Shown: in pieces, positions 1 through 64,000 of the stretch
Position numbering within the stretch: the stretch's first letter is position 1
Layout: each line of letters starts with the position of its first letter
Origin: Alloascoidea hylecoeti
Lineage: Eukaryota
NCBI GenBank assembly: GCA_001600815.1
Contig: BCKZ01000002.1
Location: 1,558,294-1,622,293 of the forward strand
Direction: 5' to 3'
DNA length: 64,000 bases
Translations under genes and position numbers: made by a program
Notes under the pieces: generated by a model
What the model saw: only the letters and a program-made list of their open reading frames with translations
Database searches by the model: none
Told to the model about the DNA's origin: nothing

Positions 1-2085
1 AATACCTTTTCTTTTACGTAATCCAGCAGTTGCATCAGAATAAGCTAAACCATATGGTGTCCCATTAATTGTACATTTTTTGAACTCCATTATATTCTGT
101 GTTAATGTTCCAGTTTTATCTGAAAAAATATATTCAATTTGTCCTAAATCATCAGAAATATTCCATGTTTTTGGCGTACATGGATAATCTAGATTTTTAT
201 AATACATTAAGACATCAGAATAAATTAACCAGGCTTGAAAAGTTTTAATAATTTCAATCGAAATATAAAGTGATATTGGTACTAACGTTTGATATAAATT
301 GATTCCCACAAAGAAAGCAATTACACCATTTTTAATTGGAGTCCCACCATACGATTTAGAATCAAAATAAATACCAGAAGTATCAGTTCTTGCATAGTAT
401 TTCCCATTTACAATTCCAGATACTAAACATAATATGAATAAGACAAAAAAATTGGTAATAATACTGAAATTTAATTCTCTTGTTATTCGACTTCTTTTTG
501 AAGGAGTTATACCTGAATTTAACATTATTTTTGTTTCTGAACCAGTAAAAAGAACAACTCCAATAACCCATTTTGTATTTCTTAAAGTTGATCCACGTAA
601 TAACAAATTATCAATTCCAATTGGTTCGGCAGAAACCTTCTCAGCATTAATATCGTTAGAATTCAAATTTCCATTAATATTATTAACCCATTTAAGAACA
701 CCTTTAAAAGAGTACAAATCAGGTTTGGCACCTTCACATTCAATCCAAAACTTTAAATATTTAATACCTTGTATATGATTAATTTTTTTTTCAAAACATT
801 TCATTGATTGTCTTGGTTTTAAGTTTGATTCTCCATCTAGATTTTTAGTTTCGGTATAACAAGTACCTTCAGTGTCATTACATGATAATATAAGTAAATC
901 AGCGGGTATCTCATTATTGTTATTAATCAATAATATATCACCAACTTTTATATTTTTCCAATAATCTCTTTTAAACTTTATTTCTGCAGCTGCAGCTGGG
1001 GTTGTGGTAGTTTTCGATTTTGATTTTGATTTTGATCTTTTTAACTGTATTCTATTTACATCATCCATATTATAGTCATCAGGGGGTTGAAATTGATCAT
1101 ATGCATATGCATGTGGTACCATGAGTGTTTGTGATGAATTTAATTCAGAATCTATTCCTTTTAAAGACGTAATTGTATTCATTCTCATTAATTCAATGCC
1201 ATTTTCCTTTTCATTAATAATAGATCCAGGTGCCCTTCTATATTTTGTGCTTTTATTTGGATATGAACTCTTTTTAAATATTGAAGTAGATAGTCTTAGT
1301 AATTTAATCATAAATCTAGTAGTTGCCTTTTTGAACTTTCTCCATAATGAAACTTTATCTTCCTCAACATTTTGATTTAAGATGCCTTGCAATATATACA
1401 CAGAGGTATTATTCACTTCTGTATCACTTATTGTTCTCCTTGAGTCTTCAAGGGCATCTTTGATTCCTGTTATTGCTACAATGACGATTAGAGGAACAGC
1501 TGCTAGTACAGGTCCATCTACACCAAATAAAGCGAAAAACTAAATAATATCATCATATAAGTTTAAGTTAGTAAATGTATATATCATATTAATATCAGAT
1601 TTAAAGCATACCCCAAGAATTATACCAAATAGGAAATAAAGATTTGCAACATTATGAAACTGATAAATGAGATTTTTTGGGATAAATGATAAAGGAGTAT
1701 ATTTTGTAGTTCTTATTTTATTTCTTGGATATTCAACGTGTTTATAATCATTTTTTGGTAGTTCAGAGTTGATATAAATAGAACGATTTTGAGTGTTTAT
1801 GATATCAATAGGTCTTGAGATCCCAGGGAATTGTATATCATATAAGAAATATTGTAACTTCCATTTCCAATCTTTTTCATGAGAGAGAGGTTTCGGCTTA
1901 TTTTCTCTCTCTTGATCATGATTTTTGTTGTTAATTGTATTGATATGTGGCTGAATTAGAGAATCATGAGACCTGGTTCTATCTAGTCGGGAGAAAGTAC
2001 TGGGGCGACTAATTAAAATACTGTTGCTGATGTTTGATATAGATTCGCGATTGACGGGATCATTAGTGGATAGAGAGCTAAGCAT
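1..2085 (-). CDS. DNF1: P4-type ATPase phospholipid flippase, Dnf1/Dnf2 family (3' part runs off the window). Exons 2085-1612 and 1539-<1
   Basis: N-terminal RNKIRTTKYTPLSFIPKNL motif. Intron 1540-1611 (GTATGC...TACTAAC...TTAG) joins in frame to FFALFGVDGPVLAAVPL. Phosphorylation motif IFSDKTGTLTQN at ~95-130. DNF1 vs DNF2 not resolvable. Confidence 0.93.
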
Positions 2086-2692
2086 AATTACTCACACTTT
2101 TGAAGACCAACAAGAAGGGAAACAAAAAGAGAATATCAATATACTTGGAGTTGGGCATGTGCATATATTTATTTGTATCGAAATTATCAGAATAATAATT
2201 AATGCAGGTATACATATTGATGATCCTGATCCCGAAGGCCCAATTATCACTCCTTGATACTCTTTTAAAAAAAGATTTATATGGCTTTGTGGGATAATAA
2301 ACAAAATTTGAAGGGGCTTTATTTATATGCAATTTATTTAGCAACGTTGAATTTTGTAGCAGCACTGCCACAATAGGCATTTTAATTTGCAATTGGGTTG
2401 GGGACCCGGTCCCACCAATACTATTTTTATAGGTACCCTGGTACAGATATTTAAATTAACCAGTATCTAAATTAAGTAAATAAGTTTAACACCAGGCAGG
2501 CTCAGACTGACAATGTAAGTCTATTCTATTATAAACATGTGGGATCAGAAAACAAATGTAACAATAACCTTTATATATAATTATATCAAGCATAGTATCT
2601 ACATAAATAATATGATAGACCTCGATATATTCTAACCAGTCATTCCCACACACCATATAAGCTTAAGTGTTATATCACTATACATCAACTAT

Positions 2693-3616
2693 TTATAGCT
2701 TCTTATCTTCAGGCTTTGCGGCTGATCTTGATGTAATTTCAGATGTGGGGCCTTCTCTGATTTCAACTCCGGATGCATTTGTTTGAGGTGGAGGAGAGAC
2801 TTCAATTTCAACATTATTTGGGGCTGACTCTTCAGGTTCCGTCACAATAGAAGTCCCTTCATTTTCTTCATTTACCTTATCCAATTTAGAAATAGATTCT
2901 TTCATTTCCCCATTTTGAGCACCACAATTAGGACAAATATAAAATATTTTTGAAGGTTGTTTAGATCCTGGGGGCGCTAATCCATTATGATTGTAACATG
3001 AAGTACATATTAAAGCATATCTATTCCTAGGACTTGATTCATCTTCACCAAGAACATATTCCATTATTTTATCATACCATGCAACATTATTTCTGCCACT
3101 AATTTGATCATATTCATTAATTAAATTGAATTTCTGAGCCAAATATTCATCACTAACCTGAGAACTACCTTCAAAAGCATTTGCAATATCTAATGATTCA
3201 TCATCACCATATCTTCTTAATAATGTTTGAGTTGAATAAAAATTCGTCTTTTTCTTTAGTTCTTCGATTTTCTCTTCTTGTTTAAGTCTTAATGAGCCTA
3301 ACCGCTCTTCTGCCCTCTCGATTGATTTTTGATAATAAAACCTTATGATTTGTCTTAGGAGGAAGATTAAAACAGGAGAGCCTAGTATTATTATTGAATC
3401 ATATGGTGTAACATTTCTTAGCCTTTTCCTTAATAACGTCACTAATAAATGTCCAATATATGCAAGCACGGCATATATTGTAAAGATACGTTTCACTCGT
3501 CTTTGTCGAAATTTAGAGACTAAGATGATTTTTTTGTTTTTTGTTATTTTACTAGAGATATTTGATAATACTTCCTCATATGAAGAAGAGGAATTTAGAA
3601 ATCCAAATAATCCCAT
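2693..3616 (-). CDS. LNP1: Lunapark ER junction protein
   Basis: MG start, two TM segments, coiled coil, and zinc finger RYALICTSCYNHNGLAPP...YICPNCG. Confidence 0.93.
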   Translation of the reverse strand: MGLFGFLNSSSSYEEVLSNISSKITKNKKIILVSKFRQRRVKRIFTIYAVLAYIGHLLVTLLRKRLRNVTPYDSIIILGSPVLIFLLRQIIRFYYQKSIERAEERLGSLRLKQEEKIEELKKKTNFYSTQTLLRRYGDDESLDIANAFEGSSQVSDEYLAQKFNLINEYDQISGRNNVAWYDKIMEYVLGEDESSPRNRYALICTSCYNHNGLAPPGSKQPSKIFYICPNCGAQNGEMKESISKLDKVNEENEGTSIVTEPEESAPNNVEIEVSPPPQTNASGVEIREGPTSEITSRSAAKPEDKKL

Positions 3617-4040
3617 TCCGTTGTTTCCTTTATATTTTATTTTATGAAGTAATAAAAAGCGATGAAGTTGAGAAGTAATCGGAAATAAATTCTTAGCTTA
3701 ATCTGAAGTTGTTAGATCCCTTAATTAATTATTTGTTTATCTATTTATTTATCAGATTGTTTACTTCAGTGCTGTCTTTTTTGTCAACAAATTTACATAT
3801 CTAGGGTTAACGTTTGTTGTCTGGATGTTACTGCACTGCTATCTCCGTCTACGAAAACATAATGGATAACAAACAAATATTAATACAATTGCAATAATAA
3901 TAAATTTTATTTAAGGCTTATAATTTATATAGCGAGTCATTACAATTGAGAATTTAAAGAATGGATTGTATATATGAAATGTTTAATGAGCTAATAACTT
4001 AACACGTTTATATCATCTTAGCTTTTTTAATTTTACTGTT

Positions 4041-6128
4041 TTATTTATTATCTTCCTCTTCCAGATAATCTTTAACAAGTGAATCTAATGCTTCTTGATA
4101 TTTTAAATCATCAGCATCTTCTTTAGCTTTGATTTTGTTAATAATGTCATTAAATTTGGCATTAAGTTTTTTATTTTCTTTTTTCTTTTCAGAACTTGTT
4201 CCTTCTTTTGTTTCTTTCATTTCAGCTAGATCAAAATCAATATCTTCAATACTTGGACCATCTGATTTTTCTGATTCACCTGCTATTTTTTCCTTTTCAA
4301 TAATTTCTTCTGCTACTTCATCTAATTTTTTAGCTGGTTTTGAACGACCTGATGCAACTACTTTTGCTCTAAACCAACCAGTTGTAAATAATGGATCCAT
4401 ATCAAAATTTGGGAAAGGATGAGCTTCTGTATTAAATACAACTTTATCAAGTGGGAATAATTCTTTCTCACTATCATCAAATAATAAATATAAATATTTA
4501 AGTGTTTCTGCTAACCAAAAAGATTCCATGTTATCTCTTTGTTTTGGTGGGATTTGTGTTACATCATCTAAACTTGTAAAACCAGCATCACCATCAACTT
4601 TTGTATATTTTAAAAATGATTCAAATATTTCCCAACCCCATTGTCTATATTTTTCATCTTTTGTAATTCTCCATAATATAAATAAACTTTCAACAGTTTC
4701 TGGTCTTTGTAAATTATGTCGATCTAATGGTTTTATAATAAAATCTTTAGCTTCTTGAGGATCACTATTAAATATAACAATTTCTGGTGCTAAACCGGTT
4801 TTTGTTTGCGCGTACATTTCATGACAAGTTTTTGTAAGTTCTTCTGCTAGAGCTAAATCATTATCATGAGCCTTTGACCATGATGATATTTTCCTAGCTT
4901 CAGAGGCTGGGATACCTTCAGTAGCACCAAGTGCGATTTGTCCACCCATAAAGCAAACCAAGTGATCCATCTTTGGTGATAATGTACCATCGATACCATT
5001 GGGCAATTCACCGATATAAGTAAGATGATTAGGATATGATTTTTTAATAAGTCTGTCTTTAATACCACGTAAAGCTTCTTGATACATTTCGCTATATATC
5101 GATTCTTGTTTATTTGTTTGTAAATATTGTTTTAATAAATATTCATAATATGAATCACCTCTTGAACCTAATCTAATCAAATTTCCTTGAAATTTCCCAG
5201 TATCTGGATGGATGAAAATTGGTACAAGACCATCAACAGGATGATTATTATCCATAATAGCAGCAACTTTCTCTGCTTTTTCCCAATATAAGGCTTCACC
5301 AGTAAGTTTAGATAGATATTTAAATTCCAATTGAAGTGTTGAAGCTTCAGCTGTTGAACTTGCACCTCCATCAACATGACTTCTAACACCTTTACCAGTT
5401 TTTAAATTAATACTAGCATAAGGAATACCAGTTTTACTATCAAAAGCGCCCAAAAGACGATTACCCAAATCTGTTGCTTTATCCAAATATAAATCATCTG
5501 TTGAAAGATAAAAAGCTGATAAAAATCCACCAAGCATTCTAATTGTAGTTTCAAACGTATTAACCTCATAATCGAAATCATAAGTTAATTCTTTTTTGAT
5601 CCAATTTTTAGCAGTTGCGATTTCTTCTTTTAAGTCCATAATATGCATTGTGTCTAAAGCATCAACGATTATCCAACCAAGAGGTTTTGGTCCCATATTT
5701 TCACCAGTTTTAGAAAGTGGCTTATATACATCTTTACCCCATGCATACTTTTCATATCCCGCCCAACTGTCAACAAATGCTTTTTTAACTTCACCTTGTC
5801 TTTCTTTCCAGTTAATGGGTGAAGATTTTGAGGAATCAAGACGATCGAATTCACCTAATCTTGGATCTCCTTTGAGACTACTACCAATAAAATATAAAGC
5901 GTAGACAAAAATTACCAATAAACAACCTTTCATAGCCGTTCGACGTTTCCTATAATGACTTGCGCTGTGTAAAAAAGCATTACCAGTTCCACTTCCTTTG
6001 TAAGGTTTATCTTTATATAATGGTAAACCATCCTGTGATTTCTTAGCCTGCCAAAATTCATTTTCTTTTGCTCTTTTAACAATCCCACTACCTAAAGAGG
6101 GGACCCTTTCAGGAAGATTAAAACTCAT
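4041..6128 (-). CDS. MNS1: ER mannosyl-oligosaccharide alpha-1,2-mannosidase (GH47)
   Basis: Type II membrane anchor and GH47 motifs FETTIRMLGG, GDSYYEYLLK, RPETVESLF, ESFWLAETLKY, FNTEAHP. First ATG at 6128. Confidence 0.95.
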   Translation of the reverse strand: MSFNLPERVPSLGSGIVKRAKENEFWQAKKSQDGLPLYKDKPYKGSGTGNAFLHSASHYRKRRTAMKGCLLVIFVYALYFIGSSLKGDPRLGEFDRLDSSKSSPINWKERQGEVKKAFVDSWAGYEKYAWGKDVYKPLSKTGENMGPKPLGWIIVDALDTMHIMDLKEEIATAKNWIKKELTYDFDYEVNTFETTIRMLGGFLSAFYLSTDDLYLDKATDLGNRLLGAFDSKTGIPYASINLKTGKGVRSHVDGGASSTAEASTLQLEFKYLSKLTGEALYWEKAEKVAAIMDNNHPVDGLVPIFIHPDTGKFQGNLIRLGSRGDSYYEYLLKQYLQTNKQESIYSEMYQEALRGIKDRLIKKSYPNHLTYIGELPNGIDGTLSPKMDHLVCFMGGQIALGATEGIPASEARKISSWSKAHDNDLALAEELTKTCHEMYAQTKTGLAPEIVIFNSDPQEAKDFIIKPLDRHNLQRPETVESLFILWRITKDEKYRQWGWEIFESFLKYTKVDGDAGFTSLDDVTQIPPKQRDNMESFWLAETLKYLYLLFDDSEKELFPLDKVVFNTEAHPFPNFDMDPLFTTGWFRAKVVASGRSKPAKKLDEVAEEIIEKEKIAGESEKSDGPSIEDIDFDLAEMKETKEGTSSEKKKENKKLNAKFNDIINKIKAKEDADDLKYQEALDSLVKDYLEEEDNK

Positions 6129-6440
6129 AGTAGCTACAGGAGTCCAACGAAACACTTTGAAAAAGAGTCTTAATTGTTAATTGATGTTGGTGTTGTTTGA
6201 CAAGTGTCCCTGAATGTGAGGTCTACAGTTAAAAATACCTTAATGGATTCATTCAACTACGTCAGGGTAACCTTTTTTCATTTTTAGGCAGTTTAATTTT
6301 AGAAATACGGTCTAAACGGTAAAATAATACCATCTACTATGAATGAATATTACTGGAATACCATTGGAAGAATTTAAATTTTCATTTTATTTTATATTTC
6401 ATGTTTTATACTTTATACTTAACAAAGTTGATCACAATTT

Positions 6441-7082
6441 CTAATGGTCTTCCTTCTTGACACCTTGCTTGAACCTTGGGTGACGAGGGTCATTGATAAA
6501 TTCAGCAGCTATTGAGAAATAAGAATATTAGTATATAAATTTTGAGGATGAGAACTTCAATAGGAATTGAGTAATTATTGAACTTACAATTCATAGAAGC
6601 AGTGGCAGCCTTGGAAATCAAGAAATAAGTAATAGCACCTGTTTAATAATAAGATTAATATCAGCATTCTTTTTTTCTATCATATACTTAAATCCAATTA
6701 TGATCGTATAATGCTTGTTGTTCTTGTTGAGATTTGTAATAAATTAAGGGTTTTTAGTTCACAAATGATTCAACCAGTCAACGTTGACGAAATCAAGAGA
6801 TCGGCTCCATAAAACGCATCACCAAAAAGTTCACCAGCAAGTATGATCATAATTGCAATAAGAGTACTTGTAAAGTTATTGATGATTGAAACTTACCTCC
6901 GACGAAAAATGGCCATAATGGCTTGACTATATTTATATGAGTTAGTACTGACCAATTAGAAGCATCGATTATTGGAGATTTCACATTCTCCGAAATCCCA
7001 TTGAGATCCGGACAAAAGCAACACTGGGAAACTAGTAAAATGACATACGAATAGGGGTGGGATATGATTTGAAACCTAACAT
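6441..7082 (-). CDS. ATP18: Mitochondrial ATP synthase subunit i/j, 60 aa. Exons 7082-7049, 6926-6897, 6638-6588, 6508-6441
   Basis: Not in the ORF track. The spliced product MLGFKSYPTPILKPLWPFFVGGAITYFLISKAATASMNSAEFINDPRHPRFKQGVKKEDH matches the Atp18 pattern (PTPILK.WPFF...EFINDPR.PRF). Three GT-AG introns; exons sum to 183 nt. Confidence 0.93.
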
Positions 7083-7333
7083 TATGTCTTGACCTGAAAG
7101 CTGAAGTTGAAGTGTCAGAAAGAAGGTATGAATGTGGAAAAAAGCGTCGGTTCCGGAAAATACACGCAAATCGAAATTAAAGGGTGTCTGGAGGTTTAAA
7201 CATTAGTCCGGAAGTTACATTTAGTAATATACGGAAAGTCCCCAGTTTCGGGAAAATCCGTGTCCATGCATACACGTATTGAACTATTTAAACGGTCTCA
7301 ATTCCATTCTCTGGTTAATTATAATTGACCAAA

Positions 7334-8436
7334 ATGTCTTCTACTAACCTTCAAATCCTTAACGAATCTGTCTTCGCTTCTAAGATTACAAAATCTTATA
7401 CTGGTATGTGTGGATTAATACATCTCAATTCTAATTCCTACTAATTCATTATGCAGACGTTATCAGTGAAAAAGTTGGTGGAAAAGTCTTATCATTTAGT
7501 GATGAATGGTTTGCAGCTGCCGAAAATCTAATCAAGCCAACTCTACCTATAAGAGATGCTACTAGATTTACACCTGCTGGTGCTTGGTATGATGGTTGGG
7601 AAACAAGAAGGCATAATACTGAAGAAGCAGATTGGGTCATTTTCAAATTCGGTGTTGCAAGTGCAAAATTAATCGCTGCTGAAGTAGATACTGCTTTTTT
7701 CAATGGAAATCATGCTCCAGATATTAGTGTCGAAGCTTGTTTTATTTCTGAAGAATCTGGTGAAAAATTATCTGATGCTAATTGGATCTCAATCATTCCT
7801 AAAACAGAGTGTGGACCAAGCCAACGCCATTTTTTCGTTAGAGATTCCATTACGACACAAGCTTTTACTCATGCTAGACTTAGAATGTACCCAGATGGTG
7901 GAATTGCTCGTTTTAAACTTTATGGAGAAGTTATCCCTGTATTCCCCTCAGATTTAAACACACAACTTGATTTAGCACACGTATGTAACGGTGGAGTAGC
8001 TGTTTCTGTATCTGATCAACATTTCGGTTCTGCTGATAACTTACTGCTACCTGGTCGTGGTAAAGATATGAGTGATGGTTGGGAAACCAAAAGATCTAGA
8101 ACTAAAGGTCATGTAGATTGGGTCATTGTTCGTCTTGGAAGCGCAGGTTATATTGATAAGGTAGTGGTTGACACTGCTCATTACAAGGGAAATTTCCCTC
8201 AATATGTTAGAATTGAGGCAGTCAGTTATGAGGGGCCAAATGAACCTGCTTACAATGATCCATCATGGGAAACAATAGTTACTGATCAAAAGACACAAGC
8301 TCATCGTGAACATTTCTATGGTGATGATCTTATCAAAACACAACAAAATAAAGCTTATACACATGTTAAAATGACTATTATTCCTGATGGAGGTGTTAAG
8401 AGACTTCGTGTTATTGGACGATTGGCACAAAAATAA
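7334..8436 (+). CDS. DAL2: Allantoicase. Exons 7334-7403 and 7457-8436
   Basis: Two allantoicase repeats (SDEWFAAAENL...DGWETRR...PDGGIAR and SDQHFG...DGWETKR...PDGGVKRLR). Intron GTATGT...TACTAAT...CAG is in frame. Confidence 0.95.
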
Positions 8437-9067
8437 AATCAAACTCTTTTGATATTATTAACGTAGATGTAGCTATATATAGTAATATTAACAAAGATTA
8501 AAAAAGATTATATTGTTCAATTCATTAGCACTTTAGATTCCGAGATCAATTACAAGCTTAATTAACTCTGTTGCATGCTTAATAAAGACCATGTTGAAAC
8601 CAATTACGCTAAAATGTCGCGCGACCCCTTGTAGATATCGTGGGGAGCCAAACCCGGGTGAAACTGGAAACATACAAAATTCACGGAATCTACCGTTCAT
8701 ACAGTTTTGATAGGAAGATCTTATTTTTAGCTACTTTGATTAGAGAGTTGAATATATCAAGTTTTGGTCTAGATCTACAGAAGTGAAATCTCTAATCTAT
8801 AACAACTTACCATTACACCTTAGAATTATAAGAGTTGTGATTATTGAGACTCTTAAGAGAGTTCTTCATTTTAGATTAGGTTATTGATTATTGTGTTTTC
8901 GTCCCCTTTGACATTATTGATGGAGTTTGCAATTGTATTTTAATTTTGAGATTGTTAGTTTATTGTTCACAAGTCTTAACACATCGACTTCTAGATCTCA
9001 AGCTAGTCAATATGGGTGGCTTGTTAGTTATCATATATATTCTCTATCTATCCCCATATAATATCAA

Positions 9068-9691
9068 CTATTGAATGTCAACTGTAGACTCTTTTGGTTC
9101 GGCCTTGGGTTTTAAATTTTCTGCCCATCGAGGTTCAATAACAAGACATTCTGCTTCGGCTAAAACAACGTTATCCGGAGAATCTTCTTCATCACTGTAG
9201 TTGTTCAGCAACTCAAATTGGCCCTTTACCCACGCTTTTCTACCTTCAATCTCATCAATCCAAGCTTTTAATACAAAGAAATTATCAGCTTTAGCTGGTG
9301 CTCTATAGTTAACTGTTAATGAAGCCGTAACACCTTGCTGGTGTGGTAGAATAGGAAATGCACAACGACATAGCGATTCATCCAGCAACGTTGCCAAAAT
9401 ACCACCATGAATTATTCCTTTATGCCCACAAAGACCACCCCCAAGATGATAGAACACTCTAATATTACTGAACTTTTCAGTATCTGGAGCTAAATGTGAG
9501 GAACGTTTTATTAATACCAGAGGGTCTTTGGCAACCAAATTTGGACCTAAGAGAACACTGGCTGTAACAGAAGCATGATCATCAGATTGATATAAATGTG
9601 GAGATAATACTTTGTAATCTTTCTCCAGTAGATATTTTCCGTATGGATGATTTAATATTATTTCGTGTTCATCAGATTCAAGGACTGTCAT
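9068..9691 (-). CDS. Hot-dog fold thioesterase (PaaI/THEM4, Fmp10-like)
   Basis: LCGHKGIIHGGILATLLDE...TASLTVNYRAP motif. Confidence 0.88.
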   Translation of the reverse strand: MTVLESDEHEIILNHPYGKYLLEKDYKVLSPHLYQSDDHASVTASVLLGPNLVAKDPLVLIKRSSHLAPDTEKFSNIRVFYHLGGGLCGHKGIIHGGILATLLDESLCRCAFPILPHQQGVTASLTVNYRAPAKADNFFVLKAWIDEIEGRKAWVKGQFELLNNYSDEEDSPDNVVLAEAECLVIEPRWAENLKPKAEPKESTVDIQ

Positions 9692-10351
9692 TTTATAATT
9701 AATGATTAATTTTGATTTAAATAAGGATGATGAAAGTGAAAAGTTATCAATTTATATTTTTCAATTTCTTGATACATGCATAAAGTGTTATCCTAGAACG
9801 GTTTTAACTACTTAAATTTATTAAGCTAACACAATAAAATTTCTTATCGCCAACATTTTTTGTATTAAGATCTCAACAAAACCTGATTATATAAAGATTA
9901 TATGAAGATTAAATGGAAATATTTACAATTATAAGTTGTTTAATTGCAGTTAAATTAAAAAAAGACAATTAAGCGGTAAAAATTACAAGAAGATCCGTCG
10001 GTTAACCTTATGATTGGTGAAAGATTGTATACCAGAAACCACGATCCACGTCGCACCGATATCAGCTACTTGTTTTAATAAAGAGAGCTTAAAAGATATA
10101 TTGATCCTTTTAGAGCAATTATTGATGAATTCGAACAAACTAGCACATGAAAGTACAAAATTAAAGTGTCATATAATTATATATTACAATTCGCAAAATA
10201 GTTTGCTTATAGTTGGCGGAATAAATAGCATCTTGGAACAACCATTAATTCACACCTCCTCACGATATGATTCACTATGTAAAAAGGTAAAAGTACGCAC
10301 GTGCCCACTTTTATTGTTATAAATTATAAGCTTGCAACACATCAGATCTAA

Positions 10352-11107
10352 ATGTCTTTTCAACAAGAACATTATCTTAACAAAGATATAACGAAAATAA
10401 CAAATGTTCAAGCCGCGTTTTTACCGACCCAACAAGACAGAAAGTCTTTGGAAGCCTTTAATCAGCATTTCCCTATAAATATACATGGTCCTAAGACTTT
10501 ACGGTTACAAAAATCAACAATGGTTCAACTTGTTGCTTTATATGATATAACAAATTCAAAACTAGCTCAATATGAAGAATTGGAAATGGCAGTTGAACAT
10601 CCAAATCGTGTTTCTGTAGATCGTTTGAAACGATCAAGAACTGGAGGTAATGGTAATGGTAATAACGAAGCAGATGACTTACAAAATGCAAATTATGTTA
10701 GAAGAGATATTGATCTCAACGAAGATGGTGACCATGGATCAAATGTAATAAACAATATTCATCATAATTTTTCTCCCGCTAATCCAGCAACACCACAATC
10801 ATTATTTGCTTATAGCTCAACTTGTAAATTGGTATTACAAGACCAAGCGGGGGTTCAAGTTTATGCTATAGAAATGTCAAAATTACCTTTTATTACAAAA
10901 AATTTACAGCTGGGATGTAAGATGATTTTATTACCAAATACAAAATCAATACGCGGTGTATTACTATTAAAAAGAGAAAATATACAATTTTTAGGAGGTT
11001 CTATAAAAGAATGGAATATAGCATTAACTGAAAAGATGATGAAATATTTGAAGGAAGAACTACAGAATGAAAAACCAATTCCTAGACAACGAAACAACAA
11101 AAATTGA
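10352..11107 (+). CDS. RMI1: RecQ-mediated genome instability protein 1 (OB fold)
   Basis: KLVLQD..G.QVYAIE...LQLGCKMILL...RGVLLLKRENIQFLGG.I matches the RMI1 N-terminal OB domain. Confidence 0.8.
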   Translation: MSFQQEHYLNKDITKITNVQAAFLPTQQDRKSLEAFNQHFPINIHGPKTLRLQKSTMVQLVALYDITNSKLAQYEELEMAVEHPNRVSVDRLKRSRTGGNGNGNNEADDLQNANYVRRDIDLNEDGDHGSNVINNIHHNFSPANPATPQSLFAYSSTCKLVLQDQAGVQVYAIEMSKLPFITKNLQLGCKMILLPNTKSIRGVLLLKRENIQFLGGSIKEWNIALTEKMMKYLKEELQNEKPIPRQRNNKN

Positions 11108-11198
11108 AATGTGCACATATGAATGTCAAATTACTATCCAATATCTCTATAGATCTAACTTTATTTATACTAAGATTGAAACATAACAATAACATGTA

Positions 11199-13307
11199 TC
11201 ATTTAGATTCAATCAATATATCCCATAACGCACTCTCATTTTTAAAATCATGATGAACAATAGAAACAAGATAATAATTGTTATAAATCTCATTGAGTAA
11301 TTTAAAACTAGGAGTGTTTCTAGCATAAAGTTTAGCCCATTCTAACCAAATAGTAAATGCTTCCTCTTTCCATGCTTTGAAAGATAATTTCTCAACAATT
11401 GTTGTTTGTAGAATTTCTCTATCAGGGAAAACACCCCAAGTAACTGCATTTGAACTCTCACCAGGAAGATTTGAATTAATAATATCACTTCTTGAATCAC
11501 CATAATAATAAGTAATAATCATGTTTTGACTATCAGAGGAATTATCAATTTTGGGTTTTATCTTTTTATCCCAGTCATCTTTCTTTACAAAGAATTCAAC
11601 AAATGCCTTTTGATAGATATAACCTCCTTTAGGACCCCAGCCAAATATTCGATCTGTACTCTTACTACCATCTGTAGCAGGTTGGCTTGCAACTGTCCAA
11701 TATCCTAATTCATTTAATTGAATAAGTTCTTCTTGAATTAACGCTGTTTCTGGATTCAATCCTAAATCACTCCAAGGTAGAGCGTTAATCTTTTGTTGCA
11801 AATAATTAATAAATACTTTATTAATATCGGATAATGTAACAGGATAGCCCCAAAATTTGTATGCTTCTGCATTTGAAATTTTCAAAGATGGACCATAACC
11901 ATCAATTTCACCATAAGCTGGAGATCTAGAATCACCGAATCTACCATTTGGAAAATCATCCCAATTAGCATCTCTTCCTAAATTACCTTCTCCAGAAGAA
12001 ATTGCTAAAGTAACGCTTCGTGTAGTATTTGAGAATCTTCTTCCAACTTCTTCAGAATCAGGTACAAATAATGATTTATTATTTTGAAGATTTTTCTCTG
12101 ATGTTTTATTATTTGGAATTAAAATAACTTTATTTTCATTACTAACACTTGAACCTCTTGGTTTACGTTTGATTCGAAGATGAATATCAGTTGGTAAATC
12201 TTGAGTTTCATCAATTGCTTCTTCATCATCATCTTCAACATTTTTATCAGATTGACGAGCTCTATCTAAAGCTTTCTGTAATATTTTAGACCTTTCAACG
12301 GTTAATGCAATTGATTTCTCTAAATTCAAGGTATAAAAATGGAAACCTTGTGGCTTTTTCAAAGGTAATTTAGATTTATTATTATTAATATCATCAATAA
12401 TATTTGTAATTATTTCAACACCAATATCCTTAATACTATTATCATTTAATAATTGATCATCTGTAAATTTATTTAAAATTGACTTAGGAATTGATGCATT
12501 GCTCAATCTTGAAGCACGAACAAATGATTGATAACTATTAATTGGCATTAATCCAGGAATAACCGGAACATTTTTAAAAATCCCAGAGGAATGATTAGCT
12601 AAAGCCATTTCAAATTGTAAAAACTTTTCAGAATCATAAAACATTTGTGTAATGATAAAATCAGCACCTGCTTCTATTTTCTCAACCAAATATGGGATAT
12701 CTTTTAACATATCTTGATTTGAGTTATCAGCACCGTCAACATGACCTTCAGGATAACCAGCAACACCGATACAAAACCAATCACCATATTTTTCTTTGAT
12801 ATATTTAACTAAATCAACAGCATAAGCGAAATCTGAATCCCAATTATCATTCGAGTATTCTTCACCTCGTGGTGGATCTCCTCTTAATGCTAAGATATTT
12901 CTAATACCAACACTCTTAGCTTTACTTAAAGCTTCATCAATTATGGATTTTTCCATGTTTGTACAAGTCAAATGTAAACATGTTGTTAATTTTAAATCTT
13001 TTTGACAAGTTGTTGCTAATTCCAATGATTTCACACTTGTTGATCCTCCTGCACCCCATGTAACAGTTACAAATAACGGTTCCAAGAATGCCATTCGTTC
13101 AAGTCTTAGTAAGAGATTCTCATAACCCTTTTGGTAATAATAATAAGTTAGACATTAATAATTATTGAAAATAAAAAGGAAAAGGAAAAGGAAAAGATAA
13201 GAATGATTGTAATTACTCACAATTTCAGTTTTAGGAGGAAAGAATTCAAACGAAAAATAAACGTCGTCATCTTTTAAATTTTGGATTCTTTCTACAATTG
13301 TTGCCAT
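11199..13307 (-). CDS. MET12: Methylenetetrahydrofolate reductase, Met12 type. Exons 13307-13221 and 13127-11199
   Basis: FSFEFFPPKT, VTWGAGGS, CLHLTCTN, NILALRGDPP, WDDFPNGRFGDSRSPAYG. Intron GTGAGT...GTCTAAC...AAG. Confidence 0.93.
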
Positions 13308-13634
13308 GGCGCTTGAATTATATTATTTGTTTTCAAAGTGTATAAAAAGATGTAAAATGGGAGGCAAAAATGTGTATAGTTTAAGTCTTCTTTTCAAAGT
13401 TTCTTGTAGTAATACTGTCATTTAGATTTAAAAGTATACTGATTTAAAGAAATGACTAATTTACCCGGACATTGGGAAATTGATAACAATTACAAAACGA
13501 GAAAAGCTAAAAATTTAAAAGTTCATATTAAAAGCCAAAGATTTATAATGTTACTATAGTACAGTATTAATAATATCATCATCAAAATTATTATAATTAA
13601 CAGATTATAATCCCTGTCCCCATCAATTGATAAT

Positions 13635-16352
13635 TCAAGCTCCAATCAATGTTTCGATTCTTTTAATTTCATCATATAACGCACAAATCTCATTAACAAC
13701 TTCTTTTCTTGCCTTTACTGAAAGCAAAGCACCAATTACAATGTCATGACCTGGGAAAAGTTTAGGAATAACGCTAAGAGCTTTAGCACAATTAATTTCT
13801 GAAGCATCTGCCTCATTAGTAACAGTCCCAGTTGAATTATTAGGCAAAAAAGAACCTTGGGATTCATCTATTGCTCTATGGATCAACGTATGAAGTATCG
13901 TTAATGATCTCTTTGATATTATCGCCAAAGATTTAGCAGCGTCAATGGATTCACCATTTAATATAACTCCAGCTGACATACTGCCTAGACGTAATAATGT
14001 AGCACCAAATCCATTTATGTCACGAATCCATGATAATGCAATATTCTTCTCACTTTCTGAATTTTGCTCCTCTTCCAATAAAGTTGGTCTATGACTAGGT
14101 ATCATAGATACTAATAATTCCACCACAAGTAAACCTTCCTGAATTAATGGACTTCTAACATCCAGTATTTTAAGTTCTAAACCAGTAAGGTCAGGAATTA
14201 CTGCATATGCAAATAATAGTGTTTCTGTATGTAGTATTGTGGAATCAAAGTCCGTTTTTCCAAAATAACCGGCAAGAACTTCTGAAGCATCCTTATCTGT
14301 AACTGTACCATTGAATATAGATACAAAATAAGATCTGTTGGGAGGATCTCTAATCATAACCTTAACCAATGAATCTAATGCACAACCATAATATTTATAT
14401 TTAGCCGGATAATAACGCTCTGGTTCAATTTCTTCTTCTTCTTCTTCTTCTTCTGAAATCTGTTCAATATCGTTCTCTGGACCAAACGATAAAATCAATA
14501 ATAAAAGCAATACACATTGCTTACAAGATTCAAAATGTAATCGATGACCAATATTTGAAAATATGACAATTAAATCTTTCATAAGTTGATGTCTTTTCCT
14601 TAACGAATGGAATGACACACCAGGTGTCCCTAAAACATGTATGAAATGAAATAACATCTTAGTGAAAAAGGGTGTAGAAAATAATACTGCAATATTAGCT
14701 TCATTAAATGTTAAATTTCGTATAGTCATAATGATTGTACTTAGTCTCTCAACTAAAAGTACTCGATGATCTTCTGCGGCATGAATATAAACATCATTAA
14801 AAGGTTCTTCAGCTTCTTCTTGACATCTTCGTAACATGGTACTGTATGCACCTAAAGAAAATGGGTTTAATGTAACTTCTATTCCAGATTCTTCATTTGT
14901 GTCCATTTCAGTATCTTCATCTTCATCTTCAAAATCATCATCATTTTTAGAATCATCAAGCTCCATTACTTCATCTTTTTGATATTCTTCATCAACTGGT
15001 AGTCCTGAAAAATTATCAACCTCAATAATAATTTTAGATTTATTATCTTTAAATGCTTTAGTGTATTTCTTAAAAATAAGATCAGCTGTAGAATTACCTT
15101 CATATTCATCTAATACCGTTTCAATGTCGTAGCTTTTATCTTGAAGTTCATTTTTAATTTCTTTATCTTTATCAAAAATTTCAAGAGTTTCCAGTGTTTC
15201 TAATGCACATGATGAAATAGCTTCAATTAACTCCTCACAGTTTCTCAATGTAAATTCTAATCGTTGTTCACTACTAATAATCAAGAATATATTCAATGCA
15301 TTGTTCAACTCAACTGGGCTCATGCTTCGTATAGACATAGTTAATGAATGAATATCAATGGTTCCTAATTCAGGTAAATAAATAAATCCAGGTTTTGAAG
15401 CTTCGATCTCAGCGCTGAGTTGACATAATACACCGACATCAGCTCCACCATGACCATTAGCAAATCTTTGATGAGGAACATATGATTTGACATGAGTTGG
15501 AAGCTGAATATTTACTTGATTTGGAACTGAAGGGGAAGCTTGTTTTTGATTCGGCACTTGGTTTGGTTGTGAACCAATTGGACCAGTTGACGATTTATTG
15601 GATGCCAAATTTGATACAACAGGCGAGATGCCTCCCATTGGTGTAGCTCTTCCACTAGAAGTTGTCTCTTTGATTTGTCGTGCTTGATTCGTAGAAATGC
15701 CCGTTTGTTGTGGTGGCATTGAAGTTTTAGGTAATGAATTAGAAAATCTTCGTGGTGACATTAGCATTGGGGTAGAAACTCTAGATGGTTTCTTTTGTAT
15801 TTGAACTTGTCTTTGCCCCGGTGTACCCTGTTGTTGCTGAACTTGTTGTTGTTGAACTTGTTGTTGCTGAACTTGTTGTTGCTGAACTTGTTGTTGCTGA
15901 ACTTGTTGTTGCTGAGCTTGTTGAACTTGCTGTTGAACCTGTTGAGCTTGTTGTTGAGCTTGTTGAGCTTGTTGAGCTTGTTGAGCTTGTTGAGCTTGTT
16001 GCTGCTGTGCCTGCTGTTGTGCCTGCTGTTGTGCTAATTGTTGTTGAGCCTGCTGAGCTTGTTGGACTTGCCGAGCTTGCTGCTGGGCTTGTTGTTGCGC
16101 AAGTTGTTGAGCCTTTTGAGCCTGCTGTTGTTGCTGTTGAGCTTGCCGAACTTGTGCCAGTTGAGCCTGCTGGTTCTGTTGTTGTTGCTGAGCATGTTGC
16201 TTCTGATTTTGCATAAACAAAGAATTATTTAACTGTGAATGATTTTGGGTTGGAGTTTGGTTTGGAATTCCAGGACCTGGAGTAGAAGTAGCAGATTTTC
16301 TTTGTTGCATCATTTGTTGCATTTGTAATTGTTGCTGTTGTTGCAACTGACG

Positions 16353-16387
<35 letters not shown>

Positions 16388-17061
16388 GGATATGAACAGG
16401 AAGATTTTGATTTGGAGTTTGAGGAGTCGTTGTCAATGGAGACTCATTACCATTATTATTTTGATTTGATTTATTTGCATTCATTTGAGCCGTTGAATTT
16501 CTAATAGCAGTAAAAGCAGCATTTATTCTTGCCTTAAATTGTCTACCACCTTCTTCTGTTCTTAAATATTCATGAAATGGCTGCAAAACATTAATATATA
16601 AACCATTTAATTCTTGAATTGCACTTGGTGATTGTTGAACATTAATACCTAGTTTATTAGCAATTAATCCCCAAATGTGATTTGGTAATGGTTGATCTGT
16701 TGTTCCTTTTATTTTAGAAACTATTACATAAAAACCAAAAAGATTTATTCGTTTGCCTGTAATTGTTGGAGGACCAGTAAACGGTGTACCACGTCTTCTC
16801 AAGAAATCTTCTAATGTTTTATTAAACGCTTCTGTATTAACATATTGAGTGATTCTTTGATCGTTATGCGACCGTTGTTGAATACCCATTGCTGGTCCAG
16901 GAACTTGTCCAGGGACTTGTTGTCCTTGTATTTGATTTGGGACTTGGTTCGGTATTTGTCCAATCATTTGTTGCTGATGTGGAGATTGATGAGGTGATTG
17001 ACTTACACCAGGCATTGGTTCATTATTTTGGAACTGTTGTATTGGTTGATGACTTTGTAAC

Positions 17062-17121
<60 letters not shown>

Positions 17122-18414
17122 TGTTGTTGTTGTTGTTGTTGTTGTTGCATTATAGCTCTAGCAGCATCAGCTTGCAAATGTTGTTTATTTATTATTCCCT
17201 GTTGTTGTTGCATTTGAAAATTTTCCATACTAGCAGATGGAATATTATTAGGCATAATTCTTTGTGGTAATTGCATTTGTGACTGATCAGGAATTTGTCC
17301 AGGATGTCCAGGATGACCCGGATGACCTTGTTGTTGATGTAACTGATGTAATTGTTGCTGTTGTTGTTGCTGTTGTTGTTGCTGTATTTGTGTTTGACGG
17401 AAATGTTCCCTTCTCATATTTTGTTGATTTATAAAATTCATTCTTTGTTCTGGAGTCATGTTTTTAAGCATTGATTGAATTTGTAAATTCCTTGATACAT
17501 TATTATTATTACCTGCATTTTCCAAAAAATTTTGATAATTGGAAAGATGTGGATTCATATTTTGTTGTTGATTTTGATTTTGTTGGTTTGACTGAGGAGT
17601 TTGAGATTGATTCATTCCCCATGAAGGACTTCTATTATTCATTTGCTAATACATTATGAATTAAAAAAATTTTAAAAGGTTAATAATTTGGTTATGATTA
17701 TGAGGTTTGAGAGAAAAAAAAACGTGATTTTAAACTTACAGGTTGAGATTGAATTTGAGGAGAAACAACAGCTTGCTGTGGGCTATTCTGCACCATTTGT
17801 AATCTTTGTTGTTCATTAATATCTTGTTTGCCAGAATCTTGAAGTTGAACTTGTTGATTTTGTCCTGCTTGTCGATTTTGCATTGCTAAAATGGCCATTG
17901 GTGTTACAGTAGGACTATTACTTGAAGAAGTTTGTTTAAAAGTGGAAAGATCTGGTCGTGGAGAAGATTTTGAAATTTGTGGGGAATGAGAAGCCATACG
18001 TTCAGAACTTGGTTTACTTGGACCATTTTGACTTAAATTTGAAAAATCAAAAGGTGGAGGTTTTGAATGTTGCTGTTGTTGCTGATGAATATCAAACATA
18101 TCTGGTTGAGTAGTAAAAGACGCGGCCTTTTCCTGCTCAATACCATTACCACCATTTCTAAAAGAATCCATATTCCCATTATACAAACTTGACATAGTTA
18201 AATCATCATTTGAATCAGTAAGTCCATTATTTGAAACAATACTATTTTGTTGAGTAGTGGTGGTGATTCCGATACCCATTCCATCTTCAGGAAACATGGA
18301 AATAGATGAAGCATCGAAAAAACTATCCGACCCCGACGGCATCATAGTGTTACGGTCTTCTGTTTCAAGACCCATTGCTGGATCGTCATTCAGCCAGTAC
18401 AGTTGGTCAGCCAT
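13635..18414 (-). CDS. SWI1: SWI/SNF subunit Swi1 (ARID domain, Q/N-rich). Exons 18414 (or 18495)-17740 and 17645-13635
   Basis: ARID core (FLRRRGTP...INLFGFY...WGLIANKLG...LQPFHEY) and BAF250-like ELGTIDIHSLTMSIRS. Phase-0 intron 17646-17739 (GTAAGT...TATTAAC...TAG) joins the two long ORFs. Confidence 0.88.
15829..17148 (-). repeat. Coding polyQ / QQA / QQQQV repeats in SWI1
   Basis: (TTG/CTG)n tracts on + at ~16352-16388 and ~17062-17148. A 15-nt TGTTGTTGCTGAACT unit is repeated at ~15829-15915. Confidence 0.9.
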
Positions 18415-18630
18415 ACTTTTTTCAGACTCGGGGATATTCGATGGTTTCAACGCGAGGAAGTTGAGTGTGTATGAAAGGGTGGACGGGTGTTTCATATTAG
18501 TATACCAAACTGGATAAAACGAAAATATATTTATAATGATAAAAAGTACAATTAAACATTAAACAAATAACTAAAATATATATAAATATAAATGAAATAT
18601 AGTAGAATATAATATATATAATAGAATGAT

Positions 18631-19911
18631 TTAAAAGAAATAAAATCGTTTCTTTTCATGAAGTTTTTTACTTAAAGACTTGTAATATTCCATTTCACCC
18701 CAACAATCTCTTCCCCATTCACAACCAGCCATATTAACGACAAAATCCCTTGCCTTTGGATCATAAAATAACCCAGGATCATTCGCATTTTCAGCACAAG
18801 CACCAGGAGGGAAAGAATTAAATAAACGAAGAGGAACAAAACCTACTCGACTTCTAATCCAACCATGACTTGCATACATATCTTCTAAAGCATCTTGTTC
18901 TTTATGTTCCCATTTCATATGCATTTGTTCATATAAAACAGGATCCCACCAAAAATCCAATAATTGTTCCGTCCATTCACTTCTTTTTAATAAAAAACTA
19001 CCCAAGTTAAAACCTCCACAATCTTGAGTAATTATCAAATCAACAGGTTGTGATAAATCAACATGATCAATTTCATTTGGCATACCTAAAGGATTGTAAA
19101 CAGAAATAGATCTATAAAGACCATTTCTTTTATTATTAATGATATGTTTTTCAACAGAAAAACTTGGTTCCATTATAAAAGTATGTAAATCCATCCACCA
19201 AAACCATTCAGCTTCAGGAAATTCTCTCATGACTTCTTTTAAAATATCAGCTTTTTCCCAAGATTCTCTCCATTCATGACTATATTTTTTTTTAATAGTT
19301 AAATCTTTCAAGGTTATTCCATAACCATGTTTTGCAGCATATGCTTTTTTATTTGCAATACTACTTCTTTCAACAGACCATTCTTGAGGAGATTTCCATT
19401 TAACTACACCACCTCCTTCATTAACACCTAAAACTATAACGATTTTTGGTGGTAAAGATTCAGTCGGAGTAAAAGTCCAAATTATTGTTGATGCTATTGT
19501 TATAATGAGTAAGATTAATGATGAGAAAATGGTTATTGATTTTCGATATCTCCAAAAGAAATTTTTAAAAGATTTGAGGTTTAAATTTAAATTTAAATTT
19601 GAAGATGATGATGAATAATGATCATCATTTGGGGTTTCATAATTAACAAAATGATTTAAGAGTTTTTCAGGGTCATAATTTGGTTTTTTTGGAGTGAAAT
19701 TAGAAGAAGGGATAAACTTTGGTGAGAGAGAATTTGAAGTTGATGTTAAAGTTGAAGGTGACGAAGGTAATTTCGGACTAGATCTCTTTTTCCAAGATCC
19801 CTGGGAGCCCTGAGACCCCTGGGAGCCCTGAGTTAAGACCGAGGTGTCACCAGAAAAAGGCCCGGAGACGGTAGAAACCTGATCATCAAAGTCGATATTG
19901 GGGGAACCCAT
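18631..19911 (-). CDS. MNN10: Golgi alpha-1,6-mannosyltransferase (GT34)
   Basis: TM anchor, SIANKKAYAAKHGY, WRESWEK, WFWWMD, QDCGGFNLGSF, HKEQDALE, FVVNMAGCEWGRDC. First ATG at 19911. Confidence 0.9.
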   Translation of the reverse strand: MGSPNIDFDDQVSTVSGPFSGDTSVLTQGSQGSQGSQGSWKKRSSPKLPSSPSTLTSTSNSLSPKFIPSSNFTPKKPNYDPEKLLNHFVNYETPNDDHYSSSSSNLNLNLNLKSFKNFFWRYRKSITIFSSLILLIITIASTIIWTFTPTESLPPKIVIVLGVNEGGGVVKWKSPQEWSVERSSIANKKAYAAKHGYGITLKDLTIKKKYSHEWRESWEKADILKEVMREFPEAEWFWWMDLHTFIMEPSFSVEKHIINNKRNGLYRSISVYNPLGMPNEIDHVDLSQPVDLIITQDCGGFNLGSFLLKRSEWTEQLLDFWWDPVLYEQMHMKWEHKEQDALEDMYASHGWIRSRVGFVPLRLFNSFPPGACAENANDPGLFYDPKARDFVVNMAGCEWGRDCWGEMEYYKSLSKKLHEKKRFYFF

Positions 19912-20307
19912 TTGGAGCCAAAATGGAGGTGAGGAAAAAAGGTTTTTTGGAAAAGATAACTGGAGGTATAAATAGAACGAGGAAATCTCAAGAATAGGTG
20001 TATTGTGTAACCTTAAAAGGACAAAGAAGCAAAAAATAAACAAACAAATGAAACCCCTTAAATTAGTAAAATATTAATGGTGAAAATGGTAAATTGGTTG
20101 AAGAGTAGAAAATGGGCCGTAACTTTAGCTAAAAAACGTCAATCAAATCATTTAATTTTCATTTTCATTTTCATTTTCACTTTTTTTTATTTCGTATCTA
20201 CAATGTTCATGATTATTAATAATTCTGCTACGATACACACTAATTATAATCTTCTTGTACATCAAACACCAATACATCTCAACTGTGCCTCACCTCCACA
20301 ATAAATA

Positions 20308-20961
20308 ATGTCTTTCCTGGATATTTACACAGACAATATCACCTTTGAACAATTTCGTTCAACCTATACGTCGTACCTTCAAACCCAAGGAATTTTAAAT
20401 TTGGTTAATGGCGATGTCAATCCAACAGATTCTTCATGGTTGGCAGCTAACCAAAAGGCAATGAATTTCATAACTGATAATTCCACCTTACGATTACAAG
20501 AACTAATCAAAGTCCATAATCAGGAGGAACAAGAGCCTACTCCATATTATGTTGCAAAAGAAGTAATGTTTGCTCTAGAATCTATATTCGATGGTGTTAA
20601 ATATCCTTGTGATATCTATAGGGAAGTTGATTCTTTACGTTTTGCTGCTGGTTTAAATTATCAACGAAATAATTATTATAATAATGGTATAAGTTTCATA
20701 AATGAACATGGTCAAAACGATGAAACGGCTGAACAATTTGGTAATAGAGTTGTTCGATTATTTGATGAAGCAAAAATGATGGGTATCATTTATACTGAAG
20801 ATTCAAAAAAAAATATTTTTAGAAATTCTCTTTATGGTACAAAATATGAAATGTATGTTAATTTATTTAGAGATAAAGAATATATGTTACCCCAAATGAT
20901 AAAAGAATTGAAAAAAATTGAAAAAGCTGAAAGTCAACGAATGATTTATGAAATTTTATAA
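20308..20961 (+). CDS. Stand-alone Ty1/copia Gag-like capsid protein, 217 aa, candidate domesticated gene
   Basis: Pattern YLQTQGILNLVNG...W..ANQKAMNFI...AKEVMFALESIF...ETAEQFGNRVVRLFDEAKMMG...IFRNSL resembles the copia Gag UBN2/Retrotran_gag_2 region. No pol, LTR or PBS seen nearby. Confidence 0.7.
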   Translation: MSFLDIYTDNITFEQFRSTYTSYLQTQGILNLVNGDVNPTDSSWLAANQKAMNFITDNSTLRLQELIKVHNQEEQEPTPYYVAKEVMFALESIFDGVKYPCDIYREVDSLRFAAGLNYQRNNYYNNGISFINEHGQNDETAEQFGNRVVRLFDEAKMMGIIYTEDSKKNIFRNSLYGTKYEMYVNLFRDKEYMLPQMIKELKKIEKAESQRMIYEIL

Positions 20962-21284
20962 TACTTTATGATTATCTCTTAACATTAATGTTAACATATT
21001 TGGAAAGGAAAGAAAAACTAGTGCGTTGTTGACACCTAAATAGGTTCATGAAAAGTATCGTTAAGTTTGCTTAAATAGAGTGATCATGATATTCTTAGTA
21101 TTGAAAAAGAGTGCTGTTCTAGTAAAGCTAATGTCTAGATCTTGCTTGTTTGAGAGAAAAGTCACACAAAATTCATCTGTTACAAATTAAACCAGTGGAA
21201 TACTTTTGCTTACTGTTTGTTTCAACAGTTAATTGTATTTCTTGTTTCAACTAATTATATAAATTAAATAAATATAGCTATTAA

Positions 21285-23171
21285 TTATTGTGTAATACTA
21301 GCACCATTACTCATTCCTCCTTTAACTTGAGCAGCAGGATGCCTTCTTAATTCAGAAGGTACTTTACTAACAGGAGAATTACTCAATGCTTGTTTTAAAT
21401 CATAGAATAATGGTTCATCTTCTTTACCTAAAAATGTAATGGATGTACCTTTTTTACCTGCTCTACCAGTTCTACCAATTCTATGTGTATAAGAATCCAT
21501 ATTATTAGCCATTTGATAATTAATTACCAATGAAACATCATTAATATCAAGTCCTCTACCTGCAACATCAGTACCAATTAAAATATCAGCTTTATGAGTT
21601 TTTAATTGTTGTAATGCTAATTCTCTTTGATCTTGTGATTTATCACCATGTATTGTAACAACTTTAAAACCATGATTATTTAATGCTGAACTTATTGGAT
21701 CAATATGTTTTTTAAAATTAACAAATATAATTATTGGTGGTTCATAATATTTATATCTATAATCACCATATCTATCATATGTTGAAGAAGTTGAAGAAAT
21801 GCCTAAAATTTCTTTTAATCTTTTAATTCTTTTATGTTCTGGTATAAATTCAATAAGTTGTTCAACAGTATCAACTGCTGATGACGAATCACCAATTGTA
21901 ACAATTACTGGATTATTTAAATATTCATTTGCAATTTTTTCAATTGTTGGTGGCATTGTTGCTGTATACATCATTGTTTGTCTCTTTTTTTTCATAATTG
22001 CATTAATTGTCGAAAAATCTTTTTCAATTTCATCATCATCATCATTTTCTTCAATATCTGCCATTGATTGTAAAATTGTTTGAACTTGTTCTCCAAATCC
22101 TTGTTCAATCATTCTATCTGCTTCATCTAAAATAACATAACAACATTGTCTTAAAACAATGACTCTTAATCCTAAAACATCTAATAATCTGCCAGGTGTT
22201 GCAACAACAATTTCAGCACCTTGTTGAACATTATAAGCTTGAGTTTCTAAATTATGTCCACCAATAATTGAAACAACATTAAAACCTAAAGGTTTACAAA
22301 ATTTTTCAGCTTCTGATGCAATTTGTTGAGCTAATTCACGAACAGGTGCTAATATTATAGCATATGGACCATTTGTTTTTGTTATTTCATTTAAAGGTGG
22401 TAAATCAATAATATGTGAAAGTAATGGTATAATAAAAGAAGCAGTTTTACCTGATCCTGTTTGTGCAATACCTAAAACATCTCTATTTGATAAAGCAATT
22501 GGTATAGCAGCTCTTTGAATTGGAGTTGGTTCTAAATATCCAATATTTTGAATTATAGATAATAAAGGTTTTGGAATATTTGATTCTTCCCATGATCTTA
22601 ATGGTGTTGGTAATGTCATATTATTAATTTCTTTTCCTTTTATTTGAATATTAAATTCTTCTCTAAAAATCCTCCAATCTCTTTCTTTCATTTCTAATTT
22701 TGTTTTATTTCTCCATGGTAAATAATTATTATTACCATTTTTTGAAATTTTTAATTCTAATTTATTTAAATCATTATTTTTTTTGTTTAATATATTTAAA
22801 TGATATAGTGGTTGATAAATTCCTGTATCTTCTGATTTATCCCATTCAAAATTAAATTTTGAAAATTTTTTTGATATATTTTTATTAATTGGATTTTTTT
22901 TAGTTATAAGTTTTTGCTTTTTTAATAAATGATTGTTTGTGTATTCATTTTCATATTCATTATCATTATTATCATTATTATCATTATTAGTTAGAGTTGA
23001 AGTAATAGTAGTGAGAGTTTGTGATTGTTTTGTTTGATGCTTTTCTTTTAATCTTTCCAATGCCCTTCTGTGTCTTTCCTTTTTAGACAAAAAAACAGGT
23101 TTTGATTTTTCTTCTTCCTTTTTTTTATTACTATTTATTAAATCTTCTATTGATATTGGAGTTTTACCCAT
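21285..23171 (-). CDS. PRP28: Pre-mRNA splicing DEAD-box helicase
   Basis: N-terminal KPVFLSKKER, FNFEWDKSEDT, MKERDWRIFREEFNI, AQTGSGKT, DEAD, HRIGRTGRAG, ELRRHPAAQ. Confidence 0.95.
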   Translation of the reverse strand: MGKTPISIEDLINSNKKKEEEKSKPVFLSKKERHRRALERLKEKHQTKQSQTLTTITSTLTNNDNNDNNDNEYENEYTNNHLLKKQKLITKKNPINKNISKKFSKFNFEWDKSEDTGIYQPLYHLNILNKKNNDLNKLELKISKNGNNNYLPWRNKTKLEMKERDWRIFREEFNIQIKGKEINNMTLPTPLRSWEESNIPKPLLSIIQNIGYLEPTPIQRAAIPIALSNRDVLGIAQTGSGKTASFIIPLLSHIIDLPPLNEITKTNGPYAIILAPVRELAQQIASEAEKFCKPLGFNVVSIIGGHNLETQAYNVQQGAEIVVATPGRLLDVLGLRVIVLRQCCYVILDEADRMIEQGFGEQVQTILQSMADIEENDDDDEIEKDFSTINAIMKKKRQTMMYTATMPPTIEKIANEYLNNPVIVTIGDSSSAVDTVEQLIEFIPEHKRIKRLKEILGISSTSSTYDRYGDYRYKYYEPPIIIFVNFKKHIDPISSALNNHGFKVVTIHGDKSQDQRELALQQLKTHKADILIGTDVAGRGLDINDVSLVINYQMANNMDSYTHRIGRTGRAGKKGTSITFLGKEDEPLFYDLKQALSNSPVSKVPSELRRHPAAQVKGGMSNGASITQ

Positions 23172-23326
23172 TATAATTATACATTTATCATATGTTAAAA
23201 TTGATTTTGTTAAAAGTGGAAAATTAGTAATACAAGGCAGGGTAAATACGAGAGATCTGACTAGTTACTTATAATCTCCGCAACAACACAAGCCAACCTT
23301 CTTTGATTTTTACTGTCAAGCAAAAC

Positions 23327-23824
23327 ATGTCTTTTATGAATGGAGGCGGTGGCGAATGCTCAACGGGTCGTAATCCGTTGGCCCAGTTTACAAAACAAGC
23401 CGATGGAAATCAAGCCCATAATACAATCTTGGGACAACCCGGAGCCCAAGGTAGTGCTCAAGGTGGCCGAATGATGAAGCAGAGTCAGGGGCAAATCAAC
23501 AGTGCAAATAAAGAAGCAATAGAAAGATTTTTCATAGATCAACAACCTCCTCAAGCTCAGGACCCTTTTCAGTTTGATGGTATGCGAGACAGCTTACCTC
23601 AGGCGCCTACTCCACAGCAAATGGCCAATAGAGGACCTAATAATTGGGCTCAGGAATTTCAACCGGGTGCTCCACAGGCTACTATACAACCACAAGCCCA
23701 GCACCATCAGAATCAAGTGTCACAGGGTTGGGGCGCAGAGTTTGAAGCAAGAGGTCAGGCTCCTGTCTCGGCTCAACCGATGGATCAACAAGCTTATGCC
23801 CCCGGAATGTCTATGGGTATGAAT

Positions 23825-23857
<33 letters not shown>

Positions 23858-25174
23858 GGAATGGGTAACTATGCTCGTTATCAAGGACAATCTCAATTTA
23901 ATCAGATTCCACAACAACAACAAGCTCCTCAACAACCTCAAGTCGTTGAGTTGGATGAAAAAAATTGGGAAGAACAATTTAAAAAAATTGAAGAAAATGC
24001 AGTTGAAGCTGCAAAAGAAACAACGGCTGAAAAACCTGAGACAGCAACATCAAATGGTAAACAAAAAGAATCCGAAGGAGAACCACAAGCAACAACTTCT
24101 GCACCACAAAATAAAGACTTTGAATCCATTTGGAATGAAATTTCTTCAACTGTACTTAATGAACAATATTGGACTGATGATAACACTCATGCAACATGGG
24201 AAAGAGATTTCCAACATTATTCTCAAAATAGATTAAATTATGGTGATTATCATTTTGAAGAAAATAATCAATTTTTAGATCATCCTGATCCTTTTTCAAT
24301 TGGTGTTCAATTACAGGATGGCGGTGCTAAATTATCTGAAGCTGCTTTAGCTTTTGAAGCTGCTTGTCAAAAAGAACCAGAACATGCCGAAGCATGGGAA
24401 CGTTTAGGTGCTGTTCAAACACAAAATGAAAAAGAAGATGCTGGTATTAGAGCTTTAGAAAGAGCTCTTCAAATTGACGGTGGTAATTTAAATACATTAA
24501 TGAATTTAGCAGTTTCTTATATCAACGAAGGTTTTGATAATGCTGCTTATGCAACATTAGAAAAATGGATTTCTACAAAATATCCAGAAGTTACATCAGA
24601 AGCAAGAACTCAAGAACCACAATTGGCGAATGAAAATAGATATCAATTACATAATCGTGTAACTGAATTATTCATTCGAGCCGCTCAACTTTCTCCTGAT
24701 GCTGCAAATATGGATGCTGATGTTCAAATGGGTCTTGGTGTTTTATTTTATGGTAACGAAGAATATGATAAAACGATTGATTGTTTTAGAGCTGCTTTGA
24801 AAGTTCGTCCTGATGATGCTTTACTTTGGAATAGACTTGGTGCATCCTTAGCTAATTCTCAACGATCAGAAGAAGCTGTTGATGCTTATTTCCAAGCATT
24901 AAATCTTAGACCAACTTTTGTAAGAGCACGATACAATCTAGGTGTTTCATGTATTAATATTGGTTGTTATAAAGAAGCTGTTGAACATTTACTTGGTGCT
25001 TTAAGTATGCACAGAGTTGAAGGTGTTAGTAATGAAGCTGTAAGTGCCAATGTTTCTACAAATTTGTATGAGACTTTGAAAAGAGCATTTTTAGCTATGG
25101 ACAGAAGAGATTTAGTAGAAAAAGTTGGTCCTAGTATGAATGTTGATGATTTTAGAAATGAATTTTCTTTCTAA
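23327..25174 (+). CDS. PEX5: Peroxisomal PTS1 receptor
   Basis: N-terminal ubiquitination Cys (ECSTGRNPL), WxxxF motifs (WAQEF, WGAEF, WEEQF) and C-terminal TPRs (LWNRLGASLAN, VRARYNLG). ATG at 23327. Confidence 0.96.
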
Positions 25175-25679
25175 ATTTCATAATTTATGACTATATATAA
25201 GATTTTTGAGGTTACTTTTACTTATATACTTATTGTTAAGATTTTGCTCCGTATAAAATATTTATATCTTTAGTTTAGTTTACATGTAATTGAAAATAAA
25301 AAAAAATTATACAAGGTTTAAAATTATACAAGGTTTGAATTAAATTTAATCAAGTCAATACTTGGTTTTGGAGCAGTATCAGTTGCAGTAAAACTACACT
25401 ATTCGGATTTATATTGATAAAGCTATTAGCTAATACTTGTATGCCCATGTTGAGCAAATTAATTTATGTATGCCAATATTGGTATAATAATCCTTGAATT
25501 GATTATCTACTTCGTTTACTGTCATGTCATTTCTAAATCGATATAGATATTGATTATTAGTTGAAACGGTTCCTACCAGATCTTTAAACTAATTGTTTAA
25601 TGTGTAGGTAATTTAAATTAATATAACAGTACATTTTATTCAAACATTTCTATTCTAATAAAAACATGCTACAGAATAT

Positions 25680-26813
25680 CTATTCATCATCATCACTATC
25701 ATAATCGCCTAAAATCCCCAAAAGTCCAACTGCGGTTGGTTTAGGAGCCGGTCGTGTTCGATTTCTAAGAGCCTGTATTTTATTTAATACACTACTAGAA
25801 ACTAGAGCATTCCGGCCTTTATCATCGGATTCAGTAGTAATTTCACTTTCAATCACATATGATTCAACATTTTCAGGAATTTGTTGTATACTTTGTGATG
25901 TGTTTTTCGAATATAATATCTCCTCGGGTGCCTTATATCCTTCTAATCCATAGTCAGACCTTTTTTCTATCCTTCGTTTTTTCTGTTTTCTACCTCCTTC
26001 TTTGTTTGCTTTACCCTCAATTTCATCCAAGAATTCTTGAGGTACCATACCACGAATTACCTCAGCAGCTCTTTCTTCCAGTCGTCTTTGTTCCCTAATT
26101 TTGGCCATTGGATTGGGATCCTCATTAGCCCACCTAATATTTAAAACTTCATCACCATCTAAACTTTGATGAGCCATTGCAACTTTTGCAAATTGAGCAT
26201 TGATTTCATCAACATATGTGATAAATGCACATCCTTTACCATTCAAAACTCTTGTTCTTTCAATTTTGCCCCATTCTGAAAAATGTCTTGATAATTTTTC
26301 TTCAATATCAGCTTCATCTGTTATTCTTCCAATATATATTGTTCGATTTTCTCTATTAAATGATCCAGTACCACCCATATCATCTCTATAATCAGAAAAC
26401 TTTTCTCTCCCAAAACAATCAACAGTTGGTGGATAAACATCACCCTTTAAAACATCAGGTAATCTATGTAAATATTCACATTTTTCACCATTTATACACA
26501 TACCCATTGCAAAATATAAACAAAAATAAGAACTTTTTATAAAATCAGCCTTCGTATATCCTGAATCTCTTTTAATATTACATCTATTATTTGCATGTCT
26601 TTGATTTAAATATTTATCTTCTCGATCACCACCACTCCATTTGTTATACCAAATGTTAAAGACTGTTCCTGTTTGTGGTGGTCGTTCTTCGGTGTCAATA
26701 CTTTCGGGGTCAACTTGAACACGAGCAGGTCTTGATTTATCTTTATTTTTAGTTGTGTTTATCGTACCATTACTATTATTATTGTCGTTTGAGATAACCA
26801 TTGAATTTGACAT
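25680..26813 (-). CDS. CWC2: NTC splicing factor Cwc2 (Torus/CCCH + RRM)
   Basis: PPQTGTVFNIWYNKWSGG, FCLYFA.G.C..G..CEYLH, DCFGREKF, AQFAKVAMAHQSL, LNIRWANEDPNP. Confidence 0.95.
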   Translation of the reverse strand: MSNSMVISNDNNNSNGTINTTKNKDKSRPARVQVDPESIDTEERPPQTGTVFNIWYNKWSGGDREDKYLNQRHANNRCNIKRDSGYTKADFIKSSYFCLYFAMGMCINGEKCEYLHRLPDVLKGDVYPPTVDCFGREKFSDYRDDMGGTGSFNRENRTIYIGRITDEADIEEKLSRHFSEWGKIERTRVLNGKGCAFITYVDEINAQFAKVAMAHQSLDGDEVLNIRWANEDPNPMAKIREQRRLEERAAEVIRGMVPQEFLDEIEGKANKEGGRKQKKRRIEKRSDYGLEGYKAPEEILYSKNTSQSIQQIPENVESYVIESEITTESDDKGRNALVSSSVLNKIQALRNRTRPAPKPTAVGLLGILGDYDSDDDE

Positions 26814-27391
26814 CTTTAATTTTGAAAAAATAAGTTTTACAAGTTTTTGAATATATTCATAACACCCTTACACCTAAAATGCTTTGAAAGAACTTTGTTA
26901 GGATATCTTTTCTGGAACTTTCGCCTACTTAGGCAATTAGGGTTTTATTAAATTTTATGGAAATTCAGATGAAAAGATCTGCAATAATATTAATAATTGT
27001 AAAAGAATAAGATAGCAAGAGAACCTCGATATGAATATCTAGGAATATACTTAAATAGTGATATTTTAAAAAAATTTAACGTGGTTAAGATATAATTTAG
27101 TGTCAGGAAAGTTTCACCTAACAAATTATGGAGGGGGATTTAAAATCTTTGGAAAATCTATCCTTTAACGAAATTTGATAATAAGAACATTGGATGTAAA
27201 ACAACTATAAACCTTTATTTGAATTTTCTATAAACAATTTAAATGTCTCAAAACAAGGCTAGTATCTTACTTATGATCATATAATCAGATCCGGTATAAT
27301 ATTAAATTGTGGCATTATAGATCATGATATCATAATTGATCAGCTGTAAAAAAACAAAATTAATGAGATGATTAATATTGACTAAAGTATA

Positions 27392-28492
27392 TTATTTGAT
27401 AGTATTAGTCATGTTATCCATGTTAATTTCGTCAAGAATTTCTTTCGCACCATCATCAATTAATTTCTTAGCTAATTCAGAACCAAGTTCTTCAGCATCA
27501 TTTTCAGTATTTACTTCTTTTTCTAAAACACCAAATACTGATTTTTTACCATCAACACTAACCACAGTTCCTGATAATTTTAAAACTTTTGTTTCTTCAT
27601 TATAAACTGTTTCAACACCAATCGGTACAGAGCATCCACCTTCTAAAGTAAGTAATAATGATCTTTCAGCTAAACATCGTAGGGTAGTTGGAATATGTGA
27701 TATCTTCTTTAATAATTCTTTAATTCTTTTATCACCTTTACGAATTTCAATACCAAGTGCTCCTTGACCAACTGCATAATACATTTCAGGGCTATCCAAG
27801 TATGTTGTGATTCTATCTTCTAATCCAGCTCTTTTCAAACCTGCAGCTGCTAAAATTATTGCATCAAATAATAAATCTGGATTATCTAATTTCGCCAATC
27901 TTGTTTGAATATTACCACGAATGCTTTCATATTGTAAATTTGGATGTTGTTTCTTTAATTGCGCAGCCCGTCTAATTGATGAGGTTCCAACATATGCTTC
28001 ATTTGGCAAGTCTGCTAACCCTTTATAAGGTGAACCTTTCTTCATAATTAAAGCATCCCTTGGATCTTCTCTTTCTATTATAGCACCTAATTCAAATTCA
28101 TCGGGGAGAACTGTCGGTACATCTTTTAAAGAATGAACAACCATATCTAATTGCTCATAATTATCAACTGGTTCCATTAATAATATTTCTAATTCTTTCG
28201 TCCATAATGATTTACCACCAAACGAGTATAATGCTTTAGTCTGAACGTTATCTCCGAGTGTGTTCAAAGCGGTTACTGGGAATGAATAATCAGGAAATGC
28301 AGCAGATAACTTTGCAGCAACAATTTTACTTTGAATAACAGCGAGGTCTGATTTTCTTCCTCCAATTCTGATGACGGTTTTGGCTATATTGTTTTCTCAT
28401 TAATATAAATATAATAATAGATGTATATAAATATGTGCCGTACCTGTTTCACTCGCCTTCTTAGAACTTTCGGCAATTACAGGTTCACTCAT
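27392..28492 (-). CDS. HEM3: Porphobilinogen deaminase. Exons 28492-28444 and 28383-27392
   Basis: IRIGGRKSDLA, GGKSLWTKELE, VHSLKDVPT, GTSSIRR, LEGGCSVPIG. A 60-nt intron GTACGG...TAG restores the frame. Confidence 0.95.
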
Positions 28493-28578
28493 TATAAAGA
28501 AGATGTTTGCAATTGATAATAAAATGGGAAGATCTACTTGAATCAATATATTTCCAAAAACGGGCAATTTTCATGTAG

Positions 28579-28603
28579 TTACCCGGAGCTAAAGCATCAC
28601 GTG
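28579..28603. promoter_or_regulatory. Reb1-like (TTACCCGG) and Cbf1-like (TCACGTG) sites upstream of HEM3
   Basis: Motif matches at 28579-28586 and 28597-28603, ~90-110 bp upstream of the ATG. Function is inferred from S. cerevisiae motifs. Confidence 0.4.
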
Positions 28604-30976
28604 CTGAAGTGAAAAACTTAATATTCGACAAAATTTACCTTGGTTAATTCGACAAAACTCTGAAAAAAATGTGTAACGGTAGATATAAAAGAGTCCATTA
28701 ATAATATACAACGAATGATCCAACAGAATCCCGGCTAAAGAGCCACTTACTGCATGCCAATAGACTCTTTTATTTCTATACATTTTTTCTGTTACTTTTG
28801 TGATCTATTTTATACAGAACTTCGATTCCGCCATATGATACAAGTGTTAGATTCTAGAACTTCAATGTTCATTCATAGACCTAATAATTTTTAAACAATT
28901 TATATACTGGTCATTTGCTAAGATATATAAACATATATAGTTAAATAGTTTTAAAAGAAATGGGGGTATCTTGAAGGTTGATAATAGAAATACTGTTAGG
29001 TTATGAGCCCTGGCGTTACTACATCGTTTACAATGCAATATACTTTAACACTTTTCCAGCGTATAAAAAAATATCTTAAGAGTGAAAAAGATCCTATTAC
29101 CCAAGAAACAGGTAAAAAGGTTCTCAAAGGCTTACTAGATGACAATTATTACGATCGATATCATTGGCAAATCTTCTAGTGCTAAGGAGATCGAATTAAT
29201 CGAAAATATATTAACATTTCAATATGATGCTCGTTTTGATCAAGCCTTATCGTCCGTTTTGATTTTCAGAAAAATACAGAGTCATTAAAAAGAATTTACG
29301 ATAGTTTTGATTATACCAATACCGAGATTCTCAATAGATTTAAATCTCCAAATATTGAGAAAATTAATTAATGCAAGTTTGTTGCTCTTGGTGTCACCGG
29401 ATCTCACTTACCGGATCAATGCTGGTCCAAAGTTCAATATCCAGTTACACAAGATATGATCTCTTATTCATATGAAGGTCAATCTTGTATACTTTGTTGT
29501 GATTTATGTCATTCTGCAAAGCACACAACATCAAAATGTCCTAAGTATAAAAAACTTTATGAACAATTTCAGAAACAGACAGCAAATTTAGTCAAAAAAG
29601 AAAATCCTTACAAAAATGAGTGTGCAACTTATTTTTGATTCAGGAGCTTCACAAATGATTTTGAATTCTAAAAAATTCTTTAAAACATTGAATGATTTAT
29701 TCAAGCAATAGAAATAAAGAAACCGTAACCATTGCAGACGGACGGATCCAAACAAGTTATAGAAGATCGGGTTATATTGCACTAGAACTTGGTTCGGAAG
29801 TTTATGAATTATATACCCTATATATGCCCACAACTTATTTTCTCCTGCTTCTTTAAAAGAACATATTTTTCAACTTGGACATGGTGTTGTAACTATGTTA
29901 ACTCCTGATTATAAAAATAGTGTTACAATTGCAAACAAAAAAATAATAGTTATATTTTAAAGACATCTCCGATGGTTAAAGCTAGTATGAAAAAAAATAT
30001 TGCAGTTACTCCTTTATTAGTTCTTTAAAGCCCAAGTGATGAAATTATACCAGACAATAATTTAAATGATATAAACTATACAGAGCTTCATCGGCGTCTA
30101 GGTTATGTTGATACCACTAAAATTCGTAAAAGTGATAAAAAGATCAACAATATGGATTGTGATACTTGTTCAATATCAAAATCAAAAAGAGAACCATTTC
30201 ATGGTACAATGAAAAAAAATTAATGATGAGATTGGAAGAATTTTGCATGTCTACATAGCATTTGGTTTTGGTACCGGTTTAAGTCAAAACAAACAAATTT
30301 TTAGTAATTGTAGAACAACATACCCGTTTTTTAATTACAATACCTTTAAATAATTCTAAAAATTTAATAAAATTATTTAAACCACAACTTTTGTATTTAG
30401 AAAGAATAATGGGATATAAAATTCAAGAAGTACACTCTGACAATGGTTCTGATTTGGTGGCTATCTGATAATCTTTGGAATATAGGAATTAAGTTATCCA
30501 TCTCTCAACCTTATACCCCACAACAAAACAGTATCGCTGAGAGGACTATCCAAACTGTAAAACAACTGATGATGAATTTATTAGTATCACCAAGACTTCC
30601 TGACTTCTTCTGGGATTATGCACTTATCCAAGTAGCCAATATATACAATATATCATAATGCTATTCAAACTTCCCCATATTTTGCATTACATCAAGTTCC
30701 TTTCAATACAAATTCCATTCCTATCTTCGGTACAGTTGCATATATGGTTAATCTAAATGCACTAAAAAAGGAATCACAGAAATTATTGGAAAATCGTAAA
30801 GCTATTAGAGTTCTAATTTTAGGCATACCAACAACCAAATCAGGCTTTCCTTGTATGGATTTAACAACATATAAAATGACATCATCAAGAGATGTTAAAT
30901 TAACGAATACATTTTTATCCACAAATGAACTAAAATAATTAGAGTTCGCTTTGGAAATTGATTAAAATAAAATATG

Positions 30977-31297
30977 ATAATTAATTAGTGATGTTTCAGA
31001 TAATTATTTAGCGTTACCTAGGATAATTTGGGTGCTATTTTCGGAAATGATTTGGTCAAATTTAGCGTTAATTTTGTAAATTATTTAGCTTTATTCATAA
31101 GATTTAATTAGCGCTATTCTCTAAAATAATTTAGCGATCCGTATGAATGATTAATTAGCCACTTATTCAAAAATTAACTAGTGATCCGTGCCAAAGATTA
31201 TTAGCGAACTTGTTAAAAAACTAATTAGACTTATCTTTGAAATTTAAGCGCTATGTACGAAAATTAATTAGTGTTATGTGTGGGAGTTAATTAGCTA
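30977..31297 (+). repeat. ~23-bp periodic array, ~15 units, core AATTAATTAG(C/T)G with variable spacers
   Basis: Core G at 30988, 31011, 31032, 31055, 31065, 31088, 31111, 31134, 31158, 31181, 31204, 31228, 31248, 31271, 31294. Confidence 0.85.
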
Positions 31298-31310
31298 TTT
31301 TCCCAAAAAA

Positions 31311-31460
31311 GGATATCATTGTTTCTATTTACCTCTCCCTATCCGATTGAGCTATTTTGGGCGGCCTCAAAATCTCGTTTTAAACGTGAGCTTGTTGATA
31401 AAGAGGAGGAATTAATTGAAAAATTCCGTGATGCCGTGAAATCCATACCGAAGGAATATT
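31311..31460 (+). mobile_element. C-terminal fragment of a Tc1/IS630-type DDE transposase
   Basis: GYHCFYLP-[deleted/frameshifted]-PIELFWAASKSRFKRE...LIEKFRDAVKSIP matches the LPPYSPELNPIE.W motif of DDE_3 transposases. Confidence 0.7.
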
Positions 31461-32337
31461 ATCACAAAGAGATACACAACGAAATAATTCATTTCTTCCT
31501 CAACCAAACATTGAGATGCTCGCAAATAAAAGTAGACTTTTATGCTTAACAAAAGAAGCTGCTACAAATGCACTTGAAAATAGCACTATTTCAATTGGAC
31601 TTAAAAATAATGGTGATGTAATAAGAACAGCGCAGGACTTAAGAAGGGAGTTTAAGAACTTTTGCTGCTCTTTAAAAAAAGATGATTTAAATGGGTTTGA
31701 AACTCAAGAATCAGCTAAATTTACTTGTTACTGTTATTTTGCTATTCAAGTTGGAATTAAAATTGTCCCGCAAAAGCCAATGGGCCTTAAAAACAAAGAG
31801 AGGATAAATCATAAGAATTTCAGTCTAAAATGTGATCAATGTAAAGAAAGGGTTTATGACATTTGTAAGGATGATGATCATTGGAACAAAAAAAAATTAA
31901 TGAAAATAGAAAAATTGAATGCATGTTAGCTAAACAAACCCTAACAGAAGGTAAGTCTAAACTAGAAAATAAAAAAAAAAGAGAACATTATCCTTATTGA
32001 GGATATCATTAAATGGTTCACTCGGCTATGTAAAAAAGAATTTGGTATTAAATTTAGCGATCAGAAATTTAAGGACATTATAACTTGTGCTACAATCTTG
32101 GTCTTGCAAGACAATAAATACGGTTTTGGTTTTACCACGACTTGTTTTGATCCTAACGGAGATACATGCTATGAAATTACAGAATTAGTGACAAAAGATA
32201 ATAAAGATTATTATCCGGTCCCAATATCACCACCTGAATCTCAAATTTTGACTCAGGAAGAATTAAAATCTATAGTAAAAAAAATAAAAAAGGCTATAGA
32301 TAAAAGAAGATACCTTTTTTATTTTGATTGGTCTTGA
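31459..32337 (+). pseudogene. 5'-truncated, frameshifted paralogue of the 416-aa ORF at 33159
   Basis: Nucleotide and peptide similarity (NKSRLLCLTKEAATN...RTAQDLRREFKNFCCSLK; LVLQDNKYGF...DNKDYYPVP). Frameshifts fall at A-runs near 31890 and 31975. Confidence 0.85.
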
Positions 32338-33158
32338 TTGTAAAGTATCATGGAGCTGTATAATTTTGCAATCCACGACGAATTAATAGATGAATGAATT
32401 TTATAATTTCATTTATTTTTATCTTAATATTGGGTAGGATAATACATATACATAATATATAATATATATAAGGATTTTAATCGAATTTCTATTATGATGA
32501 ATGAACTGTCTGCTGAAAAGTCTCTTATCAATAATAGTTCGAACTATAGGACCATTATTGGGAAGTTATTATATCTTTCTAATTGGTTAAGAATTGATTT
32601 ATATATTGTCTCTTATTTGAGTCGTTTTACAAATTTGGAAAGTAAGGAAATCTGGACCATAACTTTGAATATTATGAAATATTTGGCTCATTACATTGAA
32701 GATGGAATTTTATTTGCAAAATGAAAATATTTACTGCAACTGCCTTCAAAATGTGAGCTGCATGCGCATAAGGACCCTTATGTTTAACGTTACATTACTT
32801 CCTCATTCAGATTAAAGATAAAGTTGTGCAATTATAAAAATATAAGCTGCCATCTGATAAAATTACAAGTCTAACAACTGCGGTGCTCATGTTAAAGTCA
32901 ATCGCATGTATTTGTGTCACAAGTGGAAAAAAGATCTTATGCATACATAGTCATTTATGACATTTGAAATGCATAAATTTATAGTTTAAGTAGTTATAAT
33001 TGGGCAATCATATACCTAAGGACACCGTCGTAAATTTGGTATATGACATCGTAGGCAGTTAGTAGCTATAGTATTATTATGATCCCTTAACTTAGATGTG
33101 TTATCATATGATATTATACAATCCTTAAAATAACCCTCATAAAAATATAGATCAGTCT

Positions 33159-34409
33159 ATGGAAAATGAGCTCTTCCACAAATTTTCTATATTTTCAAGT
33201 AAACCATCAATGGAATCTCAAAATATTTTCGATGATATGAATTTATGCTTCTTTTATGAGGATCACTTAGATGATTTACTCAACACTGAACATTATATAA
33301 ATGAATATGACAATCCTGATATACATGTATGTAAAAGACCCAATCCTCCTGAACTAAACAATAACATACACATAAAAAGACCTAGATCTGACTTAAGCTT
33401 AACTAATGATCATGAAGGTGCAGCATATGAATGTGCAGAGGAAGTAATCGCAATCGACTTATGTATTTCAAATGGACAAGGCAATAACTCACAGTATAGG
33501 TATAGTGGTACTGAAAATAATTCTGTCGATGTGTTATCACAAAGAGATACACTGCAATTACAACGAAATAATTCATTTCTTCTTCAACCAAACATTGAGA
33601 TCTCAAATAAAAGTAGACTTTTATGCTTAACAAAAGAAGCTGCTACAAATGAACTTGAAAATAGCACTATTTCAACTGGACTTAAAAATAATTGTAATGT
33701 AATAAGAACAGCGCAGGACTTAAGAAGGGAGTTTAAGAACTTTTGCTGCTCTTTAAAACCACATGATTTAGATGGGTTTGAAACTCAAGAATTAGCTAAA
33801 TTTACTTGTTACTGTTATTTTGCTGTTCAAAATGGAATCTTAATTGCACCACAAAAGTCTATAGGACTTAAGGACAAAGACACTCTTGAAAATTTTAAAG
33901 TTTTCAGCTTAAAATGCTTACGATGTAATAGGAGAGTCTATGGCGCCAAATATATTGATAATCATTGGGAAAAAATAAGTTTTAATGCACATAGAAACAT
34001 TGAATGCATGTCAGCTAAACAAACCCTATTGCAGCCAACAGAAGGTAAGTCTAAACTAGAAAGAGAAATTTATCCTTATATTGAAGATATCATTAAATGG
34101 TTTATTCGGCTATGGAAAAAAGAATATGGTATTAAATTAAGCGATCGGAAATTTAAGGACATTATAACCTGTGCTACAAGCTTGGTCTTGCAAGACAATA
34201 AATACGGTTTTGCCGCGACTTGTATTGGTTCTAACAGAGATACATACTATGAAATTACAAAATTAGTGACAATAGATAATAAAGATTATTATCCGGTCCC
34301 AATGTCACCACTTGAATCTCAAAGTTTGGCTCAGGAACATTTAAAATTTATAGTAGAAAAAATAAAAAAGGCTACAGATAAAAGGTATATCAAGCAGAGA
34401 AGTAAGTAG
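33159..34409 (+). CDS. Orphan 416-aa protein with a putative WRKY/GCM1 (FAR1/MULE-like) Zn-finger DNA-binding domain
   Basis: Intact ORF with a paralogue. FETQELAK....YFAVQNGILIAPQKS...FSLKCLRC...VY......HW....NAH....C resembles FAR1/Aft-type domains; the fold assignment is inference. Confidence 0.7.
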   Translation: MENELFHKFSIFSSKPSMESQNIFDDMNLCFFYEDHLDDLLNTEHYINEYDNPDIHVCKRPNPPELNNNIHIKRPRSDLSLTNDHEGAAYECAEEVIAIDLCISNGQGNNSQYRYSGTENNSVDVLSQRDTLQLQRNNSFLLQPNIEISNKSRLLCLTKEAATNELENSTISTGLKNNCNVIRTAQDLRREFKNFCCSLKPHDLDGFETQELAKFTCYCYFAVQNGILIAPQKSIGLKDKDTLENFKVFSLKCLRCNRRVYGAKYIDNHWEKISFNAHRNIECMSAKQTLLQPTEGKSKLEREIYPYIEDIIKWFIRLWKKEYGIKLSDRKFKDIITCATSLVLQDNKYGFAATCIGSNRDTYYEITKLVTIDNKDYYPVPMSPLESQSLAQEHLKFIVEKIKKATDKRYIKQRSK

Positions 34410-35166
34410 TCTTGATTGTGAACTGACATGCATATTTTGCAGGCTATAATGCTTGTATGCTCGACGAGTTGATAGATATATGAATTTTATAATTTCATTT
34501 ATTTTTAATATTGGGTGGGATAGGTAGCATATAATTTATAATATACAAATTTTAGTTGAATTTCAATGATGAACCGTCTACTAAAAAGTCTCTGATTAAA
34601 GCCCTTGGGTATTCCTTAGGCCTAACATTATGCTTGATATTGTCTAATTATAATAGAGTGCTGAATTTTGTTGAGACTTGGAGACGCAGAAAGATCCCAT
34701 TATTCACACAGCCGTAAAGCTCTTAAGAAGAATTTGGGCCAAGGACTTGAAGACGCCAGTCAAAAGCTAAATGAGTATGACACGATTGCGAAGCTTACGC
34801 CGCCAAACTTCAGCGTCCGTGAAATACATTTAATTATAATGATTACTGTTTATAATGGTTTCATTATTTTTATAAGAAGTCTTGAACGTTGTTTATTTTT
34901 GAGATTGGTCATATGGATGGTATAAGTAGATAAAAAACTATAATCTTTGACAATTACAGTGTAAGTATGTGTAAGTCTTATACGCGCGTGTACTGTTCGA
35001 AAGCAAAGATCCATACTTTTTGTTAACTCCTAAAACTACAACTGATCTACTGTTTGGTCATCGGACCTTAAATTCAAAACTTTGTTATCAACATTAAGAT
35101 AAAATATGGACCTTATAAATACTATTACTAACGGTAATAATATCAGCTTCTTGATACTAAAAAAGG

Positions 35167-36929
35167 TTATTTTTGCCTTTTTCGTGTCCTTAGTGAGTCA
35201 TTACTCCCAAATGCGTTCCTTTTTGTTCCTGGTGCAGAAGACATAATATCATTATCCTCTTGTGCTATTCTCCTAGGAGGATATTCATATTTTTGTCCTT
35301 GAAATACACTATATAAAAATGTGTTAGAATTTGTTAAGATTGTTTTTAATAATCGGATCAAGTTCATACTTAGATGTCACCCGTGGTTGTTCTAAGAAAT
35401 ATGGGTATAATAATGCATCATTGGCGGTTAATCGCTTTGCAGGGTCATACTCGAGTAATGCTGATAAAAGTTGTAATCCCTTCTGGCTTGATGCTCCTAT
35501 CGAGTGATACCATGCCTCCAGGTTAGGTGGGAAAGTCTTGAATGTCTGTAATGCACCATATTCTGGATATTTTGGCAATGCTGGCCATTTGTCTTCTAAG
35601 AGAAAAAAGGGTTAAAAGGTTTTAAAGATTTAAATTAAAAAAGACAATATGCTTACTTGTGGGAGTACCAAGTATTTCGATTATTTTTTGCATCTGATTT
35701 CTTTGAAATGGAACTGTCTTTTTATTATCAATTTTTGCCTCTTCACCTTTAAATATAGGTCTCAATGCTAATAATTCAGCATAAATACAACCTACTGCCC
35801 ATAAATCAATAGCAGCAGTATAATGTCGTGCCCCTAATAATAACTCCGGAGATCTGTACCATATTGTAACAACTACTTTGTCACCTGTAAATAATGACTG
35901 AATTGGATTATCAAATAGACGCGCTAAACCTAGATCTCCAATCTTAACAACACCATCTGCTGATACCATAATATTTGCTGGTTTTAAATCCCGATGCAAG
36001 ACCCAATTTTGATGTAGGTACGAAACACCATTTATCAACTGCCACATAATGGATTTTACGGTTGATTCTGGTATGGGTTTCCTTTCTGGATGTGAATGAT
36101 AATGTATTATTTGCTAGGAAATAATTAGTATTTGATGATTAGAGGTTATGGAATATTCCCCAAACTTACTAAAAGATCATGTTCTGCAAATTCAGATACC
36201 ATATAAACACATTTCTTTTCTAGAATTACTTCGGCTAGTCGAACAACATTTTCATTTTGTAGTTCACGACATAACTTAATAAATTAGTATTAGTTTACTA
36301 TTATTTCTAATACCAAAGCGATTATTGTCTTCTAGGCAGAAATAATCAAACAAACCCACATACCGCCATTTCTCGGATTGCAGATTGTGAAAGACCAGTG
36401 TAATGTACGATCTCACCGTCCTTATCGGCCTTGAATTTCTTGATAGCATAAAGGCCATTACTATTTAGTACCGGGCATATATGATTAGTTTAAGGCTGGT
36501 TGTTGTCAGGCAGCGTAACCAAGTGGTATGGCTTTTTGACAACGCTAAATATCGAAATTACATACTTAGTTCGTGATGTTGCTTTGTATACCCTATTTCA
36601 TAAGGTTAAATTGACGTTAATGGCAAATTTGAAGCAGATTTCATTATTTTTCAAGTTGTTGTGAAAACATACCTTCCATACGTACCCGCAGCAATATATC
36701 CAATAATGTCATATTTTAGCACTACGGAGGTTCGAAGATTATCTTTGCGAAATTTATATGGTTCCAGAGTAAACACATTATTAGAGGACATGAGAACGGC
36801 TGAGTTGTTCGGATGTGGATGGTTGAGAGGTTGGTTTGATGAACTTTGATATCTAGCTTGTTGAGCCATGTAAGCTCTGTTTAACATGGATCGATGGACG
36901 TTTATTCTTCGTTGGTGGGAATCGCTCAT
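35167..36929 (-). CDS. SSN3: Mediator kinase Ssn3/Srb10/CDK8, 436 aa. Exons 36929-36673, 36592-36566, 36460-36364, 36274-36170, 36113-35657, 35595-35370, 35308-35167
   Basis: [71 protein letters not shown]. Six GT-AG introns; exons sum to 1311 nt. Confidence 0.95.
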
Positions 36930-37984
36930 AATATTGTCGTGCGGGTTCTGGTTAGAATCTCAGCTGTCAAACTCATACGATATTGGGCCGGCCTCAAATA
37001 TACGCTGACCTGTAATTGTGGGCATTAGGACTTATGCTACATATATGTAACTTCTTTCACAGTGACAAATGTAAGTCTTGTACTTTTGGCCATCAAAAAC
37101 CCTTGAATTCGTCCTTTTCGGTGTTTTTTTTATTTAATAATAAAAGTTGTTGAGTAAATAGAGGGTAAATAGATCAATAGATGTAAAGTTTATACCCGTA
37201 TGAGGTATTGAAATTTGGTTTTCCGTCTTGTTTTTACAACATTACATTTTATAGAACAAAGAATTTCAACTTTCAATTGCGATTGCAAGGTCCTTACTCA
37301 ATTAACTGCTTAATAGTGTAATTTTTTAAATATTAATATATAACCCTAAACAAACAGACCGTGATCACAATATTAATTGAAGTACCAGTGTGAATTAAAA
37401 CCAAATCGTGACTTATCATTAGCTATAAATATGTAGTAATGAAATTTTGGAACCAATATTCGAAAAGTTCCCAAAATTTATTTGGTTTTAAATTTCAAAA
37501 TATTGGTACACAGAAACTATCCACTGTATTCGGTACCAGTATCGATATCAAATAGGCAGTTGTGTCAAGCCGGTAGTCTTATAGCTATAGAGTGAGTAAG
37601 TAAAAGGCAATTTTGTGCGACTACGAACAATTCGTGCACTTTCATAATATAATTCTACATAATTTCTTAACCGTTAGCTATAGCTACCACTTAACAGGAC
37701 ACTAGCCATTAATTCTAAATATAATGGTCAGTTATGCCTATATGGAACATTGTTAAAAAGCTCAACGTAGAATAAGCATAATTGACTATATAGGTAAATA
37801 TATGGATCTATAGGGTTTGCTATATTTTTGAGAAACTCCAAAGATATATTACTAATCTGATCACAATTTCTTAAACATAATGTTATCGTACACGGTTATA
37901 TAGAAGGTTATAATCACCTAGTAAAATAGCATTGTATCAGGGAAGGAAACTTCGGCTATATGCCACACAGCCAATTGCAATGTC

Positions 37985-38890
37985 TACATATAGGGTAGTT
38001 TGATAGCAACCGCCCGCACATATGCATATTCTCCGCTATGTCCACTATTTCCATAGTTTTATCATTGTTAAGAATAGGTAAAATTTAGAAAAAAACCCTC
38101 ATGCGTTAATTAGCTCTAGGAGATGGCCAGTTCAAGTTTCCCAGTAGATTGAGTGCTTTGCATGGCGTAGCACACCGATGAAGTAGCGCCAATATAGGAC
38201 TGAAAGACAGCAGATGAACATTTTCACATCAGAAATAGAGTAATATTCCGCAAAATCAACCAACTTCATATTTTGTTTATTAGCCTCTTTAGTGAGCCAT
38301 TATGAAATAGACTTATTTTCAATCGGTATATCACCATTCAATCCAGAAGAAGTCTTAAAGAAGTGCAGGATGAAAAAAATACAGATAAGCCAGTTGAAAA
38401 TATGTCTATTGTGCATGGATGATTCCCGAAGAGGCTGATAAACAAACTATGAAGTAGTTGGGTTGATTTTGCGGATGAATTTTTTATTTTTGAAGAGAAG
38501 GTTACTCTTCTGAGTTCTATCGGCGTTGTATCTTAGCCACGCAAAGTATTGACTCCACTGAAAAACTTGAATAGGCCATCTTCTAGAGCTAACCCACGTA
38601 TGAGGAGGCTTTCTAAGATTTTACCTACTTTTAACATTGATGTAACGGAAATGGTGAACAATGTTGTGCCTTCATTTTTACGATTTATTCCACTTGCCGA
38701 CGTACACGAAAGGCTTATAAAATCTATAAGGAAAACTGCTAGATTATCCTGCGTCTTACCACAGAGAAGTATATTTTATATAAACAATAAATAATTTTGC
38801 AAAAATTGTTTTAACTTTTGTTTCTTATGCCATGGAGTGTATTTTGTGCGGGCGGTTACTACAAAACTCATGCTATACGCCTATATAAAT
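37985..38890 (+). ncRNA. Candidate long rod-like hairpin RNA or foldback element
   Basis: Colinear helices 38008-38020/38845-38857 (13 bp perfect), 38110-38128/38574-38592 (19 bp, 1 G.U) and 38247-38261/38461-38475 (15 bp perfect), plus further stems. The inverted repeat is clear; its identity as an RNA gene is inference. Confidence 0.5.
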
Positions 38891-41800
38891 CAAATTCTAT
38901 ATTTGCAAACCGTAGGCTAATAATATTTGGGCATTATTAATTATAGACAGATTGTAACGAGGTATCTAGAATGGATTTTCACAGTACTTCTATAGGTTAT
39001 AACTTAATGGTAAAATATCATAAAATAAACTCCTTACACCTTTTTTGTTTAAAGCTTCGAGAAAAACAATTTCATTGCATTTATTTATGATTTATTGTGT
39101 CATATTAATACAAATTTCCCTAAAATTTTAAATCTTTTTTGCTTATTTGTGATTTATTGTGTCATACTATTAGTATGAATCTTTTAATTTTTTCGATTAT
39201 TTGAAATTATTATTATTAAGGTATTATTATTTCCATTATTGTACATATATCATGGTCATGGTTATAACTTTTAAATTTCCGCTATTATTCCTATTATGGC
39301 TCATTATTGCAATTGTAAATATTTTGCAGTGATTACCGGTATATATAAATATAACTGGTTATTAAATTACAAATTTAAAATTTAGAGTGTTTCTTATCAT
39401 TCATATTTTACATTATTGAAAACACTATCAGAAAATAATAATTATACATAGAGCTCGAGGGTTATAACAATAATAGCAAACTACATGCTATAGTTCAAAG
39501 AAACTATTGCCTAGCCTTCAAACAGATTGTAAAGAATTATTGTTAAAATATAAGGCTATTTTACTAATAATAATCATTGCCTTCTTAAACACCTCTCCCC
39601 TTTCTTATATTTATGTGTAATACATAGTTGCAAACAACATTTCATATAGTACACAAATACCTACTAATACTGCAATAATGATCAGTATAGATCAGACGAA
39701 TAATAGCGAAGGTGTGATGTCGAAATCAACAGGTTTAAGTCCCAAGCTAGTTTTCAATTGCAATAAGCCTCACAAACCATTGCAATTACAATATGAAATG
39801 ATCTCTTCACCGCAACCCGAATACAATTATATTTCAAACAATATTTCCTATGGTTTCTCAAGTTATAGTGAGTCCTCAGTATGACGCTCCTATTCGGCAC
39901 ATATACCCGATGCTGAAATTTCTCCTCGTGAATACAGCACCAGTTGTAATAAATCTCCATGTAATATTAAAGAACTAGGATATTTTGAAATGACAAATTA
40001 AGATTGATGGAATGGGTATACGTTCAAAATCTATAACGAGGTTATTAAAGTTGTATCCAACTCTTAAACCACTCTGCTTGTTAGCATTTGTTGAAATATC
40101 GGCAAATATGATTGAAAGGATCTGGTATAAAATTGAAATTAATAAACTGAATCTAATTACATTCTTAAAAAAATTACTTTAAAGATAAAAGGCAACTTTT
40201 TATTCTTTACAACTAGCACTGTATTATATCAATAAATCTTATGCTTCTAATTACAAATTTAAACATTTAAAACATAATGAGTGACCAATTATAGCCAAAG
40301 TGATAGTTAATTTTATTCAATAATCTTTTTACAATTACCCATATCCTTCAAAATTATTTAACGGTTAGTATGTAATTTTCTTCTATATAATATATAACTA
40401 ACAACATTTAATAGTAATATACTAGTTAGATAATTATAATTACACTGTTGTCCTTCACTCACGTAATCATATGGTATAATTATAATTCTAATTGTCATTA
40501 AATTTAAATTTAAATTTATAAAAAAATCAGTCTTTGTTGAGTATGGGAGCCAACCAGGTTTAATATGTATACAACATTTTCTTATATTTCTTGTTGAGTG
40601 TGGGTGTTCCTAATGGGGTAAAATGCGATCAGGATATAGGGTCCTTTGGACATAGAGCTGAGCTTAATCGACAGCTAGAAATAAATAGTTTTTGATGTTT
40701 ATATAGCTATTAAACATATAGCCTACAGATGTTAGCAGTAATACTTGTTTAGTGTTTAGTTACCCAGGTTTAATAAATAATTTTATCACTATTTTATAAT
40801 GAGTAATATAAATCGGTAATCGCAACACACGTTAATTCGTTATAATACCACATCTTAGATCTACAAGATCTATCACTTCGATAATAATCAATCAATATCG
40901 TTCCATTGCATATTCGTCCTCGAATATATCAATTAATCATTCTTTAAATTTTTTAGTGTAATTCTTGAATCAAAAGTTAGTATTTCACCTCTTTAATTGC
41001 ATATTTTCAGCGGAAATTAGGTCTAGAAGCTAGAATCTAAGTGCTAATTTCTGGTAACATCAGATTTTTCGTTGATTTATTGTAATTGGCTTAAAGGCTT
41101 GAGACACATATATTTAAACCAGCGTAAAAATTTAGTGTCAAAATTTTCAAGCTCATATAGCATAGAAGCCACAGTTTTAAGACATTAAAGTTGAAAAAAT
41201 TGTAGATGAGAGCATTTCTATGAATCAAAAGTCTGTAAATTTTGATGGTGAGTGACAATTTACGACAATAATAGTTTTTGAAAGCAATAATTATAATAAT
41301 TATGATATAGAATCAAATTCAATCGGGAGTAGTGTTATATAAACTTATACTACCCAAAGTAGTCCATAATTTGCACATATTTTATCTAGAGGTTAGCTAA
41401 AAATATTGCAAATCTAGATCCATAGATGTTAATAGTTATAATTGAAAGTATTTGGCGGACATAAGTGTACCTATAAACATATTGAAGCTAACTTAAATTT
41501 ATACATACTTTCCAAATTTTTTATCATTATATAATATGTATAAGATATAAAGCTTTATAAGCATCGGCATATTCGTTAAACCTATAGCTTCGGCTCAATT
41601 ATAATTGATTGAAGTTATCCGCACCGTGAAATCAATTAATTGAGAATTAGCCGATAGGTATGTGAAATATTAAATTTATCTTTTCAAGGGTAACTAAACA
41701 CATTATATGATGATGATTATATAATTTCTATTTGTACCAAAATCTTCAGAATTTCAGTTGTTATTAGGGTAGCCATAGCAATCATATGTTCTATTGTGAG

Positions 41801-44097
41801 TGTGTGATAACTGAACTTATTATTATATAAGCTAAACCTGTATAGAACTTTTGGACAGTAATGATCGGGTAGTCAACCTAAATATTATAAGAAGTTAATG
41901 CTATACTTATTTATTAGATCAATACTATTATAATTATAAGTAGTAATAATATAAGATAAATTGATAATCGACATACACTGCTCTATTATATGAGTAAGAA
42001 AACTTAGACAGTGTCACAGTACTGAATATCGAAGTTCTTATAATATAACCTTATACTATTTACCATATATTCACCTAAAAGCTACAAATGCCTCCAGCAA
42101 TTTATAAATGGTGTATTTGATGATCATTTAAGTAGTTCACTTTATCATGAAATATTTAGTTAGCTATATAATCACATAATCATTTGTTACGATAATATAT
42201 ATATTAATATGGAGTGCACTGAAAATAGGCAACTTCCTTTGTCGAGAAAGTTTGATTCCCGGTAATATGCATGCAAATTCTACATATTACGCCATGAGGA
42301 ATCATCCTATCACACACATGTATGCACGCATCTAAATACGGGAAATGATATTGAGGTTTACACAATTATATGCAACTGTGACTTTTTGTGTGGCTGCGAA
42401 ATATGGAGCCCACATATTTAAGAAATTAAGAAATTGAGAATATATTTGATAAAGAAGCTTAAGTGCAAAAATTAATTTGAAACTACTAGATTTAAATTTG
42501 TCATTTATCTACTTTTACTCGTCTTCAATATACGAATGAAGTGATTTTGGTGTTGTGATCACATATTATGGGAGGGGTCGTTTAAATTTTTTTGTTTCTC
42601 ATAAAAGTTGTTCATTTTCAGTGACCCCACCATATACACTGTAAAGTATATGTCCAATTTTCGAGAATATTTGAATTTGACATAACATAATTATATTCTA
42701 TTACCAAATGCACAATTACTTGCAGTAAGATTATATATTATAATAATACTAATGTACATTGTACACTTAATTCAGGTACCGCTTAGGGTAGACCAGTCCC
42801 AAGTTTTGTAAAGCTCTAAGGCCGAAATTTTTAAAATATTCAAGGGTTGAATTATCAAATCCATGATTATAACTATGTAACAAACATTAATATAAATTTA
42901 ATAGCCTAATATTCATATATGAATTAAGAAAAACTAATTATTATGGTACTTTAAATTTAATTACAAGTGCAATTGGATACCTTCAAACTCCAATAATCGG
43001 AAAGTTGAGGGATGAATAATTTTGTCATTAAATGTATCCACATATTTATTGTGATGGGGCGTATATTATAAATATTCGATCATTCTAGAACTATTAGTAT
43101 TAGTATAAAAGCAGTTAGTAATAGGATATAAAAATTAGTTAATCAACGTTACATTTATTTAGTTGATTAATTCCATAACTAATGATCATAATATAACTAA
43201 TCGGATAATATTATTATAAAACCAATTGTTCATGATTCCCCAGCAGTGGGCCAGCACCCAGATCACCAATTTACCAAGGCTTCTAACTCAAACAGGTTAC
43301 ATATCATTCAAGGATGTCATCAAGTAGATCGTATATATAAATATTAAGAGGCCTATTTCTTTTGTGGACGCCTTATGCCTAACCATTTATGATTATATCA
43401 AATGAACCCAATTGCTAAAAATATATAATGAAGGATTAAAAGTACAAACTTAATACTATGGTATATAATATAAGTTGTTATATAAGAAAATTATTAACGG
43501 CATTGTTTTCGTAAATACATATGCATTCAATATGCATAATTAAAAGGTACTGCATTCCAAATGGCTGAGCCCAAATTAAACTTAAGAATAATATTATAAG
43601 TTAGCGTTAACTAAACTTATTTTAATTTGTGACGGGATGGAAATTATAATTAAATTACGATTATAGTGTATGCTGCAACTGAAGTTACTGAACAAAAAAA
43701 TTGACAAATCCGTTTAAATCTTCGTATTACTAATGTATATGTATTATGTATCCAAATCAAACAATGAAACCCGGTTGGAGAAGTTAGGAATTTCTGGGAT
43801 AGATTTAATTATAGCCATATATGATATTGCTTCCAATTATTTTGTTATAAACGTTAACGTTTCATTCTTCTTCAAATCTAGTCTGATGACTTTGATCATT
43901 GCAATTACTACTGCATGCACATATATATGGACATAGTTACAGTGACATATTTTTTTATCAAAATTGTCACAAGAAATTTATTTAAGCTGATCGATCAAAG
44001 CAAGGATACTAATGTTAATTATTAATATTCCTTCTTCTGACTAATCTTCTTTCAATTGTAAGATCATGATCATAATAAAATTCCAATTAGTATTAAT

Positions 44098-44099
<2 letters not shown>

Positions 44100-44129
<30 letters not shown>
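44100..44129. repeat. (TA)n microsatellite
   Basis: Uninterrupted TA run of ~14-15 units. Confidence 0.95.
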
Positions 44130-44132
<3 letters not shown>

Positions 44133-47100
44133 TTATAAGCTTATAGGCCAATTTGTTAAGATAACATAACATATATACTCAATATTAATTGCAATTGTAA
44201 CTTTATAACCGTCCGGGAAAAGTACATACTTAACTTTACCCACACATACCTCTAAACCTTTACTAGAACTCAATTCATTGATCATATAAGTATTCTCACT
44301 TTATACATGTTTATAATTGACCGAATATAAAGATCTTTAAAATTTTTACTATTTATATTTACAACTATTATATAGCTGCGCCTAAGATCTATGTAATACT
44401 ATTTTACAATGAGGGATAATTATAATTTTGTACTCCTTAGTTTAGGCCTATATATATATATATATTAGAGCTTAAGTATAACCAATTGAAACCTTAAAGT
44501 ACGATCCCAATAGAATCAGCTCCTTGCTTCCTACAAGTTATAATATATTAGACGTATAAAATGAATTATGCAGTATTTGAAGTAAGTGAGTTCATCAAGA
44601 CTAAGAATCGTCAGGTCGAATTATGTAAGTCTATCATAAATTCATAATACCAACATACGGGCTTAGAAAATCAATATAGTAATATTACTCTCCTCGGTGT
44701 TCCACCAGAACCCCAGCCCCAATTAGGGTTCTTGACAGCCATTAGGAAAGCCGTCTCGAGAGAATCACAGAGAGCTGATATTATGCAGTATGATATAATA
44801 TCAATAATGTGACAACTACCTGTTTATTTACCCAGGTTTAATACATATATATTCTTATTATTAATTAATTTGACAATTTCGATGCCTTATTGAATTCATG
44901 TATATGGCTTATAATAGAATCATAAGTAACATGTTGTGTACTTACGTACCATGATTATATATATGGAATAATTTTAAAAACATTATTTAGGTTTTATATT
45001 TCCTGATTATAATTTATAAATAAAGATGTTAATAAAACATATATGAAAAGATATTACTAGCTATATCCATCTATAGCTAGCTATAGAGGAACAAGTGCTA
45101 GACTATTGGCTAGCTATATTCAAGATCTTCTAATTCTCTAAACTTTGTATAGACCTATAAATAAAACCAGTGAAATATGCATTTACCGGTATATAGCTTG
45201 GCCTATATGAATAAATTTTGGGAGGGAGAAATTATAGATTAATGACTAATAGTTGCTTTTAGTAAACTATAGCTATAATCCCACTGCAGCTGTTATTATA
45301 TTAAGAGTAACAAGAATTTTTATAAAATTACGTATACAATTGCAAGATCGCGGATAATACAATTATAGCCCTTTAATTAAGCTTAAGCTTAAATGTGTAA
45401 ATATAGGAAATATCAAACATTGATAAATGTATAACATTGTATACCATATGTTGATATAGTAATATATCATGACACCATTTAAACCTTTAAATTCAGCAAC
45501 TTTAAATTGATATTAGTCGCTATAATTATATAACTATAATAGAACATGATCTGTGTTTATGATAAGGTTCACAATAGATTTTAATATAGTAGAGTTCTGT
45601 TTACATACGCTTAAGCTTTATTCAATTAATTATAGTCATAATTTGAGATAATTGATTATAATAGAATTTAAAATTTTAGTTAAAAAACATATACTGACAT
45701 ATTTAGACCTACACGTATAGCTAGCTTTTGTTACCAGCAACTTTTTCAATTAGCTAGGGTTATATGCAAAATCTTAAATAAAGATGAGTCAAATTAAATA
45801 ATTCTGTCGTCAGAAACTATAATCTTAATTATAGCTATATAGATATAGATAAAAAAAAAAGGCTCCAATGGGCTCAGTTCAACACATCTAAACTGTTGTA
45901 TTTTTTTAAACGTACGCTTGTATTTTAAATTTATGTTATAAATATGATTGCAATTGGACTCAACCTTTGCTTTCTATTTACCTCTATTATTATAATTTGT
46001 TTGACAATAATATCGTCATTTCCGTAACTTCATATATTCCAGATCCTTCAATACTGCTTTTGGATTAAATCTCATCACTTTAAAATAAAGTTTGCAACTT
46101 TTCAATCATATTTAATCTAATCTGGCACCCAAAGTAGAAGTATGAACACTGCCCTGATAAACAATAAAGTACATAATTAGCTATAAGAGACATCCTGGGG
46201 TCTATGATCATATATATATCTATATATATCCCCGTTACCCGAAAGCGTAGTATAGCTATAGATGGGAATATTTCTACAGATGGTTGATATTGTGATCATA
46301 TATGAGTTAATTATAATATAGTACTAGATCTGCATCTTATTTTTATTATTTATGGGGATAAACATGGGTATCCGTACGTAATCGCAAGAACTATTATAAT
46401 CAATTGCAATCAACCATCTTCATAAAATTTAAAACGCTGCTACCAGTTAATTCGTATACATATCCCCAAAGTGCACCTTGAGGGGTCATCTTATCATACT
46501 CAATGTATATAAAATATTATAACATATATCCGTAAAATGAAGACAATTTAGATAAAAGTAGAAGAGCTTAAATAAACAATTAGCTTCAATTACAAGAAAC
46601 AGACTTATAACTCAATTATGCCCCTCATAGGTTATATAATATCTCCATGACCATTGACCAGAATATATTTCGATATCAATGCGTACATTCACAATATTAT
46701 AAGCATAATAGCTAAATAAACCATAATTTATTGTGCATATATTCCCCAATATATGTTCTTGATAACCCATTTCGGAACAGTTATAATTAAAAGATATAAT
46801 AGCTATAGGATCAATACCGATGTAAGAAAGTGATCTAACTATTTATGCCGTTAAATCTGCTCTGGTCTGTAGCCATTTATATTAACAATTGATCAGTAGA
46901 TGTAGCTATAAACGTCACATGTATCAGCTATAGGTCTACAGCTAGTTATTTAAATTTATAGCTTTCATTGAACTCTAAATTGTTCTGTTTAAAACCTTCT
47001 CTATTTTTATTGTATATAATAAACCAATGACGACCTTGATTGATTATTGCTGTTTGGAAGGTAAATATATATATAGTCTCACAACTGTGTTATGTATAAG

Positions 47101-50100
47101 TATATACATATAATATATAGGCTTATAAGACTTATAGCTACGGATACTTAAAGTTATAATCATATTGTATAGAACTATCATATGAGCTGATGTTGGTCTA
47201 GCTATATACTGAAGGTGTCACCTCTATAATAAATTTAAAAATCCTTAGAGTTAAATTAGAAGATTTCAAAACTATTAAATTAGAAATTAATCATATGTTC
47301 AAATAATAATATATGGAGTTGAAATCGTGAAAACTACAATAGCATTTAATAATTGGTCTATTAGATGGTGACCTCATACTCTAATAAATTAATAGAAACA
47401 GTGAATATATAGCATAGAACTTTTAAAGTATCAATTGTAGATAATTGTCTTTTTGATTTAATTTTAGTGATTTAACAATTACTTATCTAATCGTAATACT
47501 TTCCACACAATGTTACCGTACACATGCAAAACATTCATTTATATATATATATTGTTTAAGTGTAATTATGAATCAGATGATGAAAGTAGTGGAACTGAAG
47601 CAAACTATCATTACAATTGTAATTACAAGCACATCAACCGCCAAACTATATATAGATTAATGATCACTGTTGAAAATAATCAATTGAAATCACTCGAGTT
47701 TTCTAAAATAGTTCAAGCAATATTTCACTTATAACTATTTATATTTTTCCATGGATATCGATAAAGACCACATAACGATATCAGGAGAATATACCTAATT
47801 AGTTAAGTACTGATACTAGTACCTAATACGTACGGTCTAACTAGGATGATATATATAGTGTATTAGTAGCTACCTGTTTTTCAAAATGGAATATGTAGCA
47901 AGAATATCTTTTAATCAACATTTACAAAAATTGGAGAATTGACTGAATTAGAACGCATTATATTAACATGATAACTCCTTGGTTTGATGATTTATTGACC
48001 ATTAACTAGTTGTGCAACATCTTACAAGGTTTTTATTATTGATCATAACCTTGCTATGATCAATAATAGTTTATATATCATGAATAGTAGGCGTATGATT
48101 ATAAGATATAATTACATGTATGTATAAACAATGTTGATTATATAGGAGGTAATATTTCCCATATGCATGAAATATGGTGCAGCAGAGTCAGCTAGATTTT
48201 GGGCCATATAACCACTATTCTGGTACCATTCAAGAAAACTTATAGCGAGACAAATCTGGTATATGAACATTAGAAAAAGAAATCTGTAACACAAACATAA
48301 ATGCATGTAGTCGGATAAATTCCAAAACAGTATCTAACTCTAATATCCAACTATAATAAAATAATTTCCTCAGTTTTATTTAGGTCGAGACCGGTATATT
48401 TAGGAGTATATCATTATTATGGCATGTGTAGTGCCTGCAGGTGACAAGTACTAGTTGCACGTTAATGTTGCAATTAAGTTCTGATTTTTTATTAAACAAA
48501 TAATTATAATTATAATAATCACAACTATAATAATAATATATAAGCTTATATGGTTGTGATTAATACTACGCATAAAAATACTATTACAATACAAAAATTT
48601 ATACATCACTGAAATATTGTTTTGGTTAATTATTCAATTATATCAATTAGTATTGACACAATATTAATATACATGTATTGTAACAATCATCCTAGTCCTG
48701 ATATAATCAATTTTTTGTAGCTAGCTTAACAGCTATATAATATTAAAAAATGATGAATCTATCCTCATATAATGAAGTAACGTTCCACCACATATACTAT
48801 ATATATATTATCTCCTATGGCCTGTTTTATTCAAAAAGAAATATAGATAGCTCTGTAAAATTGGAATATAGCAGCTACTTCATGACATTTAATCTAAAAC
48901 ATAATTCTTCGGAATAGATGAAACCTGAAATTTCTTAACAAATTGTTTATCTATATACTATAGAAATCACAAAGTGTAAGCCCATACACATGTATAATTT
49001 GAATGACTGTGACACTGACAAGTATATCTAAAACTATTAACTACACATAGCGAGTAAAAAAATACGGCTGCTGATACATGTAAATATTTATTATAATTAA
49101 AGGTACACAGAATATTTTTGTACCACAGTATGTAATTCGCTTTCCCTTACTTAAGATTAACTCGCTTTGACCATTTTGTTACTTTAGGAACGTATCAGAT
49201 TTACGGTTGCAGTTCCTCCATTTTTGAAATGATGCAACCTAAAATATATAAGGTTTTTTTCTCGTGATAAAGTTTCTCATAGCTAAGGTGCAGATATTCC
49301 TATTCATACAAACTTGAACTACTTTATTATCGTATAAAGTAGCCTTATTGATTTAAAAGCCAATTGCAATTGAAGAATGGGGTGCATATAGCAATTGGAT
49401 AGAACCAAACTCGTTTTAATTAATCTATATTTATCTACTAATAAACTAATTAAATTAATTAATTAACTATGTATATTTGCAGATCCAGAATATAAAATTA
49501 AAGAGGTTATAAAACTTATAATTATTAATAATAGTAATTAAAAAGGCTAACTTATAATTAATCAATCTCAATTGATTATAGAGGTAATTATAAAAGTCTT
49601 ACCCGAGATTGAGGACCTTCGACTGTAATTAACAGTTGCAACGGTCATTCTATAACATCGAATAGTAAAAGTATAACGATACTATTCATAATTATAAAGA
49701 ATTCGAACATGTTTAAGCAAATGCTATAAAAAAAAATTACATATAATATTAGGGACAAAACGGTTGGATGAAAATAATAATAAAATTTCTTATGGGAGCC
49801 AAAATACTCTACTTTCTACACACATCACATATATCATTATTTTTTATGTGGTAGCATTCAATTTTACTCCCGTGTTTTATTGTAAATTCATGAACGGATC
49901 CTGCACCGTAAACAAGATAAATGAACCAAAACATTATCGATATACAATACAAAAGATTTATCCTTACCATTACCTCGCAATAAAATTAAATAATCATATT
50001 TGATCTCATAAGTGATGGGAAGACCAAAAATATTAGTGTGGCACTTTTTCCGTGTCAGTTTCCTGGTAATGAACGGAAATGCATATAAAAGAAAATACTT

Positions 50101-50329
50101 CCCACATTCAATTGCAATTGAAGTGTCAAAATCCAGTATAGTAGTTACAAATATTCAATCCAAACATCATCCTTGCTATTGTTTTTATAGAGTATTAGTA
50201 GTTACTGAAAATCCATCATTTGACCTTTGGATAGCATTCAATATATTCATTGTCAAAATAATTGACAGCACTAGAAATATTAGTATTGAATTTCAAAACC
50301 AAAAAATTTCATAATTATTCATTCACAAT

Positions 50330-51580
50330 ATGGTCAGTAAACACCAGAAACACAAAAATGAAAACCAACCTCCATTTGAAGGCAAATCTTCTAACCAACA
50401 GCCAAATCCATACCTGGAAAATGAGGGGTATCCTTTATCCAACTATCCTCCCAGCCAAAATACTCGCGCCTCTACTAGCTCCAACTATTATTCACAACTA
50501 GCTTCGTCTGCAAAAATAAACGAGGGTTTAGACAATGCTGTATATAGTCCCGTTGCAAATTATGGGGCATCATACGGAAATTTATCACATGTTTCAAATG
50601 CAGGGAACAGTTTTGTTAGTAATAACAACAACTACTTCTTTGTTGATGGATACTCAGAGCAACAGAGAACCGGAATCGCACCACCATTAAACAATTACAA
50701 TCTGATAAACTCGCAAAGCTCAGAGGTGATAAACGATATCGATCCTAATAGTTTTCCTGTAGTTAATGAAGTTAGCCCTTCTTGGTATTCTGAAAAGGAG
50801 AAGAATATCTACTTCGACAATCCAAAATACCCAATTGATCCGGAAACTGGCCAATTTATGTATACCACGGGAAACCCAGGTAATAATTATACTTTACCAT
50901 ATTCTCAGAGTAATTGGAATGGGGTACCAGCTAATCAGGTAGCAGAAAGTTCTACTATATCCAGAAACCGGCCTTCTCGGGGAAATCTTACCAAACTGGA
51001 ATCCATCGCAAGTGCAATATCCACTGATTATGATGGAACGTCTTATGAAGGGAGTTCAACCTCACGAGATTCAGGAAACACTCATATACATTCTCACGCC
51101 CAAATACACGTTGGTGGGTCTTCCGGTGGCAGTGGTGATAAAGGTAAGGGAAAAGAACACAAAAGACACCCCCTTAGTGATCACCACCAAACCCAACTGC
51201 ATTTGCAATCCAGTGAGATTCATCATACATCAAGTAGCAGCACACCATCCACAACTGAGGATAAAACATACAAATGCTCCGAATGTGAACAAGCATTTAG
51301 GAGGAGTCATGATTTACGTAGACATTTGAAAACACACTTAAAGATTCCACCCTATGTTTGTCCTATATGCACCAAAGGTTTTGCCAGAAAAGATGCCTTG
51401 AAGGTAAGTCGAAAAATAAAAAAGATAATAAAAAAATATATTTATACTATATTTTAATGATGATTTCCTTATAATTACTAATAACTATTTTTCTTCAAGA
51501 GGCATATTAACACTGCAACCTGTCGTCGAAATCGTCTCCGATTATTAAATTCACAGATCGAACCATCAGAGCAGACCTAG
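50330..51580 (+). CDS. C2H2 zinc-finger transcription factor (two C-terminal fingers). Exons 50330-51403 and 51500-51580
   Basis: YKCSECEQAFRRSHDLRRHLKTH-PYVCPICTKGFARKDALK|RHINTATC. Intron GTAAGT...TACTAAT...AAG completes finger 2. Confidence 0.88.
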
Positions 51581-52682
51581 TTTTTGAATATGAAACACAA
51601 CTTAATGAGATTAACGGTAACAACAAAATATCAGGGATATTAATGATAAAGGACCCTGAAGAAGTCACAGATGAACGCGCACTAGCACCAGGATGTTTTT
51701 ATTTTCAGTTATTGGGAGTTGCAATCGGCAATATTATCGTTAATTAGGTTGCTTCTGGTTTTCTGTAAAATAATATTAATACAGGCTTCAATTGCATTGT
51801 TTAATAGAAACAGAAAATATCAAGCTCAAGCTAAGATCATCGATATTGTCACTATTAAGCAACTTATTTTTCTTTCTTTTATTTTTTTAATTTGAGTGAA
51901 AAGGTTGATAAAAGCATTGTCAATATTTGACTCTGTGTCTATGTTCTATAATGTATTTCTGCTAGTCATAATTTTGAATATTAGAAATAATGTTAATGGA
52001 AATAAATAAGAATATAACCTTATAGTTTAAACATAAACAAAAGTATATGAAGTGCGGGTAAGTTACACGAAAAAAGAAAGTGTTAATAGAAAAAAAGGAT
52101 AAAAGTGTAATTCGGGTCATGGCTCCAAAAAGGACTTCTACCTCACTAAAATCTATAGATGTAGGTCTACTACACCTTGTTGGAACTTGACAGCACAATT
52201 ACTACCAAAAGAGAGATATCCATCAAAACATGAAATAAGGGCTAAGAAGCATTTATTGCCAAATCACAATGAAAGGTAATATATTGGTAGTGGTTGTTTT
52301 GTAAGATAAAGGGGACCCTTTAGGTGAAATAAGATAAAGAAGAAACGGGTTGCTACTTATAATGGTGTATAGCTAACTAATAACTAACCACCATTGCAAT
52401 TGTAAACATAAAACTTTAACTTGTTGAAAATTGAGATTTAGTTCACTATAGGCTATTTCCTGGATCATTTACACAGGAGTGAAAGCCTAACAGAAGAGAT
52501 TCGGCCACATAAGAAAACTAATGATCAAAAATATTGGGGGATTAACGATTATCATCTACATAATTTTCTTGTATTTAAAAATTAGAGATAAGCTTATAAC
52601 TTATAGGTATCTAACAGAAATGTAATGTTGTTAAAAAATCCACTCACATGGTGACTTTCTTTTTTGTACTCTGACATCATTA

Positions 52683-53285
52683 ATGACAGACACAATTAAA
52701 GCAGACGTCGATCTTGCAAACCTTCCATCACCCAGACTTTCCAATCTAGGAGAAGAGGCAAGATCTTATTTAAATAAAGTCTTAGACTATCAATTGGACT
52801 ATAATATTCATGTGTTTGATGGGATCAGCCAAGTAAGACAAAAGGTGGCCAAAGGAAATGCTCTTCATGGAACCACAAAGCCAACGTTCACGTCGGTTAT
52901 GCATGATAGATTGTTGGAACTATTACATCAGGAGAGAGCAAGAAGAACTCAATTGAAGAATAATGTTGAGTATCCATTGCTTCCCGAATTAAATAAAAGA
53001 GAGCTATTACACTCGGAAGCATTTGTCAAATTTGCCGTGCTACAAGGGATTGAATATGAATTCGAGGAGTTTCTATCTGATGATGATTTGGTCATTGATT
53101 TTGCTGACTCGCCAGATTTAACAACCAATATAGATTATAAAGGTGGTGAAATAAACGAAGAGGATGTCAATGCTATTTTGGATACTAATATTATTAAGGT
53201 TATGATTCCATTAGCAGCACAGTACACTTTAACGAGATCAAATAAAGATCCAATACCGGAAGCTATGACTAAATTAAAAAATTGA
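52683..53285 (+). CDS. Hypothetical protein, 200 aa
   Basis: ATG-initiated 603-nt ORF with globular-protein composition in AT-rich surroundings; no family recognised. Confidence 0.65.
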   Translation: MTDTIKADVDLANLPSPRLSNLGEEARSYLNKVLDYQLDYNIHVFDGISQVRQKVAKGNALHGTTKPTFTSVMHDRLLELLHQERARRTQLKNNVEYPLLPELNKRELLHSEAFVKFAVLQGIEYEFEEFLSDDDLVIDFADSPDLTTNIDYKGGEINEEDVNAILDTNIIKVMIPLAAQYTLTRSNKDPIPEAMTKLKN

Positions 53286-53458
53286 TAGAAAGTATATTAA
53301 TATGACTATAATTAATGAAATTTTCCTATTATGACACTACTAAGAATAGCCCATATTTAAATAAACTTTGGCATATAGGTAGAACATGAAAATGAATGTA
53401 ATGAGTCCAAAATATCAATCAAAAAGAAAAAGAAAAAGGCTATATAAATACAATAATA

Positions 53459-55228
53459 TTAACATGCTCCGCGGTAACCAGGATTATTTGTTTGTTGATT
53501 TGAAAGGATCGATCTTCGCCTTTCTTTATTCTGTAATTTGCTTACAGCGTCCTGTTCACTCGTCATTACAAGTGCCAAAAGAGACTCTCTGACCATTTCA
53601 ACTTGCCCTTCTCCCTGAAAATGTTGTCTCGCAGCTTCTGCAGCCTTGATCAAACTTTGTACTACCTCAACGATATTGCTCATCAATTTGTCCAATAGTT
53701 CAAGAGTTAAAGTCATTCGGCAAACAATTCTCAAGATTTCGGTTTTATTTTCACTAGGTGGCAAAGGATAGTTTGGAATAATAAACCCGTGGATCCTTAG
53801 GAGGGTTGAAATGGCGGCTTGTGGAATTTCCGGATAAAGATCTTTAAATTCATCAGTAAATTTGAATGATACAACTGGTAAGCCCTCGTTATAATATTCA
53901 GCATTTTTGGGATACGAAGCATTTTCTCCGCCATTTGGTGTAGCTTGACCAGGAGTTATTGATCCAGGAAGAAATCCTAAAACCCCTCTTCTCCTGTGAA
54001 TGTCGCTGACACACTCAAAATAACCAGTAGCTTCAAGAAATCTACTTAACAATCTGGCATTACATAAAGATTGTGAGTGAATTCTTTTATAACCCTCTCT
54101 TCCAAGGTGTATCAATAAGTAATACTGATGAATCACTTGATGGCCTGGTCTAGAGAAATTAAGAGTATAACTTTCTTCGATAGCTCCTAAGTATTTCAAT
54201 TGGAATACAAGATTATCTGGCAAATATTCCCGATCCCTCCAAATAATCCACCCAAGGCCTACAGAAGTCAACCCAAACTTGTGCCCTGAAGCATTAATAC
54301 TTTTAACTCTTGGTAATCTAAAGTCCCATTTCAATTTTGGATATAGAAAAGGCGCGATAAAGGCACCAGAAGCTCCATCAACATGAATTGGAATATCATT
54401 ACCTGTTTCTTCTTCATACTCATCTAGAATCTTTGATAATTTTTCAATGTTATCAAAATGACCGGTGTATGTTGAACCAAGAACTGCAAATACACCTATA
54501 GTATTTTCATCCAAATAATCTCTAAAGGTCCTTANATCAATGACATAATTGGATTCCCTGCTTACTGGAATAATTCTGGCTTCCACATCGAAATATCGAG
54601 CAAATTTCTCAAGAGCAACTTGAACACTTGCAGCCATTATTATATTTGGCTTTGAAGTGTCTTGGCCCTTAGATTTCATTTTTGCTTCCCATCTTCTTTT
54701 CATTGTTAAACCACCCAACATAACAGCTTCACTAGACCCTGTTGTAGCCGATCCAATGGCATGTTCACCACTGGGAACATTCCATAAACCTCCAAGGATA
54801 GAAACGCATCTCTGAACAACATCAATCATGGCAGGATATTCATCATTATCTGCCAAATTCTTTGTGAGGTTCTCATTAATGAGCTTAGAGGATTCATCTG
54901 AAACATAAGTATTAACGAAACTAGCCAGATTTAAAATTGGTGTTCCGTCCAGATTAAGCATATCATGAATCATTTGATAAGCATTTCCAGGTTCCACACC
55001 ATGATCAGGGATTCTATATTTAGGAATTCTTTCATTTGATGTATATCTTGATACGTAATGCTCTTGCAAAGTCAATTCTGTAGCTGCTGGTCTGAATTTG
55101 TTAAGCTTTTTTTGACTGGAACGATAGCCGTTGGGAGCAAGTAAACCATGTTTTGTATTTGGTGCTTCTTTAAGAGCAAGAAGTTCTTCTTGTAATCTTT
55201 CAACATCAATATGATCTACTAATGACAT
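53459..55228 (-). CDS. GAD1: Glutamate decarboxylase (PLP)
   Basis: LDGTPILNLASFV, TTGSSEAVMLGGL, ALEKFARYFDVE, IHVDGASG, SINASGHKFG (PLP Lys), LNFSRPG. Confidence 0.96.
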   Translation of the reverse strand: MSLVDHIDVERLQEELLALKEAPNTKHGLLAPNGYRSSQKKLNKFRPAATELTLQEHYVSRYTSNERIPKYRIPDHGVEPGNAYQMIHDMLNLDGTPILNLASFVNTYVSDESSKLINENLTKNLADNDEYPAMIDVVQRCVSILGGLWNVPSGEHAIGSATTGSSEAVMLGGLTMKRRWEAKMKSKGQDTSKPNIIMAASVQVALEKFARYFDVEARIIPVSRESNYVIDXRTFRDYLDENTIGVFAVLGSTYTGHFDNIEKLSKILDEYEEETGNDIPIHVDGASGAFIAPFLYPKLKWDFRLPRVKSINASGHKFGLTSVGLGWIIWRDREYLPDNLVFQLKYLGAIEESYTLNFSRPGHQVIHQYYLLIHLGREGYKRIHSQSLCNARLLSRFLEATGYFECVSDIHRRRGVLGFLPGSITPGQATPNGGENASYPKNAEYYNEGLPVVSFKFTDEFKDLYPEIPQAAISTLLRIHGFIIPNYPLPPSENKTEILRIVCRMTLTLELLDKLMSNIVEVVQSLIKAAEAARQHFQGEGQVEMVRESLLALVMTSEQDAVSKLQNKERRRSILSNQQTNNPGYRGAC

Positions 55229-57766
55229 AGTTAGTTAATTATGAATCAGGATTTAAGTTTCGAAACTGAATTTGAAAAAGTCAGTCGCCTTTTAAATCTA
55301 AGAGATAATGAAGAGGATATAGAAAAGTGGAATAGATTTTATTGATTAACGAATTTAAGAATTAATAGCAATAAATATCTATATGACCCTAAAGAAACTA
55401 TCATCTTATATTTATATGATATTTGACCCACCCCACGCCATGAAAGTAGTAAGAGCAATCCCGACAAAGGAAAAGGTCTACCCGCTGACACGCTGTCCAC
55501 TTTTCACGGTTAGTGCCCTTATAATTCAATTTAAATTTCTGGGAGGTTCGGGTGATGATGTTTGAGTTTCTGGAATGCTTATAATTACCAGTATTGCAAG
55601 GCTGAATTTGTTGTCACAAGATGTGGATATTTTATTAAAAATTTCACAATTGTCTTGTTACAGTCTTAATATTCAGATCGATGGATATGTATATGACGTC
55701 ATATATACCCTCGAATTGTTTATTTTCTGTGATCTGTTTCAGAGCACAAGAGACATCGATCGGTCGGTATTATCCAGAGTTAACATGGTACACTATATTT
55801 CTGAATATTTAGAGCTATAGCAAAATGTTCGGTCTTTTTCCGATACTATTAATTAAACAGATGATTGACAGGCACATGGTAATAAATGTATTAATGAATG
55901 TCTAGAGAAGCTCAAGATTTAGAAGCGTCATTCAATATATGTTACACATGTCTCTCTTTAAATGGTATATGGTAAGTAACCCTAAGGCATCCAACAAAGA
56001 AATTGGTAATACTTTAAACTTGTGATATTAACGCAACAGGAAACATCTACGCATATGATGAATGGTGATTATAAAAATCATAGTATAGGGATATGCAATT
56101 AAAACATCTAGTTCTGGAATATTCTCTAGTATTTTATTACTCGGTTATGGTAGCTATAGAGCATGTCTAAGTTTGGATGGCTATTTTTGAATAATTTAAA
56201 AGGGCGTGTCTATAATATAACACAATCAGTTTCACAATTAATTATATGAAAATGGATATTGATATAGGTTATACTTATGATTGCCCGTGGGGAACAGTCA
56301 GCTTAAGTTATATGCATACATGGCCGCGGTACAATAACTGTAACGCAACGTTAGTTACAAAGCGTTATAAATTGCATTTGGTGATAATTATCATATAAAT
56401 ATATGCGATAGTGTAAGAATTTATTTGATATAACCTTATAATTATAGCATTGAATTTTTGAAGCAAAAGGATTTGGACAAGGCGTGAAATAATGCATAGC
56501 AATTGGTAGTATACAACAGCATTCATTTCCTCGATGACACATTATGGTATAACAGTTTTTTTAAAAATTCTTTAGAGTTAAAGCGAACTGCATCTCCATT
56601 AAGAGTATATCCAAGATCCTAAATATGATGAAGATGATGCTAACTAACCCAGATTATGACTAGAAATTGCATATAGCGCTAGCTTTTCGGTTACAACTGG
56701 CACCATGACGCCACGACTTATAAGAGCATCGGGTATCTGCCAAAATTATACATGTATTTGCGCCTAGTACTACCCGTAACTATTTATACTATAATTTAAC
56801 ATTTCCTTATAATAAGCTTAAGTATAAGCTTGAGATTATAATAAAAAATAATTATCAATAGTGAATCTCCAGTTTTATCCTTCACTTGCATAATTGTACC
56901 ATATATTATTAACTAGCTATTAGTGTCAAATTGTCATGATCAATACAATATAGTTTTATAAAATTTAAGGCTTCGGTGAAACGGTCCATTACAAGCTTAA
57001 GACCATATCACATAGCTAGTACTTTAATCATTATCTTTTTCTTTTTATATCCGCTTATTTATTTTTGTGTGAACTTTGCTGATCGTGATGGAACTTTTGT
57101 AACCGGTGGATCCTGAAGTAGAAAAAAAAAACGAAGAAAATATATCCGAGAAAGAGATAGTTAAAAATCTCATAGGTTGTAAACAGGTGTTTTTTGAAAG
57201 TGTTCTCGCCAGATTAAGAATAGCAAACAAAGTGATAATAGAAACAATACTCTTCCAATTAGAATTTCGGTCGAAATTAATATATTAAGGGACGGATTTG
57301 ATAGCCAATAATTTAAGACGATAAGTCTTGAATGGATTTTATGTTTGAAACGTTAGAACACATTGATGTTTTTCCAGTTAATGCTCTGCAAGAACATTAA
57401 GTTGAAGCGCCGTGAAGAAAGTAGGTATAGCTCAGCTCTTCTTTGCAAGTGTTAAACATCAATCTTTAGGCTAGAAAAGGAGTCTGAAAATTCAATATAG
57501 TAAATGTATAAATGAGTTACAATTATGTCATCTTATGTATCCAATGGAGTGTGCGCTTAGAATATTAAAAGATAAGGTTATGAAAACATAAAATAAGAGA
57601 GGTTTGGAAACTGGCAATAAAGCCGAAAACACTAGCACTAGCCATCGAATTTGTTGATTTATGATAAACGACTAAATCATTGATAAGTTTATGACTTGAG
57701 ATTGTAACTCTATACATTCCGATCTTTGGTCATATAGCTTTGTAACTGGAATATGAATAGTTATGT

Positions 57767-59837
57767 TTAAAAACTGTCAACCGTGATGAAGTCTTTAAAA
57801 GTCTCCTTATATTGTGACCATACATGTATTAATGCCTCATTTAATTGCCGACCCCAAGAAGACTCCATACTAGAAATATATGTTAGTAACCAATTAGATA
57901 TGGTTTTAAAAGAAAATACTTGCTTTACTGTAGGTGTTATTTTCTTAATATCTAATTTCAAGCAAAACAAACATAATTCTCTAAAACTAGAATGCTCGCT
58001 ATATGGAACTGAGTATATCTGAAATACTTTTGATGGTTTGTACTGTGCTTCTAAATCATCACACTTGAAAATTGTTTTTCCATTTTCTATAATATCTTTT
58101 AATAGATTAAAAGAAAGCTCCGGGCCTTTTTTCCATTGTGATGTAAAAGACCATCCTGTTGGCTTAAATGCAGTAATGTTACTAAACTGATTTTGATACT
58201 GTTTATAATAATCTTCTAAACACTGTAACAATGGTGTTAGTAAAAAGTTAATAGGTTGGTTGATATGTGGAATAAGTAAAAAATTACCTCTTCAGTTAAA
58301 TTCCTCATAGTAACCAAGTGAACTTGAGCTTCATAAGGATTTGATGTCAAAAAAGAATTTAATTCTTTGCTTTCATAAGAGTTAACAATTAAATGTTTAT
58401 CTGGTTTAACGTATATTTTTGTTCCGAGTTTCTTAGCAATTCCCATTGCTAGTTTTTCCTTCCCAATTGTATATGTACCAACAGCAATCAGCAAACCTTT
58501 TTTATGTTTCTCATACCCACGAGAATAAAAGAAATCGGTTAATCTTCTTTGTGACTTCTTTGCTGTTATTTGACCATCATTCAACTTCTTGCAAAATTCT
58601 GCACTTGAATCAATTACTAATTGTTGGTTTGGGAAAATGTATTTTGGATCAACATATGTTGTGTCTAAATATAAGTTATCTATTGGTAAATCATAAAGTT
58701 TCAGGTTATTTATATGGTCGGCACAAGCTCTGAAATCACCCGTGTGAAGAATTCTTATATCGGCTTCAAATAGTATAATAGCGGCACCTGGACAACTTTA
58801 GTATTAAGAATTAGTTTCAAGATTAGTGTATTATTCTTATATAATCAGAAATATAGCGCGTATAACTTACTGGTTAGCATCAATTAATGTCGTTTTAACT
58901 CCAAATATATCGTATTCTTTATTCATCGCTAAAGGAGTAACCCAATTATGATCGATGCGAAGTTTTAAAGCTACTAATCTAGCTGTTATTTCAGAACAAT
59001 AAATTTGACCATGTTTCCAAGATTTAGTAAGACCCATATAATGATCAGCATGAAAATGCCTATTATGAAACAGATCTATGAGTATTAAACCCTTCATAAT
59101 ATAGTTTTAGATTATAGATATACATACGTTAGGAAATAAGCATCAACACCTGGAATATTACCATAACAAAACGCGTCAACTGCAAATATTTTCCCTCCAA
59201 TTTTAAATGTCTTGTAATCTGGTATTACTTTTTCCTTCTTAGGTCTTTTAGATGAATTAGTTTTTGTTGGTGAGATAAGTCTTTTTGTTGGTGATATCGA
59301 TCTTTTCATGGTTGATTGATATTTAGCCTCTTCTTTCCCTTTTTCCTTTTTAGGTTTTCTAGATTTTAAAATAGTTTTTGTTGATGATATCGATCTTTTC
59401 GTAGTTGATTGATGTTTATATTTGGCCTCCTCTTTCCCCTTCCCTTTAATCTGTTTAGTTGAATGAAAGCTACTACTCCTTAAGCTTGAACTCGGTTCAT
59501 GTGTTAAGTCAATGACTTCTGATACATCAGTACTGTCTAAATCAATTGCAACTTGAGCTAGACATGTCTCAACATGAGCCTCTCTTTCTTTAAGCGATAA
59601 TTTAATAAGATTAACGGAACACACAGGACAATTAATGGTTGGATCAAATCCCATTATTTCCGCGACTATTTTTTCTTCCATTATTGAAATATCATCGCTT
59701 TCTTTAATGGCAAAGTTTTCCATACTCACATTCTTTTTTTCGTTTTTAGTTGGTGTTTGGGAACGACTAAGGAAACTATCAATCATAGGTGAAAGAGCTT
59801 TACTATTGATATTTGATTTAGTCCTTTTTATTGTCAT
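57767..59837 (-). CDS. PSO2: DNA cross-link repair nuclease Pso2/Snm1, 602 aa. Exons 59837-59128, 59059-58871, 58795-58288, 58222-57924, 57869-57767
   Basis: UBZ finger CPVC...HVETC, THFHADH, DANHCPG, HTGDFR, YLDTT, GTYTIGKE, PTGW, VPYSEHSS, and PTVN (restored by a GC-AG intron). Confidence 0.93.
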
Positions 59838-59988
59838 AATGAACCACAAGTATCCTTAAGAAAAATAATTCCACTCTAAATTTAAATTATCTTATATTTA
59901 TATTGGCTTTCTAAAGCATTTTGAGTCGAATAATTGTTAATTATATTACAAATCATACTAAGGACGAAAAACAGGTACAAAGTTGGAT

Positions 59989-59996
59989 GTCACGTG
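59989..59996. promoter_or_regulatory. Cbf1-like E-box in the PSO2/ARL2 bidirectional promoter
   Basis: GTCACGTG in a 351-bp divergent intergenic region. Confidence 0.35.
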
Positions 59997-60188
59997 CTAT
60001 TCTTTTTTTTTGAGGAACTATGAATTATGTTCAAACAGCGAATTATAAACAATTTTTGCCAAATACATATCTTTAGATTCGCCATTTAAGCCATATATTT
60101 ACTCTACCATTAAATTAGAGTCTTAAAACTTTAATCCACCCATTCACCTTTTAAATATTTGGTAAGAGACAAACAATAGATCAACATC

Positions 60189-61066
60189 ATGGGTCTTCTT
60201 TCAATTCTGAGAAGACAGAGATTAAAGGATAAAGAAATCCGAGTCCTTATGCTGTAAGTATATACAAATATATGAAAGTTGTTTAATATCTAAATCAGAA
60301 TTGTATCAATAAATTCAAAACTTATATATAATTAACATTGAATAACAGGGGACTTGATAATTCCGGGAAAACAACAATAGTAAAGGCAATTCTTAAAGAG
60401 GATGTTAAAGAAGTGTCTCCTACATTAGGCTTCAATATAAAGACGGTACAAAGAGATGAGTATGTGAAAATAAAAAAGGGGGAATATAATACGATTGAAT
60501 CTATTTTTTCTAACTTGCTTCCTATAAATTTTACAGGTTCACATTAAATATTTGTAAGCTACATTTTTATATCACCAATCTTATGGGATCCCAGAAAACA
60601 ATTCGCAACTCAATCTAATCTGAAACAAACTTCAATAGGGGATATAGGGGGGCAATCAACATTAAGACCCTTTTGGTATAATTATTTCGAAAAGACAGAT
60701 TCTTTAATTTGGGTTGTTGATGCTGTGTCATTGGATCGAATAGAAGAATGTAGAAAAGAGCTTCATAATGTTTTGACAGAAGATCGTTTAGTCGGAGCAA
60801 ATCTATTGGTGTTCGTCAATAAATTGGATTTAATACCAGAGGAGAAACGGGAGGAAGTTGTTCTGAGCGTTAAAAATGTAAGTTTAATTATTTGGGAAAT
60901 ATGATTTGTTCACTAAACAATATTTTATTGATAGGCATTGGATCTGGATAAGATAATAGGGCATAATTGGAAAGTTATAGGTTGTAGTGCATATACAAAA
61001 CAGAACCTCGATAAAGGTCTTGATTGGGTTATACAAGAGATAAAAGATCGACTTTATATTCTATAG
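60189..61066 (+). CDS. ARL2: Arf-like GTPase Arl2/Cin4, 187 aa. Exons 60189-60253, 60349-60459, 60537-60553, 60639-60877, 60935-61066
   Basis: [69 protein letters not shown]. Includes a 17-nt microexon; exons sum to 564 nt. Confidence 0.93.
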
Positions 61067-62482
61067 AACCTTTTTCAGCTAAACATAAAATGATTTATTT
61101 TCACTATTAACATTTATAATAGTACTCTTGTTACGAATGATGGGTCATTATTGTATTCCAATTGTATGTCTGGACTCTGGATATTAAAGGAATAATTGGA
61201 AAAATCGGAGAAATTATTATAATTAATAAATTATAAACTACAACCAAATCAGTATAAAATCAAAAGTTTGTTATCACTTTATATTAAATATTATTCTTTT
61301 AGACATCATAATTTCCAGGGCATCACTCTATAGATCGGACATGTCGTATTCCGCCAGATCATAACAGGGCATATTCAAAGAGATGGTCGGAATTGTCCGC
61401 GACCATGTATCACCAGACGTCAATAGATTTCTACTCCTCAAAAGGTGAGATCGATGCTAAAATAGAACATGGATGATGAGAAAGAGGCTTCTATAAATAT
61501 AAAACAAGTTAGAAGTATATTACATTTCCATTCCCGTACGCCTATCGTGATGGCCATGTAGTAGAAGGGCCCTTGGAGTATATCATGCATATATGGGGTT
61601 CCTAAATATTCCTGCGCGGCCTTTTTAAAATCGATAAGTTTATGAGCGACTCTAGATATACCGATACACCGATATGCTCCTTAAGCTTGTTCATGATCAT
61701 GATTTTTTGTGATGTTCTAACAATGTTTACAATTGCAAGATATCTACTTTTTGTTGGGCCCCGGATATCATCAACACTGCATACTAACGTATAAGAATGA
61801 TATTACTGTATGAAATTACTCTTGAGCAACTCGAATGCTTGAAAGCCTTGAATGGTCGATAACATCTGAATTATTCCGAAGATGAGTTAGTAAACCCGAT
61901 TCATTCCTCAAAAATAACGGTTTGTATTATTATTGTTATTATTATAATTAGCACTTGCACATGAAGATACGCAGCTAATAATCTTCCCCTCCAAAAACAA
62001 TAGCATGCTCTTAACAAAAACGTCGGGGTTTTGTTAAGGATGTGGGAATTTTCACGATTATTCATTATAACCATTGGAACTTTTTGGATTTCACGGAATA
62101 TCATGATGTTTTATTAATATGAATGAATATTTGATATTAGACATAGTCTCCAAATCTGGTAACAATACGGGCCGTTTGTAACGGTGCGTCTTCCTGTAGT
62201 GTGTCTCGAAATATGACAGACCGTCGGGTCTTTCCCGTATATCGGGTACGCACTATAAAAACTCCATAATTCCATGATAATAGTCATCTCTTCTTCCTCC
62301 ACAATCTTCTTCAAGTCTTCCTTCGAGTATTCTTTGAAGTATTCTTTGAAGTATTCTTAAAACTGTATCTACAATCGGTTATTGTATTCTTATTGGGATT
62401 CATCTTGTCTTCTGTCTACAATCCAGAAACGTTTAATCCAATTATCAATCTTCTACCGTTTTCAAATCTACAACACAACAAA

Positions 62483-63505
62483 ATGGTTAAAGTCGCAATT
62501 GCTGGTGCTGCCGGTGGCATAGGACAGCCCCTTTCTCTCCTATGCAAACTTTCTCCTTATATCTCGGAACTCTCCCTTTATGATGTAAGAATGTCAGTCG
62601 GTGTAGCTACTGATTTATCCCATATTCACACAAAGGCAAAGGTTACTGGCTTTTTACCAGACAATGATGGCATGCAAAAAGCTTTCTCCGGTTCTGATTT
62701 GGTTATTATTCCGGCTGGTATTCCACGAAAACCAGGTATGACAAGAGATGCTCTTTTTAATATTAATGCTGGTATAGTTAGAGATCTTGTCACAGGTGTC
62801 GCCAAATATGCTCCAAAAGCTTTTATCCTAATTATTTCAAACCCCGTTAATTCAAATGTCCCAATTGCTGCCGAAATATTAAAGAAATATGGTGTGTTTG
62901 ACCCAAAAAGGTTATTTGGTGTTACAACTCTTGATGTTGTTAGATCTGAAACTTTTATCGCACAAATTGCCAATCCTTCACAACCTGATCCTTCTAAATT
63001 TAATGCTCTTGTTGTTGGTGGTCATTCAGGGGAAACAATTGTTCCTCTTATCTCTGCTACTGCCCCCGAAATATATTCTGAATTAGTAAAGAACTCAGAA
63101 GAACTTGCCGCGTTAATTAAGCACATTCAATTTGCTGGTGATGATGTTGTTAAAGCAAAAGATGGTGCTGGCTCAGCAACACTTTCAATGGCATATGCCG
63201 GATTTAAGTTTGCCAACTCAATCTTAAAAGCAATCTCTGGTGAAAAGAATATAATTGAACCTACTTATGTTCATTTGGAAGGTATTGAAGGTGGTAAAGA
63301 AGTTGCTGCTAAACTAGGTGTCAAATATTTCACACTTCCTGTTGAATTAGGACCAGAAGGTGCTCACTATATTAAGAATGTCTTAAACAATGTTTCAAAA
63401 CAAGAGGAAAAACTATTAGAAATTGCTCTTGATAATTTGAGACCAAATATTGAAAAAGGTGAAAAGTTTATATTGGATCCACCTGCTCCAAAGAGTAAAC
63501 TATAA
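62483..63505 (+). CDS. MDH3: NAD-malate dehydrogenase with C-terminal PTS1 (peroxisomal, Mdh3-like)
   Basis: [52 protein letters not shown]; ends -SKL; no mitochondrial presequence. Confidence 0.88.
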
Positions 63506-64000
63506 TGTTATGTCAATGTTTTATTATATTCCATATATTTGCAATTACAATTGCAACCTATCGTATAGACATATATTGGTCTAATGTATTATGCGTTTTA
63601 TAATTCTAGATCTTCATAGTTATTTTTCTTTTTTTGTTGAGTGCCTATCTTTTATTTTTATTTGTGATAATTATAATTATGGTTAAATAGGGAAAAATAA
63701 GAAAATAGACGTACTTTTTAGATATAAACTATTGTTTGTCACGTTATAAACTAGATAAAAATGAAAACAATCCCTTTTCAAGTTTAAGCGCTGGCTACGA
63801 CGTAAGCGTTCAATGGCCATAAAACCATATAGCCCTATACCAGTATATGACCTTTACTCGGCTGATCAAGAGTGAATCCTTCCAACGCACCATATATTTC
63901 GGTTTCCAACTTCAGAATTAATGGTGAAAATATTCATTTATTTCTTGTAATCTGTAAATCTCAATAGCTTAATATTGAATACAGTAAAAGTTGCTAGCTA

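Follow-up and report, generated by a model that had tools for sequence, protein, structure and literature searches.

Does a short, uninterrupted reading frame lying between housekeeping genes of Alloascoidea hylecoeti represent a capsid gene that the host took from a Ty1/copia retrotransposon and kept, or does its resemblance to Gag have a more ordinary explanation? The frame, here called ORF X, occupies 20308..20961 on the forward strand of the 64,000-nucleotide stretch of DNA that was analysed (the window). A preliminary description had read it as a solo Gag of the copia type. The question has three parts, namely whether ORF X is a gene at all, whether it descends from gag, and what it might do for its host if it does.

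ORF X starts with an ATG at 20308, closes with a TAA ending at 20961 and encodes 217 amino acids with zero internal stops, as had been said of it at the outset. When the 1373 bp that separate the flanking genes, with about 30% G+C, were simulated by first-order Markov models (3000 simulations under each of two composition models), ORFs of at least 217 codons arose in 0/3000 cases under both, and the longest had 139 and 127 codons. The length of ORF X is far beyond chance. Codon usage was scored with a table built from housekeeping genes in the window, eleven or twelve of them. The log-likelihood of ORF X was 0.317 bits per codon in frame and -0.34 and -0.22 in the other two frames, compared to 0.21-0.58 for host genes, -0.08 to 0.11 for unassigned ORFs, and -0.08 to 0.27 for the pieces of a decayed copia relic in the same window. 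Its codon usage is host-like and above that of the relic pieces. Both its G+C content (0.297) and its GC3 (0.203) are within the host range, and an A at position -3 of the ATG provides a good start context.

CTG, a codon that could stand here for Leu, Ser or Ala, hardly occurs at all, PRP28 being free of it, and ORF X is concerned at residue 4 only.

It is very improbable that ORF X is no unit of its own but a spurious frame, or else an exon belonging to a larger spliced gene. Such a reading could draw on an in-frame frame of 75 codons directly upstream, which is separated from ORF X by a single TAA and ends one codon before its ATG, and on one GTATGT inside ORF X, at 20853. However, the upstream frame is of low complexity (codon score -0.003), the interval contains two loose matches to a TACTAAC branch point but no exact one, and the frame-specific codon bias favours the annotated frame, the length of which chance does not approach. 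An intron or N-terminal extension of ORF X, considered as a possible gene model, was dropped because one GTATGT and no TACTAAC make no canonical intron.

ORF X is flanked by two housekeeping genes. On its left, on the reverse strand, lies a GT34 glycosyltransferase gene of the GMA12/MNN10 family (18631..19911; Pfam PF05637, E = 4.3e-72). The two genes have in common a divergent intergenic region of 396 bp (19912..20307) with one TATA-like site at 19967 and a (TTCATT)n repeat at about 20158-20184, which is a putative promoter of ORF X. On its right, a stop-rich convergent 3' intergenic region of 323 bp (20962..21284), in which neither nucleocapsid nor protease nor pol has left a remnant, extends to the stop of a PRP28-type DEAD-box helicase gene on the reverse strand (21285..23171; Pfam DEAD and Helicase_C, best named matches PRP28/DDX23). 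Beyond it, on the forward strand, is a TPR gene (23327..25174) that we label PEX5-like, a name that none of its matches bears. Gene strands, Pfam domains and named matches thus agree with the arrangement first proposed, in which ORF X diverges from MNN10 and converges with PRP28. No tRNA genes were found within the window.

In S. cerevisiae we take the gene order to be PRP28-PEX5-MNN10, with which the divergent PRP28-PEX5 pair and nearby MNN10 seen here agree. On that assumed order, ORF X sits where MNN10 moved beside PRP28, at what may be a rearrangement breakpoint.

TRS23/TRAPPC4, with about 219 amino acids, is presumably a neighbour of MNN10 in S. cerevisiae, and synteny had led to the proposal that ORF X is this gene. 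The proposal was rejected because ORF X has no Sybindin match in Pfam at E<=10 and is predicted to be all-helical.

A second isolate (X4) carries the same locus. One of its contigs spans 18883-21247 with 4 differences and no indels, and PRP28 is found on a second contig. ORF X is intact and in the same position in this isolate and in a metagenome, on one contig each. In both DNA runs the depth over ORF X equals single-contig depth (a diverged second copy was seen for part of the GT34 gene), and ORF X is therefore single-copy at 85% nucleotide identity or more in the second-isolate and metagenome assemblies. Within the window it has no paralogue either, as tblastn returned the self match only, with the next best at E = 0.94. 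Six differences separate the isolates, two intergenic and four coding, and all of the latter (4/4) are synonymous. Within ORF X the second isolate differs at 20385 (C>A), which changes codon 26 from ACC to ACA, and a single SNP is no test of selection. Four sequencing runs were listed as containing the stretch, three of them possible sources of this very DNA, and none of the four is RNA. Two metatranscriptome runs yielded only unrelated short pieces at the locus. Neither result has a bearing on expression. The solo, intact state attributed to ORF X from the first thus holds for a single copy common to the second isolate. We conclude that ORF X is a real frame, present in single copy, and probably a protein-coding gene.

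General searches did not recognise its predicted product. The comparison with Retrotran_gag_2 by HMMER that the preliminary description had proposed did not go in its favour, as a Pfam hmmscan at E<=10 reported no Gag family and only CAF1 (E = 0.095) and Pox_I6_C (E = 0.21). The gathering score of PF14223 (Retrotran_gag_2), 27 bits, is not reached. Without a curated Pfam match, ORF X is not filed under PF14223 and is a candidate remote homologue only. Searching PDB sequences with phmmer returned no Gag and only SH3BP5 (E = 0.7). In a word-indexed search of 5.8 billion clustered proteins, ORF X itself was the only match among 104 candidates, and HMMER, run in full over 1.84 billion representatives, found ORF X itself and one spurious protein. 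Protein scans for relatives of ORF X gave 137 pattern matches in metagenome contigs and 5 in viral contigs, 0 of which were confirmed in either case.

The spurious protein of the full scan, P0002, is a 1428-aa immunoglobulin C1-set repeat protein with E = 2.5e-4. It was rejected because its significance comes from five repeated weak stretches.

These blank results must be read against the reach of the databases. The PRP28 query is covered to 83% by the best non-self PRP28 in the protein database, at 53% identity, and to 98% by others, at 49-50%. With matches so distant for a helicase of this kind, the proteomes of close relatives must be absent, so any fast-evolving protein would look like an orphan and the blank homology searches are less informative than they look. 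By the same token, ORF X could be an all-helical host gene that is confined to its lineage or evolves fast and does not descend from a retroelement, the likeness to Gag being a matter of chance or of its composition, rich in Lys, Glu, Asn and Leu. We regard this as rather unlikely; if it were so, the locus would hold an ordinary orphan gene. The failure of curated models and database searches is in keeping with such a gene, and so is a host-like codon usage. What speaks for or against it beyond this comes from direct comparisons of ORF X with Gag.

For these comparisons a Gag reference was assembled from metagenome contigs, which were scanned for the conserved copia integrase motif (at least 108 loci). 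The 67 candidate ORFs found upstream were labelled with Pfam, and 29 of them matched PF14223 at E<=1e-5. Three profiles were made, namely A1 from 17 near full-length Gags, gag2 from 19 aligned with L-INS-i, and gag3 from the same 19 with a faster alignment. Against PDB, the A1 profile found the Copia VLP protein (E = 1.4e-33), Ty1 p22 (6e-7) and Drt2 (2.8e-5), as well as the CTD of the Ty1' capsid. A1 is a valid capsid probe.

ORF X scored 6.6, 10.4 and 8.3 bits with HMMER on the three Gag profiles. These values are low in absolute terms, as expected of an orphan host gene, and they vary with the alignment, several of which were tried. Yet they are hard to reach by composition. Shuffling of residues reproduced the score of ORF X in 13, 0 and 7 of 5000 trials per profile, and shuffling of 10-residue blocks in 16, 2 and 1 of 5000. 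The block shuffles preserve local helix-like segments and still rarely match the score, and the order of the segments therefore matters. The analytic P of HMMER for a single comparison with ORF X was 1.8e-5. With hhalign, ORF X aligned to A1 over 145 columns (P = 0.024; ORF residues 12-190 against profile positions 15-168) and to gag2 over 139 columns (P = 0.0077), a score that 0/165 shuffles attained (best 19.5 vs 23.65). The hhalign alignments are colinear across about residues 12-190.

The rest of the window provides a further standard. Among its 104 ORF segments, ORF X ranks first on the Gag profiles, and the next one reaches 3.6-3.7 bits. Among its 1278 six-frame tiles, the top three are those of ORF X (9.2, 9.1 and 8.0 bits); the fourth, with 6.9 bits, is a Gln-rich stretch by an ARID gene, and ranks six and seven go to the 5' part of the relic. 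An orphan gene of chance likeness would hardly be expected to be the most Gag-like stretch on both lists.

The resemblance extends over two parts of the protein. Residues of about 12-115 (20341..20652, forward strand; approximate boundaries from hhalign) align with the N-terminal lobe of the capsid. This part contains acidic and Asn-rich stretches specific to ORF X, and because its HMMER domain 1 scores only -0.1 bits it is the weaker half of the Gag match. Residues of about 116-209 (20653..20934, forward strand) align with CA-CTD, and here HMMER gave a weak profile match of 8.9 bits over residues 135-206. The aligned landmarks begin with TFEQF, opposite the NY..W motif, and continue in order with NG-DVNPTD, W44, K50-A51 and I55. 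In the part assigned to the N-terminal lobe, VAKEVMFALESIF corresponds to the tA.e.W..L...y helix. Further correspondences are those of DETAEQFGNRVVRLFDEAKMMG with the E..I..Y......L...G helix, of FRNSLYGTKYEMYV with the ..sLP..Y..fv helix, and of MIKELKKIEKAE with the L...E.R end. MAFFT alone recovered the N- and C-terminal correspondences and misplaced the middle. That two programs arrive independently at the same correspondences at both ends speaks against an unrelated host gene.

When ORF X was compared one by one with 819 ORF windows from metagenomes, phmmer showed no enrichment of Gag, with 5 Gag windows in the top 30 compared to 80/819 overall, which is what an orphan host gene would give. 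Windows labelled non-Gag reached 6.6 bits in 20/739 cases, a null of real windows that is unclean because many of them adjoin Gag domains. In the ESM Atlas, the ten best neighbours with a family all belonged to Retrotran_gag_2 (PF14223) or its clan, with scores of 0.86-0.90; feature overlap was low (88-122/256), and the same agreement of all ten was also obtained for a third of shuffled proteins. Uniform as the named neighbours are in favour of Gag, they add to the case against an orphan with this restriction.

Taken together, ORF X has a colinear, above-chance profile similarity to bona fide copia Gag that is weak in absolute terms and dependent on the alignment. This weak resemblance survives a test fixed beforehand, in that it is colinear and lies above both shuffled and real-sequence nulls, and it stays below curated thresholds. 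The copia Gag helical pattern described earlier therefore stands in part. It is matched in its landmarks and by the profiles built here, at roughly P = 1e-3, and Pfam does not see it. Judged from the sequence, ORF X is probably of Gag ancestry.

Structure prediction was of limited help. The AlphaFold model from the single sequence was all-helical with a pLDDT of 47.7, and Foldseek found nothing for it at E<=0.001, the model being too poor. When AlphaFold was given alignment A2 (ORF X and 19 Gags), pLDDT rose to 80.8 with a pTM of 0.56. The top Foldseek matches of the A2-guided model were Ty1 p22, the Ty1' CA-CTD, Drt2 and the PEG10 CA-CTD, a result that is circular and in which E was 0.078-0.77, none being at or below 0.001. 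Target TM-scores of 0.66-0.72 for the top capsid matches are circular in the same way. The fold was supplied by the Gag alignment, and the A2-guided model thus shows compatibility only. It was used just to place the lobes, NTD at about residues 12-115 and CTD at about 116-209.

If ORF X comes from gag, the rest of the element is missing. A copia element would have a CCHC knuckle followed by protease, integrase and RT, all flanked by LTRs, and ORF X has no such architecture. Its protein contains one Cys (residue 101) and two His, which cannot form a CCHC zinc knuckle, and it ends about ten residues past the last capsid motif. The Pfam search revealed no pol domain in ORF X. No LTR-like direct repeats flank it, and none link it to the relic. 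A primer-binding site was sought with one initiator-tRNA motif, and no match was found at up to 1 mismatch. The knuckle, pol and LTRs being absent, ORF X is called 'solo'. The earlier statement that zinc knuckle, pol, PBS and LTR are all lacking is upheld by the cysteine count, Pfam and the repeat search, and for the PBS by that one motif only.

The decayed copia-type relic at 28990..30935 on the forward strand is not part of ORF X and served as a comparison only. Starting about 8 kb from the end of ORF X, it is made up of gag-like and knuckle-like stretches, a DSGAS motif and integrase pieces. The knuckle-like Cys/His stretch near 29470 and the DSGAS protease motif near 29630 are both interrupted by stops. 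The integrase pieces (rve, rve_3, SH3_retrovirus; 30283..30935) include HHCC and are in three different frames, with shifts between pieces. No RT was found in the relic. The real retroelement 8 kb away is indeed heavily decayed, as had been noted. A search for longer proteins matching its integrase fragment gave 10 candidates, none of them significant, and a scan of viral contigs for the integrase motif gave 0 matches. On the Gag profile, the 5' part of the relic scored 4.4 bits. No similarity between the relic and ORF X was detectable (best tblastn E = 11 there), and no cognate target element is thus identified within the window.

It is unlikely, in our estimate, that ORF X is a Gag-derived but functionless relic, in which deletion or rearrangement removed the LTRs and pol of a copia-type insertion while the gag frame happened to stay open. 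That copia relics decay in this region lends the idea some plausibility, as does the possible rearrangement breakpoint that the assumed S. cerevisiae order would place at ORF X. However, the other parts of the element have vanished without trace, yet 651 bp have stayed open in sequence of 30% G+C in which simulated ORFs attain 139 codons at most. A codon usage in the range of host housekeeping genes and above that of the relic pieces, a good start context, and an intact frame in two isolates and a metagenome also speak against a relic. Finally, the contigs of the second isolate contain no other copy at 85% nucleotide identity or more, which argues against ORF X having been inserted recently by a family that is still live.

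We return to ORF X as a gene of Gag descent that its host has kept. That both things are true, derivation from Gag and maintenance as a gene, has in our view about even chances. The domesticated Gag of the preliminary description is supported in part, by the Gag resemblance and the solo state, and its anti-retrotransposon role would be a hypothesis. The ORF X product would then be a homologue, far diverged, of the Gag capsid of Ty1/copia elements (Pseudoviridae) in which both lobes (CA-NTD and CA-CTD) were kept, and the gene an endogenized 'solo' gag retained by the host at a housekeeping locus. Its likeliest function would be that of a trans-dominant capsid protein, after Ty1 p22/p18 and Drt2. 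Through capsid interfaces, the protein may join the Gag of related copia-type elements in assembly, and this co-assembly may poison the formation of virus-like particles. By analogy with these systems, we tentatively suggest that ORF X could act as a capsid-poisoning restriction factor. Because no nucleocapsid domain is present, Arc-type RNA packaging or an RNA-carrying capsid is less likely. A broader formulation, in which a complete two-lobed copia capsid gene without nucleocapsid would be used by the host either as trans-dominant assembly inhibitor or as self-assembling capsid, is possible but doubtful as a whole.

Host-kept capsid genes are a familiar concept in animals, where Fv1, enJS56A1, Arc, PEG10, PNMA and MOAP1 derive from Ty3/gypsy elements or retroviruses and not from copia. 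ORF X as proposed here would have this concept in common with them, and CTD folds of animal Gag-derived genes are among the matches of its alignment-guided model, a likeness that is circular. Unlike the animal genes with RNA-carrying capsid functions, which need nucleic-acid-binding parts, ORF X is without such parts. With the Copia capsid of Drosophila (PDB 8vvw, 8s41) and PF14223, ORF X is linked by a Gag profile that matches the Copia VLP protein and to which ORF X aligns colinearly. In contrast to Copia Gag, ORF X stays below every Pfam report threshold and lacks both a zinc knuckle and any protease, integrase or RT behind it.

To our knowledge, the Ty1 family of S. cerevisiae is the one yeast case in which Gag-derived restriction is established, through the self-encoded p22/p18 and the endogenized Drt2. 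According to two reports, S. cerevisiae has in Drt2 (domesticated restriction of Ty1' relic 2) a restriction factor that is an endogenized Gag CA-CTD, and both p22/p18 and Drt2 bind Gag via capsid interfaces and poison particle assembly (PMC10951436; PMC13709905). ORF X would resemble Drt2 as a chromosomally fixed ORF of a budding yeast that comes from a Ty1/copia gag without pol, its Gag origin being a candidate one. The stretch of ORF X that aligns best, about residues 116-209, would correspond to the capsid lobe that constitutes Drt2 and p22 (structures PDB 9rxy, 7nlh), and the mode of action proposed for ORF X by analogy, co-assembly with Gag and poisoning of the lattice, would be the same. 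Drt2 and p22 contain CA-CTD only, whereas ORF X appears to keep both lobes and has its own ATG. Drt2 is still recognisably Ty1' and lies among solo LTRs and tRNA genes, with active cognate elements (PMC10951436). ORF X, in contrast, has neither an LTR nor a tRNA gene in its vicinity, has diverged beyond the reach of Pfam, and has no cognate element in the window.

Outside the budding yeasts, Crtg12 and Crtg13 are Ty1/Copia gag genes co-opted in Dothideomycetes, gag capture is also reported in Tremellales, and Crtg12-14 cover both groups (Wang and Han 2021, PMC8321522). Like these single-copy fungal host genes from copia-type gag, ORF X would be a candidate of the same class. Crtg12 and Crtg13 are defined by synteny above the family level, selection and RNA-seq (PMC8321522), whereas ORF X is defined by its sequence alone. 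Their hosts are Pezizomycotina and that of ORF X is a budding yeast. The deep survey of gag co-option lists three fungal cases, and its text has no word beginning with 'Saccharomyc' (PMC8321522). A screen for co-option of fungal transposable elements deals with gag only in passing, in so far as its accessible text goes (PMC10799480). Within the limited scope of the literature searched, no co-option of copia gag in a yeast outside Saccharomyces was found. A review of 2026 suggests that further control systems of this kind be sought with other retrotransposons of yeast and in other organisms (PMC13709905).

Found in a distant budding yeast, a stand-alone, host-like gene for a full capsid would amount to an independent case of Gag capture. 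If our reading of ORF X is true, such a gene would be on record for the first time outside the Ty1 family of Saccharomyces, and for the first time in a yeast with its N-terminal lobe retained, and it would suggest Gag capture as a recurrent route of transposon control in RNAi-poor yeasts. It would also mean that genes of this origin can drift past the reach of Pfam and escape screens based on domains. Gag capture as such is already known, from Drt2 in Saccharomyces and from Crtg12-14 in other fungi, and ORF X would add another instance to these.

Downstream of the decayed copia-type element (28990-30935, + strand), a stop-broken sequence at 31432-32337 (+) directly follows the integrase pieces and is a paralogue of an open frame lying about 1.7 kb further on, at 33129-34409 (+). 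The open frame comprises 426 residues, or 416 when counted from the first ATG at 33159, and the two protein sequences are near-identical over long stretches. No Pfam family could be assigned to the intact frame, its sole Pfam match being a weak, zinc-ribbon-like one (Ribosomal_S27e, E = 3e-4). Further along, at 35327-36283 (-), a protein-kinase domain is found in pieces distributed over several separate frames (largest Pkinase E = 2.5e-37), and these represent either a pseudogene or an intron-containing gene.

Between about 36500 and 50300 (about 14 kb), the window contains no open frames of at least 103 codons and no Pfam families with significance. The second half of this stretch is the G+C minimum of the window (0.27-0.29). 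The stretch, which also adjoins the retroelement relic, might be a candidate centromere-like or heterochromatic region.

Across the whole window GC3 falls as low as 0.06, and CTG codons are nearly missing (0-4 per gene, and none in the helicase gene PRP28), too few for a reading of CTG. The window sequence has a single N, at 54535, within a pyridoxal-dependent decarboxylase gene. A 265-codon frame at 17698-18495 (-), with strong host-like codon usage (0.372), precedes the ARID/SWI1-like gene (13635-17642, -) by 55 bp and has the same orientation. This frame could be the N-terminal part of that gene, in which case a frameshift or intron, or else an error in the assembly, separates the two.

Two DNA data sets, one from a metagenome and the other from a second isolate, each contain a second contig about 85% identical to part of the GMA12/MNN10-family glycosyltransferase (GT34) gene, 18885-19386. 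A diverged GT34 paralogue is therefore present elsewhere in the genome. PRP28 and the TPR gene that we call PEX5-like form a divergent pair (21285-25174), with the MNN10-family gene (18631-19911) nearby. This arrangement is similar to the gene order on Saccharomyces cerevisiae chromosome IV. However, compared with that order, in the window MNN10 lies on the opposite side of PRP28, and the candidate solo Gag gene, ORF X, is located at the junction.
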